From: a candidate division TM6 bacterium GW2011_GWF2_28_16
Lineage (GTDB): Bacteria > Patescibacteriota > Microgenomatia > UBA1400 > PJMF01
Reading direction: 5' to 3'
DNA length: 64,000 bases
Assembly (NCBI GenBank): GCA_001029715.1
Contig: CP011212.1
Location: forward strand, 398,936 to 462,935
Both the position numbers and the translations under genes were made by a program. Numbering within the stretch: position 1 is the stretch's first letter; every line of letters begins with the position of its first letter. This document shows positions 1-64,000 of this stretch, in pieces. The notes beneath the pieces were generated by a model. That model was given only the letters and a program-made list of their open reading frames with translations. It ran no database searches and was not told where the DNA came from.

Positions 1-381
1 TTTAACCTTGTATTTAGCCTTATAAATATCATCATTTTTTTGACAAATACGCCAAAATTCCTGAGCCGCTACAATATGTTTTTGATCAGTGGTACGGATA
101 AAGTGGCTAAAAGACAGGTTGAGTAACTTTTCAAGATCTGTAAATTTACTAGCCCACTGATCACAATATTCTTGCACATCCATTTTTTGTTCCAAAGCTT
201 TTTGCCAGATCTTTTGACCATGTTCATCGGTACCAGTATTAAAAACTACCTCGTTGCCAAGAATTTCTTTTTGATAGCGAGCGATGACATCAGCCTCAAT
301 AATTTCCAAAGCAAAGCCAATGTGAGGCGCAGCGTTAACGTAAGGTAAAGTGGTAGTAATATAGAATTTCTTGTATTGCAT
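1..381 (-). CDS. metG: Methionyl-tRNA synthetase, N-terminal fragment (gene continues beyond window start)
   Basis: Reverse-strand translation from ATG at 381 reads MQYKKFYITTTLPYVNAAPHIGFALEIIEADVIARYQK...NTGTDEHGQKI, matching the class I HIGH motif region and the TGTDEHGQKI motif typical of MetRS. Missing from the ORF track because it is truncated by the window edge. Confidence 0.6.
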   Translation of the reverse strand, partial: MQYKKFYITTTLPYVNAAPHIGFALEIIEADVIARYQKEILGNEVVFNTGTDEHGQKIWQKALEQKMDVQEYCDQWASKFTDLEKLLNLSFSHFIRTTDQKHIVAAQEFWRICQKNDDIYKAKYKVK

Positions 382-422
382 CGGGTCTATTATAGAAAAG
401 TCGAGGCAGAAAAGCCAGAGTT

Positions 423-830
423 CTATTTTTTTATTAGTTTTTTAACTTTTTCAAAGAAAGTTAAGCAAACTAAAGCTGAAGTAATTAGAAGAATAGTCAA
501 AAAACTTAGTAGATCAAAACTGATATTAACTATTTTAAAATAGAGCATTAGGTTGATAAAAAAGGCAATAATTAATCCAAGGTTTTTATTAAGCAATAGA
601 AAAGTAAAAAGAAAAAAGTTGGCAATGAAAGTTAGTAAAAAGAAAGGCAAATAACTATTTTTAAATATAAAATTTTGAATTTGACTTGGATAAATTTTAC
701 TAATCAGTAAGTAGAGTAAAAAATAAGCAATTAGGGCGATAAATAGACTCAAAATATAGTGAAGATGTTTCTTAAAAAAAAAATCCTTTTTAGGTTTAAG
801 TCTGGATCGCGCTTGGTTCTTTTCCATCAT
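423..830 (-). CDS. Hypothetical multi-pass membrane protein (135 aa)
   Basis: ORF track; three or four long hydrophobic segments and a basic N-terminus. No recognisable motif. Confidence 0.45.
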   Translation of the reverse strand: MMEKNQARSRLKPKKDFFFKKHLHYILSLFIALIAYFLLYLLISKIYPSQIQNFIFKNSYLPFFLLTFIANFFLFTFLLLNKNLGLIIAFFINLMLYFKIVNISFDLLSFLTILLITSALVCLTFFEKVKKLIKK

Positions 831-852
831 TTTAGTATACTAAAATTTATAT

Positions 853-1992
853 ATGAGTAACACTACCCTTCTAATATTATGTTTGTTTTTGATTTCAATT
901 TTAGCGACTTTTTATTTTTTGCTAAAAAAACTTTTGTCAGAAAAAAATTCAGAGCAATCTAGTGAACAACTGGAAGATATGGTTCACAAAGTTTTTGGCA
1001 TGGCTTCTAATGAAATTGCTATTCAAAGTAAAGGTATCCTGCAAGGTGAGAAAGATTTAATCAAGAATGATCTCTCTAATAAACAAGCTGCGATTGAAAA
1101 GATGATAAAAGATTTACGTCAAGAAATGGGTGACCAACAAAGAGAAATTCGTGCTATTGAAAAAGATCAGATTGATAAAATTAGTGGAGTTAAAACAGCT
1201 GTTGAAGAGCATCGCCAATTAACCAAGGAACTAAAAATTTCTACAGAGCAACTGGCCAAAGTTTTATCCAATAATCAGACTCGTGGAGCCTGGGGTGAAC
1301 GCATTATTGAAGATTTGTTGCAGGCCAATGGCTTGCAAGAAGGCATTCATTATCTACGTCAAGCTAAATTGGGCGCTTCAGAAATGAAGCCAGATATTAC
1401 CCTGCTTTTACCAGACCATCGCAACGTGGCAGTTGACGTTAAATTCCCGTATCAAGAAGTTCAAAAGATGTCGATGACTGAGGATCAGAGTGAAAAACAA
1501 AGTCATGTTTTGCAATTTAAAAGAGATCTTAAAATTAAAGTAGACAAAGTAGCTACCTATATTTCTCCAGAAAACGATACTTTAGATTACGCAATTATGT
1601 TTGTGCCAAATGAAGCTCTGTTTTCCTTTATCAATCAAAAGTTCCCAGACGTTATTGATGAGGCTTTAGCTAAAAAAGTAATTATTTGTTCGCCTTTTAG
1701 TTTCTTAATTGTGGCTCGCACAGTGATGGAAAGTTATCGTAACTTTATGGTGGGTAAAAAAATCAAACAAGTTATCAAACACATTGATGCTTTTGCAGGA
1801 GAATGGTTAAAATTTGACGATGAATTTTCTAAGTTTGGACGTAGTATCGAAACTTTGCAAAAAAACTACGAAACTCTTTCAACCACGAGGAAAAGACAGA
1901 TGGAAAAGAAGATTCAAAAGATTGAACAGTATCGCGGTAGTTCAGTAGAATTATTGGAAGATGGTGAAAAAGTTAAACTTCTAGAAGATTAA
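853..1992 (+). CDS. rmuC: DNA recombination protein RmuC
   Basis: 379 aa with an N-terminal TM and a long coiled-coil, then the RmuC-type core (RGAWGERIIEDLL, ...VDVKFPYQ..., MFVPNEALF). Confidence 0.7.
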   Translation: MSNTTLLILCLFLISILATFYFLLKKLLSEKNSEQSSEQLEDMVHKVFGMASNEIAIQSKGILQGEKDLIKNDLSNKQAAIEKMIKDLRQEMGDQQREIRAIEKDQIDKISGVKTAVEEHRQLTKELKISTEQLAKVLSNNQTRGAWGERIIEDLLQANGLQEGIHYLRQAKLGASEMKPDITLLLPDHRNVAVDVKFPYQEVQKMSMTEDQSEKQSHVLQFKRDLKIKVDKVATYISPENDTLDYAIMFVPNEALFSFINQKFPDVIDEALAKKVIICSPFSFLIVARTVMESYRNFMVGKKIKQVIKHIDAFAGEWLKFDDEFSKFGRSIETLQKNYETLSTTRKRQMEKKIQKIEQYRGSSVELLEDGEKVKLLED

Positions 1993-3128
1993 TCGTTTAA
2001 ATATTTTTCAAAAAAGCTAAGATCTTTTTGGACAGCTTGATTCCAATTGGGTTGTAAATTGTGATTAGCGCCTGGATATTTGTAGAAGTCAATATTTATT
2101 ACTTCCTTTTTTACTTCTTCCGCACTTTGACTGGCATCTGCGTTTTGAGCGCTAGTTGTAGCTCTCAATTCATTTTCTAAATCTACTTTAGCCAAAAATT
2201 CTTCTGTCCAAGAAATTAAGGCTGAGTCATCAGCAGTGCCATGTTGGATTTGAATCGGTCCATTTAATTTGTCTAAATGTTTGGTCAGCGAAAAATCAAA
2301 AACATCGTAATCATCCTCAAAAAGTGAAACATATTTACGAGTCTCTTTACCCTCATCTCCATATTCGTCACTGAAATAAAGAATTGAATATGGGAAAGGC
2401 ACCAGAACTGGTGCCCAAAGAGTAGTAGGCAGATTGCTACCAAGAACTTCTAGAGTAGAGATTGCAATTTGTCCACCATTACTATGTCCCCAAATGCCGA
2501 TTTGACTTGTATCAACGCTAACTTTTTTAATTGTTAGTTCAGTAATTTGACTAAGATCTATTTCTGGAAATGTTTGAATTGTTTTAATGAGATCAACTGC
2601 ATTGACGACTTTAATAAATCTAGCTTCCCAAGTATCAGTTGGCTCGGGATCACTTTCACCAAAGCCAAGAAAATCTGGAGCTAAAGTGAGGTAGTCGTTT
2701 TCTGCAAAGACAGCAGCAACATTTTTAGTACCTTCTCCAGAGTAATATGTTTCTAGAGGAACATAACCTCTAATCATTATTATGGTTGGTTTTTTTGTGT
2801 TCTCATTATCTATTTTCAAATTAAGTGCACCGGAAATTTTTTTACCCTGACTTTGATAAGTAAAAAGTAGGGCATATGTTTGCGTGTCCAAATCTTTAGA
2901 GATAATTTTTTCAATTCTGATTGGTGATGATACTTTAAATTCTTGTTTGCTTAAATTTTCAAAAGAATATTTAAGCAGTGGCAATGGTTTTTCTGTTTTT
3001 ATTTGTTTAACAATACTTTTTGCCAGAGGAGTTGATTCATTTTTTAAATAAAAATAAGCGATTAAAAAAGAAAGACAGCTACTTATTATCAATAGTAAAC
3101 ATATGAAGATTATTTTTTTTGTTTTCAC
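1989..3128 (-). CDS. Membrane-anchored alpha/beta-hydrolase (S9 peptidase / dienelactone hydrolase-like)
   Basis: N-terminal TM helix; nucleophile elbow GHSNGG (GxSxG) with downstream acidic and His residues (HGTADD). 4-nt convergent overlap with rmuC. Confidence 0.6.
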   Translation of the reverse strand: MKTKKIIFICLLLIISSCLSFLIAYFYLKNESTPLAKSIVKQIKTEKPLPLLKYSFENLSKQEFKVSSPIRIEKIISKDLDTQTYALLFTYQSQGKKISGALNLKIDNENTKKPTIIMIRGYVPLETYYSGEGTKNVAAVFAENDYLTLAPDFLGFGESDPEPTDTWEARFIKVVNAVDLIKTIQTFPEIDLSQITELTIKKVSVDTSQIGIWGHSNGGQIAISTLEVLGSNLPTTLWAPVLVPFPYSILYFSDEYGDEGKETRKYVSLFEDDYDVFDFSLTKHLDKLNGPIQIQHGTADDSALISWTEEFLAKVDLENELRATTSAQNADASQSAEEVKKEVINIDFYKYPGANHNLQPNWNQAVQKDLSFFEKYLND

Positions 3129-3312
3129 TCAGCAAATTATAGCAGTCTTGCTAACTTTTCTTCAAAATTGATGCTTGCTAAAATACCAGATCATATTTAA
3201 AATCTTTCAACATGTCGTTAATTACAAATTACTCCCATTTTTTCTTGGTCATTTTGCGCAAGAACGTTGCGGGGTAATCTTGTTGCATTAAAACAGATAA
3301 AAAACAAGAACA

Positions 3313-3342
3313 AGCCCCGCCTTAAGAAGCGGGTTTTTTTGT
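3313..3342 (+). terminator. Intrinsic terminator-like hairpin (cccgc-ttaagaa-gcggg + U7), part of an attenuator-like element
   Basis: Seen directly: gccccgccttaagaagcgggttttttt. The upstream segment gcgggg...(cttgtt..aacaag)...ccccgc can form a mutually exclusive alternative helix. Confidence 0.4.
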
Positions 3343-3476
3343 ATTTTTGATCTTTAACATTAACTAAGGGCTACTTTAGTCTTCAATTATTTGAAAGTTA
3401 AGGTAACCCTTTGTGGCTAGAGCAAATCAGCGCTCTAGTTTCGAAGGGAAAATTTTTCATGGTGGAGGAGAAAACA

Positions 3477-3590
3477 ATGGCAATAGGCAAGGGTAAGCAA
3501 AAAAAGTCTTCCGAACATTTGCCGAGATGCCCCCTTTGTGGGGGAAAACACAGGGCAAAATATTGTCCAAGAAAGCAAAAACCCTCTTAA
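3477..3590 (+). CDS. Small basic zinc-knuckle-like peptide (37 aa), unannotated micro-gene
   Basis: Near-consensus SD GGAGGAG sits 6 nt upstream of the ATG. Product MAIGKGKQKKSSEHLPRCPLCGGKHRAKYCPRKQKPS carries C-x2-C-x3-H-x4-C. A tandem hairpin terminator follows. Below the ORF-track length cutoff. Confidence 0.45.
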   Translation: MAIGKGKQKKSSEHLPRCPLCGGKHRAKYCPRKQKPS

Positions 3591-3595
3591 CCAAA

Positions 3596-3692
3596 GCCTC
3601 CGGTCCAGTAATGGACCGGAGGCAACAACATTTATTTTGACCAGGATCCTTAATTTTTAAATATTTGAAATTTAAGAATCCTCGTTTTTTTT
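3596..3692 (+). terminator. Tandem terminator: perfect 12-bp GNRA-capped hairpin, then a second hairpin with a U8 tract
   Basis: First hairpin: gcctccggtcca-GUAA-tggaccggaggc. Second: aggatccttaa...ttaagaatcct (one mismatch) followed by tttttttt. Confidence 0.6.
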
Positions 3693-3754
3693 CTAGAGCT
3701 AGCGCAAAGCGCGCCAATCTTTGGAAAGAGGAAATCTTTTTGGGAGGGTCGTCG

Positions 3755-3811
3755 ATGAAGAAAGATAAGAAGAAGAAAAAAGGACATCGTAATAAAAAAG
3801 GCAACAAGTAG
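3755..3811 (+). CDS. 18-aa Lys-rich micro-ORF (MKKDKKKKKGHRNKKGNK); speculative
   Basis: SD-like GGGAGGG 6 nt upstream of the ATG. Followed by a perfect GC-rich hairpin ggtggcgcc-atttattt-ggcgccacc (3842-3867) with no U-tract. Confidence 0.2.
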   Translation: MKKDKKKKKGHRNKKGNK

Positions 3812-3934
3812 TCGCCTTTAGGTGTCCAACCCTCAATCTTTGGTGGCGCCATTTATTTGGCGCCACCAAAATCTTTCCCTTCCTATATTATCTAAAACCT
3901 CTTTTTCAAATTTCGGTTATAATAACTCTTACCT

Positions 3935-5356
3935 ATGCAAAGAACTCTCGTTATTGATTCCTTAGAAAAAGTTGGTCAAACTGTTCGCCTCTGTGGTTGG
4001 GTGGATAGCAAGCGTGATCACGGTAAAGTTACTTTCATTGATTTAAGAGATCGTACTGGCAAGATCCAGGCCGTTGGTATTGGTGGCAAATTGAGTGAGT
4101 TAAGCAATGAGTCAGTTGTTGAAATCACTGGACCAATCAATACTCGTGGCGAAAAAATGGTCAACCCAAATTTGCCAACTGGCTCCATAGAGATTTTTGT
4201 TGAAGATTATAAGGTTCTCAATAAGGCAGCTGAGCTACCAATTCTTGTGGAAGGTGATGGTCGTGATGTTAATGAAGAGATGCGTCTTAAGTATCGCTAT
4301 TTAGATTTGCGTCGTGAGAGAATGCAAAAAATTGTGCGCTTGCGCTCTAAATTTTATCAAGCTCTTCGTGAGCAATTAGAGAAAAAAGATTTTACCGAAG
4401 TTGAAACTCCAATGTTGACCAAATCAACTAAGGAAGGAGCTCGTGATTTCATCGTGCCTTCTCGTTTTAATCCTGGTAAATTTTATGCTCTTCCGCAAAG
4501 TCCTCAACAATATAAACAATTATTGATGACGGCTGGTGTTGAGAATTATTATCAATTTGCTCGTTGTATTCGCGATGAAGATTTACGTGCTGATCGCGGT
4601 TTTGAATTTACTCAGCTTGATCTCGAAATGAGTTTTGTGACTCAACAAGAAGTAATGGATAATGTCGAAGAAATTGTCAAAAATGCTGTCAAAAAAGTTG
4701 GCGCCAAACTCAAAGATGAAGTTTTTCCAGTTATTCCTTACAAAGAAGCAATTGAAAAATATGGTGCCGATAAATTTGATTTGCGCAGTGAGGAAGAAAA
4801 AAAAGAAAATGTTTTAGCTTTTGCTTGGGTGGTTAGTTTCCCATTCTTTAAAAAAGTTGATAAAAAAGACATTGCTGAAGTGCGCGATGGTAAGAGTGGT
4901 TGGACTTTCACTCATAATCCTTTTTCGAGTCCAATTCCAGAATCTATGGAAGATCATAAGAATGCTGAAAATATCGAAAATATTATTACCGCTCAGTATG
5001 ACTTGGTCTGTAATGGTTACGAAGCAGGTGGCGGCAGTATTAGAGCTCATGATCCAGAAGTTCTTAAAAAGACCTTTGAAATCATGGGTTATAGTGATCA
5101 GGAGATTGAAGCCAGTGTGGGCCATATGTTGGAAGCTTTTAAATTGGGCACTCCTCCCCATGGTGGAATTGCTTTAGGACTAGATCGCTTAGTAATGCTT
5201 TTGGCAGGAGAGAATTCACTCAAAGAAACCATTGCTTTCCCAATGAGTTCTTCTGGCAAGACCTCTATCATGGACGCACCAAGCGAAGTTTCTGATGAAC
5301 AACTCAAAGAGTTAGGTATTCTAATCGCTCCTAATTTAGCTACAATGAAAAAGTGA
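3935..5356 (+). CDS. aspS: Aspartyl-tRNA synthetase (short, archaeal/non-discriminating-type, 473 aa)
   Basis: Class II aaRS motifs present: QSPQQYKQLLM, FEFTQLDLEMSF, GGGSIRAHDPE, GTPPHGGIALGLDRLVMLL. N-terminal OB-fold anticodon-binding domain. Confidence 0.9.
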   Translation: MQRTLVIDSLEKVGQTVRLCGWVDSKRDHGKVTFIDLRDRTGKIQAVGIGGKLSELSNESVVEITGPINTRGEKMVNPNLPTGSIEIFVEDYKVLNKAAELPILVEGDGRDVNEEMRLKYRYLDLRRERMQKIVRLRSKFYQALREQLEKKDFTEVETPMLTKSTKEGARDFIVPSRFNPGKFYALPQSPQQYKQLLMTAGVENYYQFARCIRDEDLRADRGFEFTQLDLEMSFVTQQEVMDNVEEIVKNAVKKVGAKLKDEVFPVIPYKEAIEKYGADKFDLRSEEEKKENVLAFAWVVSFPFFKKVDKKDIAEVRDGKSGWTFTHNPFSSPIPESMEDHKNAENIENIITAQYDLVCNGYEAGGGSIRAHDPEVLKKTFEIMGYSDQEIEASVGHMLEAFKLGTPPHGGIALGLDRLVMLLAGENSLKETIAFPMSSSGKTSIMDAPSEVSDEQLKELGILIAPNLATMKK

Positions 5357-6252
5357 GAAAATCATCTCTGCTTTTATTGCTACTATTTTTTCTTTCTTTG
5401 CTTAGCTTAGTCTATTTTTATTTTTTTTATCCACAAAAAATAGTTAAAAAAGTTGAATTAGAACTTTTTAGTTTAGAAAATGTACCAGTACTTAGAAATA
5501 AAAGTTTTTTTAATGACGATCTTAATCTAAGTGCTATTTCCGCTTATGCACTAGATTTATCGTCAATGACAGTACTTTATGAAAAAAATAGCCAACAAGT
5601 TCTTTATCCAGCCTCAACGAGTAAAATGATGACCGCTTTGGTTGCTTTAGACACTTTTAATTTAGAAGATGAATTAATGGTTGCTAAAGAGGCCACTGTA
5701 TCTGGCAATAAATTAAGTCTTAAAGAAGGCCAGCTAATTAGGGTTAAAGATTTATTGGCAGCAATGTTGATTTTTTCTGCTAATGATAGCGCTTATGTTT
5801 TAGCGGATAGAGATCCTGAAGGTTTTAGTGGCTTTATAGCTAAAATGAACCAAAAAGCCTCTAGCTTGGGTTTATCAGAAACTCACTTTGTTAATCCAGC
5901 TGGACTTGATGAAGCAGGACAGGATGCTACGGCCAGGGATTTAACAGTCATTGCTCAAGAATTACTCAAAAACAAGCAGCTTAAAGAGCTGGTTGCGATG
6001 CCTTACAAAAAAATAGAAGGAGAAGGTTGGTCTTATGATTTGTATAATAGCAACCAGCTGCTTGGTCAAATTCAAGGCATTTTAGGAGTTAAAACTGGTA
6101 CGACTGAGCTAGCGGGTGAAGTTTTAGTAACGTTAATAGAGAGAGATGGTCATCAAATCTTGATTACTTTAATGAATAGTCAGGATCGTTATCAAGATAC
6201 AAGTAGGTTAATAGCGTGGATACTTAATAATTACGAGTGGAAAAAACTCTAA
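5353..6252 (+). CDS. D-alanyl-D-alanine carboxypeptidase (S11, PBP5/6-like)
   Basis: Signal/TM, then SxxK (STSK), SxN (SAND) and KTG (KTGTT) motifs. GTG start overlaps the aspS stop by 4 nt. Confidence 0.8.
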   Translation: MRKSSLLLLLLFFLSLLSLVYFYFFYPQKIVKKVELELFSLENVPVLRNKSFFNDDLNLSAISAYALDLSSMTVLYEKNSQQVLYPASTSKMMTALVALDTFNLEDELMVAKEATVSGNKLSLKEGQLIRVKDLLAAMLIFSANDSAYVLADRDPEGFSGFIAKMNQKASSLGLSETHFVNPAGLDEAGQDATARDLTVIAQELLKNKQLKELVAMPYKKIEGEGWSYDLYNSNQLLGQIQGILGVKTGTTELAGEVLVTLIERDGHQILITLMNSQDRYQDTSRLIAWILNNYEWKKL

Positions 6253-6273
6253 GAAACCAGTTAGAATAAGCTT

Positions 6274-7368
6274 ATGTCTACTTCAAATTCTGGAAGTTCT
6301 GGTCCTAATCTGACTAATATTAATTATGCCGGTCGTTTACTTGTTAAATATGGCATCGCTTTTTTAATTTTTTTAATGGTCGGTCGAGTTTTATTAAATG
6401 CTTTTGTTAATTATTGGAAAGCAACTCATCCAGATCCACCGCCAGCCCCAACAGTTGGCTTTGGAACTTTGCCTAATCCAGCTTTTCCTGTTCAAACAGA
6501 AGAGGATAAGCCACAGTCTTATAGTCTAGAAATGGTTTATGGTGTTCAAGAAATTACCGATAGAAGCAAGGTCTTTCTAGTTACAAAGTCTGTTGCAAGT
6601 TTACTTTCCGACTCTCAGATCAAGTCGATGGCTGCTAACTATGGTTTTATTTTTACGCCAGAAATAATTGATGGAAAGATTTACCGTTTTACCAAAAACA
6701 CACCTCTAGATATGAGTTTAGAAATCAGTTCAGTAGATTTTACTTTTGAAATGAAAAGCAATTTCTTATCAAGGCCAGACTTGTTGAGTAATGAGTCTAA
6801 ATTGCCAGAAGAATTTGAAGCAGTTGCCCGAGTTAAGAAATTTATTGAATCAGCTGACTTAATGGGTAGCGATGTTGCCACTGCTTCTGGTCAAGTAACT
6901 TTTCTTAAATCAATTGGCGGTGAATTAAAAACAGCCTTTTCTCTTTCTGAAGCTGACTTTTTACAAGTTGATATAAATCGTAACCCAATTGACCAGCTTT
7001 ATAATGTTTATACCGATGAGGGTAAAAAAGGAATCATTTCAGCCAAGCTTAGTTCTGCCTTTACCTCCAACAATTCAATTGTAGAAATGGATTATCATTA
7101 TCGACAAGTTGACTATCTTAATTTTGAAACCTATCCATTGAGGACTGCTAAGTCAGCCTGGAATTTAGTTCAGGCAGGCGATGCTTATGTAATTAATGGC
7201 AAGGGTATTAAAGATGTTATTGTTAGAGAGCTTGAATTGGCTTATTACGATAGTTTTGATGAGCAGAAATATTTACAGCCAATCTATGTATTTAAGGGAG
7301 ATAATGATTTTATGGCTTTTGTTCCAGCAGTTAGTGCTAATTATTTAAATAGGTCTCAAACTGAATAA
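6274..7368 (+). CDS. Hypothetical N-terminally anchored extracytoplasmic protein (364 aa)
   Basis: ORF track; single N-terminal TM followed by a Pro-rich linker (PDPPPAPT). No recognisable catalytic motif. Confidence 0.5.
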   Translation: MSTSNSGSSGPNLTNINYAGRLLVKYGIAFLIFLMVGRVLLNAFVNYWKATHPDPPPAPTVGFGTLPNPAFPVQTEEDKPQSYSLEMVYGVQEITDRSKVFLVTKSVASLLSDSQIKSMAANYGFIFTPEIIDGKIYRFTKNTPLDMSLEISSVDFTFEMKSNFLSRPDLLSNESKLPEEFEAVARVKKFIESADLMGSDVATASGQVTFLKSIGGELKTAFSLSEADFLQVDINRNPIDQLYNVYTDEGKKGIISAKLSSAFTSNNSIVEMDYHYRQVDYLNFETYPLRTAKSAWNLVQAGDAYVINGKGIKDVIVRELELAYYDSFDEQKYLQPIYVFKGDNDFMAFVPAVSANYLNRSQTE

Positions 7369-7397
7369 GAAATTAAAGTGATAGAATAACGATCAAT

Positions 7398-8834
7398 ATG
7401 ACTCAAGTTCGTACCAGAATGGCCCCTAGTCCTACCGGAGAAATGCATGTCGGTAGTATGGCTACTTTACTTAAAAACTACGCTTTTGCTAAAAAGTATG
7501 GTGGACAATTTATTTTACGCATTGAAGATACTGACAAGGTAAGAGAGGTTGAGGGCGGTGTAGCTGCTATTCAAGAAATTATTCACAGATATGGTTTAGA
7601 TTGGGATGAAGGTCCAGGTAAAGGTGGCGAATTTGGTCCTTATATTCAGTCAGAGAGATTGGGTATCTATAAAGAAAAAGTACAAGATTTGTTAGAGAAA
7701 GATAAAGCTTACTACTGTTTTTGTTCTAAAGAACGTTTAGCGAGTGTTAAAGAAGAGCAGATGGCTAATAAACAGGCGCCTCATTACGATCGCCATTGCA
7801 GAAGTCTTTCCAAAGAAGATGCTCAAAAAAGAGTGGCGGCTGGCGAAGAGTACGTGATTCGTTTGAAAGTTCCTGAAGATCAGGAAATTAGTTTTACTGA
7901 CTTATTGCGTGGCGAGATCACTTTCAATTCAAATTTAATTGACGACCAAGTTTTGTTGAAGTCAGATGGTTATCCAACCTATCACTTGGCAGTGGTAATT
8001 GATGATAATTTAATGAAAATTAGCCATATTATGCGCGGTGAAGAATGGATTAGTTCTACCCCAAAGCACGTTTTGCTTTATCAAGCTTTTGGTTGGAGCG
8101 TCCCTGTTTTTGCTCATATTCCATTGTTTTTAAACCCTGATGGTAAAGGCAAAATGAGCAAACGCAAGGGTACAGTTTCTGCAGCTTCTTTTTTGGAGAA
8201 AGGTTATCTCCCAGAAGCAATGTTGAACTTTTTTATGATTCTCGGTTGGGCTAAAAAAGATCAAGAAGAAATTATTAGTCTCGATGAATATATTCAAGAA
8301 TTTGAGCCAAGTGATTTAAGCAGTAATAGTGTTGCTTTTGATCTTAAAAAATTAGATTGGCTCAATGGAGTCTATATTCGTAAATTAAGTTTTGGACAAC
8401 TTAAAGAAAAGATCAAGCCTTTTATAGCTCGAGAATTCCCTGCAGAGAAAATTGATCAAGTTTTACCCTTAATTCAAGAGCGTTTGGTGACTTTGGCAGA
8501 TTTTAATCAGCTAACTAAGTTTTTCTATTCTAAAATTAATTATGAAGCAGATTTGTTGCTTAAAAAGGCTGATTCAAAAGAATTAGTTGTAGAAGAGCTA
8601 AAACAGACGATTGAACTTTTAGAATCTTTATCAATTTGGTCGCTTCACAATTTAGAAGAAGGAATCAGAGGATTGCAAGAAAAAAAAGATTGGCATAGAG
8701 GTCAATTTTTCATGATGTTACGTATTGCTGTAACTGGTGAGAAAGCTACTCCGCCTCTTTTTGAAACAATGATGGTAATAGGTAAAGAATTAGTTATCTT
8801 TCGCTTGAAAGAAGCAATTAATAAGTTAGCTTAA
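7398..8834 (+). CDS. gltX: Glutamyl-tRNA synthetase
   Basis: Class I motifs: RMAPSPTGEMHVG (HIGH-type) and KMSKRKG (KMSKS). Confidence 0.9.
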   Translation: MTQVRTRMAPSPTGEMHVGSMATLLKNYAFAKKYGGQFILRIEDTDKVREVEGGVAAIQEIIHRYGLDWDEGPGKGGEFGPYIQSERLGIYKEKVQDLLEKDKAYYCFCSKERLASVKEEQMANKQAPHYDRHCRSLSKEDAQKRVAAGEEYVIRLKVPEDQEISFTDLLRGEITFNSNLIDDQVLLKSDGYPTYHLAVVIDDNLMKISHIMRGEEWISSTPKHVLLYQAFGWSVPVFAHIPLFLNPDGKGKMSKRKGTVSAASFLEKGYLPEAMLNFFMILGWAKKDQEEIISLDEYIQEFEPSDLSSNSVAFDLKKLDWLNGVYIRKLSFGQLKEKIKPFIAREFPAEKIDQVLPLIQERLVTLADFNQLTKFFYSKINYEADLLLKKADSKELVVEELKQTIELLESLSIWSLHNLEEGIRGLQEKKDWHRGQFFMMLRIAVTGEKATPPLFETMMVIGKELVIFRLKEAINKLA

Positions 8835-8838
8835 AGAT

Positions 8839-9651
8839 ATGACTGCCCAAACCAAATCACAGCAAATTCTAGCAAGCTTAGCTATGGCAGGACAGGTTGC
8901 TATGACCAGTCCTGTGCTTAGTGCCAATCAGGACAATCAAGTTTTAGACGAAAAATCTCGTCAAGTAGCTTTAGACATCTCAAAGCAGGAGCATCAAGAA
9001 ATTATTGCCAAACTGAGTTCTTATGTTAATTCTCCAGCTGGTCATTTAGAAAGAGAAACAGAACTTTATCTAGAACAGCAACTCTCAGAAATTTTAGGTT
9101 TTAAGGTAAGAACGGAACTCGATGGCAAAAGACTTAATCATAGCATTGGAATTATGGGTTCAGAACAACACTTATTGCGTTTTCCAGGTGATGAGCTTAA
9201 AGATCATGATGCTTATACTGAAGCGGGAATTGCTCCAAACAGAGGAGCTTTTGGTTGGTTTACAGACAATGGTCAGCTGACCGAAGAATCCATCCAAAGA
9301 GAAAAATATTATTTTGTAGCTCAATTAATGTACATGGAAGATTGGAGCGAAAATTATCAGGAATTAAAGCCGTGGTATAAATTTCGCAAAATGATCGTGA
9401 TTAATCCAGCCGAGCAGATTGCAGTAGTAGGAGTGGTGGCAGATGCTGGTCCAGCCATGTGGGTGAAGAAGCAATTCGGTGGTTCTCCAGAGGTAATTCG
9501 TGAAGGTAAAATTTGGAGCCCCAATAGCAAGGGTAAAGTTATGTTGCTTTTTGTTGATGATGAAGAAAATAAAATTCCCCTTGGTCCAATTTCTTTGGAT
9601 TTCGCTACTGCCTTGGCTCATAATAAGGAAATTTCTCAAAAAACCATATGA
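8839..9651 (+). CDS. Hypothetical protein (270 aa)
   Basis: ORF track; tightly packed between gltX and ybeY (4-nt overlap with ybeY). No motif recognised. Confidence 0.5.
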   Translation: MTAQTKSQQILASLAMAGQVAMTSPVLSANQDNQVLDEKSRQVALDISKQEHQEIIAKLSSYVNSPAGHLERETELYLEQQLSEILGFKVRTELDGKRLNHSIGIMGSEQHLLRFPGDELKDHDAYTEAGIAPNRGAFGWFTDNGQLTEESIQREKYYFVAQLMYMEDWSENYQELKPWYKFRKMIVINPAEQIAVVGVVADAGPAMWVKKQFGGSPEVIREGKIWSPNSKGKVMLLFVDDEENKIPLGPISLDFATALAHNKEISQKTI

Positions 9652-10043
9652 TTAAAGTAAATCTTTTTGTTGGTTCTCGCTATCCTGTTAATCGACATAA
9701 AATTAAAGAAACTGTAGAAAAAATTTTGATTGAGCACAACATAAGCAGTGCTCAAGTTGACGTTTCAATTGTAGGAGCCAGAAAAATTACTACTTTAAAT
9801 GAGAAATACTTAAAACATCAGGGTCCAACAGATGTTTTATCTTTTCCACAACACGATAAAGGACAATTGGAAGACGTTCCCATGCCAGAAGGAGAAGTAG
9901 TTCATTTGGGAGATATAGTAATTAGTTTTCCAGAAGCAGTCAGAATGGCCAAAAGATTTGGTAAGATGGTTGACCAGCAAATTTGTTTTTATTTAGAACA
10001 CGCCTTATTACACCTGCTCGGTTACCATCATGACGATCATTAG
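9648..10043 (+). CDS. ybeY: rRNA maturation endoribonuclease YbeY
   Basis: C-terminal metal-binding motif EHALLHLLGYHHDDH, matching the H..H..LHL.GYDH signature of UPF0054/YbeY. Confidence 0.75.
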   Translation: MIKVNLFVGSRYPVNRHKIKETVEKILIEHNISSAQVDVSIVGARKITTLNEKYLKHQGPTDVLSFPQHDKGQLEDVPMPEGEVVHLGDIVISFPEAVRMAKRFGKMVDQQICFYLEHALLHLLGYHHDDH

Positions 10044-10083
10044 AAGTTGATTCAAATTTATTAATTTATGTTAGACTCTAACT

Positions 10084-11604
10084 ATGGCTTGGTATCGTTC
10101 TTATCGTCCTAAAAAAATTCAAGATCTAAACATTAGCTCTGTTAGAGAATCTCTAGAGAGAATGATGGCGGCTGGGAAAATTCCTCAATCTTTGTTATTT
10201 GCCGGCCCAAAGGGCACGGGTAAAACTTCTGCCTCACGTATTTTAGGTGCCATGCTCAATGATCCAGCCAATGCTGATTTAGTTGATTATCTTTTTTTCA
10301 AAAAAGTTGCTCCTAAAAAGTTGGCTTTTGTAGAGCCAAATGAAGAAAGTGAGTTTGCTAAAAGAGTTTATGATGGACACTCTTTTGTTGTTCAGGAATT
10401 AGATGCAGCTTCTAATCGTCGTATTGATGATATTCGTTTGCTTAGAGAAAGAATCAATTTGCCTCCTAGTGATGGCAAAATGATGGTTTATATCTTAGAC
10501 GAAGTTCACATGTTAACCAATGAAGCTTTTAATGCTTTGTTGAAAATTCTTGAGGAACCACCAGCTCACGTGGTTTTTATTCTAGCCACTACAGAATTAC
10601 ATAAAATCCCAGCAACAATTGTTTCTCGTTGCAGTCTAATTAATTTCAGAAAAGCTAGCGGTAAAGAGCTAAAAGAGGCTTTAGAGCGAGTTCTGAAAGC
10701 AGAAAAAATAAAATTTGCTGATGAGGATCTAGAGAAAATCTCTCTCAGAGCTGATGGTAGTTTTAGAGATGGAGTTAAAATTTTAGAGATGGCTTGTAAA
10801 GATGGTAAATTAGATTTAGAAAGTATCAAAGATCTTCTTGCTAGTGATAATGAGTCTCACATTAAAAATTTACTTGAAGCAGTTGTGCAAAAAGATGAGC
10901 AGGAGTTGTTAAAAATTTTTGGGGAATTACGCGATAATAATTGCAACCAACGAGATTTTTACAAAGATCTTTTTGAGTTTTTACATAAAGATTTATTAAT
11001 GAATTTAGGAGTTATTGATGGAGTAGCTCATTATTCTATTAAAATTGATCAATTTTTTCTTAAGGAAGTTTTATCTCTCGATCTAAATCAAGATACACCC
11101 ATTCCTTTCTTAGTTTTAGAATTAAAACTCTTAGACATTATTGAGCGTTCTAAGAAAAATACTCCAAATTTGCCACCTAAAAATCCACCAACTAATTCAG
11201 GCTCAGAAAAAAAAACTGAAAAAATTGAGTTGAAAACCAAAGAGAACAAAAAAGAACCAGCAGACTCCAAAAAAAAAATTCAAAAAACTGATCTAGTTGG
11301 GCAAGATCTTTGGCAAAAATTAATAGAAACCTTTTCTGCAGATAATTTTTCTTTACTCACCCTTCTTAAATCTTGTAAGCTAGACACTATAAGCGAAGAG
11401 CTAGCTAGAATCTTTGTTTATTATCCTTTTCATAAAGAACAACTGGAGCAAATTAAAAATAAAGAATTGTTAAATAAAGCTGCTAGAGAAGTCCTAGGAC
11501 TCGATATGCAGTTTGACTTTGTTTTGCAAAATGAAACAGTGGTAGCCAGCAATCAGATTCAGGATTCAGAATTAATGCTTGCAGCTAAGGATTCTTTGTT
11601 ATAA
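10084..11604 (+). CDS. dnaX: DNA polymerase III subunit gamma/tau
   Basis: AAA+ clamp-loader motifs: Walker A GPKGTGKTS, box ILDEVHMLT, sensor 2 ATTELHKIPATIVSRC. Followed by ybaB as in many bacteria. Confidence 0.85.
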   Translation: MAWYRSYRPKKIQDLNISSVRESLERMMAAGKIPQSLLFAGPKGTGKTSASRILGAMLNDPANADLVDYLFFKKVAPKKLAFVEPNEESEFAKRVYDGHSFVVQELDAASNRRIDDIRLLRERINLPPSDGKMMVYILDEVHMLTNEAFNALLKILEEPPAHVVFILATTELHKIPATIVSRCSLINFRKASGKELKEALERVLKAEKIKFADEDLEKISLRADGSFRDGVKILEMACKDGKLDLESIKDLLASDNESHIKNLLEAVVQKDEQELLKIFGELRDNNCNQRDFYKDLFEFLHKDLLMNLGVIDGVAHYSIKIDQFFLKEVLSLDLNQDTPIPFLVLELKLLDIIERSKKNTPNLPPKNPPTNSGSEKKTEKIELKTKENKKEPADSKKKIQKTDLVGQDLWQKLIETFSADNFSLLTLLKSCKLDTISEELARIFVYYPFHKEQLEQIKNKELLNKAAREVLGLDMQFDFVLQNETVVASNQIQDSELMLAAKDSLL

Positions 11605-11740
11605 TCAGGGTTAGTTTTGAGTGCTAACTTTATAAATTAAAAAAGAAAGGAATAATTTAATTTTTGATGCATTACATTACCCGAGTAAACGTCTTTACTC
11701 GAGAGATGCTGAGGAAAAAATTATATTATTACGTAATAGT

Positions 11741-12022
11741 ATGGCAGGAAATTTCATGAACCAATTGGGAGATTTAAATAAATTGCGTAAGCAAGCTAAG
11801 CAAATGCAGCAAGAATTGGCAGCTGAAGAGATCACTGTTGAGCGTGGTGACATCGTAGTTAAAATTACTGGGGGTCAGGAAGTCAAAGACATCTCTGTCC
11901 AAGGTATTCATAGCGATGAATTAGTCAAAACTTTAAATGAAGCAATTAAAAAATCTCAAGAGGTAGCAGCCAAGAAACTTCAAAGTATGACGGGTGGTTT
12001 AGGCTCTCTGATGGGCAAATAA
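11741..12022 (+). CDS. ybaB: Nucleoid-associated protein YbaB/EbfC
   Basis: 93 aa; N-terminal MNQLGDLNKLRKQAKQMQQEL signature; conserved dnaX-ybaB synteny. Confidence 0.8.
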   Translation: MAGNFMNQLGDLNKLRKQAKQMQQELAAEEITVERGDIVVKITGGQEVKDISVQGIHSDELVKTLNEAIKKSQEVAAKKLQSMTGGLGSLMGK

Positions 12023-12028
12023 GTTTCA

Positions 12029-12667
12029 GTGATGAATATATTTATTGCTAGTGCTAATGACGGCAAAATTAAAGAAATTAAAGCAATTCTTGCTAATAAT
12101 TCTCTCAATTTACTCAGTATTTTAGATACAGAGCAATTAAATAGGTTGGGCTTATCAATCGATCAAGATTTTGATGTTATTGAAGACGGTAAAACTTTCC
12201 AGGATAACGCTCTTCTTAAGGCTAAAGCCTATGCTGATCTAACCAAGATGCCTGTTATTGCTGATGATTCTGGTTTAGAGGTAGAGGTTTTGGATGGATT
12301 TCCTTCAGTTAACTCCAATCGTTGGTTTGATGGTACAGTCGGTGAAAGAAACCTAGCTTTATTAGATTTACTTAAAGATAAAAAGAATCGCCAAGCCAGA
12401 TTTTATAGCGTAATTTGTTATTTTGATCCGGCTAATAACGAAGCAAATTTTTTTGATGGAGAAATTAAAGGGCAAATAGCTCTTGAGCCAAAAGGTAGTA
12501 AGATTGAAGGTTTTGGTTACGATCCGATCTTTATTCCAGAAGGTTTTGACAAAAGTTTTGCAGAACTAGGCGCAGAGTTTAAAAACACCATTTCTCATCG
12601 CAGAAAAGCTTTGGCTAAGCTAAACCGATATGTTCTTCAAGATAAACATCTTGAACAGCCTGAATAA
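12029..12667 (+). CDS. rdgB: Non-canonical purine NTP pyrophosphatase (RdgB/HAM1)
   Basis: Ham1 fold signatures: IASANDGKIKE, FGYDPIFIPEGFDKSFAEL, TISHRRKAL. Confidence 0.8.
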   Translation: MMNIFIASANDGKIKEIKAILANNSLNLLSILDTEQLNRLGLSIDQDFDVIEDGKTFQDNALLKAKAYADLTKMPVIADDSGLEVEVLDGFPSVNSNRWFDGTVGERNLALLDLLKDKKNRQARFYSVICYFDPANNEANFFDGEIKGQIALEPKGSKIEGFGYDPIFIPEGFDKSFAELGAEFKNTISHRRKALAKLNRYVLQDKHLEQPE

Positions 12668-13685
12668 TCTTGATGCCTTCTTCCATTGGTCTTTTAAAAG
12701 CTTTGCGACCCATGATTAATCCAGCTCCACCAGCTCTTTTATTAATCACGGCCGTTTTGACAGCTGCTTTAAGGTCTTTTTCTAAATCTCCATCTTCGCT
12801 ACTTTCACCACCTGAATTAATCAAACTAATTTTACCGGCATAGCAGTTCATAACTTGTAAGCGTACCATGTCGATTGGATTTTCTGTGCTTAGAGCCTCA
12901 TACATTTCTTTGCTTTGTTTACCAAATTTAAATTTGCGAAAACCACCGTCAATATCTGGCATTTTTTGTTTAATGATATCTGCTTCAATAGTTACTCCAA
13001 GACGATTAGCATAAGAAGTGATATCAGCAGCATTTTCGTAATTGCCATCTTTATCTTCCCAAGCTGAATTTCGAGGGTAGCACCAAAGTATAGTAGCTAA
13101 ACCTAATTGATGAGCTTCATAGAAAGCTTTGGAAATTTCTACTATTTGGCGATTGGATTCCTTAGAACCAAAATATATGGTCGCTCCAATCGCCACAGCT
13201 CCCATGTCATAAGCCTGTTTAACTTGGGCAAATAAGACTTGATCCCATTTATTTGGATAAGTTAAGAGTTCATTGTGGTTAATTTTGACGATGAAAGGAA
13301 TTTTGTCAGCATATTTTTTACTGACTAGCCCTAAAGCTCCTAAAGTAGAAGCAACGCCATTACATTCGGCTTCCATGGCAAGTTTAACTACGTTCTCTGG
13401 ATCAAAATAAATAGGGTTTTTATAAAAAGAATAAGAAGCATTGTGCTCAATATCTTGATCAACCGGTAGAATAGATAAATATCCTGTATTAGTTAGACGA
13501 CCATGTCCATAAAGTCGCTCAAGATTGCGAATTACTTTTTCATTACGATCGGAATTAGCAAAAACGTTTTGTACATGATTACTTTTAGGGAATTCAATTA
13601 ATTCCTTTGGCAATAATTGGCACTGATGAGCCATAAGATAGCGTGCTTCACTACCAAGTAAATCAATTATATCTTGATAAATCAT
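12615..13685 (-). CDS. fbaB: Class I fructose-bisphosphate aldolase (FbaB/DhnA type)
   Basis: 356 aa, collinear with E. coli FbaB over its full length, with long identical blocks (TGYLSILPVDQ, NPIYFDPENVV, IPFIVKINHNE, GAVAIGATIYFGS, ADIIKQKM, TAVINKRAGG.GLI.GRKAFKR). Confidence 0.85.
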   Translation of the reverse strand: MIYQDIIDLLGSEARYLMAHQCQLLPKELIEFPKSNHVQNVFANSDRNEKVIRNLERLYGHGRLTNTGYLSILPVDQDIEHNASYSFYKNPIYFDPENVVKLAMEAECNGVASTLGALGLVSKKYADKIPFIVKINHNELLTYPNKWDQVLFAQVKQAYDMGAVAIGATIYFGSKESNRQIVEISKAFYEAHQLGLATILWCYPRNSAWEDKDGNYENAADITSYANRLGVTIEADIIKQKMPDIDGGFRKFKFGKQSKEMYEALSTENPIDMVRLQVMNCYAGKISLINSGGESSEDGDLEKDLKAAVKTAVINKRAGGAGLIMGRKAFKRPMEEGIKIIQAVQDVYLEEHIGLA

Positions 13686-14203
13686 TTTTTCTTAGCTTTA
13701 CTTTTATTTTTGCTAATTATTTTAGCCACAGCATATTCAGATTTTACTTCATAAAGAACATAGAAGCTTATTAAGAGACTAAACAATAAGCCAAAGAGTC
13801 CGTTTCTAAAGAAGATGACACTAACTAAGTTCATAACCAACTCTAAGATGCTTAGGCAGAATAGAATGTACCAACCTTCAATCTTTCTATTCATAAGTGG
13901 TTTGTAGGCCATCAAAGAAATTGCGCCAGCTAAAATTTGAAGTAGACCTGTTATATAAAAATAAACAGAAGGAACAGTTCTCCACAAATTAAATATACGG
14001 TGAAAATCTTCTGCGCCAAAAATACTACGCAAACCGCCAGTAATCATAAATAAACCGGAAACAAGAACTAGATATGGAGCAATTTTTACTAAAATCTCCG
14101 TGGCTTTTTTAGGTAAATGGGGTACGCCACTGAAGACTTTTTCTAGCTCTCTGTCAAGCTTTTTAACTAATGGATGGGAGAAAAGAGATAAAATTTTCTG
14201 CAT
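13682..14203 (-). CDS. Hypothetical membrane protein (173 aa, ~4 TM)
   Basis: ORF track; hydrophobic profile; 4-nt overlap with fbaB. Confidence 0.45.
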   Translation of the reverse strand: MQKILSLFSHPLVKKLDRELEKVFSGVPHLPKKATEILVKIAPYLVLVSGLFMITGGLRSIFGAEDFHRIFNLWRTVPSVYFYITGLLQILAGAISLMAYKPLMNRKIEGWYILFCLSILELVMNLVSVIFFRNGLFGLLFSLLISFYVLYEVKSEYAVAKIISKNKSKAKKK

Positions 14204-14240
14204 GATTTCATATTAGCATAAATGTTAAGATGAATGCACG

Positions 14241-16760
14241 ATGAAAGAATCATTTCACAGCCTATCTATCAAAGAAAGCTTAGAAGCTCTAAATACTAAT
14301 CAAGAAGGATTAAGTGAAAATGAAGCTCTTTCCAGATTGGAAAAATATGGCAAGAATCGTCTTAAACAAACGAGCCAGTTTTTGGTTTTCAAAATCATTG
14401 CCAATCAATTTAAAAGTTTGCTGATTTTTATTTTAATTGCAGCAATGATTCTATCTATTCTCTTAAAAGAGAATATTGATGCTTTGGCGATTTTTGTAGT
14501 AATAATTCTAAATGCGATCCTTGGTTTTGTTGAAGAATACAAAGCTGAAAAATCTATTAATGAACTAAGGAAAATGGAGACTTTGAAGGCAGTGGTTTTG
14601 CGTGATGGTGTTGAGAAATATATTAATGCAGACTTTTTGGTTAAAGGTGATGTGATTCTCTTAGGTGAGGGTGAAAAAATTCCAGCAGATTGTAGAATTT
14701 TGGAAAATTTGTCTTTGGAAACAGATGAGTCAATGTTAACTGGAGAGTCAATGCCAGTGCTCAAAGTTTCTAATAAGTTATCTGAGAATCTTAGCATTCA
14801 AGATAGAAAAAACATTCTTTATTCTTCCTGTCTAATTACTAAAGGTAAAGCTAAAGCAGTGGTAATTGAAACAGGGATGAATACACAAATAGGTCAAATT
14901 GCCACACAAATTCAGGATGTGAAGGAAGAGCTAACTCCTCTACAAAAAACCCTTGATGAATTAGGTAAAAAAATTGCTATTTTAGCTATTCTTTTATCCA
15001 TTCCTGTTTTATTAATAGTTTGGTTTAAAGGTGGAGATCTTTTTGAAACTTTAATGATGGGTGTTTCTTTAGCAGTCTCCAGTATTCCTGAGGGTTTGCC
15101 AATTGTAGTTACAGTAGCTTTAGCGCTAGGTGTTAAAAGAATGGCCAAATCAAATGTTTTAACTAAAAAACTGCCTGCCGTTGAATCTTTGGGGGGAATT
15201 GACGTTATTTGTTCTGACAAAACTGGCACAATCACTAAAAATCAAATGGAAGTAATTGATCTTTTCATGTTAGATTTTTCAGCTAGCGATATTGCTCTCG
15301 AAGCAGTTTTATGTAGTGATGCTAAGGCTGACCACGGGGATCCGACGGAGCGGGCTTTGCTTAACTTTTTGAAGAAATATCAAGATCAAAATGAAAGTCT
15401 TGAAACTTATAAAAGAATCGCTGAAGTACCTTTTTCTAGTGAATATAAATATATGGCAGTAGCAGTAGAGAGTGATAGTAAAAGTAAAGAAATAATTAAA
15501 GGCGCACCAGAAATTGTTTTGGAGTTTTGCAATCTCAGCGATGAAGATAAAGAAAAAATTTTAAAAGCTAATGAAGACTTTACTAAAAATGGCTTGAGAG
15601 TTTTAGCTGTGGTTTCAAAATCAGTTACTAAGCAAAAGAATTTGTTTTCTTTAGAGAACTATAATTTTTCTGGTCTTTTAGCACTCCAAGATCCTCCAAG
15701 AGAACAAGTGGCAGCTTCGATTATGAAATGTCAGAAAGCAGGGGTGAGGGTCATTATGATTACAGGAGATCATAAAAATACAGCTATAACCGTGGCAAAG
15801 GAAGTTGGAATAAATGCAGAAATAGCCTACACAGGTTTAGAGCTAGACAAATTAAATCGTCGAGAGTTAATTGAGGTGCTTAAAAAATGTTCTGTTTTTG
15901 CTAGAGTCTCTCCACAAAACAAAGTACAAATTTTAGAAGCTCTACAAGGCCAGGGATTGCAGGTAGCAATGACTGGAGATGGGGTTAATGATGCTCCAGC
16001 TCTTAAAAAAGCCGATGTGGGCATTGCTGTTGGTTCAGGAACTGCTTTAAGTAAGGATGTGGCTGATGTAATTTTACTTAGTGATGATTTTACTAATATT
16101 GTAGATGGCATCGAAGAGGGACGTCATATTTTCTTTAATATCAAGAAATTTGTTAGGTTCTTACTTAGCGCAAACTTTGATGAAATTCTCTGCGTAGGAG
16201 CCTCAATCTTTATGGGTCTTCCATTGCCATTTATCCCAATTCAGATTCTTTGGCTCAATTTAGTAACTGATTCTTTTCCAGCTTTAGCTTTAAGTAATGA
16301 TGTGGGAGATCCATCTTTGATGGATAAAAAGCCTTATGTGGCTAGAAAAGAAGTTCTTCGTGGAGTAATTTCTTATGCATCCATAGCTGGATTTTTTGGC
16401 TTTTTAATTACCTTCTCTACATTCCTATACATGATTTATTTCAGAGAGAGTGGTGAGGTTTATGCTCGCACAATGAGTTTTTCAGCTATGGTTTTCTTTG
16501 AGCTATTTTTAGTTTTTTCTATTAGATCAGAATTGAGTGCTTTTAAGATGGGTATTTTTTCTAATAAATTTTTAATTGTTTCAGTTTTACTGTCTTTTGT
16601 TCTGCAGTTTTTAGCTATTTATAACCCCCTTTTCCAGGGTTTTCTAGGAACCATGAGCATCAGTACAACAGATCTTTTATGGCTCCTAGCTTGGTCCAGT
16701 TTTGGTTTTATTTTTATGGAAATATACAAGAAAATAAAAGTTATTTATTCCAAAAGATAA
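14241..16760 (+). CDS. P-type cation-transporting ATPase (P2-type, Ca2+/Mg2+-like)
   Basis: Phosphorylation site CSDKTGTIT; MITGDH; hinge GDGVNDAPALKKADVGIAVG; ten predicted TM segments. Confidence 0.85.
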   Translation: MKESFHSLSIKESLEALNTNQEGLSENEALSRLEKYGKNRLKQTSQFLVFKIIANQFKSLLIFILIAAMILSILLKENIDALAIFVVIILNAILGFVEEYKAEKSINELRKMETLKAVVLRDGVEKYINADFLVKGDVILLGEGEKIPADCRILENLSLETDESMLTGESMPVLKVSNKLSENLSIQDRKNILYSSCLITKGKAKAVVIETGMNTQIGQIATQIQDVKEELTPLQKTLDELGKKIAILAILLSIPVLLIVWFKGGDLFETLMMGVSLAVSSIPEGLPIVVTVALALGVKRMAKSNVLTKKLPAVESLGGIDVICSDKTGTITKNQMEVIDLFMLDFSASDIALEAVLCSDAKADHGDPTERALLNFLKKYQDQNESLETYKRIAEVPFSSEYKYMAVAVESDSKSKEIIKGAPEIVLEFCNLSDEDKEKILKANEDFTKNGLRVLAVVSKSVTKQKNLFSLENYNFSGLLALQDPPREQVAASIMKCQKAGVRVIMITGDHKNTAITVAKEVGINAEIAYTGLELDKLNRRELIEVLKKCSVFARVSPQNKVQILEALQGQGLQVAMTGDGVNDAPALKKADVGIAVGSGTALSKDVADVILLSDDFTNIVDGIEEGRHIFFNIKKFVRFLLSANFDEILCVGASIFMGLPLPFIPIQILWLNLVTDSFPALALSNDVGDPSLMDKKPYVARKEVLRGVISYASIAGFFGFLITFSTFLYMIYFRESGEVYARTMSFSAMVFFELFLVFSIRSELSAFKMGIFSNKFLIVSVLLSFVLQFLAIYNPLFQGFLGTMSISTTDLLWLLAWSSFGFIFMEIYKKIKVIYSKR

Positions 16761-16767
16761 TCGAGCT

Positions 16768-17640
16768 TTATACTGCAACGGATAATCCGCCTTGGAAGGC
16801 AAGTAATTCTTCTGGGATTTCAGCCTCAGACGAATATTGAGCTCCAGGAATTGCAAGAGATCTGCTTTTTTCGTTTTTACCATCAAGACCAGCTCCTATC
16901 AAAAAATAATTTGCAATTAATAGAAGATAAAAATCTGGACTACTTATTTTTTGATGTTTCTCGTCAACGTCATCTGTGACATTTTTTTCGAGCATATTAA
17001 TAGAGACAAAACTAGTCGCTCCATCCAATAGCGCTCGTTTTTTCATGGCTTCTTGAGTTCGTCCGGTGTCACCAAGATCTTCGAGAGAATAAATTTTTTT
17101 ATCTTTTATTTTAGCTGCGTTCCAAATTTCAAATTTGACCTCTTCACTAAAAGTTGTCTCACCGCTTGAGCTTGTAGCTCTAACTGGCATTGAATTAAGA
17201 CCAGTATCTTCAAGTGAATTTATTTTATCTCCAAATTGTTTTTTTAATAAAATAAGACATTTTTCTTCAAATTTTTCTTTAAACCATTTGGCACCCTCTA
17301 GATTGTAAATAATGAGAGATTGTTCTGCTTTTTGCCTAAACTCTTCAAGAGTTAGATCTTCTTCTCCATCAGATATTTCATTAATAAAGATTTGAATGTA
17401 CCAATTAATTGATTCGTTGAGAATAAATTCTGGAATTAAAGGAGCAAACCATCTGTCTTCGTCAAGAAGTTCTTTAACTTGTTGCTCAATCTTATTTTTT
17501 TCATCATCAGCTAGTTTATGAGGATATTTTCCATTATCTGAAGAATAAGGGGATTTAATTGTTCCCTTCTTTATTTCTAAGTTCAATCTGTTGTTGCTAC
17601 TTTTTTCTTCTTGAGAAGACATAAAGGAATAATATATCAC
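16768..17640 (-). CDS. Hypothetical acidic soluble protein (290 aa)
   Basis: ORF track; no TM and no recognisable motif. Sits 7 nt from the convergent ATPase stop. Confidence 0.5.
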   Translation of the reverse strand: MIYYSFMSSQEEKSSNNRLNLEIKKGTIKSPYSSDNGKYPHKLADDEKNKIEQQVKELLDEDRWFAPLIPEFILNESINWYIQIFINEISDGEEDLTLEEFRQKAEQSLIIYNLEGAKWFKEKFEEKCLILLKKQFGDKINSLEDTGLNSMPVRATSSSGETTFSEEVKFEIWNAAKIKDKKIYSLEDLGDTGRTQEAMKKRALLDGATSFVSINMLEKNVTDDVDEKHQKISSPDFYLLLIANYFLIGAGLDGKNEKSRSLAIPGAQYSSEAEIPEELLAFQGGLSVAV

Positions 17641-17779
17641 AAGAGGTCATTTTTGTCTTGCAATGGAGTTTTTTTGGTGATGGGGAGCAGTTTTGAAGGA
17701 TTTAATGATGCGTTTTTTAGAGTCAGCGTTAGGGATGAAAAAATAAATAAGCTCTTTTTAGAAAAGTTAGAGGAGATTT

Positions 17780-19996
17780 CTAAGAAATTTGATTAAAAAG
17801 TTGATCAGAAACTTCGCTTAATTTAATTTGTAGCGGAGGACCAGATGGATCAATAGGCTCATGTTTAAAACCAATTAAAGCAATGTTTTCTGAGCTGTTA
17901 TCTTTTTCATTCATGGGGTTCACTGTATTATCAATTCCCAGCATAGTTTCTCTAATTTGCGTTTTAATGGTTTTGACTCTGGATTCATCCCAGTTTCCAG
18001 GATTAATCTTGCCTTCAAGTCTTTTGAGAGAAGACAGGATAATACGTTTAAGGGTTTTATCTTCAAGAGTATCCAAATATTTAAGATCTTGCTGAGCTAA
18101 ATAAAAATGTTTGTTAAGTTTTAATAGAGAATAACCAAATTCTTCTTCAACTTCTGAGTTGATACTCGAACTTGGGTTGTCCCAGTCTTTTGGTTGATAT
18201 GAATATGGTAAGACATAAAGATGGGAGCTATTAGTAACTTCTTTTCGTTGATAGTCTTCCATCTGTTCTATTTCTGTTGTTCTATTTTCTGCAATTGGCT
18301 TAGCTGCAATAGTCGAGTTTTGATAAAGATCGCGATTTTTAATTGCTAATAGATATGAAAAAACTACTCTTTCTATCCAAGCTTTTTCAGTAGGAGCTAA
18401 TTTAGATAAGGTTGGAGTTTCCATCTGTTCATTGATTCCAAAAGTAAACACTCTTTTGCCTAGTTGCAAAGAAACTTGTAAATTGTGAGGGCTGACAGTG
18501 CGCTTGAAAGTAAGTTGTTTCAAGCCAACTTGAAACAATAATTTGTCCTGACCCTGAGACTGATCAAGGTTTACACTAATACCTCTTTTGGAAACAGGGA
18601 ACATTCCACCCCTAGCTTGGTCTTTGAGTTCTGTTAGCGGAGTGGTTTCATTTAAATTTAATTCAGGACGAAGAAAAGCTAAAACAGCTGCAACTTCGGT
18701 TACTTCTAATGGTTTGTTAGATAAATTAAGTAAATGAGGAAGATTGGTTCTAAATTCTGCAAGCGAAGATGGATCTAATTCGTCTAAATTATCTAGAGTA
18801 ATATTTCCTCTCCAAGTCAGAAGAATATTTTCTTGATTATTAACAGTTTTTGAGGGGAGTACAAAACCACCAAAATTGCCTTCTTTTTTTATTAGAAGCA
18901 ATTCTTCTTCCATAATGAATTCAATCAGCTTATTTGCCAAGGGATCATGAGTAAAATTGTCAGATTTTTCACAAAATGCTGTCAGATTTTGTTCTGACCC
19001 TGTCATTTTGGCAAAAGAATCTAAACCAGCCGATCTTACGTTTTTGTTAAAAATGCGGTCATCAGCTAAAGAAATAGGAGGACATTCAAAAACTTTTCTT
19101 AAAATTATTTCTTTGGCTTTTGATTTTTTGAGATTAACCCTCATTTGGGCTTGTCTCTCTTTTCTTCTAGAGCTGACATGAGTAATCGTTAATTTTCCGT
19201 TTTCATCATATTTTCCACGACTATCTACTGCTACATAAGCACTCAGGGCGTCAAATGTTTCCAGAACATACTGAGCCTGACAACGCATTTTATAGTCAGG
19301 GTGATGGAGCCGTGTAAAACTAAGAGCGTCGAACAAATTATAGGAGTTTTCTATTTTGTCGTAACCTAAGTCCTCAAATGTTTCTAAAATTATTAATTGT
19401 TTTTCGCGATCTTTACATTTTAAAATTTCTGAAGAAAGCCGATAAAGATTGCTAATAATTTTTTTGAAAGGGAGATCGTCAATTTTTGGAATGGCCTGCT
19501 CCGGAGTTCCCTTCCTTTTTCTTTTTTTATCAGTTTCGTTTTTTGGATCAAATTCTTCTTGATTAATTGATCCTCTAATTCCATTAATTCGAGATTGAGT
19601 AGCAGCATCTTTTAATAAAGGTGAGACAGCATCAGTGCCTTGATTAAAATACTCAATTTTATCTTTATGTTCTTGAAAAAATTTATCTAAAGTGTGGTCG
19701 AAAATTTGGAAATCAGACATGCCCATATTTGTTGCAAGAATCAAAGCTTCTTGGTATTTAGCACTCAACTTAGAGTTTAGACCATTTATTAGAAAAGCAA
19801 ATTCATCATGGCTGCACCAGTGTTGTTCTTTTTGATCAGAGAGAAGTTCTAAAACCTTATCTAAGATTTTTTCTTCAAATTCTTCTAAAAGAAGATAAGA
19901 ACTTTCTTTAATTCCCGCATAAATTGGCAACAGATCGGAAAATTTTTGTGCCCGCTCAATTTGTTGATAATTTTCTAGTGGCTCACTTTCGCTCAT
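17780..19996 (-). CDS. Hypothetical large soluble protein (738 aa), unknown function
   Basis: ORF track; long uninterrupted frame with non-repetitive composition and a KKRKRKG basic patch. No nucleotide-binding or nuclease motif recognised. Confidence 0.55.
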   Translation of the reverse strand: MSESEPLENYQQIERAQKFSDLLPIYAGIKESSYLLLEEFEEKILDKVLELLSDQKEQHWCSHDEFAFLINGLNSKLSAKYQEALILATNMGMSDFQIFDHTLDKFFQEHKDKIEYFNQGTDAVSPLLKDAATQSRINGIRGSINQEEFDPKNETDKKRKRKGTPEQAIPKIDDLPFKKIISNLYRLSSEILKCKDREKQLIILETFEDLGYDKIENSYNLFDALSFTRLHHPDYKMRCQAQYVLETFDALSAYVAVDSRGKYDENGKLTITHVSSRRKERQAQMRVNLKKSKAKEIILRKVFECPPISLADDRIFNKNVRSAGLDSFAKMTGSEQNLTAFCEKSDNFTHDPLANKLIEFIMEEELLLIKKEGNFGGFVLPSKTVNNQENILLTWRGNITLDNLDELDPSSLAEFRTNLPHLLNLSNKPLEVTEVAAVLAFLRPELNLNETTPLTELKDQARGGMFPVSKRGISVNLDQSQGQDKLLFQVGLKQLTFKRTVSPHNLQVSLQLGKRVFTFGINEQMETPTLSKLAPTEKAWIERVVFSYLLAIKNRDLYQNSTIAAKPIAENRTTEIEQMEDYQRKEVTNSSHLYVLPYSYQPKDWDNPSSSINSEVEEEFGYSLLKLNKHFYLAQQDLKYLDTLEDKTLKRIILSSLKRLEGKINPGNWDESRVKTIKTQIRETMLGIDNTVNPMNEKDNSSENIALIGFKHEPIDPSGPPLQIKLSEVSDQLFNQIS

Positions 19997-20032
19997 AATT
20001 TAGATAAAAATTAATTTAAGGATGTTTATTTG

Positions 20033-20104
20033 TGACCCCACGCAGAATCGAACTGCGGTTACAAGGATGAGAACCTTGTGTCCTAACCACTAGACGATGG
20101 GGCC
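20033..20104 (-). tRNA. tRNA-Glu (anticodon CUC)
   Basis: Reverse complement GGCCCCATCGTCTAGTGGTTAGGACACAAGGTTCTCATCCTTGTAACCGCAGTTCGATTCTGCGTGGGGTCA folds as a cloverleaf. 7-bp acceptor stem, D-arm GTCT/GGAC, anticodon loop TTCTCAT, T-loop TTCGATT. CCA not encoded. Confidence 0.8.
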
Positions 20105-20183
20105 GATCCAGAGATTATACCAAATTTGCCTTGATTTTGTAAACGCTACACTTCTTGTAATTTGGTTCAGTGATAATAAGTTA

Positions 20184-20927
20184 ATGATAATTATTTTATT
20201 TTTCTTAACTTTATTTTTTTCTGTTAGACAAATTGAGGCACAGAGTTTTTCTTATCAATTTATTTTGGCAAATAATTCAATTGATTTAGATTTTTTAAAA
20301 AAGTTAGAATTAAATTTAGAAGAGCAAAAGCCAAAAAATTTTCTCTCTTTTGAATATAAGTTGGAAAAACAAAATGATTTGCCCTCAGATCTTCCTTTAT
20401 TTATTGTTGCTTTTGATAAAGAAGTGCTTTTTTCAGTCGATTCCAGCTTGGCAGATAGTTTATTTCACCAGGTAGAAATAAATTTAACCAATCGAAATGA
20501 TCGAATACCAGTTTTTTATCAAAGCAATTATTTAGATGGTTTTAAGCTCACATTGGAAAATTTAATTTTTATTGAAGAGCCAATTCTTAATAAGGATAAA
20601 ACTTCAATAATTAAAGACCTAAGCGTCATTAGAGAATTAGATCAATCTCTTAGCATTATTTTTTCTCTAGAAGAAACAGAAAAAAGACAACATTCTTTTC
20701 AGCTGATTTGTCTTGATGAAGGAGGCGAAGTTACAAACTCAAATAAATTATTTAAGAATGACGACTTTCTTTGGTCTGACTTTTTTTTTACAAATTCTTT
20801 TTCTAATAAAAAAAATGAATTTATTTTTCACTTGGATAAGCTCGAATGCTCTGGGCTTGTTTATGTACTTACTGACTTTTCTATTCAGTCAGATAAAACT
20901 TCAATTATCAGAGTGGAGGACTTATGA
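20184..20927 (+). CDS. Hypothetical secreted protein (signal peptide; start trimmed to avoid the tRNA)
   Basis: ORF track frame 20097..20927 overlaps the tRNA. The internal Met at 20184 starts MIIILFFLTLFFSVRQIEAQS, which is signal-peptide-like. Confidence 0.45.
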   Translation: MIIILFFLTLFFSVRQIEAQSFSYQFILANNSIDLDFLKKLELNLEEQKPKNFLSFEYKLEKQNDLPSDLPLFIVAFDKEVLFSVDSSLADSLFHQVEINLTNRNDRIPVFYQSNYLDGFKLTLENLIFIEEPILNKDKTSIIKDLSVIRELDQSLSIIFSLEETEKRQHSFQLICLDEGGEVTNSNKLFKNDDFLWSDFFFTNSFSNKKNEFIFHLDKLECSGLVYVLTDFSIQSDKTSIIRVEDL

Positions 20928-21532
20928 AGGAAATTAAATTAAATTGTTTTTCTTCGAATGAATTATGTATAAATTCTTCTTCTCTTGAAAATTTTGTAAT
21001 CAATGATCCAACAGATCAGGAATTTTCTTTGCAAATTGCAAACCATGGCAATAAGGATTGTGAGCTTAATTTATCAACAAAGAATTTCAATGAAGATAGT
21101 TTTTTTGGTCAAGTTGAGCTTTTAATTTCTAGTCAAAATGAATTATTTTTTCGAGATAATTTGGACCAGTTTTTTAAGCAAAAAATAAACCTGAGCTCGA
21201 TTAGGGCTCAATCTTCAAAAACATATTATTTTTATTTAGATTTTCTAAATTTAATAACCAATGAAGAACAATTTTCAGTTAATTTTGACTTGTTGCTTGA
21301 TTTTGTTTGCCATGAGCCAAGTAAATTAGAGGAATTGCCTAATGAAGCTAATGAACTAGAAATAGAAACGCAAGAATTTACTAAGGGAGTGGTTTTATCT
21401 GCTAGTTCTAGTGCGGAGGTGAAACAGAATCTCCCACAAGTTTTTTTGTTTTTCTATTTATTGTCGATCTTGTTTGTCATAGCTTTTTTTGTCATAATTA
21501 AATTCATTAATGGCAAAAATAAGAAAAAGTAA
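20924..21532 (+). CDS. Hypothetical surface protein with C-terminal hydrophobic anchor and basic tail
   Basis: C-terminus ...NLPQVFLFFYLLSILFVIAFFVIIKFINGKNKKK, a hydrophobic helix plus KNKKK resembling a sorting-signal or tail-anchor architecture. 4-nt overlap with the upstream gene. Confidence 0.45.
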   Translation: MKEIKLNCFSSNELCINSSSLENFVINDPTDQEFSLQIANHGNKDCELNLSTKNFNEDSFFGQVELLISSQNELFFRDNLDQFFKQKINLSSIRAQSSKTYYFYLDFLNLITNEEQFSVNFDLLLDFVCHEPSKLEELPNEANELEIETQEFTKGVVLSASSSAEVKQNLPQVFLFFYLLSILFVIAFFVIIKFINGKNKKK

Positions 21533-22430
21533 AAGTAAAAGAAACTTTTGGTTTAAATTGAGTCATTTCTTTAGACCACAAGCTTCGAACAGATATCGTT
21601 CGAAACTCCTTCATCCTCAGTCGATGTTGGTGACATCCTTTATTTTATTGGCATTTTTTGCTCTTTTTAATGCGGTTAGGTTTTTTCCTAATTTAACAGA
21701 TAAAGTTTTAGGTTTTAGCTCAAACATTAGTACTAGTGATTTGCTTGATAAGACCAATCAAGAACGCCAAAGACTAGGCCTATCTAAGCTCGTTTTAAAT
21801 GAAGAGCTCAATCAAGCGGCTTTGGCTAAAGCTCAAGATATGTTCAATGATCAGTATTGGGCTCATGTTGCTCCAGATGGCAAGCAGGCCTGGGATTTTA
21901 TCAAAGAAACAGATTATTCTTATAAATATGCTGGAGAAAACTTAGCCAGAGATTTTAATACTAGCGATGAAGTAGTTGAGGCTTGGATAGCTTCTCCCTC
22001 TCATTATGAAAATTTGACTAATAAAGATTTTACCCAGATGGGTTTAGCGATTGTTAACGGTAATCTTAAGGGTTTCAATACGACTTTGGTTGTGCAATTA
22101 TTTGCTGTGCCCTCATCTGTGGCGATGAAAGATCAGGCCGGTAGTGATTTTTATTTACCAAAGGCTGCTGAAGCAACTTTTCACGAAAATGAGCTAGTGG
22201 CTGGCGAAAAAACTGCCAATAAGGAAATAGTTTTTTCCTCGCTTAATTTTACAAAAACTTTTTTCTTATTAGTAGTTCTTTTGATTATTTTAACCTTAAT
22301 CTATGATGCTTTGATAGCTTCTAGTAGAAAGTATCAGCGTCTAGTTGGACAAAACTTTGCCCATGTTGCTCTTTTTGTTACCGTTGCTTTCTTATTAGTT
22401 TTATTCAAGGGAGGTTCGGTTTTGCCATGA
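21510..22430 (+). CDS. CAP/SCP (PR-1-like) domain membrane protein
   Basis: CAP signatures YWAHVAPDG, AGENLARDF, WIASPSHYENL, flanked by an N-terminal TM and a C-terminal hydrophobic region. Confidence 0.6.
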   Translation: MAKIRKSKSKRNFWFKLSHFFRPQASNRYRSKLLHPQSMLVTSFILLAFFALFNAVRFFPNLTDKVLGFSSNISTSDLLDKTNQERQRLGLSKLVLNEELNQAALAKAQDMFNDQYWAHVAPDGKQAWDFIKETDYSYKYAGENLARDFNTSDEVVEAWIASPSHYENLTNKDFTQMGLAIVNGNLKGFNTTLVVQLFAVPSSVAMKDQAGSDFYLPKAAEATFHENELVAGEKTANKEIVFSSLNFTKTFFLLVVLLIILTLIYDALIASSRKYQRLVGQNFAHVALFVTVAFLLVLFKGGSVLP

Positions 22431-22684
22431 AAAGTTTTCTGAAAAAAAATCAAATTGCTTATCTTTTTCTCATGATTTTATTGGTAGCTTTTATTTATTT
22501 ATTTATGAGAGCTTGGCCAAATGGACAAATGCAACGTTATATTGCGATTGCTTTTGGAGTTATTTACTTTTTTTGGGGAGTAATTACTCATACCAAGAGT
22601 AAAAGAATTAATAGCGAAATTGTTTTTGAGTATTTATCAGTTTCTATGCTGGCTATACTTGTAATCGTTTTGATTACTTTATAA
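22427..22684 (+). CDS. Small membrane protein (85 aa, 2-3 TM)
   Basis: ORF track; hydrophobic; 4-nt overlap with the CAP gene. Confidence 0.4.
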   Translation: MKSFLKKNQIAYLFLMILLVAFIYLFMRAWPNGQMQRYIAIAFGVIYFFWGVITHTKSKRINSEIVFEYLSVSMLAILVIVLITL

Positions 22685-22749
22685 TAATGGCTTGCTTTTG
22701 AAAAAGGCTCGTGTTAGTTTTGACTAGTAAAAAAGAAAGGTTGTTTATT

Positions 22750-23496
22750 ATGGCAAGTAAAGAAATGAAGGGGATTATTTTGGCCGGTGGAGCAGGAACT
22801 CGTCTTTATCCGTTAACCAAAGTAACTAGCAAACAACTATTACCAGTTTATAACAAACCAATGATCCAATATCCGCTTGAGACTTTAATAAGAGCGGGAA
22901 TCAAAGATATTTTGATTATTGTTGCTCCAGATCACGCTGGTGATTTTCTCAAATGTTTGGGCAGTGGAAAAGAATATGGTTGCCATTTCACTTATGAAAT
23001 TCAAGATAAACCAGAGGGAATTGCTCAAGCTTTTTTAATTGGTCAAGATTTTATTGATCACGACAATGTTACTTTGATTTTAGGTGATAATCTCTATGAA
23101 GACGATTTCTCGGAAGCAATCAAAACTTTTAAGAGTGGCGGGCGTATTTTTGCCAAAAAAGTTGTTGACCCACAGCGTTTTGGTGTAGTTGAGTTCAATG
23201 AAAATAATAAAGCAATCTCAATTGAAGAAAAGCCAAAGCATCCAAAATCTGAATATTCAGTAACTGGTCTTTATATTTATGATTCAACTGTAATTGAAAA
23301 AATTAAGAGTCTTTCTTTTTCAGACAGAGGTGAGCTGGAAATTACAGATCTCAATAATCTCTATCTCAAAGAAGATAAGCTCGATGTAGCCTTTGTTAAA
23401 GGCAAGTGGTTTGATACTGGAACTTTTGAATCGATGCATGAGGCTATTACTTTTGCGAGAGATCGCCACCTAGCCAAAGAAGCTCGCTCACTGTAA
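22750..23496 (+). CDS. rmlA: Glucose-1-phosphate thymidylyltransferase (short form) / sugar-1-P nucleotidyltransferase
   Basis: N-terminal GIILAGGAGTRLYPLTKVTSKQLLPVYNKPMIQYPL is the RmlA signature. Start chosen at MASKEMKG after the AGAAAGG RBS; the ORF-track frame opens at 22711. Confidence 0.7.
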   Translation: MASKEMKGIILAGGAGTRLYPLTKVTSKQLLPVYNKPMIQYPLETLIRAGIKDILIIVAPDHAGDFLKCLGSGKEYGCHFTYEIQDKPEGIAQAFLIGQDFIDHDNVTLILGDNLYEDDFSEAIKTFKSGGRIFAKKVVDPQRFGVVEFNENNKAISIEEKPKHPKSEYSVTGLYIYDSTVIEKIKSLSFSDRGELEITDLNNLYLKEDKLDVAFVKGKWFDTGTFESMHEAITFARDRHLAKEARSL

Positions 23497-23505
23497 AATA
23501 ATTTT

Positions 23506-24342
23506 ATGAAAAGATTGGTCTTTTTTTTCTTGTCTTTTTTTCTATTGCTTTCACCTGCTCGTGCTCAAGAAGTTGGGTCAACTGACAGCTCTAGTCTAAA
23601 GACTGATGGAATTTGGCAAAAAGAACGTCTTGATGAAGAAATTTCTACTTTAAAAGCAAGTTATCAATCTCAATTAGAAAATTATCTCTATCAAGATAAA
23701 CTATATAGAATTGCCTACGATCAACATCAGGAATTACAAACTTTATCTTCTATAGAAGACCTAACCCAAAAAGCCAAAAGCTTAGGAATTTATAGAGATG
23801 AAGTTTTAATTAGTTATTTAAATTTATTGAGGCTAAATTTAATTGCCACTGAGGGGATTGAACTTTCCCTTAAGAATGAATCTTTGGCTAAATTAGAAAC
23901 GACACTTGATTACATAGGTATCCATCAAGAAAATTTAAAGAACATTAATGATAGAGATCAGGTTGTGGCTTCCTTGATGACTTTTACGACTGATCAAAAA
24001 AATCTCAATAATTTAGCAAATGAAGTTCTAGTTTTATTATCAGTTGGCAACTTACAGGTGATTTATGATAAATCAGTGGTTCTTAAGGGAGAAATTGATC
24101 TTTATTTAGAACAAAAAGGCACTTCAACTTTACCATCCATAGATCGAGCTAGTTATGAAACGAATCGTAGTTTAGATTCTGCCAAGTTGAAGCTAGACAC
24201 TTTTTGGACTGATGTTATCGAGCATAGAACTAGCAATTGGTATTTAGCTAAATTTTATGATCAATTACCAAAAACTTTAAATCCTATTTATGTCAATCTT
24301 TCACAGTCAATTTCTTATTTAAGTGAATTACTAAGTATTTAA
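23506..24342 (+). CDS. Hypothetical secreted protein (278 aa)
   Basis: Cleavable-looking signal peptide MKRLVFFFLSFFLLLSPARAQE, then a helix-rich body. Confidence 0.5.
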   Translation: MKRLVFFFLSFFLLLSPARAQEVGSTDSSSLKTDGIWQKERLDEEISTLKASYQSQLENYLYQDKLYRIAYDQHQELQTLSSIEDLTQKAKSLGIYRDEVLISYLNLLRLNLIATEGIELSLKNESLAKLETTLDYIGIHQENLKNINDRDQVVASLMTFTTDQKNLNNLANEVLVLLSVGNLQVIYDKSVVLKGEIDLYLEQKGTSTLPSIDRASYETNRSLDSAKLKLDTFWTDVIEHRTSNWYLAKFYDQLPKTLNPIYVNLSQSISYLSELLSI

Positions 24343-24346
24343 AAAT

Positions 24347-24706
24347 ATGTTTTCAAGAAAAGAATTTAATCAAACCAGTCAAACTGAATTCGTCGAAGAT
24401 GGAGCTTTCATAGAAAGCTCTGCACATAAAAAATTCAACTTAAGAGACTTAAAGAATAATAAGAATTTGTTACCTTTTTATATCTTAATTGCTGTCCTAT
24501 TCTTCTTCTTTTTATTAATGATTATTAAAATAATTGGCAACAAGCAGACACCAGAGGCAGAAATGATAAAAAAAGTTGAAGAAAAAATTGAATTAGATCC
24601 GCTCAGTTTGCGAGCTAATGAGTTAAGAGCAAATCTCAAAGATCATGATCCAACTAAGCAAACCCTACCATTTCCCCAGGTTGATTTAGAATTTAATATC
24701 AATTAG
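24347..24706 (+). CDS. Hypothetical single-pass membrane protein (119 aa)
   Basis: ORF track; one TM helix (LLPFYILIAVLFFFFLLMIIKII). Confidence 0.4.
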   Translation: MFSRKEFNQTSQTEFVEDGAFIESSAHKKFNLRDLKNNKNLLPFYILIAVLFFFFLLMIIKIIGNKQTPEAEMIKKVEEKIELDPLSLRANELRANLKDHDPTKQTLPFPQVDLEFNIN

Positions 24707-24726
24707 AATGCCAAAAAAAGTAAACT

Positions 24727-25281
24727 ATGCCAATACATAAAGACTCATACTTAGAAAAATTTGAAAAAACACTAAACCACGCTCAAGATGGTTTTGCTAC
24801 TTTGCGCACTGGCAGAGCCAGCGCACAGCTTTTAGATAGTATTTTTGTTGAAGCCTATGGATCTAGAATGGCTTTGCATGAAGTAGCTTCCATCTCTGCT
24901 CCAGACACTCAGCTCTTAGTGGTTAAGCCTTGGGATAAAAATCTTTTTCCAGCCATAGAAAAAGCAATTCAGCAAGCTCAATTAAATTTAAATCCAATTA
25001 TTGATGGAGATATTATTAGAATTGCTGTGCCTTCCCTCACTCAGGAAAGAAGACAAGAAATGGTCAAAATTCTTAGTCAAAAAGAAGAAGAGGCTAAAGT
25101 GATGTTCCGTAGTGTGCGAGCTGAAATACGCAAAGATATAGAGAAACAAGAAGGGGAAGCGGGCGTTAGCGAAGATGATATTAAATCTGAAGTTATAGAA
25201 TTGGACGAGACTGTTAAAGAATACATTACTAATCTAGAAGAAATTTCTAAACAAAAAGAAAAAGAGCTTCTAAACATTTAG
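24727..25281 (+). CDS. frr: Ribosome recycling factor
   Basis: 184 aa; RRF signature blocks TLRTGRASAQLLDSI, VKPWDKNL, IRIAVPSLTQERRQEMVK. Confidence 0.85.
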   Translation: MPIHKDSYLEKFEKTLNHAQDGFATLRTGRASAQLLDSIFVEAYGSRMALHEVASISAPDTQLLVVKPWDKNLFPAIEKAIQQAQLNLNPIIDGDIIRIAVPSLTQERRQEMVKILSQKEEEAKVMFRSVRAEIRKDIEKQEGEAGVSEDDIKSEVIELDETVKEYITNLEEISKQKEKELLNI

Positions 25282-25292
25282 CTTAGGTTTTT

Positions 25293-26405
25293 ATGGCAGC
25301 TTTGATTTTTATTCTTATTTTGTCTTTTTTAGTGATCATTCATGAGGCTGGACATTTTCTTTTTGCCAGAAAAAATCATATTAAAGTCAGAGAATTTGGT
25401 TTAGGCTATCCACCCAGAATTTTAAAATTATTTTATTGGAGGGGGACTCTTTTTTCACTTAATTTAATTCCTTTTGGTGGTTTTGTGCAGATGGATGGTG
25501 AAAATGGTCCAGAGGGAGATGAAAATAATTCTGCAGATTCTTTTTATGAGAAATCAATCAGAGCTCGCTTGCAAGTTATTTTAGCAGGAGTGACTGTTAA
25601 CTTTATTTTTGGAATTATAGCTTTTGCCATTGTTTTTTATCGCTTAGGTATTCCTACGGCTTTAGATGGCCAAGCAAGAATTCAGGATATAGCTGACAAT
25701 TCTCCAGCGATGGTGGCTGGTTTAGTGTCAAATACTAATATTTTGGCTTTTAAAACTGTCGATCAGTGGGTAGAAATGAATAGCATTTCTGAAGTTCAAG
25801 ATTTTAGTGCGGCTCATCTGGGCGAAACACTTGAAATTAGAACTTCTTTACTTTGTGACCAGGAATTTTGTACCGATGAATATAGAGAGAGCTCTATTTA
25901 TTTAAGAACAGTTGAGGAAACACCGACTAATGAAGGTGCGATGGGAATTGCTTTTAGCGATACGATTTTCAAAAGTTATCCTTGGTACTTAATGCCTTTC
26001 ATGACTATCTTCCATGCTTTTAAGCAATCAATCGCTTTAGCAGTATTAATATTGCAATCTCTTTGGCAGTTAGTTGTAGATTTATTTGCAGGAAGAGGTG
26101 TTCAGCAAGAAGTAGCTGGTCCAATTGGAATCATTGATCAAGCTAACACTTATGGGTTTTTTGAGGGCGGTTTTTTGAGCATTCTCAATTTTGCAGCATT
26201 ATTGTCTATTAATTTAGGAATTATGAATTTATTGCCAATTCCTGCGCTAGATGGAGGAAGAGCAATTTTGATAATTTTAGAAAAATTTTTCAAGAGAAAA
26301 CACATTGATAAAATTGCGCATTATCTAAATTATTTTGGTTATATTTCCCTACTTGCTCTAATGATCATTGTTTCCTTTAATGATATAAGAAACATTTTTA
26401 AATAA
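25293..26405 (+). CDS. rseP: RIP zinc metalloprotease RseP (site-2 protease)
   Basis: HEAGHFLFAR (HExxH) in TM1; PDZ-like middle region; NLLPIPALDGGR (LDG motif) in the C-terminal TM. Confidence 0.8.
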   Translation: MAALIFILILSFLVIIHEAGHFLFARKNHIKVREFGLGYPPRILKLFYWRGTLFSLNLIPFGGFVQMDGENGPEGDENNSADSFYEKSIRARLQVILAGVTVNFIFGIIAFAIVFYRLGIPTALDGQARIQDIADNSPAMVAGLVSNTNILAFKTVDQWVEMNSISEVQDFSAAHLGETLEIRTSLLCDQEFCTDEYRESSIYLRTVEETPTNEGAMGIAFSDTIFKSYPWYLMPFMTIFHAFKQSIALAVLILQSLWQLVVDLFAGRGVQQEVAGPIGIIDQANTYGFFEGGFLSILNFAALLSINLGIMNLLPIPALDGGRAILIILEKFFKRKHIDKIAHYLNYFGYISLLALMIIVSFNDIRNIFK

Positions 26406-26408
26406 ACT

Positions 26409-26657
26409 ATGGCAAAAAAAAGAAGTAAGAAAGATCGTCTTCGTGCTGAGGCACATCGTCTCACAAAAGTTAAATTAAAATCATCTTCTGTTCCTAAAAG
26501 AGAACAAACACCTGAAAAATCTTCCGCAGAGGAGAATTATTTAGAAAAAATTTTTGCCTATGATTCTAGCTTAATTGTTAAAGATTTAAAGAAAACTTTT
26601 ATAGTAGTGATCATTATTTTACTTGTTTTGTTAGCAATTGCTTTGTTATATACTTGA
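26409..26657 (+). CDS. Small basic C-tail-anchored protein (82 aa)
   Basis: ORF track; basic N-terminal part with a single C-terminal TM. Confidence 0.4.
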   Translation: MAKKRSKKDRLRAEAHRLTKVKLKSSSVPKREQTPEKSSAEENYLEKIFAYDSSLIVKDLKKTFIVVIIILLVLLAIALLYT

Positions 26658-26687
26658 GACTTAGTTTAAATTTAAGAAAGGGTTTTA

Positions 26688-27884
26688 ATGCCGAAAAAGA
26701 ATTTAATAGTTGCCTTAGTTTTATATGTAGTCAGTGCAAGTTTATCTTTTGCTGCCTTCTCTTATCTCTCCAAAGATTCCTTGGCTAACTCAGTTGCTAA
26801 TAAGCAAGCTGAGGACCCAAGTCAGACCTTGCTAAGCAGTCTATTAGATATAGATCCAAATGAAGCTAAAGATCAGGTTTGTCCACTAAACGGTGCCTAT
26901 TACACTCAAACTGAAAAAACTGCTTGGGAGCAAAGGCGCCCTCTTTTTGTAATGATTGAAAATACTCCAGATTCTCGTCCTCAGGCTGGTTTAAGTCGTG
27001 CTGATGTGGTTTTTGAAGCTGTTGCGGAGGGCGGGGTAACTCGTTTTGGAGCTTTGTTTTATTGTGCTGCTCAGTATCAAGATCTAACTTTGGCTCCTAT
27101 TCGCAGTGCTAGAACATATTTTGTTGATTGGGCATCTGGTTTTAATTTACCGATGTATGTACACGTAGGTGGAGCTAATGTTTCTGGACCAACTGATGCG
27201 CTTGGACAAATTGGCGATTATGGTTGGGAGGGTGAAAACGACATTAATCAATTCTCAGTGGGTTATCCAACTTTTGTGCGCAACTACAATCGTATTCCTG
27301 GCAAAGAAATTGCTACCGAGCATACCATGGAAACAACCACTGAAGGTCTTTGGGAAGTAGCTGCTGATCGTGATTGGACCAACCTAACTCCAGCCAGAAC
27401 AGTGGCTAAAAAAGCAGTTCCCGCCGCTTCTTGGCAAAGTGCATACAAAAGTTGGACTTTCGAAAGCGATAAGGTTCCTGCTGGTTCAGTTAGCAAAGTT
27501 TCTTACGATTTTTGGACTGGCTATAATGATTATTCGGTCGAATGGAATTATGATAGCGCCACTGATTCTTATAAAAGAGTTAATGCTGGGGAAGCATTCA
27601 CTGACATAAATAACGACGAACAAGTTGCTAGCAAGACCATGATTGTTTTATTAACCACAGAAAAAGGACCAATTAATGAGAAGAAGCATATGCTTTATGG
27701 CACTACTGGTCGCGGTAGCGCTCTCATTTTTAAACATGGTCAGGCTCCAATTGAAGCCAATTGGGTTAAAGCAGATCGCGAGTCAGAGCTAGAATTCGTA
27801 GATGTCAGAGGTAAAGCAGTTGAATTAGCCAGAGGTCAGGTTTGGATTTCTGTCTTAGCGACTGGCTCTGAAGTTGTCTATTAA
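26688..27884 (+). CDS. Secreted/anchored protein, DUF3048 (YerB-like) family candidate
   Basis: N-terminal TM, then RPLFVMIENTPDSRPQAGLSRADVVFEAVAEGGVTRF, which I recognise as resembling the YerB/DUF3048 lipoprotein family. Call made from memory. Confidence 0.45.
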   Translation: MPKKNLIVALVLYVVSASLSFAAFSYLSKDSLANSVANKQAEDPSQTLLSSLLDIDPNEAKDQVCPLNGAYYTQTEKTAWEQRRPLFVMIENTPDSRPQAGLSRADVVFEAVAEGGVTRFGALFYCAAQYQDLTLAPIRSARTYFVDWASGFNLPMYVHVGGANVSGPTDALGQIGDYGWEGENDINQFSVGYPTFVRNYNRIPGKEIATEHTMETTTEGLWEVAADRDWTNLTPARTVAKKAVPAASWQSAYKSWTFESDKVPAGSVSKVSYDFWTGYNDYSVEWNYDSATDSYKRVNAGEAFTDINNDEQVASKTMIVLLTTEKGPINEKKHMLYGTTGRGSALIFKHGQAPIEANWVKADRESELEFVDVRGKAVELARGQVWISVLATGSEVVY

Positions 27885-27915
27885 AACTAGTTTGCTTTTT
27901 TGCTATTTTTTGTTA

Positions 27916-27948
27916 ATATTGAAATTGAGTACAAATTGATTTCAATAT
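27916..27948. promoter_or_regulatory. Perfect 10-bp inverted repeat ATATTGAAAT-N13-ATTTCAATAT immediately upstream of the RBS of the wHTH gene; candidate operator
   Basis: Seen directly; the right arm ends 1 nt before the AAGGAG RBS of the 27960 gene. Confidence 0.35.
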
Positions 27949-27959
27949 AAGGAGTAGCC

Positions 27960-28559
27960 ATGGCAGATCTAAGCGATTTATTAGTTTCAAAAGTTAGAGT
28001 AAAAATGCTTTCACTTTTCTTTGAAAAGCCGAGTGAAATGTATTACGTTAGAGAGATTACTCGTTTAGTTAAAGAAGAGATTAATGCCGTTCGTCGTGAA
28101 TTAGACAGAATGCTAGAGTGTGGTTTGCTGAAAAGCGAGCAACGAGCCAATCGTCTCTATTATTTTCTCAATAAAAAATATTTATATTTCCAAGAATTGC
28201 AGAGAATTGTAATCAAAACAACTGGTCTTGGCAAAAAAATTCGCAAATTTAGACGTAAATTAGGCAACTTGAGTTATGTGGCTTTTACTGGAGCCTTTTT
28301 AAATCAAGAGAAGCTAAATAAAGACGAATTGGATATTTTAATTGTTGGAGAAGTTGTTTTGCCAGAAATAGAAGATTTGATAAAAACTGAGGAAAAAAGT
28401 TTTGGTCGAGAGATCAATTACGCAGTTTTAGAAACTGAAGAATTTGAATTTCGCAAGGCTCGTCGAGATCCTTTCATCATGGAAGTAATGTATGGTGCCA
28501 GAGTAATGATTATTGGAGATGAACTTGAATTTTGTCATCGCGAATTGCCAACAATCTAG
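27960..28559 (+). CDS. Winged-helix DNA-binding domain fused to a minimal nucleotidyltransferase-like domain (putative regulator)
   Basis: N-terminus: MYYVREITRLVKEEINAVRRELDRMLECGLLK, ArsR/MarR-like. Middle: GAF-x12-DELDILIVGE fits the hG[GS]..DhDh pattern of the Pol-beta NTase superfamily. Confidence 0.5.
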   Translation: MADLSDLLVSKVRVKMLSLFFEKPSEMYYVREITRLVKEEINAVRRELDRMLECGLLKSEQRANRLYYFLNKKYLYFQELQRIVIKTTGLGKKIRKFRRKLGNLSYVAFTGAFLNQEKLNKDELDILIVGEVVLPEIEDLIKTEEKSFGREINYAVLETEEFEFRKARRDPFIMEVMYGARVMIIGDELEFCHRELPTI

Positions 28560-28610
28560 TTGTCTAATTTATTATTTTTTGCTAGAGTGAGCTGTCACGG
28601 TAAAGTCTTT

Positions 28611-29984
28611 ATGAAAAAGCAATCTTTGGCTAAATCTTTATTTTTAATTTTTTTCCTAACTGTTTTTGCTGCCTTTATTGCTTTACCAGATAAAATTGGT
28701 GATTTTACTAAGCCAAAAATTGACTTTTATATACTAGGTAAGCATGTTTATAAAGATTATCAATTGCGAAAGGGCTTGGATATTCAGGGTGGGATGCAGG
28801 TTACTCTTGAAGCAGAAATGGAGCAAATTTCTGAAGAAGACAGGGCTACTGCCTTGGAGGCGTCTAGGGAAATTATTGCCAAAAGAGTTGATCTTTATGG
28901 TATTAGCGAATCTTCAATTCAGACCTCCAAAGCAGAAGGTAAGAATCGTTTAATCATTGAATTGCCTGGAATTTCTGATCCAGCAGAGGCTTTGGAGTTA
29001 GTTGGTAGAACCGCTTTATTAGAATTTAAATTGCAGAGAGAATTAACAGATGAAGAAATGAATGAGGCAACAGTTTCTCCACAAATTTGGCTCAACTCTT
29101 TTGTTGATACTGGTCTAACTGGTAAGCAGCTCAAAAGATCTCAAGCTCAACTAGACCCGCAAACTTCAAAGCCAGTAATTTCTTTAGAAATGAATGATGA
29201 TGGTAGAGAACTATTTGCCGATATCACAAAAAATAATGTTGATCAGGTTCTAGCCATTTTTATTGATGGCGTGCCAATTATGACACCAGTGATTTCTACA
29301 GCAATTCTTGATGGCAAAGCAATTATTAGTGGTAATTTTACAATTGATGAGGCCAAAAATTTAGCTATTCAGCTTAATGCGGGTGCGCTGCCAGTTAACA
29401 TTAAAGTTTTAGAGCAAAAAACCATAGGAGCTAGTTTGGGCGATGAATCAATTCAAAAAAGTGTCAAAGCAGGCCTGATTGGTTTAGCTATGGTTCTTTT
29501 ATTTATGATTCTTTATTACGGTTGGTTGGGTTTTGTGGCTGATATTTCTCTGATAATTTATGCAATTCTAACCATCGCTCTTTATAAAATTTTTGGAGTA
29601 GTTCTGACATTGCCTGGGATCGCTGGTTTAATTTTAACTATTGGCATGGCTGTTGATTCTAATATTTTAATTTTTGAAAGAATGAAGGAGGAAATAAGAA
29701 TTGGTCATCCTTATGCTCGAGCAATGGAGCTTGGTTTTGGTCGTGCTTGGGACAGTATTAAAGATGCCAATTTAGCCTCTATTTTCACGGCTTTAGTCCT
29801 CATTAATCCACTTAATTTTTCTTTTCTTAATACAAGTGGTTTAGTCAAGGGTTTTGGTCTGACTTTTTTACTCGGTACTTTACTCAGCTTATTTACTGGA
29901 GTTTTAGTTAGTCGTTTGTTGCTTAGGGCTTTTCTGCCTCTTTTTAATCGAGAAAAACGAATAGGCAAGGAATCTAAATCATGA
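28611..29984 (+). CDS. secD: Protein translocase subunit SecD
   Basis: N-terminal TM, large periplasmic domain, C-terminal 6-TM SecD core (LIGLAMVLLFMILYYG..., GIAGLILTIGMAVDSNILIFER). Start placed at MKKQSLAK; the frame opens at 28560. Confidence 0.8.
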   Translation: MKKQSLAKSLFLIFFLTVFAAFIALPDKIGDFTKPKIDFYILGKHVYKDYQLRKGLDIQGGMQVTLEAEMEQISEEDRATALEASREIIAKRVDLYGISESSIQTSKAEGKNRLIIELPGISDPAEALELVGRTALLEFKLQRELTDEEMNEATVSPQIWLNSFVDTGLTGKQLKRSQAQLDPQTSKPVISLEMNDDGRELFADITKNNVDQVLAIFIDGVPIMTPVISTAILDGKAIISGNFTIDEAKNLAIQLNAGALPVNIKVLEQKTIGASLGDESIQKSVKAGLIGLAMVLLFMILYYGWLGFVADISLIIYAILTIALYKIFGVVLTLPGIAGLILTIGMAVDSNILIFERMKEEIRIGHPYARAMELGFGRAWDSIKDANLASIFTALVLINPLNFSFLNTSGLVKGFGLTFLLGTLLSLFTGVLVSRLLLRAFLPLFNREKRIGKESKS

Positions 29985-30856
29985 AATTAATGAGGTTTAA
30001 AAAAATATATTTTGCGATTTCTTTATTCTTTTTAATTCCAGGAATGATTTCCTTGTTTTTATTTGGTTTGAAGCCAGCTATTGATTTTACTGGGGGCTCT
30101 TTACTTGAATTGCAATTTTTAGATCAAGGAGAAAACTCCAATTATTCAGAGGCTAATTTCAAAGATAGTATTGCTAGCTTATATGAAGCAAACGTGGTCC
30201 AGAGTTCAGGAGACAATAAGATGATTGTTAAAGGTAAAGAAATTACTAATCAAGAAAAAGATGAAATCGTCAGCCAACTTAATCAGGTATATGGACAAGT
30301 AGAAGTTTTACGCTTTGAAACAGTTGGACCAGTTTTAGGTGCCGAGCTTTTGAAAAAAACTCTGGCAGCTGTTTTCTTAGTTTCTGGGATTATCACTTTT
30401 TATGTTTGGAAGCAATTTGATGAACTCAAATACGGCGTTTGTGCTGTTCTAGCTATGTTGCACGATTCGCTTATTTTAATTGGCGCATTCAGCCTATTAG
30501 GGCATTTTTTCAATGTTGAAGTTGATGTTCTATTTGTAACAGCTTTATTAACAACACTATCCTTTTCTGTTCACGATACAATTGTTGTTTATGACCGGAT
30601 TAGAGAGCTTAAAAGAAAACACACTCGTTTTTCATTTGAAGAAATTACTAGTGCCGCTGTTCTAGAAACTTTGAGTAGATCAATTAATAACTCAATGACG
30701 ATTATTATCATGTTATTAAGCTTGGCAATTTTAGGAGGAGATAGCATTCGTTGGTTTGTAATTGCCTTATTAATTGGTGCAATTACGGGGACCTATTCGA
30801 GTACTTTTACTGCTGTACCTTTACTTTTAGTTGTTGGAAAAAAGAAAATTAAATAA
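29981..30856 (+). CDS. secF: Protein translocase subunit SecF
   Basis: 291 aa; SecF-type 6-TM core (HDSLILIGAFSLLG..., DTIVVYDRIRE). 4-nt overlap with secD. Confidence 0.8.
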   Translation: MKLMRFKKIYFAISLFFLIPGMISLFLFGLKPAIDFTGGSLLELQFLDQGENSNYSEANFKDSIASLYEANVVQSSGDNKMIVKGKEITNQEKDEIVSQLNQVYGQVEVLRFETVGPVLGAELLKKTLAAVFLVSGIITFYVWKQFDELKYGVCAVLAMLHDSLILIGAFSLLGHFFNVEVDVLFVTALLTTLSFSVHDTIVVYDRIRELKRKHTRFSFEEITSAAVLETLSRSINNSMTIIIMLLSLAILGGDSIRWFVIALLIGAITGTYSSTFTAVPLLLVVGKKKIK

Positions 30857-32429
30857 GTTTTTTAGCTTCTTTTAATAGTTCTTCTCTTGTATTTAGTTCT
30901 GGATTCTCTAAAATCTTTTCAAGCAATTTATCAAGTATTTCGCCAAGAATTGGTCCTGGTTTAAGAGATAATTCTTTCATCAAATCATTTCCATTAATGG
31001 CAAGATCATCTAAGCCCATGGGTTGATTGAGTTGCTCGATAATTCTGTTTTTCATTTCCTCTAGTCGCCAGCTGGTTTTTTTAGCGCCACTGCCAAGACG
31101 ATCGCCTTCTCGCAAATCGAGAATGTCATCAATGTTTTCAAAACCAACTCGACGAATGAAACGACGAATAGAGGAATCAGAATGATGTTCTTGATAATGA
31201 AACATGTGATATCTAACAAGAATAAAAACTCTTTGAGCATCTTTCTTTGACATTCTTAGTCTCAAAGCAATTTTGCTAGCTATGCGAGAACCTAAAATAT
31301 CATGATTATAAAAGGTAATTTCTTCATTTTCTTCTCTATAAGAAGGTGGTTTACCTATATCATGAAGAAGGGCAGCTAATCTAACAATTGGATCTTTGGA
31401 AGGGCAGTGTCTTAAGCTATCAATGCTATGTGTCCAGACATCGGTGGTGTGGTGCCCGCGTTGCTGCATGTTTATTCCTTGGTAAAGTTCTGGAATAATT
31501 TGCTCTAAAAGTCCAGATTCATCAAGCATTTCTATGCCTTTAGCTGGATTATCACTGGCCAAGATTTTTAAAAACTCATCTCTAATTCTTTCAAAACTAA
31601 TAAATTTTAATAAATCTTTATGAAATCTGATGGCGTAATAAGTTTCAGTATCTATGTCCATGTTGAGTTGCACTGCTAAGCGAATGGCGCGTAGCATACG
31701 CAAGGCGTCCTCAATAAATCTTTGATCCGCTTTGCCAACAGTGCGAATAATTCTTTTACTGATATCAGTTTTGCCATCATGCAAATCTATTAAGTCAAAA
31801 TCAGCTAACTCAAGTTCATAGGAAGTTTTAATTTCTTTCTGAGTAAAGATATTTTTTAGATACTTTTCGTTAACGCTAATAGCAAGAGCGTTGATGGTAA
31901 AATCTCTTCTTTCCAAATCTTCTTCAATGCTTTTACCGAAATCCACGCTTTCTGGTCGACGATGATCTAAATATTCTCCATCACTACGAAAAGTAGTCAT
32001 CTCGAAAGGAGGAACAGTTTTGATTTCTCTTTCTGGTTCTTGATCAGCGGAGGAGGCTTTATCTTTTAATGAGGCATGAATTTTCTTGGCTTTTTTGAGA
32101 TCAATAATTCTATTGGTTTTAACTTCTTCTTTTTGAATCATTGCGATCAAATTTTTGTCTGGGAGTTGATATTTCTTGCTCATTTCAACAATTAGATTTT
32201 CATGAGTTACGCTGACCGTGCCAAATTTATTTTCATAAAAATTTTCCGCAAAGATTTTTTGGATTTCTTCTGGAACGGCATTACTGGTAAAATCATAGTC
32301 CTTAATAGAATCAGGTTTAAAGTTCATAATTAGATCACGAACAGCTCCGCCTACCAAGAAACTTGAAAAACCTGCTTCATTAAAACGATGGAGTATATAC
32401 AAAACTTCAAATGGTAAATTTAAGCGCAT
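30849..32429 (-). CDS. cca: CCA-adding tRNA nucleotidyltransferase with HD domain
   Basis: Pol-beta head motif GGAVRDLI...DYDF; HD domain LLHDIGKP. 8-nt convergent overlap with secF. Confidence 0.8.
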   Translation of the reverse strand: MRLNLPFEVLYILHRFNEAGFSSFLVGGAVRDLIMNFKPDSIKDYDFTSNAVPEEIQKIFAENFYENKFGTVSVTHENLIVEMSKKYQLPDKNLIAMIQKEEVKTNRIIDLKKAKKIHASLKDKASSADQEPEREIKTVPPFEMTTFRSDGEYLDHRRPESVDFGKSIEEDLERRDFTINALAISVNEKYLKNIFTQKEIKTSYELELADFDLIDLHDGKTDISKRIIRTVGKADQRFIEDALRMLRAIRLAVQLNMDIDTETYYAIRFHKDLLKFISFERIRDEFLKILASDNPAKGIEMLDESGLLEQIIPELYQGINMQQRGHHTTDVWTHSIDSLRHCPSKDPIVRLAALLHDIGKPPSYREENEEITFYNHDILGSRIASKIALRLRMSKKDAQRVFILVRYHMFHYQEHHSDSSIRRFIRRVGFENIDDILDLREGDRLGSGAKKTSWRLEEMKNRIIEQLNQPMGLDDLAINGNDLMKELSLKPGPILGEILDKLLEKILENPELNTREELLKEAKKLI

Positions 32430-32453
32430 GGCTTTATTATAATTCTAAACACA

Positions 32454-34100
32454 ATGAAATGGCATATTCAATCAGCGATCATTCCTAAAGACCTTGAAGA
32501 ACTAGGTAAAATTCTCCTTGCCAATAGAGAGATAGAAGATGAAAAAACATTTTTTAAGGGGATCTCTCCATTTAAGATTAGTCTTGAAGATCTAGGAATT
32601 GAACGTAGCGAGTTGGATAAAATTAAGCATCGCCTTAAAAAAGCCAAGGCCAAACAAGAGAAAATCATCATTTTTGGGGATTATGATGCCGATGGAATTA
32701 GCGCCAGTGCAGTGCTTTGGCAGGTTCTTCATGCAGAGAAATATAATGTTTTACCATTTATTCCCAATCGCCTTAAACATGGCTACGGTTTATCTGTTAG
32801 AGCCCTTGATGACTTGTTAAAAGATCAAGCTGACACTGCATTAATCATTACTGTCGACAATGGCATCGTGGCTCATCCTGCTCTTAAGTTACTTAAAGAG
32901 AAAAAAATTGACGTTATTATCAGTGATCATCATCAGCGAGATGAAGAAAAACTAGATGCTTTAGCAGTTTTTCATTCAACTAAGGTTTGTGGTTGTGCAG
33001 TAGCTTGGTTTTTAGCTAGAGAGTTGAGTACTAATTCTGATCGAAAGCTTTTAACTAATTTATTAGCTTTGGTGGCAATTGCTACTGTCACAGATCTGAT
33101 GCCTTTGCTTTCATATAACCGTTATTTATTGATGTACGGCTTGGCAGTTCTTAGAGCTAATAATAATCTTGGTTTGGAACAGCTTTTGCTTAAAGCTAAG
33201 ATCGATCCAGAAAATATTGATGCTTATACCCTGGGTTTTCAGATAGGTCCACGCATTAACGCCATGGGGCGTTTGGCTGAGGGTATGGATGCTCTGCGTT
33301 TGCTTTGTACTAAGGATAAGAAAAAAGCAGTTGCTCTCAGTAATCTTCTTTATAGTACCAATGAAGATCGACAAAATTTAACTTTAGATTTAACCAAACA
33401 AGCAGAAGAAATAGTCACCAAAGAAAAAGATGAAAAAATCATCATTTTGAGTTCTGCTGATTATCATGAAGGTATTATTGGTTTAATTGCTGGCAGAATG
33501 ACTGAGAAATTTTCTAAGCCAAGTATTGTCATTAGTGCTGGTTTAGACGTGGCCAAGGCGTCAGCCCGTTCTTTACCTGGTTTTAATATTACTGAATTTA
33601 TTCGCTTATTTAAAAAGGATTTATTAGAAGTTGGCGGTCATCCTTTAGCAGCTGGCTTTGCTTTAAAAACTTCGAAGATTGAAGAAGTCAAAAAAGCCAT
33701 GCAAGCTAAAGCAAAAGAGCTTTTGGCAGATACGAATTTAGAGAAAACTTTAGAATTGGAAGCAATTATGCCAGTGAACCTTTTGAATACCGAGACAGTA
33801 GGGTTAGTTAATAGCTTTGCTCCTTTTGGTTTGGCTAATACCAAGCCAGTTTTTCTTATAAAAAACGTTTTACTTAAAAACTATAAATTACTCGGTAAAG
33901 AACAGCAGCATTTAAAATTATCGATTTCAATCGGAGAAGATAACTCAGAGTACGATGTTTTAGCCTGGGGAAGAGCAAGCTTGCTTAATACCCTCAAATT
34001 GGAAGAACGATTTGATTTAGCTGTTTCTTTAGAAATTAATAGTTTCAGAGGGAGAGACAAATTGCAATTTGCTCTTAGAGATCTTCAAAAAGTTAGTTAA
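32454..34100 (+). CDS. recJ: Single-stranded-DNA-specific exonuclease RecJ
   Basis: DHH motifs (IIIFGDYDADGISASAV, ITVDNGI, DHH at SDHHQ), DHHA1 domain (GGHPLAAG) and C-terminal OB-like domain. Confidence 0.8.
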   Translation: MKWHIQSAIIPKDLEELGKILLANREIEDEKTFFKGISPFKISLEDLGIERSELDKIKHRLKKAKAKQEKIIIFGDYDADGISASAVLWQVLHAEKYNVLPFIPNRLKHGYGLSVRALDDLLKDQADTALIITVDNGIVAHPALKLLKEKKIDVIISDHHQRDEEKLDALAVFHSTKVCGCAVAWFLARELSTNSDRKLLTNLLALVAIATVTDLMPLLSYNRYLLMYGLAVLRANNNLGLEQLLLKAKIDPENIDAYTLGFQIGPRINAMGRLAEGMDALRLLCTKDKKKAVALSNLLYSTNEDRQNLTLDLTKQAEEIVTKEKDEKIIILSSADYHEGIIGLIAGRMTEKFSKPSIVISAGLDVAKASARSLPGFNITEFIRLFKKDLLEVGGHPLAAGFALKTSKIEEVKKAMQAKAKELLADTNLEKTLELEAIMPVNLLNTETVGLVNSFAPFGLANTKPVFLIKNVLLKNYKLLGKEQQHLKLSISIGEDNSEYDVLAWGRASLLNTLKLEERFDLAVSLEINSFRGRDKLQFALRDLQKVS

Positions 34101-34145
34101 AAATAAAAAACCGCAAACTTTGCAGCCTGCGGTTTCTATTTTTTA
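34101..34145. terminator. Bidirectional intrinsic terminator between recJ (+) and the thioredoxin-like gene (-)
   Basis: aaaaaaccgca-aactttgcagcc-tgcggtttctatttttt: an 8-bp stem flanked by an A-run (5') and a U-run (3'). Confidence 0.5.
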
Positions 34146-34159
34146 AATTAATTTATAAA

Positions 34160-34981
34160 TTAAAGATGTTTTTCCAATAATGCTTCTACCTGTTCAATTG
34201 GCAGAGCACCAGGAATTAGCTCAAAACCACCCTTTTTACTAACGATGACTGTTCCTGGAGTACCAGTAATGCCAGCTTTTGAGCCACCAACTTGGTCATC
34301 TTTGACGCTTTGTGCCATTTCGTTACTATCAATACAAGCTTTAACTTTATTAGTATCGGCACCTGCAGCAGTAGCTAGAGAGAGAATCATTTCTTCACTA
34401 ACTATTTTATTAGTAGCATCAGTACCAAAGATTGAGCCATCAGCCATTTTTTCGTAAACGCTGTCAGAGAATTTCCAGAAAGCATCTTCGCTACCGTAAG
34501 TAGCTACACATTCACTTGCTTCAGCAAGAGGCTGAGCATTTGGATGGAAAGAAAGTGGGAAATGTCTGTAAACCCAAGCAATTTGGTCGCCATATTTATC
34601 CATTAAGCTGGTCATAGTTGGGTGAAATTTATTACAGTAAGGACACTCGTAATCTGAATATTCGACCAAAACGACTTTAGCATTCTTATTGCCACGAATA
34701 TGATCAGTTTTTGCATCAAAAGCTGGTAAACTTTCTAATTTTTTTTGGGCAGCGGCTTCAGCGACAGTCGTGTCAGCAACTGCGGTTCCACCAGCGCCAA
34801 TTCCGCTTTTGAGTATTTTATTTTCTCTCCATAGAGAACCAGTTAAAAATCCCAAAAGGAATGCCATAATTAATAAAATAATGATAGAAAAATTAGCGTT
34901 TACAAAATCGCTAAAAGCTTTTAAAGAAAATTTGCTTACCACAAGCTGTGGAGCTTCTTTTTGTTGAATTTTTTTTGCCAT
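34160..34981 (-). CDS. Membrane-anchored DsbA-like thiol:disulfide oxidoreductase
   Basis: N-terminal TM; thioredoxin-fold active site CPYC (EYSDYECPYCNKFH). Confidence 0.65.
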   Translation of the reverse strand: MAKKIQQKEAPQLVVSKFSLKAFSDFVNANFSIIILLIMAFLLGFLTGSLWRENKILKSGIGAGGTAVADTTVAEAAAQKKLESLPAFDAKTDHIRGNKNAKVVLVEYSDYECPYCNKFHPTMTSLMDKYGDQIAWVYRHFPLSFHPNAQPLAEASECVATYGSEDAFWKFSDSVYEKMADGSIFGTDATNKIVSEEMILSLATAAGADTNKVKACIDSNEMAQSVKDDQVGGSKAGITGTPGTVIVSKKGGFELIPGALPIEQVEALLEKHL

Positions 34982-35005
34982 AAGGCCTTTCCTAAAAAAT
35001 ATAAT
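34975..35005 (+). promoter_or_regulatory. Candidate sigma70-like promoter for prmC (TTGCCA-N19-TATAAT)
   Basis: Perfect -10 TATAAT at 35000-35005, 52 nt upstream of the prmC ATG. The -35 is 5/6 but the spacer is long (19 nt). Confidence 0.25.
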
Positions 35006-35057
35006 AAAAGTAGATTACAATATGCCTTATTAGAAAGAATTTTACAAGCAGAATATT

Positions 35058-35834
35058 ATGACTAAATCAAGACAGCTTAGTATTTACGAAAAAAATCAAT
35101 TGCTTAGATATGGTTTAAAGGAAGATGATCTTTTAGCTAGAGCTGAAATGCCTGTCGAATATTTGACTGGCTTTGTAAACTTCAAAAATTTAGAAATAAA
35201 AGTTAATCAAAATGTTTTAATTCCTAGGGTAGAAACTGAAGAATTAATTGATTTAATAACTAATTTTATTGATTCTATTAGAGCGCCACTTTCTTGTTTA
35301 GAAGTAGGTACGGGAAGCGGAGCAATCAGTCTTGCTCTTTTTGATTTTTTATCAAGACAAAAAAATTTACTTTTGGAAAAATTTATTTTAACTGATCTTT
35401 CTACAGCTGCCTTAAAAATAGCTAAAGAAAATTTTTCTAGATTATTTGGAACAGGATCTCTTTCAAAAATTCAATTTTTAGAAAATGATTTGTTGAGTGG
35501 ATTTTCAGAGCAAAAGTTTAATTTAATTGTTGCTAATCTCCCATATGTTCCTTCTGGCAAAATGGCAAATTTAGACTTAAGCGTCAAAGATTATGAACCA
35601 ATTTTAGCTCTTAATGGAGGAGAGAGCGGTTTTGAATTGATTAACAAAATGCTAGAACAAGTTTTAGATAAAGAATTATTGAGTGAAAAAGGTCAAATTT
35701 TTTTAGAGGTCTATGAAAATCACAACATTCAATTTATTAAAGAGAAGTTCCCTAAAATCTTTCAAAATTTTTCAATTAGAGAATCCAAAGATCAATTTAA
35801 TAGACAGCGTTTTTTAATTCTTCAGAAGATTTAG
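35058..35834 (+). CDS. prmC: Release-factor glutamine N5-methyltransferase PrmC/HemK
   Basis: SAM motif LEVGTGSGAISLAL; catalytic VANLPYVP (NPPY-type). Confidence 0.75.
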   Translation: MTKSRQLSIYEKNQLLRYGLKEDDLLARAEMPVEYLTGFVNFKNLEIKVNQNVLIPRVETEELIDLITNFIDSIRAPLSCLEVGTGSGAISLALFDFLSRQKNLLLEKFILTDLSTAALKIAKENFSRLFGTGSLSKIQFLENDLLSGFSEQKFNLIVANLPYVPSGKMANLDLSVKDYEPILALNGGESGFELINKMLEQVLDKELLSEKGQIFLEVYENHNIQFIKEKFPKIFQNFSIRESKDQFNRQRFLILQKI

Positions 35835-36947
35835 GTATTGCTCTGCGACTTTTTCTATTTGATATTTTTTTATAAAGTTTTGTTGGGCATTCTTAGCTAG
35901 TTTTTTTTGTAAATTTTTATCTTTAAGTAATTCAATGATTTTATTTGATAAATCAATGTAATCTTTATTTTTAGCTAATAAAGAATTTTTTTCGTTGCTG
36001 AGGATTTCGTTTCCAGGGGCACGATCAAAGGCAACAATTGGTTTAGCAAAGGCCATGGCTTCAATAATGGTTAAACCAAAACCCTCTAGAGACCAAACTG
36101 AGGGGCAGACAATCAGCTCACTCTCTTCGATAGCTTTTTGTTTATTTTTAACATATTGAAGAAATTTAATTTGTTGATCATTTTTAGCCATCAATTTAAG
36201 TTCTTTTTCAAAATTTCCTTGACCGATAATTAGGAGCTCGGCATCTTTAAATTCTTTTTTGACTAAGGCAAAAGCTTTAATTGCTAAATCTTGTCCTTTA
36301 CCTTTTTCAAGTCTAGAGATAACAGTAATAGTTCGTTTTTTAATTGTTTTTTGTCTTTTTAATGAGGGAATAAAACTTCCACAAGGAATAATAATCATTT
36401 TTTCTTTGGCAAAGACTTTTTTGAGGGCAAATTAAGTGTTATTTGATGGAACAATAATTTTAGAAGCAATATTTTTAGTTAGGAAATAAAGGAATTTTGG
36501 AATTCCTCTGAGTTTTACAAAAAGTGGTTCCAGTGGACCATACTCTATGAAAAAAGTGGGCAAATTAAACAACTTAGATAAAGGTCCGGGAATAATTTTT
36601 TCTGAAAAACCAGAGTAAATAACAACTTGTTTTGAAGATCTTTTTTTAATCTCTGAGAAGACTTTGAAATAATAAATTATGGCAAAAGGGCTTAGTAAAA
36701 TACTTTTTAGTAAACCTCTCCGATTGCTGGCAAAATCTAAATAAAGAGGAGTTTTTTTAACTTGTAGATTTTTTTTGTTAGTTAAGTTTTTTAATAGAAA
36801 GTCATTGCTGGTGTAAAGATATACAAAATTGCCCTTTTTAGCCAATTCAAGCAATAAATCTTTGGCGAATTGTTCTGCTCCGCCGAAATCTTTACTTTGA
36901 AGGAAAAAGTTAATAGTTATTTTTTTCGGTTTGAACGATGATTCCAT
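35814..36947 (-). pseudogene. GT4-family glycosyltransferase interrupted by a single in-frame TAA (two ORFs, same frame)
   Basis: ORF 36432..36947 holds the N-terminal GT-B domain (FGGAEQFAKDLLLELAKKG). ORF 35814..36398 holds the C-terminal domain (EGFGLTIIEAMAFAKPIVAFD). Both are in the same frame, separated only by the stop at 36432-36434. Confidence 0.55.
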
Positions 36948-37164
36948 TTAGATTTTCTGGCAACATATCTGATATTTTTTCAAAAAATGGTCTAAAAATA
37001 GGAATTAAAATATTGACTAAAACTAATAGGACAATGATGTTAAAAAACCAAGCTCCTGCGCTACGAGCCATTCCAGCCAAAAAATTTTTCCTCATAACCA
37101 TCCAATTACTGACATCATAAATAGTGTCGTGTTTTTCTAAGTTGAGTTTATGGTCTTTTGTCAT
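36910..37164 (-). CDS. Small single-TM protein (84 aa); weak
   Basis: ORF track; one hydrophobic helix; overlaps the 5' end of the GT4 frame by 38 nt. Confidence 0.3.
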   Translation of the reverse strand: MTKDHKLNLEKHDTIYDVSNWMVMRKNFLAGMARSAGAWFFNIIVLLVLVNILIPIFRPFFEKISDMLPENLNGIIVQTEKNNY

Positions 37165-37270
37165 TTTTATATTCTAGCTTTTCTTTTTAACTAACTCAAG
37201 CAAAAGAATTTTGTTGATGTTATACTTGACGCATTCAAAATCAAAAAATTTAAAAATAGAAAGGTTTTTA

Positions 37271-39487
37271 ATGTCTTTTAGATCTGGTAAGTGGCAAGAA
37301 GAAATTAACACTAGGGATTTTATTTTAAATAATTTTACTCCCTACGATGGCGATAATTCTTTTCTAAAAGGTCCCACCGAAGCGACCAAAGAACTTTGGC
37401 AAAAATCTAGCGAACTTTTACAAAAAGAGATGAAAAATGGTGGTATTTTAGATATTGATACCAAAACCATCTCTTCAATAACCAGCCATAAACCTGGATA
37501 TTTAGATAAGAAAATTGAAAAGATTGTTGGTTTTCAAACAGACGCTCCACTAAAAAGAGCCATGAAGCCTTATGGAGGTATTAGAGTGGTTGAGGCTGCT
37601 TGTGAAGAAAATGGCTACAAAGTTGATCCGGCAGTTTCTGAAATTTTTAATAAATATCGTAAATCTCATAATGATGGTGTTTTTGATGTTTATACTAAAA
37701 CTATGCGTCAACTACGTTCAACTGGTATTTTGACTGGTTTACCAGACAATTATGCTCGTGGCAGAATTATTGGTGATTATCGTCGTGTGGCTTTATATGG
37801 TATCGATCGTTTAGTTGAGGCCAAAAAAGCAGATAAAGAGACTTTGGATGGCGTAATGACTGATGATTTAATCAGACTCCGTGAAGAAATCAGTGAACAA
37901 ATTAAAGCTTTAGGAGAAATGAAGGAAATGGCTCTTAGCTATGGCTTTGATATTTCTAAACCAGCCAAAAATGCTCAAGAAGCCATTCAATGGACTTGGT
38001 TTGGTTTCTTAGCCGCTCTAAAGGAACAAGATGGTGCAGCCATGAGTTTGGGCAATGTCAGTACTTTTTTTGATGTTTATATCGAAAGAGATCTAAAAAA
38101 TGGCAATTTAACTGAAGTTGAGGCTCAAGAATTAGTTGATCATTTCATCATGAAATGTCGTCTCATTCGTCATTTGCGCATGGATGCTTATAATGAGCTT
38201 TTTGCTGGAGATCCAACCTGGATTACGGAAGCAATTGGTGGCTTTTTCTCTAATGGTCAACACAAAATTACCAAGACTAGTTTTAGATTTTTACAAAGTT
38301 TATATAATATTGGTCCAGCTCCAGAGCCAAACTTAACTATTTTATGGTCAGATAAGCTTCCAAAGGGTTTCAAGAAGTTTGCTGCTCAGGTTTCGATTGA
38401 CACTTCTTCACTGCAATATGAAAATGACAGCCTGATGCGTGAGGCAGGCAATTGTGATGATTATTGTATTGCTTGTTGTGTTTCGATGATGGAAACCGGC
38501 AAAGAAATGCAATTTTTTGGAGCACGCTGCAATTTAGCTAAAGCTTTGCTAATGGCTCTTAATGAGGGTCGTGATGAAATCAGTGGTGAGCTAGTGGTGA
38601 CTGGAATTGAAAAAATGCCAGCTGGCCCAATTAAATATGAAGAATTTATTAAGAGATTTAAGCAAACTGTAGCTTATTTAGCTAAAGCTTACGTTAATAC
38701 CATGGACGTCATTCATTATATGCATGACAAATATTATTATGAAAAAGCTCAAATGGCCTTGATGGATACCGAGGTTAAAAGAAATATGGCTTTTGGTATG
38801 GCAGGATTAAGCGTAGTGGCAGATTCTATTTCAGCGATTAAATTTGCCAAAGTTACACCAATTCGCAATGAAGAAGGTTTGACGACTGGTTTTGAGACAG
38901 AAGGTGAATTCCCAATGTATGGCAATGATGATGATCGCGTTGATACAATCGCTCAGAGCTTGGTTAGCGATTTTAATAAAGAATTGGCTAAGCAACACAT
39001 TTATCGTGATGCAACTCCAACTTTGTCGATTTTAACCATCACTTCTAACGTTGTTTATGGCAAGAAAACTGGTTCTACCCCAGACGGACGTAAAAAAGGT
39101 GAACCTTTTGCTCCAGGAGCGAATCCAATGCATGGTCGTGATCATTCAGGTGCAATTGCCTCACTAAATTCAGTGGCCAAGATTGATTATCATGATGCTA
39201 GAGATGGTGTTTCTAACACTTTTTCAATCGTGCCAAAAACCTTAGGTGAAAATAAGGAAACTCAGGTCAACAATCTTTTGGCAATGCTTGATGGTTACTT
39301 TAACAAAAACGCTCATCACCTAAACGTTAATGTTTTGAATCGTGAAACTTTGGAAGATGCTATGAAGCATCCAGAGAAATATCCACAATTAACCATTCGT
39401 GTTTCTGGATATGCGGTTAACTTTGTCAGACTGAGTGAGGCTCATCAACGAGAAGTCATTGCTAGAACCTTTCATGAAAGCATGTAA
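37271..39487 (+). CDS. pflB: Formate C-acetyltransferase (pyruvate formate-lyase)
   Basis: Collinear with E. coli PflB across the full length ([18 protein letters not shown], catalytic CC in IACCVS, glycyl-radical motif RVSGYAV). GAAAGG RBS 7 nt before the chosen ATG; the ORF-track frame opens at 37211. Confidence 0.9.
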
Positions 39488-40220
39488 TCTGAAAATCCAT
39501 TCGATTGAAACCTTTGGGACTCATGATGGTCCAGGTATTCGTTTGGTAATTTTTGCACAGGGCTGTCTTTTTCGCTGTCTTTATTGTCACAACCCAGACA
39601 CACAAGCTTTGGAAACTGATAAAACCAAAACGATTAAAATTAAAGAAATTCTTGAACTTTTAGAAAAGCAAAGAACCTATTTTGGCAAAACTGGTGGCTT
39701 AACGATTTCTGGTGGTGAGCCAACACTACAAGCCACTGGGTTAATTGAACTTTTCAAAGAATGCAAAAAAAGAGCTTTTAATACCTGTCTCGATACTTGT
39801 GGAGCAATTTATAGCCGAGAAGTGCAAGAGCTTTATGATTTAGCTGATTTAGTCATGCTTGATGTTAAACACATTGATGATGGCTGGCACCAAAAATTAA
39901 CTGGGATGAGCAATGCTAATACTCTTAAAAACGCTGCTTATCGAGAAAAAACAGGCAAAGAATTGTGGTTGCGCTATGTTTTGGTGCCCGGTTGGACCGA
40001 TCAAGAAGAACATCTGGAAACATGGGCTAAGTATTTTGCAAATTATAAAACTCTTAAAAGAGTAGAATTAATTCCTTATCATAAATTAGGAGTTTTTAAG
40101 TATGAGGCTTTGGGTCGTAAATATGAACTCGATGGAGTTGAGCCCCCGACAAAAACTGAGATTGCTAAAGCAGCAGAAATTTTTATAAAGTATTTAGGTA
40201 ATAAAGTTGTGGTGGTTTAA
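39474..40220 (+). CDS. pflA: Pyruvate formate-lyase activating enzyme (radical SAM)
   Basis: [10 protein letters not shown] (CxxxCxxC) and GGEP motif. Start taken at [23 protein letters not shown], overlapping the pflB end by 14 nt. Confidence 0.85.
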
Positions 40221-40247
40221 GTCATCTCAATGAATAGAAAGTAAATT

Positions 40248-42335
40248 ATGAATTTTGAAGCCCTTTTTTATCCAAAGTCGATCGCTATTGTTGGTGCATC
40301 TAGTAGAGAGAAAACAGTTGGTAATGACGTGGTTAAAAACCTTGTTAGACAGGGCTATGAGGGTAAAATTTATCCAATTAATCCGAAAATTAATAGGCTC
40401 TATGATTTGAAGGTTTATGAGAGTATTGAAAAAATTGCAGATAAAATTGATTTATTAGTGGTGGCTATTCCAGCTAAATTTGTGGCCGAAGAAATTCGTA
40501 AGTCTGCCGAAAAAGGCACTAAGGCTGTGATTGTTATTTCAGCTGGCTTCAAAGAAGCTGGCAATCTAGAACTAGAAAAAGAACTGGCTGAAACTTGCAA
40601 TGAGCTTGAAATTACCTTAATCGGCCCAAATTGTTTGGGTGCAATTAATGCTGAGCATAGCATGAATGCTTCTTTCGCTGCCATCATGCCACCAGTCGGA
40701 GATGTAGCTTTCTTCTCTCAAAGTGGTGCTCTATGCACTGCAGTTTTGGATTATGCCAAAGATATGGGCATTGGTTTCTCTAAGTTTGTGAGTATTGGCA
40801 ATAAAGCTGCTTTAGATGAGCTAGATTTAATTAAATATTTGCATGAAGATCCAAAAACCAAAGTCATTTGTCTTTATGCCGAATCTCTTGAAAATGCTCC
40901 AGAATTTATCAAGGTTTTACGTGAACTGAATAGAGGGGAAAATCCTAAACCAATTATTGTGCTTAAATCTGGTAAGACTAGTGCTGGTGCTGGAGCAATT
41001 GCTTCACATACTGGTTCTTTAAGCAGTGGAGATAGTGCTTACGAAGCTCTTTTTGCTCAGGCAGGGATTATTCGTGCCAATAGCATCAGCGAACTTTTTG
41101 ATTTAGCTCAGGTTTTTTCGATGAATGAGCTCCAAAAAGTTAAAAAAGTAACTATCATCACTAATGCTGGCGGTCCAGGTGTTTTGACTACTGATGCAGT
41201 TGTAGAGAGTGGTTTGGAAATGGCTGAATTAGATCCTAAGACAGTTGCTAAATTGCATTCTTTTTTACCTGCTGCTGCTAGCACTCACAATCCAGTTGAT
41301 GTTTTGGGTGATGCAGTAGGAGAGGTCTATGAAAAGACAATTAGTGTTTTAGCTAAAGATCCAGGCACCGATGCCATTATTCTTCTTTTGACACCTCAAT
41401 CAATGACTGAGCCAGTTAAAACTGCTGAAGCAGTGGTAAAAATGCGTAAAACTAGCAAAAAACCAGTGGTAGTGAGTTTAATGGGCCGAGCTTTGGTAGC
41501 TGAAGGGGTAGAAGTTTTAAAAGAAAATAAAATTGCTTCAACTACTTTTCCAGAGCCAGCCGCAACAGCTTTGGCCAAATTTGCTAAATTTAGTGAATGG
41601 AGTAAAGAAAAGAATGAGTTAGCTTTAAGTTATGATGATGTTGATAAAGCTAAGGTGGCTACAATTTTCACGGAGGCCAAGAGTAAGGGGCAAACTTCTT
41701 TTCCAGAAGCAGAGGCAATGGAGATCATGAGGGCTTATAAATTTCCGCTAATGAAATCTGCTGTAGTTAAAAATGCCAAAGAAGCTTTAAGAATGATGCA
41801 AGAATTTAATTGCGAAGTGGCAATGAAAATTGTTTCTCCAGATATTTTGCACAAAAGCGATGTTGGCGGAGTTAGTTTGGGGGTTACTGCAGAGACTGTA
41901 GTTACTGAATATCAAGCAATGATAAAAAGAGTTGCGCAAAATAAACCTGAAGCAAAATTAGAGGGTGTTTTATTATTACAAATGGCAAAAAAAGGCACAG
42001 AGTTAATTTTGGGTATTAATAAAAATTCTTTAGGCACAATGCTAATGTTTGGTTTGGGTGGTATTTATGTAGAGATATTTAAAGATGTGAAATTTGCTTT
42101 TGCTCCGCTAACCAGAGCTGATGCTTTAAGTATGATAAATGGTTTACATTGTAGTAAATTATTAGAAGGAGCCAGAGGCGAAAAGGCAGTTGATAAAGAA
42201 AAAATTATTGAAGCTATTGGTCGCTTGTCTCAATTGGTAAATGATTTTCCAGAAATTGTTGAATTAGACATCAACCCTTTATTGGTTAATGCTGAAGGCA
42301 CTAAAGTTTTAGATGCAAGAGTGGTGATTGAATAA
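40248..42335 (+). CDS. ADP-forming acetyl-CoA synthetase (fused alpha/beta, NDP-forming acyl-CoA synthetase superfamily)
   Basis: N-terminal CoA-binding domain (IAIVGAS...GYEGKIYPINPK), succinyl-CoA-synthetase-like ligase domain, and C-terminal ATP-grasp domain (VAMKIVSPDILHKSDVGGV). Confidence 0.8.
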   Translation: MNFEALFYPKSIAIVGASSREKTVGNDVVKNLVRQGYEGKIYPINPKINRLYDLKVYESIEKIADKIDLLVVAIPAKFVAEEIRKSAEKGTKAVIVISAGFKEAGNLELEKELAETCNELEITLIGPNCLGAINAEHSMNASFAAIMPPVGDVAFFSQSGALCTAVLDYAKDMGIGFSKFVSIGNKAALDELDLIKYLHEDPKTKVICLYAESLENAPEFIKVLRELNRGENPKPIIVLKSGKTSAGAGAIASHTGSLSSGDSAYEALFAQAGIIRANSISELFDLAQVFSMNELQKVKKVTIITNAGGPGVLTTDAVVESGLEMAELDPKTVAKLHSFLPAAASTHNPVDVLGDAVGEVYEKTISVLAKDPGTDAIILLLTPQSMTEPVKTAEAVVKMRKTSKKPVVVSLMGRALVAEGVEVLKENKIASTTFPEPAATALAKFAKFSEWSKEKNELALSYDDVDKAKVATIFTEAKSKGQTSFPEAEAMEIMRAYKFPLMKSAVVKNAKEALRMMQEFNCEVAMKIVSPDILHKSDVGGVSLGVTAETVVTEYQAMIKRVAQNKPEAKLEGVLLLQMAKKGTELILGINKNSLGTMLMFGLGGIYVEIFKDVKFAFAPLTRADALSMINGLHCSKLLEGARGEKAVDKEKIIEAIGRLSQLVNDFPEIVELDINPLLVNAEGTKVLDARVVIE

Positions 42336-42368
42336 GCTAAAGCCATCTGGTGTTATAATATTCTTTAA

Positions 42369-43499
42369 ATGAAATCAGCTATTTATGCTTTTTCTGGCGA
42401 TCCAATTACCTTCGGTCATCTTGATGTTATTCAGCGTGCAGCAGCAGTTTTTGATCGCTTGGTGGTAGCGATTGGTCTTAATCCTGCTAAAAAATATCTT
42501 TTTTCTCAAGAAAAACGCACTGAAATGGCGCGTAGATCCCTTTTGACTCTTAAAAATGTAGAAGTGAAATCTTTTCAAGGAATGTTGGTGGATTTTGCTT
42601 ATGAAAATAATATTGATGTGATTGTCAAAGGAGTTAGAAGTGCTCAGGATTTTGAGTATGAGCAAAGCTTACACAGCTTAGGTGAAAGCCAGAAACTTGG
42701 AATAGATACTTTTATTCTTTTTGCTAAACCGTCATTGGCACATATTAGTTCAAGCGCGGTCAAAGAAATTCAGCAAGAACAAGGCTTAATTCAAGATTAT
42801 GTGCCAAGCTATGTTAAACAATGCGTCGAAGCCAAGTTGAGTGAGCAATTCATTGTTGGTCTAACTGGTGAGATTGGAGTTGGGAAATCTTATCTTGGGC
42901 AAAAAATGGTAGCTTTGGCTCAAAAAATGGGTTTAGAAGCACATAACATTGAGTTAGATCATTTGTCTTGGCAAATTCAGTCAGATCTTAAAGAAGAAAA
43001 ATATGAAGTAGTCAGAAAAAAAATTATTGATACTTTTGGTGCAGAAATTGCCAATAATGATGGCAGTATTAACCGTAAGATTTTGGGTGAAATTGTTTTT
43101 GCCAATCAAAAAAAATTAGATAAACTCAATGAAATTATGGAGACTCCAATTTTAGTGCGTTTACGTAGAGAGCTAAAAAATAAGAAAGGTTTAATTTTTC
43201 TTAACGCAGCTTTACTAGTTGAGGCACAAATGAGCCAGCTTTCTAATTACAACACGATTTTGCTCGGTGTGGATGAAAAAACTCAGCAAGAGCGACTTCT
43301 AGAAAGAGGATTAAACAAAGAGCAAATTAAAAGAAGATTAAAAAGTCAGTATGATTTTGCTAATAAGAAAAAGAATTTGCAAAAAGAAATTGAGATGAGC
43401 AAGCAAGGTAAACTTTGGACTTTGAATAAGAAAAATGTTACTGGTGAAGAAATGAAAAAACTATTAAATGAGCTTTTGCTTTATTTTGGCATCAATTAG
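42369..43499 (+). CDS. Bifunctional phosphopantetheine adenylyltransferase / dephospho-CoA kinase (CoaD-CoaE fusion)
   Basis: Residues 1-160 are collinear with PPAT (AIYAFSGDPITFGHLDV, KGVRSAQDFEYE, ISSSAVKE). Residues ~165-376 carry the DPCK P-loop GLTGEIGVGKS. Confidence 0.8.
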   Translation: MKSAIYAFSGDPITFGHLDVIQRAAAVFDRLVVAIGLNPAKKYLFSQEKRTEMARRSLLTLKNVEVKSFQGMLVDFAYENNIDVIVKGVRSAQDFEYEQSLHSLGESQKLGIDTFILFAKPSLAHISSSAVKEIQQEQGLIQDYVPSYVKQCVEAKLSEQFIVGLTGEIGVGKSYLGQKMVALAQKMGLEAHNIELDHLSWQIQSDLKEEKYEVVRKKIIDTFGAEIANNDGSINRKILGEIVFANQKKLDKLNEIMETPILVRLRRELKNKKGLIFLNAALLVEAQMSQLSNYNTILLGVDEKTQQERLLERGLNKEQIKRRLKSQYDFANKKKNLQKEIEMSKQGKLWTLNKKNVTGEEMKKLLNELLLYFGIN

Positions 43500-44069
43500 A
43501 ACACCTAGCTTGAATCTCACTAAAGAATAAATCGTTACACAGATAAGAAAAATATAAACGGGGAATCCCCAATGAGCAAAAGTCCAAGATTTAATTGTCA
43601 AGAGAGTTATTCCGGCATTAATCATGCCAAAAAGAAAAATTTTGTAGCTTTCTGATTCTGGTTGACGGTAAGATTTAACAACAGTTGGAATAGAAGCAAA
43701 ACCATCAGCCAAAATAGCAAAGAAGATGGCTAAATTCCCTTCACCAGTTAACTGCCAAATAAGAATTGCAAAAAGAGAAATAGAGCCATAGACGTAGTCC
43801 ATTTTATTTAATTTCCAGTATGATTTTTTGTTAACAAAAGAAGCAATGATAATTAAAAGAGGATTAAAGCCAGTCATAAAAGTCATTAATGAAGTTAATC
43901 CAACTCCTTTGTCTATTTCAGCAGCAAAAGCAATCATTGGGGCTAAGGTCCACAAAAACCAACTAACTCGATTAGGCTTAGTTTTGCCTTTGATGGTATC
44001 AATGAGATAAGTAAGACCACCGTAAAAAGATATTAAAGCTCCCAAAATAATAAATTTTTCATCTAGCAT
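43464..44069 (-). CDS. Hypothetical 6-TM membrane protein
   Basis: ORF track; hydrophobic; 36-nt convergent overlap with the CoaDE gene. Confidence 0.45.
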   Translation of the reverse strand: MLDEKFIILGALISFYGGLTYLIDTIKGKTKPNRVSWFLWTLAPMIAFAAEIDKGVGLTSLMTFMTGFNPLLIIIASFVNKKSYWKLNKMDYVYGSISLFAILIWQLTGEGNLAIFFAILADGFASIPTVVKSYRQPESESYKIFLFGMINAGITLLTIKSWTFAHWGFPVYIFLICVTIYSLVRFKLGVLIDAKIKQKLI

Positions 44070-44084
44070 GCTTGCATTTTAGCA

Positions 44085-44849
44085 CTAGCTTAGTTCTATA
44101 GAAATGGGGCAGTGGTCTGAACCAAGAATATCTTGATGAATTTCTGCTTTTTTAAGTTTTTTACGTAAATTTGGACTAATAAAGAAATAATCGATTCTCC
44201 AGCCAACGTTGCGTTGTCTAGCTCCAGATCGTTGGCTCCACCAAGAATATTGATCTTTTAGATCAGGATGGAGAGCGCGGAAACTATCTATAAATCCAAT
44301 GCCTAGTAATTTATCTATCCAAGCTCTTTCTTCTTTGAGAAAGCCAGAAATCTGGCTATTTTCCTTTGGTCTAGCTAGATCGATTTCTCGATGAGCAGTG
44401 TTAACATCACCGCAAATGACAATGTTTTTTTCGGTTTTAAGTAATTCCTTTAGATAATCTAGTAAGAAATCATAATAAGCCATTTTGTAGGCGAGGCGCT
44501 CAGAAGAGGCTTTGCCATTGGGAAAATAAATATTGAAGAGAATAAAATTTTCAAATTTAGTAATTAAGGTTCGACCTTCGCGGTCAAATTTTTCATTGTT
44601 GAGACCAATTTTGACTTCGTAGGGTTCTTTTTTACTGTAAGTTATTACTCCACTGTAACCTTTTCTTTCTGCCCAAGCGAAATGACTATGAAAGTTTTCT
44701 AATTCAGTCAATTCAAAACCTAGCTGATCAGGAGAAGCCTTGCTTTCTTGCAAACAAACGATGTCAGCTTGATTGCTTTTCATCCAAGCAAAAAAGCCTT
44801 TTTTAGCAATTGCTCTAATGCCATTCACATTCCAAGAATAAATCTTCAT
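44085..44849 (-). CDS. xth: Exodeoxyribonuclease III (AP endonuclease)
   Basis: MKIYSWNVNGIRA...ADIVCLQESKA, ...DYFFIS..., SDHCPI. Start trimmed to MKIYSWNVNG; the ORF-track frame opens at 44903. Confidence 0.85.
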   Translation of the reverse strand: MKIYSWNVNGIRAIAKKGFFAWMKSNQADIVCLQESKASPDQLGFELTELENFHSHFAWAERKGYSGVITYSKKEPYEVKIGLNNEKFDREGRTLITKFENFILFNIYFPNGKASSERLAYKMAYYDFLLDYLKELLKTEKNIVICGDVNTAHREIDLARPKENSQISGFLKEERAWIDKLLGIGFIDSFRALHPDLKDQYSWWSQRSGARQRNVGWRIDYFFISPNLRKKLKKAEIHQDILGSDHCPISIELS

Positions 44850-44885
44850 AATATCGAAATTATAGCGTATATTTGAGCCTGTGTT

Positions 44886-45755
44886 ATGAATCAATTTGAT
44901 CACTTAGTTTTATTAACTCTTACTTACAGCAGTTGTTTCAACTTTGCTTTAAGTGAGAATGAGGTGGCAAGACGCTTAGTGAAAGGCGAAAAAAAATTGT
45001 TCTTTTCTAGAAATAAAATAAAGGTATCTTTAAAAAAATTGCTAGAGCAATCTTTAATTCAAAGTGATGGCCAATATTTTTATTTAGAAGCAAATAATTT
45101 GTTAAATAGAAAAAGTAAAGCTAAATTTGTAGAAAGTAAAAAAGCTGACGCTAAAGAATTTGTTAAACTAGCTCAAAGGGTTCCTTTTGTCAAAGCAATT
45201 GTTTTGACCGGTTCAACAGCTGTTGGCAATGCAGGCAAGAACGATGATTTAGATTTTATGATTATTTGTCAAAATAATACTTTATGGATTACAAGATTTT
45301 TATTAGTTATTTTAACCAAATTAAAAAACAAAAGACCTGGTATTCAGGAAAGCAGTTCTTGGTGCCTCAATCTTTGGTTAGATGAAAATGATTTGGCGAT
45401 GGGAAAACAGAGAAGAAGTCTTTATGAAGCTTATGAAATTTTACAAATGAAATTTATTTTTGATCGCGGTTCTTACGAGCAACTTTTCCTCAATGCCAAT
45501 CAATGGTTAAAAAAACATCTCTTTTTTTATGATAATTTTAAGTTTGGCAGATATAAAAGAGGAATGTCTTTTTCGCTATTCAATCGATTTATGTTTATAA
45601 TCCAAAAACTTTATCGCCAGATTATTTTTGGTAAAGAAAACTTTTCCCTCAGCCCTACCCAAGCATTTTTTAATGAAATTTCATTTAAGGAAAAGCTGTT
45701 TGGAAGGTTGGAGAAGAAATTAGATGAAATTGGCAAACAAACTATCAGTTTTTGA
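44886..45755 (+). CDS. wHTH + nucleotidyltransferase-domain protein (paralog-type of the 27960 gene)
   Basis: NTase signature AIVLTGSTAVGNAGKNDDLDFMII (G[GS]-x10-DLD). N-terminal ~70 aa look like a winged helix. Confidence 0.5.
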   Translation: MNQFDHLVLLTLTYSSCFNFALSENEVARRLVKGEKKLFFSRNKIKVSLKKLLEQSLIQSDGQYFYLEANNLLNRKSKAKFVESKKADAKEFVKLAQRVPFVKAIVLTGSTAVGNAGKNDDLDFMIICQNNTLWITRFLLVILTKLKNKRPGIQESSSWCLNLWLDENDLAMGKQRRSLYEAYEILQMKFIFDRGSYEQLFLNANQWLKKHLFFYDNFKFGRYKRGMSFSLFNRFMFIIQKLYRQIIFGKENFSLSPTQAFFNEISFKEKLFGRLEKKLDEIGKQTISF

Positions 45756-46560
45756 GAATACTTGTTTAAAAGATAAAAAAAGAAATAGTTATCTCCTTAA
45801 TTTCATTAAATTGACAGTTGAAAGAAGAACAAATGAACTCAGGTTATTGCAATTAAAAAAATTAACTAAAATAGCTCCATTGATAGATTTGGGAAAATTA
45901 ACTGCTGGACTAGTGCATGATATTAGACAGCCATTGTCAGTATTGAGTCTAATTTTGCAAGACGCTAAAAGAAATAAAAACATAATTTCTAACTTGGACC
46001 AGGCCTTTTTAGCAATTGATAAGATTGATGATCTTTCAAAAATGAGTGCCTGCATACTTTTTAACGAATCAGAACTTGAAGTTTTCAATTTAAACTTAGA
46101 AATTAATAAGCTAATCAGTTTATTTGAATACAAATCTAGAACGAAAAAAGTAAAGATTATTTTCAAGCCCAGTAGAGATTATGAGCTTTATGCAGATAGA
46201 AAAAAATTAAATCAAGTTTTGGCTAATTTAATTTTAAATGCATTGGAATCTTATGAAAATTTAGAAAAAAGTGATAAAGACATATTTATTAAATTAATTA
46301 GAAAACCAAGAAATTTACTTATTAAAATTAAAGACTATGGCGTTGGAATAAAAAAAGAAAATTTATCTTTAATATTTGAGCCAAATTTTTCTTCTAAAAT
46401 TAAAGAAGAGGCACTTGGTTTTGGGCTTTATGTTGGTCAAGAAGCAATGGCAAAAGGATATGGCACAAAGATTAAAGTTGAGAGTAAAGATAAATTTGGC
46501 TCAACTTTCACCTTGTTTATTAAAAGTAAATTTGTCTTAGATGAAAATAAAGCTAAGTAA
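45724..46560 (+). CDS. Soluble (no TM, no sensor domain) histidine kinase
   Basis: H-box GLVHDIRQPLSV, N-box LANLILNALES, G1 DYGVGI, G2 GFGLYVGQ. 32-nt overlap with the upstream NTase gene. Confidence 0.7.
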   Translation: MKLANKLSVFENTCLKDKKRNSYLLNFIKLTVERRTNELRLLQLKKLTKIAPLIDLGKLTAGLVHDIRQPLSVLSLILQDAKRNKNIISNLDQAFLAIDKIDDLSKMSACILFNESELEVFNLNLEINKLISLFEYKSRTKKVKIIFKPSRDYELYADRKKLNQVLANLILNALESYENLEKSDKDIFIKLIRKPRNLLIKIKDYGVGIKKENLSLIFEPNFSSKIKEEALGFGLYVGQEAMAKGYGTKIKVESKDKFGSTFTLFIKSKFVLDENKAK

Positions 46561-46741
46561 AATATTTTTATAAAATTACCGCTTGCGCTGATTCTCAATT
46601 CTTGCTACTTTAATTATTGCTGTGGAACATAGTGAAAATCTATGACTGTGCCGCAACGGTAATTCCTTTTTAAGGATTAGTCCGATCTTCAGCAAAAGAG
46701 AAATCTTGACGAGCATCGAGGCTGTATATTTTACTGTCGAT

Positions 46742-46764
46742 GCTCCCTAAAGGGGAGCTTTTTT
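46742..46764 (+). terminator. Intrinsic terminator (gctccc-taaa-gggagc + U6) preceded by a competing hairpin
   Basis: Seen directly. An upstream 9-bp hairpin gagcatcga...tcgatgctc (46711-46745) shares nucleotides with the terminator 5' arm. Confidence 0.45.
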
Positions 46765-46840
46765 GTTCAAAGAACCACGGCTATTAATATTATTAATAGT
46801 TATCTTCGTGGTTAATTTCTGCGAAGTAAGAAAGGTTTTT

Positions 46841-47542
46841 ATGAACACAAAAGCTATCGAAATGGCAGGCAGTATTGGAATTGAGCTAAGCCAAATAAAT
46901 TCAGAATGGACTTCTCTTCAAAGCATTGATTCTTCTTCAATATTAGAGAATGCAGGTAAGGAAGCAGGCATAGAAGATCGTCAGTGGCAAAAATTGCTTT
47001 CTCAAGCTGGTTCTTGGGTGATTGATGGTTTGGATAAAAAGATATTTGAAATACAAAATAAAGTAATTGAGCAAACAACTGCCATTGAGTTAAGAAAAAT
47101 GTTTGGTGTTCCACTTTCATTGCTAGCAATGCCTGTTTTTGTAGAGTTGGCAGGAATGGAATTGGCAGCGAAAATTGATTTGAAAAAAGAAGCCATGATG
47201 ACCTCTCAAATTTGGGAACAAATTAATAACAGAGTTTTATATATGGTTCAACTTTTCTTAGCAGAGCAAATCAATTTGGTCGAAGATGAAGAAAAAGCTC
47301 ATCAGAGTGCTTTGAGTGAATCAAAGAAAGAAGCCGACGGAGTCTCTGGTTTATCAGAAACGGTGGGAGCTGTGGAGAATCAATTTGCTTCAAAGCTGGA
47401 AAAACTAAAAGATAAGAAAGAATCTTTAATAAGTGTTTTCAAAAAGATTGGTGGAGATTTAGTTAATACTGTTGAGAGAGCTTTTGAGACTACTGTTTTT
47501 AGTGCGAGTAGGCAAAGTACTGCTGTTACGGTGATTCAATAA
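46841..47542 (+). CDS. Hypothetical protein (start trimmed to MNTKAIEMAGS after the AAGAAAGG RBS)
   Basis: ORF track frame 46763..47542. Its first 26 codons overlap the terminator hairpin, so the downstream Met is preferred. Confidence 0.4.
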   Translation: MNTKAIEMAGSIGIELSQINSEWTSLQSIDSSSILENAGKEAGIEDRQWQKLLSQAGSWVIDGLDKKIFEIQNKVIEQTTAIELRKMFGVPLSLLAMPVFVELAGMELAAKIDLKKEAMMTSQIWEQINNRVLYMVQLFLAEQINLVEDEEKAHQSALSESKKEADGVSGLSETVGAVENQFASKLEKLKDKKESLISVFKKIGGDLVNTVERAFETTVFSASRQSTAVTVIQ

Positions 47543-47547
47543 ACTTG

Positions 47548-47618
47548 ATCCCGGGCCAGGATTTGAACCTAGAATAATTGATTCAGAGTCAATTGTGATG
47601 CCATTTCACTACCCGGGA
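47548..47618 (-). tRNA. tRNA-Gln (anticodon CUG)
   Basis: Reverse complement TCCCGGGTAGTGAAATGGCATCACAATTGACTCTGAATCAATTATTCTAGGTTCAAATCCTGGCCCGGGA-T. U1-A72, D-arm GTGA/TCAC, anticodon loop CTCTGAA, T-loop TTCAAAT. Confidence 0.8.
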
Positions 47619-47690
47619 GGGTAAATTTTAAGATTTTTTTATTCTCTGATTATATAACAAAAGCAGTTTTTTGTTCTACAGAGGATAAAT

Positions 47691-48356
47691 ATGAAAAAAA
47701 TATTAATTTTAGAAAATGACTGGACTCTTTTATCTTCTTTAAGCGATTTTTTAAAAAAGAAGGGACATTTATCTTATTGTTCTCAATCTATAAAAAGAGC
47801 TGAAGAATTACTCAAAAAAAAGACCTTTGATTTATTTTTATGCGAAAGGGTTTTGCCAGATGGAGATACTTTAGATTTATTAGAAAAAATGAAAGAAAGA
47901 AAGCTTTTTACGAGAGTTTTAGTTTTTAGTTCTAAAAAATCTTTAGTAGATCGGATTGCTACATTAAAATTAGCAGATGATTTTATAGCCAAACCATTTA
48001 ATTTTACGGAATTAACTTTAAAAATAAAGAATATCTTATGTTTAGAAAAAATAAGAGATCAAGATTTTTTTGAAAATTCATTTCTCTCGCTTAAAGAAGA
48101 TAGTTTTTTTACTGATAAAGTAAATCATTTTCGTCCTCAAGAATTAAAAATTTTAGAATGTTTCTCTAAGCATAGAAATTTTGTTATTTCGTATGAAACC
48201 ATATCCTCTTATGTTTGGGGCTATAAAGAAACAATTCCTCTTAAAAAAACAATTAGTGTTTATATTAGAAGAATAAGAATAAAGCTTCCAAATAATTTTA
48301 AGATAGAAACAATTAAAAATAGAGGATATAGATTTATTAATTTAAAGGAAAAATAA
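47691..48356 (+). CDS. OmpR-family response regulator, atypical receiver (Glu in place of the phospho-acceptor Asp)
   Basis: Receiver and winged-helix (IKNRGYRFI) domains. The block aligning to DLILLD reads DLFLCE, and the N-terminal acidic pair is ND. Conserved S/T (VFSS) and K (AKPF) are kept. Confidence 0.6.
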   Translation: MKKILILENDWTLLSSLSDFLKKKGHLSYCSQSIKRAEELLKKKTFDLFLCERVLPDGDTLDLLEKMKERKLFTRVLVFSSKKSLVDRIATLKLADDFIAKPFNFTELTLKIKNILCLEKIRDQDFFENSFLSLKEDSFFTDKVNHFRPQELKILECFSKHRNFVISYETISSYVWGYKETIPLKKTISVYIRRIRIKLPNNFKIETIKNRGYRFINLKEK

Positions 48357-48786
48357 TTCTAAAAGTGGCACCTTTATTTTTTTTAGAAATAATTTCTAAT
48401 TTAGCTTTAAATTCCTTTTCTAAAATTTCATTAATTTGGAACATATTTGAATTGGAGTTTTTTTCTCTAAATAAAAACCCTTTTTGTTTGACTAGTGCTT
48501 TTTCTAAAAAAGACAGGCCAATTCCTCCACCCGTTATACTTATTGAAAGTTTTTTTGAACTTTCGATATTGCTAGTAATTAGAATTACTTTATTTTCTGA
48601 ATTGCTATTTGGATAAGCTTGTTCTGCATTCTTTATTAGTTTGTTTAGTAATTCTTCAAAAATATATTTTTTGCCAGGAATTCTAATTTCATTAGGAAGA
48701 TCAATTTTCAAAATGTAAACAAACTTCTTTTGCTTGATACGTAAAATGTTGGTGGTTTTTATAATTATTTCTCCAACATTTTTCAT
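48337..48786 (-). CDS. Stand-alone HATPase_c (GHKL ATPase) domain protein
   Basis: N-box-like LLNKLIKNAEQAY and G2 ITGGGIGLSF, with no DHp/H-box. 20-nt convergent overlap with the response regulator. Confidence 0.5.
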   Translation of the reverse strand: MKNVGEIIIKTTNILRIKQKKFVYILKIDLPNEIRIPGKKYIFEELLNKLIKNAEQAYPNSNSENKVILITSNIESSKKLSISITGGGIGLSFLEKALVKQKGFLFREKNSNSNMFQINEILEKEFKAKLEIISKKNKGATFRIIFPLN

Positions 48787-48818
48787 GATGGAGAAATTTT
48801 AAAACTTCAACTTAAAAT

Positions 48819-50321
48819 TTATTTAAAATTCTCTTCTTTTATCTCCCAAATCTCTAAACAAGGTGCTCCGTTTGGTCGGCAGAAGCTCTTGAGGAGGTCT
48901 GCTTCGGGGAGTTTCATTTCTAGGCGATGAGAATTAACTATTAATAATTTGTTGTCAAAATCTCTGGCTTTTTGCCAAAACTCAGCGGGAATTTCTCTAA
49001 CTGGTTGACCGATGCCTTCGACGTAAATATTTTCAACGTTTTGATTATGGAGATTGAGCAAGATACCATCTGGGAGAGTGCCAAAATAGCCCTCGGTGGC
49101 GACGGCTACCCTTTGTGTTTCGGCTAGCTCTTGGATATAGGAGACCGATTCTTTGATGCCATGTCCTGAAGCCCAGCTTTCGAGAAACTGTTCTCGATCG
49201 ACTCTGCTTAGTTGTAGCTGATCGACTTTGAAGTAAGATGTGGAGATAAATAAAATCGATGGTAAGATAATTAAAAGCAAAAATAGATACTTGAAGATTT
49301 TCTTGTTGAAATTTTGTAGAGAAATAGTTGCTGAAGCAATAAAAAATAAACTACTGGGTAGGATGTAGCGAGGGTAAATAATTCTTCCGAGCAAAGCCAA
49401 AGGGAAAATAAAAATTAAACCAGATAAAAACAGAACCACTTGTTTACGTCTGGTTTTAGCTGAAAGCGGCAAGGCTAAGAGCAAAATCACTGGTCCCAGA
49501 TAATAAATGAGTTGTTCGTAGAAGAACTGACTGTTTTGCCAAAAAATCGTAAAAATTTCAGTGGACAAAATCACAGAGCGAGGTTGCAAAAAATTCCCTC
49601 CAACAGCAAATAATTGACTGAAAAGCGGTATTATTCTAAAGCTATAAAAAGCCAATCCAGCCAAAAGCAAGCCTACACTAATTTTAATGCTTTTATTAAT
49701 GATTAATTTTAAATTCAATTTTTCTTCAAAAAAAATCGCTAAGTAAAAGACTGGCATGAAGAGAAGAGCTGGGGTTTTACTCATAATGCTTAGTAAGAAA
49801 AAGAAAGCAAAAGGCAAAATTGGCCAGATCTTTTTATTTCTAATTATTAAGAGAGCAAAATAATAAGAAATAATCAGATTGGCAAATAAGAGCCCATCAG
49901 TTAAAGCCATGCGATTATAGAAAAAAGTAAAAGGACTAATAATTGCTAAGAACATGGCCAGATGAGCAGCCTTCTTTTCCTTGATTTTTCTCATGATTAA
50001 GAAAATCATTGAAACACTTACTCCTCCGACTAAAACCGCTAATAACCTAGCCGCGAAAAGCTGGTCAGTAATTAATTTCAAAAAAGGCAACATCAGCCAC
50101 ATCAGTAGAGGGGTTTTACCATCATTCATTGGATAAAAAAGATAGCGATTAAAATCATCAATAATCAGTTGTGACCAGCGAATATAGATTGATTCATCAG
50201 CAAAAACTGGTAAAGAAGTTAAATGAAAAAGATGCAAGGCAAAGTATAAAACAAGCAAAGCTAAAAAGAAAAAAAGAGTTTTATTTTTCACTTCTTCTAT
50301 TAAATAGGAAAAAGGTAGCAC
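48819..50321 (-). CDS. GT-C fold membrane glycosyltransferase (ArnT/PMT-like, GT39/83-type)
   Basis: ~11 TM. First-loop DE motif (FADESIYIRW) typical of the polyprenyl-phosphate-sugar-utilising ArnT/PMT family. Large C-terminal soluble domain. Confidence 0.6.
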   Translation of the reverse strand: MLPFSYLIEEVKNKTLFFFLALLVLYFALHLFHLTSLPVFADESIYIRWSQLIIDDFNRYLFYPMNDGKTPLLMWLMLPFLKLITDQLFAARLLAVLVGGVSVSMIFLIMRKIKEKKAAHLAMFLAIISPFTFFYNRMALTDGLLFANLIISYYFALLIIRNKKIWPILPFAFFFLLSIMSKTPALLFMPVFYLAIFFEEKLNLKLIINKSIKISVGLLLAGLAFYSFRIIPLFSQLFAVGGNFLQPRSVILSTEIFTIFWQNSQFFYEQLIYYLGPVILLLALPLSAKTRRKQVVLFLSGLIFIFPLALLGRIIYPRYILPSSLFFIASATISLQNFNKKIFKYLFLLLIILPSILFISTSYFKVDQLQLSRVDREQFLESWASGHGIKESVSYIQELAETQRVAVATEGYFGTLPDGILLNLHNQNVENIYVEGIGQPVREIPAEFWQKARDFDNKLLIVNSHRLEMKLPEADLLKSFCRPNGAPCLEIWEIKEENFK

Positions 50322-51471
50322 TAAGCAAGAGGTAGAAGCTAGGGATTAGCCAAGTAATGGCTTTTTGCAGGCTTTCCAAACTACTTGAATCCAAGTGAAA
50401 ACTCATCCAAGGCAGATAGTACATCCAAGGTAAATAGCGTAGCAATGAAGAAAAGGAAAAAACGATTAATAAATTTCTGAGAAATTTATTTTTGATTAAA
50501 GGTAAAAAGATTAGAGACCAAAGTAAATACCAAGGTAAAAACTGTTTGGATCTTTCAGTTAGCAATGGAGCGAACATTGCTAAAGCCATTAAATCGTAGG
50601 TAGGGAATTTGCCTAGTCTTCCTAGCCTATTTTTGAGTGCTAAATAAATTATTAGAGGTAACAAAACAATTGTGGCAAATTTAATAGAAATTGATACAGT
50701 AAGCAAAACAGCAATTAAGATAATCTTGAAAATTTTTTTCTTTTGTAAATTAGTCGCTAGATAAACAGCTAATAAAGCTGGAGCCAGCATCCATAGATCA
50801 TTATGAGCACTGCTGAGAATTTCAATTAAAAGTAATGGATTTAAAAAGAATAAAGCTAATTTAAAATAGTTAGCTTTCTTGAAAAACTTTTCACTAATCA
50901 GCAGAGCTAGAATTAAGGAAAGAAAAGCAAATAGTTTAAAAACGATAAAGGTGGAAAGAAATTTCCCCAGTCCAGCTAGATATGGCAACAGTGACAAAGT
51001 AGTCCAACCATAACCATATGGAGCCGGGGTGTGAATGTTGTTCATGAAACGCAACATCGGATCATTAGGAAAATTAATGGCAGTTTGAACATGTGGATTA
51101 GCCCCATACTCGATGATCATTTTTGCATTAAAAATATAATTAAAAAGATCGTGAGAGAGGGCGTTGTAAGAAAAAATTAGGGGCAAACTGACAATGATTA
51201 GAAACTTCCAAAAATTTTGGCGAACATCAAGTTTTAAGCCATGCCAATTTTTAAGGATAAGCAAATAATTAATGAAGATCAAAGTGATTAGAACGCCATA
51301 GAAAATAGTTCTAAAATTTTGTAATGGTAAAACATGTTGCCAAAGATAAGTTTGAAGAGAAACAAAAAAATTAAGATTCAGCAAAGTCAGATTAGGATCG
51401 GTCAAAACAAAAGAAAAAATCGCAAAAACAACAAATAAAAAAAAATAACTTTTAAGTAAAAAACTTTTCAT
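50281..51471 (-). CDS. Polytopic membrane protein, GT-C-like (DUF2029/GT87-like mannosyltransferase candidate)
   Basis: ~10 TM; hydrophobic profile and loop pattern only. Confidence 0.4.
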   Translation of the reverse strand: MKSFLLKSYFFLFVVFAIFSFVLTDPNLTLLNLNFFVSLQTYLWQHVLPLQNFRTIFYGVLITLIFINYLLILKNWHGLKLDVRQNFWKFLIIVSLPLIFSYNALSHDLFNYIFNAKMIIEYGANPHVQTAINFPNDPMLRFMNNIHTPAPYGYGWTTLSLLPYLAGLGKFLSTFIVFKLFAFLSLILALLISEKFFKKANYFKLALFFLNPLLLIEILSSAHNDLWMLAPALLAVYLATNLQKKKIFKIILIAVLLTVSISIKFATIVLLPLIIYLALKNRLGRLGKFPTYDLMALAMFAPLLTERSKQFLPWYLLWSLIFLPLIKNKFLRNLLIVFSFSSLLRYLPWMYYLPWMSFHLDSSSLESLQKAITWLIPSFYLLLSATFFLFNRRSEK

Positions 51472-52223
51472 TTTTTTGGATACTTGCCATTTAATTCAGC
51501 CATTCTGATTCGCAAAATATCAGCAAACATCAAAATGGAATCTCTCACCGGACTAACTCTATTACTTTGGAAGTGTTTCCATAAAATTGGTACCTCCTTC
51601 ATTGCAAACCCATATTTTTTAGCTAAATAGAGTAGCTCTACATCAAAGGCACCAGTAAAAGCATCTTGGCGTTCATTTTTACCAGAGTAAATGTATAGAT
51701 TATTAAACAGTTTTTCAGTAGTTCTCTCTGAAAAAAGCTTAAAGCCACACTGACTATCTTGAATGCCGGAAAGAGCCAATAGCTGAACGAGATAGTTAAA
51801 GCCTCTGCCCATCAGATGGCGATAAAAAGGCTCTTTTTCTCTTTTGGCGCCAATTATTTCTCTAGAGCCAAAAATGACTTCATATTCGCTATTATATTTA
51901 AGCAATTTACGAACTTCTCGAAGCGGAGTTGATTGATCAAAATCAGAGAATAAGCGCCAAGCACCATTGGCTTTGAGCATACCAGACTTAACAGTTGGAC
52001 CTTTACCTTTGTGTTGATTCAAAATTAGTTTAATACGCTCATCTTTTCGACTAAATTCTTCTAGAGCTCTGATGGTTCCATCAGTACTACCATCATCAGT
52101 CAGAATTAGCTCCCAAGATTTTTGATAGTCCCTCAGAAATTGGTAAACTTCTTCAAGAATACCACGTCTAATATTTTTCATTTCATTGTAGGAGGGGAGT
52201 ACAACCGACAAATATGGTTTCAT
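51468..52223 (-). CDS. GT2-family glycosyltransferase (polyprenyl-phosphate sugar synthase-like)
   Basis: VVLPSYNEMKNI, DDGSTDGT, DxD-type GT-A signatures; 251 aa. Confidence 0.7.
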   Translation of the reverse strand: MKPYLSVVLPSYNEMKNIRRGILEEVYQFLRDYQKSWELILTDDGSTDGTIRALEEFSRKDERIKLILNQHKGKGPTVKSGMLKANGAWRLFSDFDQSTPLREVRKLLKYNSEYEVIFGSREIIGAKREKEPFYRHLMGRGFNYLVQLLALSGIQDSQCGFKLFSERTTEKLFNNLYIYSGKNERQDAFTGAFDVELLYLAKKYGFAMKEVPILWKHFQSNRVSPVRDSILMFADILRIRMAELNGKYPKK

Positions 52224-52228
52224 AAAAT

Positions 52229-53773
52229 TTATTTATTATAACTAGTTAAAACACTAATTTCTGGACCATTTTCCATTTGAAAAACTTCGTCAATAGTTCT
52301 ACTTGGAAAAACAACTACTTCATAGAGAGATGTATCGAAAATATCATTTCTAACTTCTTTTTCATCATTAATAATAAAAAGTTTAGTGGCTAATTGATGA
52401 TCTTCAAGTTTGACTATTTTGTTTTCTTTAGTACTTAGAAAATATCGATAACTCATGCCATAAGAATCTTTAGATGGGGAAAAGAGAACAATATTATATT
52501 TTTCATCTTTATTAACTCTTCTATAAATCTCATCGCTAGTTTTACTCATGTCTCCTGGTTTCCAGCCAGCGTCTTTAATTGAATATCTACTTATATTACT
52601 TGAAATAAAAAATGCTAAAAATGGCAAAATAATTGCCAACATTAACCATTTATTTTTAAATTTAGCAAAGAAAAGGCCGTAAAGAATATAAACAAAAGGA
52701 AATAGATAGGCGATGTAGTGTTCATAAACCTCATGCTGGTAAAGACTAATGCCAATTATGCCAGGTAACAAATAAGCTAATAATACGATCTCGCTATCTT
52801 TGATTTTATTTTTATTTTTAACTAAATAAAATACGCTTGAAAGCAAAAGAAGATATAAAAGTGGATAATTTATTTTGTTAGCTGCAAAGCTTGGTTCAAA
52901 AAGAATTTGTGAAGCGCGATTTTTCAGATCGATTGTTACAAATTTAGTAATTGCGCCAAAACCTTCTCGACCCTTTTTTCTTTGTAAGTCAAAGCTCTCT
53001 TCCTTAACTAAAATCTTTGTGAAAGATTTGGCATTTGTGAAGTCATGCTTGTAATCAAAAAGCATGAGGGGAGTTAGAGAAATTATGAAAATAAGAACTG
53101 CTAGCGCAACATGTTTAAAAAACCTTTTTTCTTCGACAAAGAAATGTTTTTTGTTATTTTTAATTTTAGCAATGAGTTGGATTAAGAATACAATTCCTGC
53201 TCCTGATAAAGAGAGCAGAGTTACATAGTGCAATTGAATTAACAGGCTAAAACAAAGTGAAACCAAAAGCCAATATTTTGTATTTTTTTTCCAAGCTAAA
53301 AAAGTGAAATAAAACATCAATAAACTAAAAAATGGGGCGATGTTTGGGTTCCAACTAAAACGGGCAAGATTAACCACGCCGGCCGACAAAGTGAAAAAAA
53401 TTGTCGATATATAAGCAGTTTTTTTGTTAAAAAGTTTTTTAGTAATTTTGAAGAGCAAAAAAACTGTTAGAACACTTAAGCCAGCCACGGCATAAACTGG
53501 CCCAATTGGATTTGGGTAAGACAAGAACAAAAATGGCAACATAAAATAATAATAAAAAGGTCCTAAATACATGTTGCCAATACTAGTTACTGGACCAATA
53601 AAAACAGGATCTTTTTCTTTAAAAATTTGTGAAACTACTAAAGCATCTCTTCCCTGATCTCCTTGAAACATAAAAGTGTTTTTGAGATTAAAGAAACGTA
53701 AGAATATGGCTAAAGCTAAGATAAAAAATAAAAATAAGTATTCTTTTTTTATTTTTCTAATAGAGTCAAACAT
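52229..53773 (-). CDS. GT-C-type membrane protein (paralog of the window-end gene at 63591)
   Basis: ~12 TM. N-terminal FQGDQGRDALVV...IGPVTSIGNMYLGPFYYY aligns with FQFDHGKDSLAV...IGPWTSIPGLYFGPAWYY of the 63591 ORF. Start trimmed to MFDSIRK; the ORF-track frame opens at 53836. Confidence 0.55.
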   Translation of the reverse strand: MFDSIRKIKKEYLFLFFILALAIFLRFFNLKNTFMFQGDQGRDALVVSQIFKEKDPVFIGPVTSIGNMYLGPFYYYFMLPFLFLSYPNPIGPVYAVAGLSVLTVFLLFKITKKLFNKKTAYISTIFFTLSAGVVNLARFSWNPNIAPFFSLLMFYFTFLAWKKNTKYWLLVSLCFSLLIQLHYVTLLSLSGAGIVFLIQLIAKIKNNKKHFFVEEKRFFKHVALAVLIFIISLTPLMLFDYKHDFTNAKSFTKILVKEESFDLQRKKGREGFGAITKFVTIDLKNRASQILFEPSFAANKINYPLLYLLLLSSVFYLVKNKNKIKDSEIVLLAYLLPGIIGISLYQHEVYEHYIAYLFPFVYILYGLFFAKFKNKWLMLAIILPFLAFFISSNISRYSIKDAGWKPGDMSKTSDEIYRRVNKDEKYNIVLFSPSKDSYGMSYRYFLSTKENKIVKLEDHQLATKLFIINDEKEVRNDIFDTSLYEVVVFPSRTIDEVFQMENGPEISVLTSYNK

Positions 53774-53777
53774 GGTT

Positions 53778-54974
53778 TTATTTCTTCTTTTTCCAAACAA
53801 AAGTGCTGTAAGCGAAAAAATTCCAGAACATACCAACTAGAATACCCACCACTGCAGATATAACGCCCGTATCAATTATGTAGTTAACAATTGGTAGAGT
53901 AAATACAGGTTTAAGACCAATGGTAGCAGAAGTAAAGTAAGCAATGGCACTCTGAATTAAGATTGAGCCACCAGAAGATAAATTAAAAGTGAGAAAACTC
54001 ATTGGAATCTGACTGGCTTTTAACTTACGATCCTTAAAAGTCCAAAGATTGCTCCAAATAAAATTCGAGACGATAGCTGTTTCAATGGATAAAAAATTAG
54101 CAATCACGAAGCTTTTTTCTGATGAAAATGGTATTCTCCATAAAGATAAGGCGATTAGTTGAACCAAGGCTCCAAACCCTCCAACAATGGCAAATTTCAC
54201 CACTCTCATCTCTAAAATTTCTTTTATTCTAACCTTCATAAGATATAACAAAGTATTTTTGATATACTCTGGCCCTATTTTACTATTACCTACTACTCGA
54301 TCTTTAAATTCAAAAGGCACTTCTGCAATTTTGAAATTTTTACGCAAGGTTTTATGTAAAAAACCTATCTGAAAAGTATAACCTGAAAAACGATCATCAT
54401 GCAATTCATCTTCTATAGATAGGTATACTTCCTTTTTGATTGCTCGAAAGCCTGTCGTCCAATCTCTGATTGAGAAGTCCAGCATCAAAAAATTAATAAA
54501 AGCGTTTCCGACTATGCTTAAAAATTTACGATGTATGCCCCAGTTTTTAGGAATAGAGCCACCCTTAATGTATCTAGATCCTAAAACAAGGTCGTAGCCC
54601 TGATCAATCTTTTTTAAAAAAGCAGGAATTTTTTTAGGATCATGAGAGAGATCGGCATCAAACTCAAAAACTAAGTCTGCTTTTAATTTAGCAAAAGCAT
54701 GATTCATGCCAATCAAATAAGCCCCACCTAAGCCAGATTTTTTTTTATTGATTAATAATTCAAGAAATCTAAACTTTTTTTGTAAACTTTTCACGAGGAT
54801 TGCTGTGCCATCTGGAGAACTATCGTCAACTACTAAGATTTGCATTTGCCAATTTTTAATGCTTTTAAAAATTTCAGCAAGAGACTGGATGGTCTCTGCA
54901 ATATTACCTTTTTCATTATAAGTGGGAATAATGACAACGGCTTTTTTCATCTTAGTTAGGATTTTTACTTTCAA
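53778..54974 (-). CDS. GT2 glycosyltransferase fused to a C-terminal GtrA-like 4-TM domain
   Basis: N-terminus [13 protein letters not shown]...VDDSSPDGT...FDADLSHDP (DPM/DPG-synthase-like). C-terminus [15 protein letters not shown]... with 4 TM (GtrA family). Confidence 0.7.
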
Positions 54975-55929
54975 ATTCTATATCTTGCGTCACCATCAAA
55001 GTAACCAATTCTTCAAAACTAACTGAAGGCTCCCACTTAAGAATCTTTTTAGCTTTTTCTGGATTGCCAATTAATAAATCAACTTCGGCTGGACGATCAT
55101 ATTTTTTATTATGTTTAACGTATTTTTGATAATCTCCTAGACCTGCAACTCTGAAAGCAATTTCCAAGAATTCTCTGACACTATGAGTTTCACCAGTAGC
55201 AATCACAAAATCATCGGCTTTATCTTGCTGTAACATTAACCACATGGCTTTGACGTAATCTTTGGCATAGCCCCAATCTCTCTTTGCATCTAAATTGCCC
55301 AACTCAATAAAGTCTTGTTTACCTAGTTTAATGCGAGCCACAGCATTACTAATCTTACGTGTTACGAATTCTAGTCCGCGACGAGGCGATTCATGATTGA
55401 AAAGAATACCAGAAACAGCAAACATATCGTATGATTCTCGATAGTTAACCGTAATCCAATGTCCATAGACTTTGGCTACGCCATAAGGTGAGCGGGGGTA
55501 AAAGGGAGTATTCTCATTTTGAGGAACTTCTCTAACTTTGCCAAACATTTCACTTGAGCTAGCTTGATAGAATTTAGCTTTTGGACAAGCCAATCTCATA
55601 GCATCTAAAACTCTGGTTACGCCAATAGCGGTAAATTCTCCAGTTAAAACCGGCTGCTCCCAAGAAGCTTTAACAAAAGACTGAGCAGCTAAATTATAAA
55701 TTTCATCTGGCTGGATATCTTGCAAAGCAAAAGTTAAAGAATGTTGATCAATTAAATCTCCAGAAATAAGTTCAAGGTTTGGATTGTGAATAATAGATTT
55801 AATGCGATCGAAATTTTGAGTACTAGTGCGACGGGTTAGGCCATAAACTTTATAACCTTTTTCAAGCAAAAGCTCGGCTAAATAAGAACCGTCTTGTCCA
55901 GTAATGCCCGTGATAAAAGCTTTTTTCAT
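54952..55929 (-). CDS. gmd: GDP-mannose 4,6-dehydratase
   Basis: [29 protein letters not shown] (Gmd N-terminus), [10 protein letters not shown] (YxxxK). Start ATG overlaps the upstream gene's TGA (ATGA). The ORF-track frame opens at 55995. Confidence 0.85.
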
Positions 55930-56870
55930 ATGTTTTCTCTCCAATAATTTAAAATTCTTTCTAAAGTTTCTTTTAATTGGTGATTTTGTTGCCAACCTAA
56001 ATTTACAATCTTTTCATTGTCGCAAACAAGGCTATGAAGGTCAACTGGGCGAATTTTATTTGGATCTATTTCAACCTTAATTTCTGCCTTAGCTAAGTTA
56101 ATCAATAAATCTAGAACTTCTCGGATGCTGTGCCCTTGACCAGAACCAATATTATAAACTTCATTGTTTTGACCCTTTTCCATAATTAAGATGTAGGCAT
56201 TAACGACATCTTTAACATCGGAAAAATCTCTAATACTATCAAGATTGCCAACTTTGACGGAATCTGCTTCACCTTTTTCGACTTTAACCACCGCGGCTGC
56301 AAGATCAGCAACGACAAAACCAAGGGTCTGTCTTTCGCCAATATGATTAAAAGGTCTTACTCTAACAATATTAAGTCCTTCGCTTTTGACAAAAGAATAA
56401 GCCATCATATCTTGAATCAATTTAGATAAAGCGTATGGATTATCTGGACCAAGAGTAGCTTTTTCATCAATGGCTTGATCATTGTCATTAGCAGCATAAA
56501 CAAGAGCAGTGCTAACATGAAGTAGTTTGGCTTGTGGAGCGTGAGCCTTAATGGCTTCAAGCAGATTTAGTTGAAGATTGGTGTTCATTTCCAAAATGAA
56601 CTTACGTTTTTCGAAACTATCTCCAACACTTGCTAGTGAGGCTAAATGATAGATTTCATCTGGTTTCACTGCTGCAATTAAATCTTGAGTGGCTTGATAG
56701 TCAGTTAAATTAATTTGGTAAATATTTTTTTCATCGACGAATTGTTTGACAAACTCACCCTCATCTCGATAAGAAGTTAAATGAATGTTTCTTTCACCTC
56801 TTTTATAAAGCTCTTCAACTAAATGCGAGGCTACAAAGCCAGTGCCGCCAGTGATTAAAATAGTTTTCAT
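55926..56870 (-). CDS. NAD(P)-dependent SDR reductase/epimerase (GDP-4-keto-6-deoxymannose reductase Rmd- or Fcl-like)
   Basis: [14 protein letters not shown] Rossmann motif, YALSKLIQD (YxxxK). Translationally coupled to gmd. Confidence 0.55.
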
Positions 56871-56887
56871 ATTGAATCCATTTTCCT

Positions 56888-58168
56888 TTATCTTTTACCA
56901 ATGCCCAAATATTGATATTGCCAATTTTTAACTCTTTCTGGATTAAATTGATTACGACAGTCAATGAAAGTTTGTTTTTTGTTATTTTTAACTTTAGAAA
57001 AATCAAAACTAATAATCTCTGGCCATTCAACTACTGCCATAATGATGTCAGCATTTTCACAAGCTTCTTCAATCGAGGAAAATTGTTGATGATTGTCGGT
57101 TGCTAGAGGATTATATTTAGCCATTGGATCGTAGCTTCTGACTTTAGCTTTTTTATCGCTTAAAAATGGAATAATTTTTGTCGACGGAGCTTCTCTCATA
57201 TCGTCAGTGTTAGGTTTAAAAGATAAACCCAAGATGGCAATAGTTTTGTCTTTGAAGCCACCCGACTCTTCAGCAAATTTCTTTAGAAGTCTGAAGATGC
57301 GATCTTTATTGATTTCATCAACGCGATTGAGTAAATTACCACTTTCCCCAACAGTGCGTGAATAAGCGGCCAATTCCTTAACATCTTTAGGGAAGCAAGA
57401 ACCCCCATAGCCTAAACCTGGATACCAGTAGTGTTGGCCAATTCTTTTATCGTAACCAATAGCCTTAATGACTTCTTCAATATCAGCGCCATTTTTTTCA
57501 CAAAGATTAGCAACTTCATTAATAAAAGTAATACGAGTAGCCAAATAAGAGTTGGCAGTGTATTTGGCCATTTGTGCCGAAGCGACTTTACAATGAACAA
57601 CTGGAGCTTTAAGCGTTTTGTGCAATTCTTCTAATTTTGTAAAGACGAAGTCATCTTCAGCACCAATGACAATTCTGTCAGGATTAAGAGTGTCAAAAAC
57701 AGCTGAGCCTTCTCTTAAGAATTCTGGTAAAGAAGCACCATAGAATTTAGTTGATATTTTTTCCTTGATGACAGAGATCACTTTTTCTAAAGTTCCTGGA
57801 GGAACAGTTGATTTAATGACTACAATGGCATTTTCTTTAAGATAGGGAGCAAGCGATTCTGCACTAGCTAAGACGTATTTTAAGTCAGCTGTGCCGTCTG
57901 AAGCCGATGGAGTTCCAACAGCGATAATGATGATTTCTGCCTCATTGATGGCTTCTTGATAAGAAGTGGTAAAACGTAATTTTCCTTTAGCTTGCTGTTC
58001 TAGCAATAATTCCTGCAAATCTGGTTCATAGAAAGGCACTTGGCCTTTTTCTAAGAGTTTAATTTTATTTTCATCAATATCTAAACCAATGACTTGGTTT
58101 CCGAAAGAGGCGTAGACTGCAGCTGAGACAACCCCTACGAAACCAGTGCCAATAACTGTTACTTTCAT
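56888..58168 (-). CDS. ugd: UDP-glucose/GDP-mannose 6-dehydrogenase family enzyme
   Basis: MKVTVIGTGFVGVVSA (NAD binding) and catalytic GGSCFPKD. Confidence 0.8.
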   Translation of the reverse strand: MKVTVIGTGFVGVVSAAVYASFGNQVIGLDIDENKIKLLEKGQVPFYEPDLQELLLEQQAKGKLRFTTSYQEAINEAEIIIIAVGTPSASDGTADLKYVLASAESLAPYLKENAIVVIKSTVPPGTLEKVISVIKEKISTKFYGASLPEFLREGSAVFDTLNPDRIVIGAEDDFVFTKLEELHKTLKAPVVHCKVASAQMAKYTANSYLATRITFINEVANLCEKNGADIEEVIKAIGYDKRIGQHYWYPGLGYGGSCFPKDVKELAAYSRTVGESGNLLNRVDEINKDRIFRLLKKFAEESGGFKDKTIAILGLSFKPNTDDMREAPSTKIIPFLSDKKAKVRSYDPMAKYNPLATDNHQQFSSIEEACENADIIMAVVEWPEIISFDFSKVKNNKKQTFIDCRNQFNPERVKNWQYQYLGIGKR

Positions 58169-58171
58169 AAA

Positions 58172-58202
58172 TTAACTTTCTATTTTGTTTATCTTGTATA
58201 AT
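58172..58202 (+). promoter_or_regulatory. Candidate promoter for trmD (TTAACT-N19-TATAAT)
   Basis: Perfect TATAAT at 58197-58202, 33 nt upstream of the trmD ATG, in the divergent ugd/trmD spacer. The -35 is weak and the spacing long. Confidence 0.3.
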
Positions 58203-58234
58203 AGCAGAGAACATATCTAATTTATCACGATTTT

Positions 58235-58873
58235 ATGAAAATTAATATTTTAACTATTTTTCCAGATTTCTTTAAGACTCCTCTTGAAACTTCGATCTTA
58301 AAGCGTGCTTTGGCTAAAGAAGCGATTGAGTTTAAGATTATAAATTTGCGTGATTTTGCGGAGGGTAAACATCAAACTACCGATCAGCGACCTTTTGGTG
58401 GTGGTCCAGGCATGGTCATGATGATTGAGCCTATTGATAAGGCTTTGCAGTCTTTAGGTCTTAGTAAGGGTCAAAAAAATAAAAGAATTCTTTTAACTTC
58501 TGCCAAAGGTAATTTATTTACTCAAGAAGTAGCCAGAGATTTTTCTTCTTTAGATGAATTAACCTTAATTTGTGGTCATTATGAAGGAGTTGATGAAAGA
58601 GTTGCTTTGTACTTAATAGATGCAGAAATCAGGATTGGTGACTATGTTTTAACCGGTGGTGAAACAGCTTCTTTAGTTATTGCTGACGCCGTAACAAGGC
58701 TAATTCCAGGTGTTTTAGGCAACGAGCTAAGTAATCAAGACGAATCACATAGCCAGCCTGGTAAAATGGCTCATCCACAGTTTACCAAACCAGTTGAATA
58801 CAAGGGTTGGAATGTGCCAGAAGTTTTACTTTCTGGAAATCATCAAAAAATTAAAGATTGGCGCACTCACTAA
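58235..58873 (+). CDS. trmD: tRNA (guanine37-N1)-methyltransferase
   Basis: INILTIFPDFF, RPFGGGPGMVMM, LICGHYEGVDERV, GDYVLTGGE. Complete SPOUT knot motifs. Confidence 0.85.
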   Translation: MKINILTIFPDFFKTPLETSILKRALAKEAIEFKIINLRDFAEGKHQTTDQRPFGGGPGMVMMIEPIDKALQSLGLSKGQKNKRILLTSAKGNLFTQEVARDFSSLDELTLICGHYEGVDERVALYLIDAEIRIGDYVLTGGETASLVIADAVTRLIPGVLGNELSNQDESHSQPGKMAHPQFTKPVEYKGWNVPEVLLSGNHQKIKDWRTH

Positions 58874-59735
58874 TTACTTCTTTGATAGTTTTTTGCTTAA
58901 AATCTAAAATATTTTTGATTTTATCAATATTTAAAGCAGTATTTTTTTGATAAGGACGGTTGCTTGTCTCTAAATATTTAGCCAAAGAACCTGCTTTAAG
59001 ATCAAAATTAAGAGCAAACTTTTCATTAATAAGCTTGGCAAACTCAAAGTCTGTCCAGGATTCACCAGATGTAGCGTGATAAATTCCGGTCATTTTTTTA
59101 TTAATTACAAAGTCGATAATTTTAACGAAATCATTAATATAAGTTGGTCCGAAGTAATGATCACTAAACTGTGGATAAAGTTTGTTATTTTTCATGCCGT
59201 CTATAATTCTGTGCAAGGTGTCAACTTTTTCAAAAGCATCACTTCTGAAAGGTTGGTCGATACGCAAAATTGTCCAATCAATATTACTATTGGTAATGGC
59301 TTCCTCAGCCAAAGCTTTAGTTTTGCCATACCATTCAATTGGGTTAGTTTTGTCAGTTTCGACATACATTTCTTTTTTTTCACCGTCAAAAACATAAGCA
59401 GTGGAAAGGTGAATCAGATGTTTGCCTGTTTCTGCACAAGCTTTAACTAAGTTTTCCGTACCTCTCACGTTAACCGCATAACAAACTCCATTTACATCTC
59501 CAGTTTGTTGCCAAGCTCCGGTGACATCAGTGTAAGCTGCCATATGAACTACGAATTTAGAATCTGAAGTAGATAAAACAGACATGACTTGTTTTTCGTT
59601 GGTAATGTCAATTGGTCTAGATTCGTTGCGTAGATCTAAATTATCAAATTCATATTTATCTGCAAAATCTTTGACAAATCTAGAGCCAACTAGTCCGTTT
59701 AAACCAGTACCGAGAAGAGGAATTTTATTATCCAT
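58851..59735 (-). CDS. rmlD: dTDP-4-dehydrorhamnose reductase
   Basis: LLGTGLNGLVGSRF, YGKTKALAE (YxxxK); RmlD-like length of 294 aa. 23-nt convergent overlap with trmD. Confidence 0.7.
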   Translation of the reverse strand: MDNKIPLLGTGLNGLVGSRFVKDFADKYEFDNLDLRNESRPIDITNEKQVMSVLSTSDSKFVVHMAAYTDVTGAWQQTGDVNGVCYAVNVRGTENLVKACAETGKHLIHLSTAYVFDGEKKEMYVETDKTNPIEWYGKTKALAEEAITNSNIDWTILRIDQPFRSDAFEKVDTLHRIIDGMKNNKLYPQFSDHYFGPTYINDFVKIIDFVINKKMTGIYHATSGESWTDFEFAKLINEKFALNFDLKAGSLAKYLETSNRPYQKNTALNIDKIKNILDFKQKTIKEVISECANL

Positions 59736-59748
59736 GATGAAACCTTTC

Positions 59749-60765
59749 TTATGTGTCGTATTGTTTATTAAAATAAGCTTGATTGTTTGTTTTGAGTGGT
59801 CTCCACCAATTTTGATTATTTTGATACCAAGCCACAGTTTTTTTTAAGCCTTCTTCCAAACTCACGCTAGGTTGCCAACCCAAAGCTTCTTGGGTTTTTG
59901 TAAAATCAACACTATAACGACGATCGTGACCAGGACGATCTTTGATATACTCGATGGCATTTTCGTCTTTACCCATAATCTTAATAATCATTTTGATCAG
60001 ATCAAGATTATTAACATCTTTATAAAGTCCACCGAAAAGATAAGTTTTGGCATTTTCGCCATTTTGTAAGATTAGATCGATGCCTTTACAGTGATCTTGA
60101 ACATAAAGCCAGTCCCGCACATAAAGTCCATCACCATAAATAGGGACTTTTTTATCATCAATTAAATTGGTGATGGCTAGGGGAATCATTTTTTCTGGGA
60201 AATGATATTCGCCATAATTATTAGAGCAGTTGCTTAAAGTAAATGGTAGACCATAGGTGTCGCCATAAGCGCGCACCAGATGATCAGAAGCGGCTTTTGA
60301 GGCAGAATAAGGACTATGAGGATTATAAGCTGTTTCTTCATTGAATTTTTCATTAGAGCCAAGTTCTAAAGCTCCAAAAACTTCATCAGTCGAAATATGA
60401 TGAAAACGTTTGACTTTGTGTTTGAGAGCGGCGTCTAGTAAAACCTGTGTGCCGAGAATATTAGTTTCAAGGAAAATAGCAGGTTCCATGATGGAACGAT
60501 CGACGTGAGATTCGGCAGCAAAATGAACAACCACGTCTACGTCTTCCATAATTTTATTGACGAGCTGACCATCTCTAATGTCACCTTGAATAAATTTATA
60601 TTGAGGATTGTTTTCAATATCCTTTAAAGTGCTGAGGTTGCCGGCATAGGTCAATAAATCTAGATTAATAATTTTATCTTCAGGATGATTCTGGAGATAA
60701 TAATGAACGAAGTTGGAACCGATAAAACCAGCACCACCAGTGATGAGTAAAGTTTGACTTTGCAT
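59749..60765 (-). CDS. rmlB: dTDP-glucose 4,6-dehydratase
   Basis: LLITGGAGFIGSNFV, TDEVFG, YSASKAASDHLVRAY, RPGHDRRY. Classic RmlB blocks. Confidence 0.85.
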   Translation of the reverse strand: MQSQTLLITGGAGFIGSNFVHYYLQNHPEDKIINLDLLTYAGNLSTLKDIENNPQYKFIQGDIRDGQLVNKIMEDVDVVVHFAAESHVDRSIMEPAIFLETNILGTQVLLDAALKHKVKRFHHISTDEVFGALELGSNEKFNEETAYNPHSPYSASKAASDHLVRAYGDTYGLPFTLSNCSNNYGEYHFPEKMIPLAITNLIDDKKVPIYGDGLYVRDWLYVQDHCKGIDLILQNGENAKTYLFGGLYKDVNNLDLIKMIIKIMGKDENAIEYIKDRPGHDRRYSVDFTKTQEALGWQPSVSLEEGLKKTVAWYQNNQNWWRPLKTNNQAYFNKQYDT

Positions 60766-60767
60766 AA

Positions 60768-60938
60768 TTAAAAATCCATTTCTTCTATTTTAGTTTCTAG
60801 TTTTTCTAGCTTGTTTTCTAAAAGTTTGTATTTTTTCTTTTCCACACTCAGAGAAGACTGATAAAAACCTGCCATAAAAGCTAAGACGATAATTGCAACC
60901 AGCATCAGACGAATAAGATTTTTAGTTGAAGATGGCAT
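60768..60938 (-). CDS. Candidate 56-aa single-TM/coiled-coil micro-protein bridging LCP and rmlB
   Basis: MPSSTKNLIRLMLVAIIVLAFMAGFYQSSLSVEKKKYKLLENKLEKLETKIEEMDF. Its TAA stop sits 2 nt before the rmlB ATG and it overlaps the LCP stop by 17 nt. Below the ORF-track cutoff. Confidence 0.3.
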   Translation of the reverse strand: MPSSTKNLIRLMLVAIIVLAFMAGFYQSSLSVEKKKYKLLENKLEKLETKIEEMDF

Positions 60939-62031
60939 TGATACTTTCTGTAAATTTAATTTGATCTTTTATTTGATAGATCCATTGTTGTTTACTCTGC
61001 CAGAGCGGAGGATTGAAGATGACTCCGTTTTCATCATCTGGATAAATGCTTAATTGATGCTTTTCAAAAGAAATCTCTGTAGAAGTATTTTTACTTATAT
61101 AATCAATAAAAACAGTTCCAATTTGGATAATTTCTTCAGTACTAATATTTTTAGCGAAACGATCTAGATAAAAACGATAGAGCTGCCCAAATACTTCTGG
61201 GTTTCTAGTTTTTAAGATTTTATCAAAAATAGCTTCTAAAACTAATTGCTGTCTTTGAGCTCTTGCTTCATCAGTGCCCTCATCTCCCTCGCTGTGGCGA
61301 CTACGCATGTATTTCAAAGCCAGACTGCTATCCATTTCTTGAAAGCCAGTCTTAAAACTAACCTCTTCATAAAGTAATTTAGGATCAGTAATTTCACTAA
61401 CATCTACATCTTGAATTGGGAAAAGAGGATCGGTAAAAGCAATTGGCACGTCAATTTCTACTCCACCAAGGATATCAATCATTTTTTCTAAATCTTCAAT
61501 GCCCATGACAATGGTGTGATCTGCCTTAAAATTGCTAATTTCAGCAATGACTTCTTCTGGGAATTTCTCTGGAGTTTCTGGATATCTATCTTTGCCATAA
61601 AAATATAAAGCGTTAATTTTAGTCTGATAATTTTCTACGTATAAATCTCTTGGCAAGGAAAGAGTTTTGATTTTGCCATTTTTAAAGTCTGCTTGTAAAA
61701 GCATGACTGTGTCAGTTAGTTCTGGATCTCCATCTCTGCCACTGAGCTTATCGGTTCCTAGGATTAAAAAATTATATTTTTGAGCTAATTCCGAGACATT
61801 ATTTAAATTATCTTGAAATTGATTTAGAGAAATCGAAGCGGTATCAAGAACTTCTTCTTTGCTAAGTTCAGCTGCCTTGGCGAAGTCTTTAATGATTTTG
61901 TTAGTTTTGATGCTAAAGTAGATAAAAAGTGAAATAAAACTTAAAAATAAGAGTCCAAAGAACCAAAGTATCAATTTAAAAATAAGACTTGGCTTCTTAT
62001 ACTCGAGAGTAACAGTTAAATCTTGTTTCAT
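60922..62031 (-). CDS. LytR-CpsA-Psr (LCP) family glycopolymer phosphotransferase
   Basis: N-terminal TM; LCP core FLILGTDKLSGRDGDPELTDTVMLLQ and R-rich motif YMRSRH. Confidence 0.75.
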   Translation of the reverse strand: MKQDLTVTLEYKKPSLIFKLILWFFGLLFLSFISLFIYFSIKTNKIIKDFAKAAELSKEEVLDTASISLNQFQDNLNNVSELAQKYNFLILGTDKLSGRDGDPELTDTVMLLQADFKNGKIKTLSLPRDLYVENYQTKINALYFYGKDRYPETPEKFPEEVIAEISNFKADHTIVMGIEDLEKMIDILGGVEIDVPIAFTDPLFPIQDVDVSEITDPKLLYEEVSFKTGFQEMDSSLALKYMRSRHSEGDEGTDEARAQRQQLVLEAIFDKILKTRNPEVFGQLYRFYLDRFAKNISTEEIIQIGTVFIDYISKNTSTEISFEKHQLSIYPDDENGVIFNPPLWQSKQQWIYQIKDQIKFTESINAIFN

Positions 62032-62088
62032 TAAACTTGAGTATATTGGAAAAGTCGCTTATTTTCAAAGAGAAAAAAGTCGAATAGA

Positions 62089-63594
62089 ATGAAAGTTAAT
62101 ATGGATGAACACGAAATTTTACCAACTGATGACCTGACAAGTGAGTTGAGTGGTGAGGAAATTGCAGAAATTAAGAAAAAATCCGTCAAGGGTGTTGTCT
62201 CTTTTTTCGCACGAACCATAATTTTGCAAGGAGTTGGTTTGGTTTCAGCCTTCATATTAAGTGCTTTTCTATCTCCAGAAGATTTTGGTATTTTTGGGAT
62301 TGTTACGCAAATTATTGCTTTGCTTGTTTTCTTTTCTGACATCGGATTAGCAGCAGCTCTAATTCAAAAAAAAGCTGAGCCTACGGAAGATGACTATAAA
62401 ACGGCTTTCACAGTGCAATTAATTTTGGCTTGGACAATTTTCTTTATTGTTCTGGCAATTATTAAATTAGGTTTTTTAAATGTAAAAATTGGCAACGAAG
62501 GAATTCTAGTACTTTTAGCCTTGGCAATTTCTTTTCCTTTGGCAACTTTCAAAACCATTCCTTCAATTATTCTTGAGAGAAAATTAGACTTTAATAAATT
62601 AGTTTTGCCACAAATTTTTGAGCAAGTGGTTTTTCATTCAATTTTAATAGTTATGGCCTGGAAAGGTTATGGCGTAGCTTCTTATTTTTATGCTATTTTA
62701 TTTCGTAGCGTCATTGGTTTAATAGTGATTCAAATTTTGCAACCTTGGTTTCCAAAAATTAAAATTGATAGGCAGTCACTCAAAGGTTTACTTAGTTTTG
62801 GTTTCAAATTTCAACTCAATGATTTTTTAGCCCGCATCAAAGATCAGCTTTATTTCTTGGTTCTAGGAGCATTCTTGCCACTTAAAGATTTTGGCTACAT
62901 GCAGTGGTCAAAAAATTGGTCTATGTATCCATATAATTTAACTGTGCAGAATGTCATGTCAATTACTTTTCCAACTTTTTCGAGATTACAAAATCATAAA
63001 GATTTACTTAAAAAAGCCATTGAGAAATCACTTTATTTTATTTCTTTATTTATTTTTCCAATCTTAATTGGCATGTCTATCTTTATTTATCCTTTAACTG
63101 AGCTGGTGGATAAATACACTAAATGGCAGCCAGCGATCTTTTCTTTTGTTTTATTCTCACTTAGTGTGGCTTGGTCGGCAATTTCAACTCCACTTATTAA
63201 TAGTCTAAATGCGATTGGCAAGATTAACCAAACTTTGAAATTAATGACCATGTGGACTGTTTTAACTTGGGTTTTAACTCCAGTCTTAGTTTGGAAATTT
63301 GGTTTTAATGGCGTAGCTATTGCTGCTTTTTTAATATCTTTTACTTCTATTTTTTCAGTATTCATGACCAAAAAATATGTAGCTATAGAAGTGATGAGAA
63401 ATATTTGGCCACAATTAGTAGCAAGTCTTTTTATGGCTGTTTTTGGATTTTTAGGAATCAAATATTGGGGCTTAAGTTATCGTAATTTCTTTTTTGGTGG
63501 TTTTGCTTCATTTTTACTTTATGCTGTGGTGTTTTTTGTCTTATCTAAGAATAGGTTTTTAGAGGAAATTAAAAGTTTAAGAAAAAATTTATGA
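62089..63594 (+). CDS. Polysaccharide/oligosaccharide flippase (Wzx/MOP superfamily)
   Basis: 501 aa with ~14 TM and a short soluble N-terminus; typical MOP-flippase topology. 4-nt overlap with the next gene. Confidence 0.6.
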   Translation: MKVNMDEHEILPTDDLTSELSGEEIAEIKKKSVKGVVSFFARTIILQGVGLVSAFILSAFLSPEDFGIFGIVTQIIALLVFFSDIGLAAALIQKKAEPTEDDYKTAFTVQLILAWTIFFIVLAIIKLGFLNVKIGNEGILVLLALAISFPLATFKTIPSIILERKLDFNKLVLPQIFEQVVFHSILIVMAWKGYGVASYFYAILFRSVIGLIVIQILQPWFPKIKIDRQSLKGLLSFGFKFQLNDFLARIKDQLYFLVLGAFLPLKDFGYMQWSKNWSMYPYNLTVQNVMSITFPTFSRLQNHKDLLKKAIEKSLYFISLFIFPILIGMSIFIYPLTELVDKYTKWQPAIFSFVLFSLSVAWSAISTPLINSLNAIGKINQTLKLMTMWTVLTWVLTPVLVWKFGFNGVAIAAFLISFTSIFSVFMTKKYVAIEVMRNIWPQLVASLFMAVFGFLGIKYWGLSYRNFFFGGFASFLLYAVVFFVLSKNRFLEEIKSLRKNL

Positions 63595-64000
63595 AGAAGA
63601 ATTTTTTGCTTTATTTAATTTTTTTTCTTGTCTTGTTTAGTCATTTTTTTCTTTTAAAAGATGGGGTTATTCCTTTTCAATTTGATCATGGTAAAGATTC
63701 TCTAGCAGTCATGGACATGTGGTTAAATAAAAACCCCAAATTAATCGGTCCGTGGACGAGTATTCCTGGTTTGTATTTTGGTCCAGCTTGGTATTATTTA
63801 CTCTTGCCAGCTTTTCTAATTGGGGCTTGGAATCCAGTCTCTGCAGTTTGGTTGATGGTTTTATTACTTTTGGTACAAATTTATTTAGCCTATCGTTATT
63901 TAGGTAAAGAAGAAGCCTTTATTATGGCGACTGCACCAATGTGGTTAATGATTTCTACTAGTGCTTGGAACCCATTCCCAATGACTTTTGTTTCACTTAT
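63591..64000 (+). CDS. GT-C-type membrane protein, 5' fragment (paralog of 52229..53773; continues past window end)
   Basis: MKKNFLLYLIFF...FQFDHGKDSLAVMDMWLNKNPKLIGPWTSIPGLYFGPAWYY aligns block-for-block with the N-terminus of the 52229 gene. Confidence 0.5.
   Translation, partial: MKKNFLLYLIFFLVLFSHFFLLKDGVIPFQFDHGKDSLAVMDMWLNKNPKLIGPWTSIPGLYFGPAWYYLLLPAFLIGAWNPVSAVWLMVLLLLVQIYLAYRYLGKEEAFIMATAPMWLMISTSAWNPFPMTFVSL

What the first reader, a model, noticed from the sequence alone, without database searches (positions are those of the whole stretch)
47691..48786. Response regulator with Glu at the phospho-acceptor position, convergently overlapping an orphan HATPase-only protein
In the receiver domain, the block that normally reads DLILLD with a phospho-accepting terminal Asp reads DLFLCE. 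The N-terminal acidic pair is N-D rather than D-D. The downstream conserved Ser/Thr and Lys are retained. Asp-to-Glu at this site is the textbook phosphomimetic substitution, so this OmpR-type regulator is probably phosphorylation-independent or constitutively active, an atypical RR. The alignment was done by eye. Its 3' end overlaps by 20 nt a convergent gene encoding only a GHKL/HATPase_c domain with N- and G-boxes but no H-box. That domain could act as an anti-sigma-like ATPase or a split kinase module. Together with the soluble HK 1.8 kb upstream, this is a non-canonical signalling cluster.
Basis: partly seen in the sequence, partly recalled or inferred. Interest (0 to 1): 0.55.

Follow-up and report, generated by a model that had tools for sequence, protein, structure and literature searches.

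The report
Asp-less regulator with kinase relic
An OmpR-type response regulator in a small Patescibacteria (Pacebacteria-like) genome carries Glu instead of its phosphorylatable Asp, and the small gene overlapping its end is the cut-down, catalytically degenerate remnant of its former partner kinase. Such 'pseudo' signalling proteins are a known kind, but here both partners have clearly decayed together and are still kept.

Summary
ORF 47691-48356(+) is an OmpR/PhoB-family regulator with Glu52 at the phospho-acceptor column. The metal-binding pair reads E8-N9, not 'N-D'. S80, F98 and K101 are kept. Across 43 orthologue clusters from Pacebacteria-like MAGs, Glu is fixed in 41 and the second acidic residue is never acidic. 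ORF 48337-48786(-) overlaps it by 20 nt, is present in every orthologous locus, is under purifying selection and has a histidine-kinase CA fold. It is not an anti-sigma-like ATPase: its N-box Asn and G1 Asp vary across the family and G2 is absent. It is homologous (hhalign 99.4%) to the C-terminal two-thirds of ~210-260-aa minimal kinases (H-box plus intact ATP site) found in the same convergent slot in outgroup genomes. In those genomes the regulator is canonical (3 of 3). Wherever the partner is degenerate, the regulator's pocket is degenerate too. So this is a two-component pair that lost phosphotransfer on both sides and was retained. The regulator is most likely phosphorylation-independent, like ChxR and CosR. 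The relic's role is inferred only. The upstream kinase is a separate unit, separated from the regulator by a B12-riboswitch-controlled gene and a tRNA. Glu-for-Asp is the commonest pseudo-receiver substitution, so interest is moderate.

The parts
47691..48356 (+). OmpR/PhoB-family response regulator (221 aa) with a pseudo-receiver domain. Signature residues: E8 (47712-47714), N9 (47715-47717), E52 (47844-47846), S80 (47928-47930), F98 (47982-47984), K101 (47991-47993). The winged-helix DNA-binding domain covers about residues 146-215 (48126-48335).
   Evidence: Pfam Response_reg plus Trans_reg_C. PDB alignments. Orthologue alignments. AF2 model with pLDDT 84.8 and Foldseek hits to CosR, VanR, KdpE and PmrA. 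Codon coordinates.
48337..48786 (-). Stand-alone 149-aa protein with a histidine-kinase CA (Bergerat) fold. No DHp/H-box, and a degenerate ATP site (N53 kept here, G86 in place of the G1 Asp, no G2). It is a relic of the regulator's minimal partner kinase and the last gene of the minus-strand glycosyltransferase operon.
   Evidence: Present and convergent in 12 of 12 orthologous loci. AF2 plus Foldseek. hhalign 99.4% to residues 67-215 of the L016 minimal HK. Exhaustive profile search. dN/dS 0.23-0.69. Motif counts.
48337..48356 (.). 20-nt convergent overlap of the two 3' ends. Orthologous and outgroup loci show the same arrangement with overlaps of 8-40 nt.
48819..54974 (-). Envelope glycosylation genes immediately upstream of, and co-directional with, the CA-only gene: PMT/PMT_2 (48819-50321), MptA_B family (50281-51471), GT2 (51468-52223), PMT_2 (52229-53836), GT2/GtrA (53778-54974). 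Further minus-strand ORFs continue to about 58168.
   Evidence: ORF lists. Pfam labels come from the syntenic genes in L001/L002. The same neighbours occur in the outgroup loci.
45724..46560 (+). Soluble 278-aa histidine kinase with His65 (45916-45918) and intact N, G1, F and G2 boxes. Orthologues are mostly 419-462 aa with a multi-pass membrane N-terminus. Four of 10 lineages lack the His. It is a separate transcription unit from the regulator.
   Evidence: Pfam and NCBIfam. Orthologue alignments and motif table. Terminator. Orthologous large HK in outgroup L024.
46597..46768 (+). AdoCbl (B12) riboswitch aptamer (46597-46756) with a terminator-like hairpin (46742-46768). It lies between the kinase and the unknown gene. 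It is context only, not part of the signalling pair.
   Evidence: Rfam RF01482, 55.6 bits against a gathering score of 50. Terminator scan. Conserved in 7 orthologous loci.
46841..47542 (+). Conserved 233-aa protein of unknown function downstream of the riboswitch (context).
   Evidence: Alignments. No Pfam, NCBIfam or PDB match. Start codon.
47547..47618 (-). tRNA-Gln (CTG) between the unknown gene and the regulator. It makes the regulator its own transcription unit.
   Evidence: ARAGORN. Rfam tRNA, 62.8 bits. Conserved in all orthologous loci.

Best explanation
The two overlapping genes are the remains of a once-canonical two-component pair: an OmpR/PhoB regulator and a minimal soluble histidine kinase encoded convergently at the end of an envelope-glycosylation operon. 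In this Pacebacteria-like clade, phosphotransfer was lost on both sides.

Shown: the regulator lost the Mg-binding Asp (now N9) and the acceptor Asp (now E52). It kept its fold, the switch residues S80/F98/K101 and a highly conserved winged-helix domain. The kinase lost its DHp/His domain and the residues that bind ATP, leaving a ~150-aa CA-fold protein that is still under purifying selection.

Inferred: the regulator acts as a phosphorylation-independent DNA-binding transcription factor. The fixed Glu carboxylate and retained Lys/Ser/Phe would hold the receiver in an active-like state, as in ChxR.

More speculative: the kinase relic is kept for a non-catalytic role, most plausibly binding the regulator or the neighbouring large kinase. 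Its dosage would be tied to the glycosyltransferase operon it terminates.
For: 1. E52 lies on the acceptor Asp column in sequence and in the model.
2. Across 43 clusters, Glu is present in 41, the second acidic residue is non-acidic in all 43, and K101, S80 and F98 are retained.
3. The DNA-binding domain is far more conserved than the receiver: 23 invariant columns against 8.
4. RR dN/dS is 0.07-0.29.
5. The CA-only ORF is present and convergent in 12 of 12 loci and has a CA fold.
6. Its N-box Asn, G1 Asp and G2 are not conserved.
7. Its dN/dS is 0.23-0.69.
8. It is homologous (hhalign 99.4%, E 3e-21) to residues 67-215 of a syntenic 220-aa kinase with HisKA plus HATPase_c.
9. The exhaustive profile search shows the family adjoins dozens of 207-275-aa proteins whose match is C-terminal; the nine whose sequences were read are eight minimal kinases with intact motifs and one degenerate form (P0082).
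10. P0082 is an intermediate: it keeps DHp length but has lost His, N, G1 and G2.
11. Partner state tracks regulator state. An intact small HK goes with a canonical Asp regulator in 3 of 3 loci (L016, L025, L028). A degenerate partner goes with a degenerate pocket in L024, L015, L026 and all clade loci.
12. Precedents: Glu is the commonest replacement of the phospho-Asp (26% of ALRs), and ChxR carries it and is constitutively active (PMC4395418, PMC3960148). C. jejuni CosR, the closest solved structure, lost its kinase and its phosphorylatability (PMC10936212).
Against: 1. No experiment exists. 'Constitutively active' and any binding role of the relic rest on analogy.
2. The ALR survey itself notes that Asp-to-Glu alone often does not activate receivers (PMC4395418).
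3. The degenerate forms may derive from only one or two evolutionary events. The NJ tree gives a bootstrap of 0.38 for the main clade, with L024 separate. The partner/regulator correlation therefore has little statistical weight.
4. dS is close to saturation, so the dN/dS values are rough.
5. An intact kinase with His sits 1.1 kb upstream in this genome and is syntenic in outgroups. Some residual phospho-signalling is therefore not excluded.
6. One clade member has Asp (P0040) and one has Gly (P0042) at the acceptor, so Glu is not strictly required.
Confidence: 0.65

Rival explanations
1. The regulator is still a phospho-regulated protein. The neighbouring large kinase, which has His65 and an intact ATP site in this genome, would modify it on Glu52 or another residue, or control it through ATP-dependent binding.
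For: The large kinase is syntenic with the regulator in the clade and in outgroups. All of its ATP-binding boxes are conserved in 10 of 10 lineages. The regulator keeps E8, S80, F98 and K101. The 64-kb window contains no other regulator for this kinase.
Against: The Mg-binding Asp is absent in 43 of 43 clusters. No bacterial receiver is known to signal through glutamyl phosphate (PMC4395418). The large kinase has lost its own His in 4 of 10 lineages (R, N, N, Q) although its regulator neighbour is unchanged. It is a separate transcription unit. The rest of the ~0.75-Mb genome was not searched for other regulators.
Confidence: 0.12
2. The CA-only ORF is a functionless, decaying remnant (a pseudogene in progress), and only the regulator matters.
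For: It evolves faster than the regulator. It has lost every catalytic hallmark. Pfam does not recognise it at threshold. Its length varies from 133 to 168 aa, with internal deletions in some members.
Against: It is an intact ORF in all 12 orthologous loci and in the divergent loci L015 and L026; family representatives go down to 29% identity to the window copy. dN/dS is below 1 in every pair listed (the 14 least diverged at synonymous sites). It has 11 invariant core residues and a confident AF2 fold. The overlapping arrangement is conserved.
Confidence: 0.1
3. One reading: the CA-only protein is an active GHKL enzyme. It would be either an anti-sigma-type Ser kinase/ATPase or a trans-acting catalytic module for a split kinase.
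For: The window copy retains the N-box Asn and a glycine-rich G1-like loop. Its size matches SpoIIAB/RsbW (~146 aa). There is a weak TIGR01925 hit, E 0.0077.
Against: The N-box Asn is N10/K5/Q2/R2 and the G1 Asp column is D5 of 19. There are no G2 glycines, and the lid region is disordered in the model. TIGR01925 scores 16 bits against a cut-off of 135. The top 50 structural neighbours are all HK CA domains. No STAS or sigma gene was found among the ORFs examined in 44-52 kb. The upstream kinase has its own intact CA domain.
Confidence: 0.05

Closest known systems
ChxR (Chlamydia trachomatis), an atypical OmpR/PhoB response regulator
   Same: Same family architecture (REC plus winged helix). 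Glu at the phospho-acceptor position and loss of other active-site residues. ChxR dimerises, binds DNA and activates transcription without phosphorylation (PMC4395418, PMC3960148).
   Different: Not a close sequence relative: ChxR was not among the 60 best PDB sequence hits. ChxR is an orphan and lacks part of the pocket secondary structure. Here the beta3-alpha3 loop has canonical length, and a relic of the partner kinase is retained next to the gene.
CosR (Campylobacter jejuni; PDB 8UUZ, 8UVK, 8UVX)
   Same: Closest solved structure by sequence (E 4.6e-19) and by fold. It is an OmpR/PhoB regulator whose receiver can no longer be phosphorylated. Its kinase gene cosS is present in C. fetus but lost in C. 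jejuni, so acceptor loss and kinase loss go together (PMC10936212).
   Different: 27% identity. In CosR the kinase gene disappeared entirely. Here it was trimmed to a CA-only protein and kept. The residue at the acceptor column differs: not Glu in CosR.
HP1043/HsrA (Helicobacter pylori; PDB 2HQR)
   Same: Atypical, phosphorylation-independent OmpR/PhoB regulator. It is recovered by both the sequence and the fold searches (PMC4395418).
   Different: Orphan and essential, with a shortened pocket region. It has no Glu phosphomimic and no kinase relic.
DivL (Caulobacter crescentus) and other pseudo-histidine kinases
   Same: A histidine-kinase fold that has lost catalysis and is retained for a binding or sensing role within a two-component network (PMC4211667, PMC12632262).
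   Different: DivL keeps PAS, DHp and CA domains and docks its regulator through the DHp. Its CA domain is dispensable. Here the DHp is the part that was lost and only the CA fold remains, so the DivL docking mode cannot apply.
CmrT of the C. difficile CmrRST system, a non-orphan pseudo-receiver
   Same: A pseudo-receiver OmpR-type regulator that stays genetically linked to kinase genes. Only CmrT and FrzS among 20 characterised atypical regulators are not orphans (PMC12632262).
   Different: CmrT sits in an operon with an otherwise normal kinase/regulator pair. Here the linked small kinase is itself degenerate, and the gene pair is convergent and overlapping.
SpoIIAB/RsbW anti-sigma factor kinases (stand-alone GHKL domains)
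   Same: Similar size, and a single stand-alone Bergerat-fold domain.
   Different: They conserve the N, G1 and G2 boxes and work with STAS and sigma partners. The match here is 16 bits against a cut-off of 135, and the ATP site is degenerate.

Membership tests
OmpR/PhoB-family response regulator | N-terminal receiver (CheY-like) domain plus C-terminal winged-helix Trans_reg_C domain | tested here: met
   Pfam PF00072 at 51.0 bits (cut-off 30.2) and PF00486 at 51.8 bits (cut-off 26.2). AF2 plus Foldseek hit full-length CosR, VanR, KdpE and PmrA.
Canonical (phosphorylatable) receiver domain | Acceptor Asp at the end of beta3 | tested here: not met
   E52 aligns with PmrA D51. Glu in 41 of 43 family clusters.
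Canonical (phosphorylatable) receiver domain | Two acidic residues after beta1 that bind Mg2+ (CheY D12/D13; PhoB E9/D10) | tested here: not met
   The pair is E8-N9. The second position is non-acidic in 43 of 43 clusters.
Canonical (phosphorylatable) receiver domain | Conserved Thr/Ser, aromatic switch residue and Lys | tested here: met
   S80 in 40/43, F98 in 41/43, K101 in 43/43.
Pseudo-receiver / aspartate-less receiver (ALR) | Recognised computationally as a receiver but lacking residues needed for phosphotransfer, in particular the acceptor Asp | tested here: met
   Definitions in PMC4395418 and PMC12632262.
Pseudo-receiver / aspartate-less receiver (ALR) | Activity independent of phosphorylation | not testable with these tools
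   Requires biochemistry: Phos-tag, and DNA binding or dimerisation without a phosphodonor.
Histidine-kinase catalytic (CA, HATPase_c) domain | Bergerat alpha/beta sandwich fold homologous to HK CA domains | tested here: met
   AF2 pLDDT 80.3. The Foldseek top 50 are all HK CA domains (E down to 2.8e-8, TM 0.59-0.74). hhalign 99.4% to a bona fide minimal HK.
Histidine-kinase catalytic (CA, HATPase_c) domain | Pfam HATPase_c at or above the gathering score | tested here: not met
   16.8 bits against 26.4. Only sub-threshold hits in 10 of 19 members.
Histidine-kinase catalytic (CA, HATPase_c) domain | Conserved ATP-binding N-box Asn, G1 DxGxG and G2 GxGxG | tested here: not met
   N-box N10/K5/Q2/R2. 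G1 Asp column D in 5 of 19 (Gly in the window copy). G2 glycines absent.
Functional histidine kinase | DHp dimerisation domain with the phospho-accepting His | tested here: not met
   The ORF begins at the CA domain. There is an in-frame stop 15 nt upstream and only 32 nt to the previous gene. Outgroup homologues have the DHp and His.
SpoIIAB/RsbW-type anti-sigma factor kinase | Match to the family model, a conserved ATP site, and STAS or sigma partners nearby | tested here: not met
   TIGR01925 scores 16.1 bits against a cut-off of 135. The ATP site is degenerate. The neighbours are glycosyltransferases and the regulator.

The most novel reading that the evidence does not exclude
The regulator and the CA-only relic could still form a working, phosphate-free signalling module. 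The former kinase's catalytic domain, co-expressed with the envelope-glycosylation operon, would bind the Glu-locked receiver and set its DNA-binding activity. The neighbouring large kinase, which keeps ATP binding even where its His is lost, would supply the sensory input by protein-protein contact. That would be a natural example of how pseudo-receivers are switched, a mechanism the field describes as unknown. The outgroup genomes would preserve a graded series running from intact kinase, through a His-less full-length pseudokinase, to the CA-only form.
Probability: 0.2. Interest if true: 0.6.

Novelty: new variant of a known kind. Interest (0 to 1): 0.4.

Why it matters
Pseudo-receivers make up about 2% of receiver domains. 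Nearly all studied examples are orphans, so how they are controlled is largely unknown (PMC12632262). This locus offers a non-orphan case in which the cognate kinase can be identified by synteny and homology. Both partners can be seen losing phosphotransfer chemistry in step, and intact, half-decayed and fully reduced versions are available in related genomes for comparison. It also shows that minimal genomes of uncultivated Patescibacteria keep such 'dead' signalling proteins under selection, which argues for a non-catalytic function. On the cautionary side, the headline feature (Glu for Asp) is the single most common pseudo-receiver substitution and is not surprising in itself.

Tried and rejected
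1. A word-indexed homology search with the CA-only protein alone found only 2 relatives. Orthologues had to be recovered through synteny, a family profile and the exhaustive search.
3. The metagenome scan with the regulator profile returned only 7 clade members and no new outgroups.
4. The contigs carrying P0043 and P0083 had no retrievable DNA. L027 was too short to show the regulator's N-terminus.
5. The sigma-70 promoter scan was not above chance: 49 found against 44.7 expected.
6. The conserved block upstream of the regulator turned out to be mostly a tRNA-Gln gene. The remaining conserved motif CTGATTATATAACAAA does not recur in the window above chance: 2 matches against 2.45 expected. 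No candidate binding site was found, and the regulator's target genes remain unknown.
7. The unknown 233-aa protein gave no significant Pfam, NCBIfam or PDB-profile match. The 228-aa neighbour in L028 is unrelated to it.
8. Treating the kinase, unknown gene and regulator as one operon was rejected because of the riboswitch/terminator and the opposite-strand tRNA.
9. A literature search for stand-alone CA relics paired with pseudo-receivers found nothing in the held library. That library is incomplete, so this is not proof of novelty.
Full report
**What is at the coordinates**

The window has ORF 47691-48356(+), 221 aa, and ORF 48337-48786(-), 149 aa. They converge and share 20 nt.
- The plus-strand protein matches Pfam Response_reg (E 1.9e-13) and Trans_reg_C (E 8.5e-14). 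Its best NCBIfam similarities are PhoB and PmrA, far below their equivalog cut-offs. It is therefore an OmpR/PhoB-family regulator of no named orthologous group.
- The minus-strand protein reaches only 16.8 bits on HATPase_c, against a cut-off of 26.4.
- A near-identical copy lies on a 751-kb metagenomic contig, and NCBI labels its protein as hypothetical from a 'Patescibacteria group bacterium'.
- Orthologous loci come from MAGs named Candidatus Pacebacteria or Parcubacteria group.

**The receiver active site**

phmmer against PDB sequences aligns 'FDLFLCERVLPDGD' with PmrA/BasR 'YSLIVLDLGLPDED'. This puts E52 on the acceptor Asp51. It also aligns 'ILILENDW' with 'ILVIEDDA'.
- By comparison with BasR E7-D8 (equated with PhoB E9-D10 from the PhoB sequence as I recall it, not from a tool alignment), the metal-binding pair is E8-N9 and D10 is the following residue.
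- S80 (Thr/Ser position), F98 (aromatic switch) and K101 are present.
- In an AF2 model (receiver pLDDT >90) these residues occupy the canonical places: N9 in the beta1-alpha1 loop, E52 at the end of beta3, S80 at the end of beta4, K101 after beta5. The receiver superposes on PmrA/PhoP receivers at 1.0-1.4 A.

**Is the substitution fixed?**

The regulator has 42 cluster representatives at 43% identity or more, plus more distant relatives. Over the 43 family sequences:

| Position | Residues found |
|---|---|
| Acceptor (E52) | Glu 41, Asp 1 (P0040), Gly 1 (P0042) |
| Second acidic (N9) | never acidic: N 29, S 6, T 2, H 2, others 4 |
| First acidic (E8) | E/D in 40 |
| S80 | 40 of 43 |
| F98 | 41 of 43 |
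| K101 | 43 of 43 |

The winged-helix domain carries 23 invariant columns, against 8 in the longer receiver. dN/dS for the regulator is 0.07-0.29.

**The CA-only protein is a real gene with a kinase catalytic fold**

- A convergent ORF of 133-164 aa overlaps the regulator's 3' end by 14-31 nt in all 12 orthologous loci examined.
- dN/dS is 0.23-0.69. This is rough because dS is near saturation, but it is below 1 in every pair listed (the 14 least diverged at synonymous sites). It is also higher than for the regulator.
- An AF2 model (pLDDT 80.3, pTM 0.75) is an alpha/beta sandwich with a disordered loop where the ATP lid would be. Its 50 best Foldseek hits in PDB are all histidine-kinase CA domains, including ThkA, KinB, YycG and HK853.
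- The ORF cannot extend upstream. An in-frame TAA lies 15 nt before its ATG, and the preceding gene ends 32 nt away. There is therefore no DHp/H-box.
- Across 19 family members, the ATP-binding N-box Asn is N10/K5/Q2/R2. The G1 Asp column is D in only 5 (Gly in the window copy). The G2 glycines are absent.
- This argues against an ATPase, a kinase or an anti-sigma-like enzyme. The SpoIIAB model scores 16 bits against a cut-off of 135.

**Where the CA-only protein came from**

The more distant regulator P0044 (34% identity) has a canonical 'VVDDN' motif and an acceptor Asp. It sits in the same synteny: regulator, convergent overlapping partner, then PMT, MptA_B, GT2, PMT_2 and GT2/GtrA.
- Its partner is a 220-aa protein with HisKA (residues 13-62, 'LLHNLNQPL'), HATPase_c (E 3.2e-12) and intact N, G1 and G2 boxes.
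- The CA-only family profile aligns with residues 67-215 of this kinase at hhalign probability 99.4%, E 3e-21.
- An exhaustive HMMER search of 1.84 billion representatives found about 15 CA-only proteins first. After them came dozens of 207-275-aa proteins in which the match is strictly C-terminal. The eight nearest of these with intact motifs have an H-box, 'NNA.E.Y', 'DGG.G' and 'G.GL'.
- One of them, P0082 (219 aa), keeps the N-terminal length but has Gln for His and no N, G1 or G2 residues. It is an apparent intermediate.

**Co-degeneration of the two partners**

Gene contexts and regulator alignments give the following:

| Locus | Convergent partner | Regulator acidic motif | Acceptor |
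|---|---|---|---|
| L016, L025, L028 | intact small kinase | canonical | Asp |
| L024 | P0082 pseudokinase (DHp length kept) | 'LTKDE' | Asp |
| L015 | CA-only | 'LAND' | Asp |
| L026 | CA-only | 'LDQDQ' | Glu |
| all clade loci | CA-only | E/D plus a non-acidic residue | Glu |

- The common denominator of the degenerate regulators is loss of the second acidic residue. Asp-to-Glu accompanies it in most.
- A neighbour-joining tree nests the Glu/CA-only clade among canonical pairs. It places L024 separately and makes the Asp of L015/P0040 a secondary change. Support is weak (bootstrap 0.38).
- The correlation may therefore reflect only one or two events.

**The upstream kinase and the 'cluster'**

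The 278-aa kinase at 45724-46560 has His65 and intact N, G1, F and G2 boxes. It lacks the membrane N-terminus that its 419-462-aa orthologues have.
- It is syntenic in the clade, and a clear orthologue lies near the regulator in the outgroup L024; L025 also has a larger kinase in that position, whose orthology was not checked.
- In 4 of 10 distinct lineages its phospho-His is replaced by R, N, N or Q, while every ATP-binding box is kept.
- In the window it is not in an operon with the regulator. An AdoCbl riboswitch (46597-46756) with a terminator hairpin, a conserved unknown gene (46841-47542) and a minus-strand tRNA-Gln (47547-47618) lie between them.
- An HMM scan found no other regulator or kinase in the 64-kb window.

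**Most likely mechanism**

Shown:
- The canonical phosphotransfer chemistry is absent from the regulator.
- The cognate small kinase has lost its phosphodonor domain and its ATP site.
- Both genes are maintained by selection.

Inferred from established knowledge:
- Glu at the acceptor can mimic aspartyl phosphate (NtrC D54E and others). The Glu-bearing ChxR dimerises, binds DNA and activates transcription without phosphorylation. The same survey warns that Glu alone is often insufficient (PMC4395418, PMC3960148).
- The closest solved relative, C. jejuni CosR, shows the same evolutionary logic of kinase loss together with loss of phosphorylatability (PMC10936212).
- I therefore favour a phosphorylation-independent transcription factor.

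Speculative:
- The relic has a non-catalytic role, plausibly as a binding partner.
- It is the last gene of the envelope-glycosylation operon, so its level would follow that operon's expression.
- No binding site or target could be identified.

**Comparison with what is known, and novelty**

- About 2% of receivers lack the Asp. Glu is the most frequent replacement, at 26% of such receivers (PMC12632262, PMC4395418). The regulator alone is a new member of a known kind.
- Less ordinary is that it is not an orphan. Only 2 of 20 characterised atypical regulators are non-orphans (PMC12632262).
- Its partner survives as a DHp-less CA domain. [quoted passage not shown]
- Related genomes preserve the intact and intermediate states.
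- I found no description of such a pair in the searchable library, which is incomplete.
- I rate it a new variant of a known kind, of moderate interest.

Noticed in passing
window 46597-46768 (+) and 46841-47542 (+): A full-length AdoCbl (B12) riboswitch (RF01482, 55.6 bits against a gathering score of 50) with a terminator hairpin lies directly upstream of a conserved 233-aa protein. That protein has no significant Pfam, NCBIfam or PDB match. The riboswitch-gene pairing recurs in 7 orthologous loci (as AdoCbl-II in L011). This is an uncharacterised B12-regulated protein family in Pacebacteria-like genomes.
   Followed up: partly
L001:3591-4850, L004:4574-5869, L009:4565-5860, L022:2069-3367 (orthologues of window 45724-46560): The large kinase next to the regulator has lost its phospho-accepting His in 4 of 10 lineages (N, N, Q, R). 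It keeps the N, G1, F and G2 ATP-binding boxes in all of them. These are pseudo-kinases with an apparently intact nucleotide site.
   Followed up: partly
window 45724-46560 (+): This genome's copy of the large kinase is 278 aa and lacks the ~140-180-residue multi-pass membrane N-terminus present in most orthologues (419-462 aa). L013 has a 295-aa form with a much shorter N-terminal region. The gene overlaps the preceding nucleotidyltransferase-like gene by 32 nt.
   Followed up: partly
window 47547-47618 (-): A tRNA-Gln (CTG) sits between the B12-regulated gene and the regulator and is conserved in position in all orthologous loci. The 72 nt between it and the regulator start codon contain a strongly conserved AT-rich block (…AAATTTTAAGATTTTTTTAT…CTGATTATATAACAAA), probably holding divergent promoters.
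   Followed up: partly
L007:3370-5872 (the 210-aa gene also at about L011:5227-5859): In L007, a 619-aa protein with no Pfam match and a second, 210-aa OmpR-type protein are inserted between the large kinase and the riboswitch; L011 carries the 210-aa gene too, and its wider insertion was not examined. The 210-aa protein has a strongly degenerate receiver (Response_reg only 22.9 bits; 'LILLNYSD' at the acceptor region).
   Followed up: no
window 48337-58168 (-); L016, L024, L025, L026, L028: In this lineage the small kinase is always the last gene of a PMT/MptA_B/GT2/GtrA envelope-glycosylation gene string, and it converges on and overlaps the regulator gene by 8-40 nt. This holds even where the pair is canonical. 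It is an unusual layout for a two-component pair, which is normally co-directional in one operon.
   Followed up: partly
P0045 (240 aa, distant relative): A distant OmpR-type relative (28% identity) independently shows 'LVVEPD' and 'LVVCEAKLP', that is Glu at the acceptor and Pro at the second acidic position.
   Followed up: no
L003, L004, L007, L009 record titles: Several MAGs carrying this clearly Patescibacteria-type locus are titled 'uncultured Pseudomonadales bacterium' in their public records. This looks like mislabelled taxonomy.
   Followed up: no
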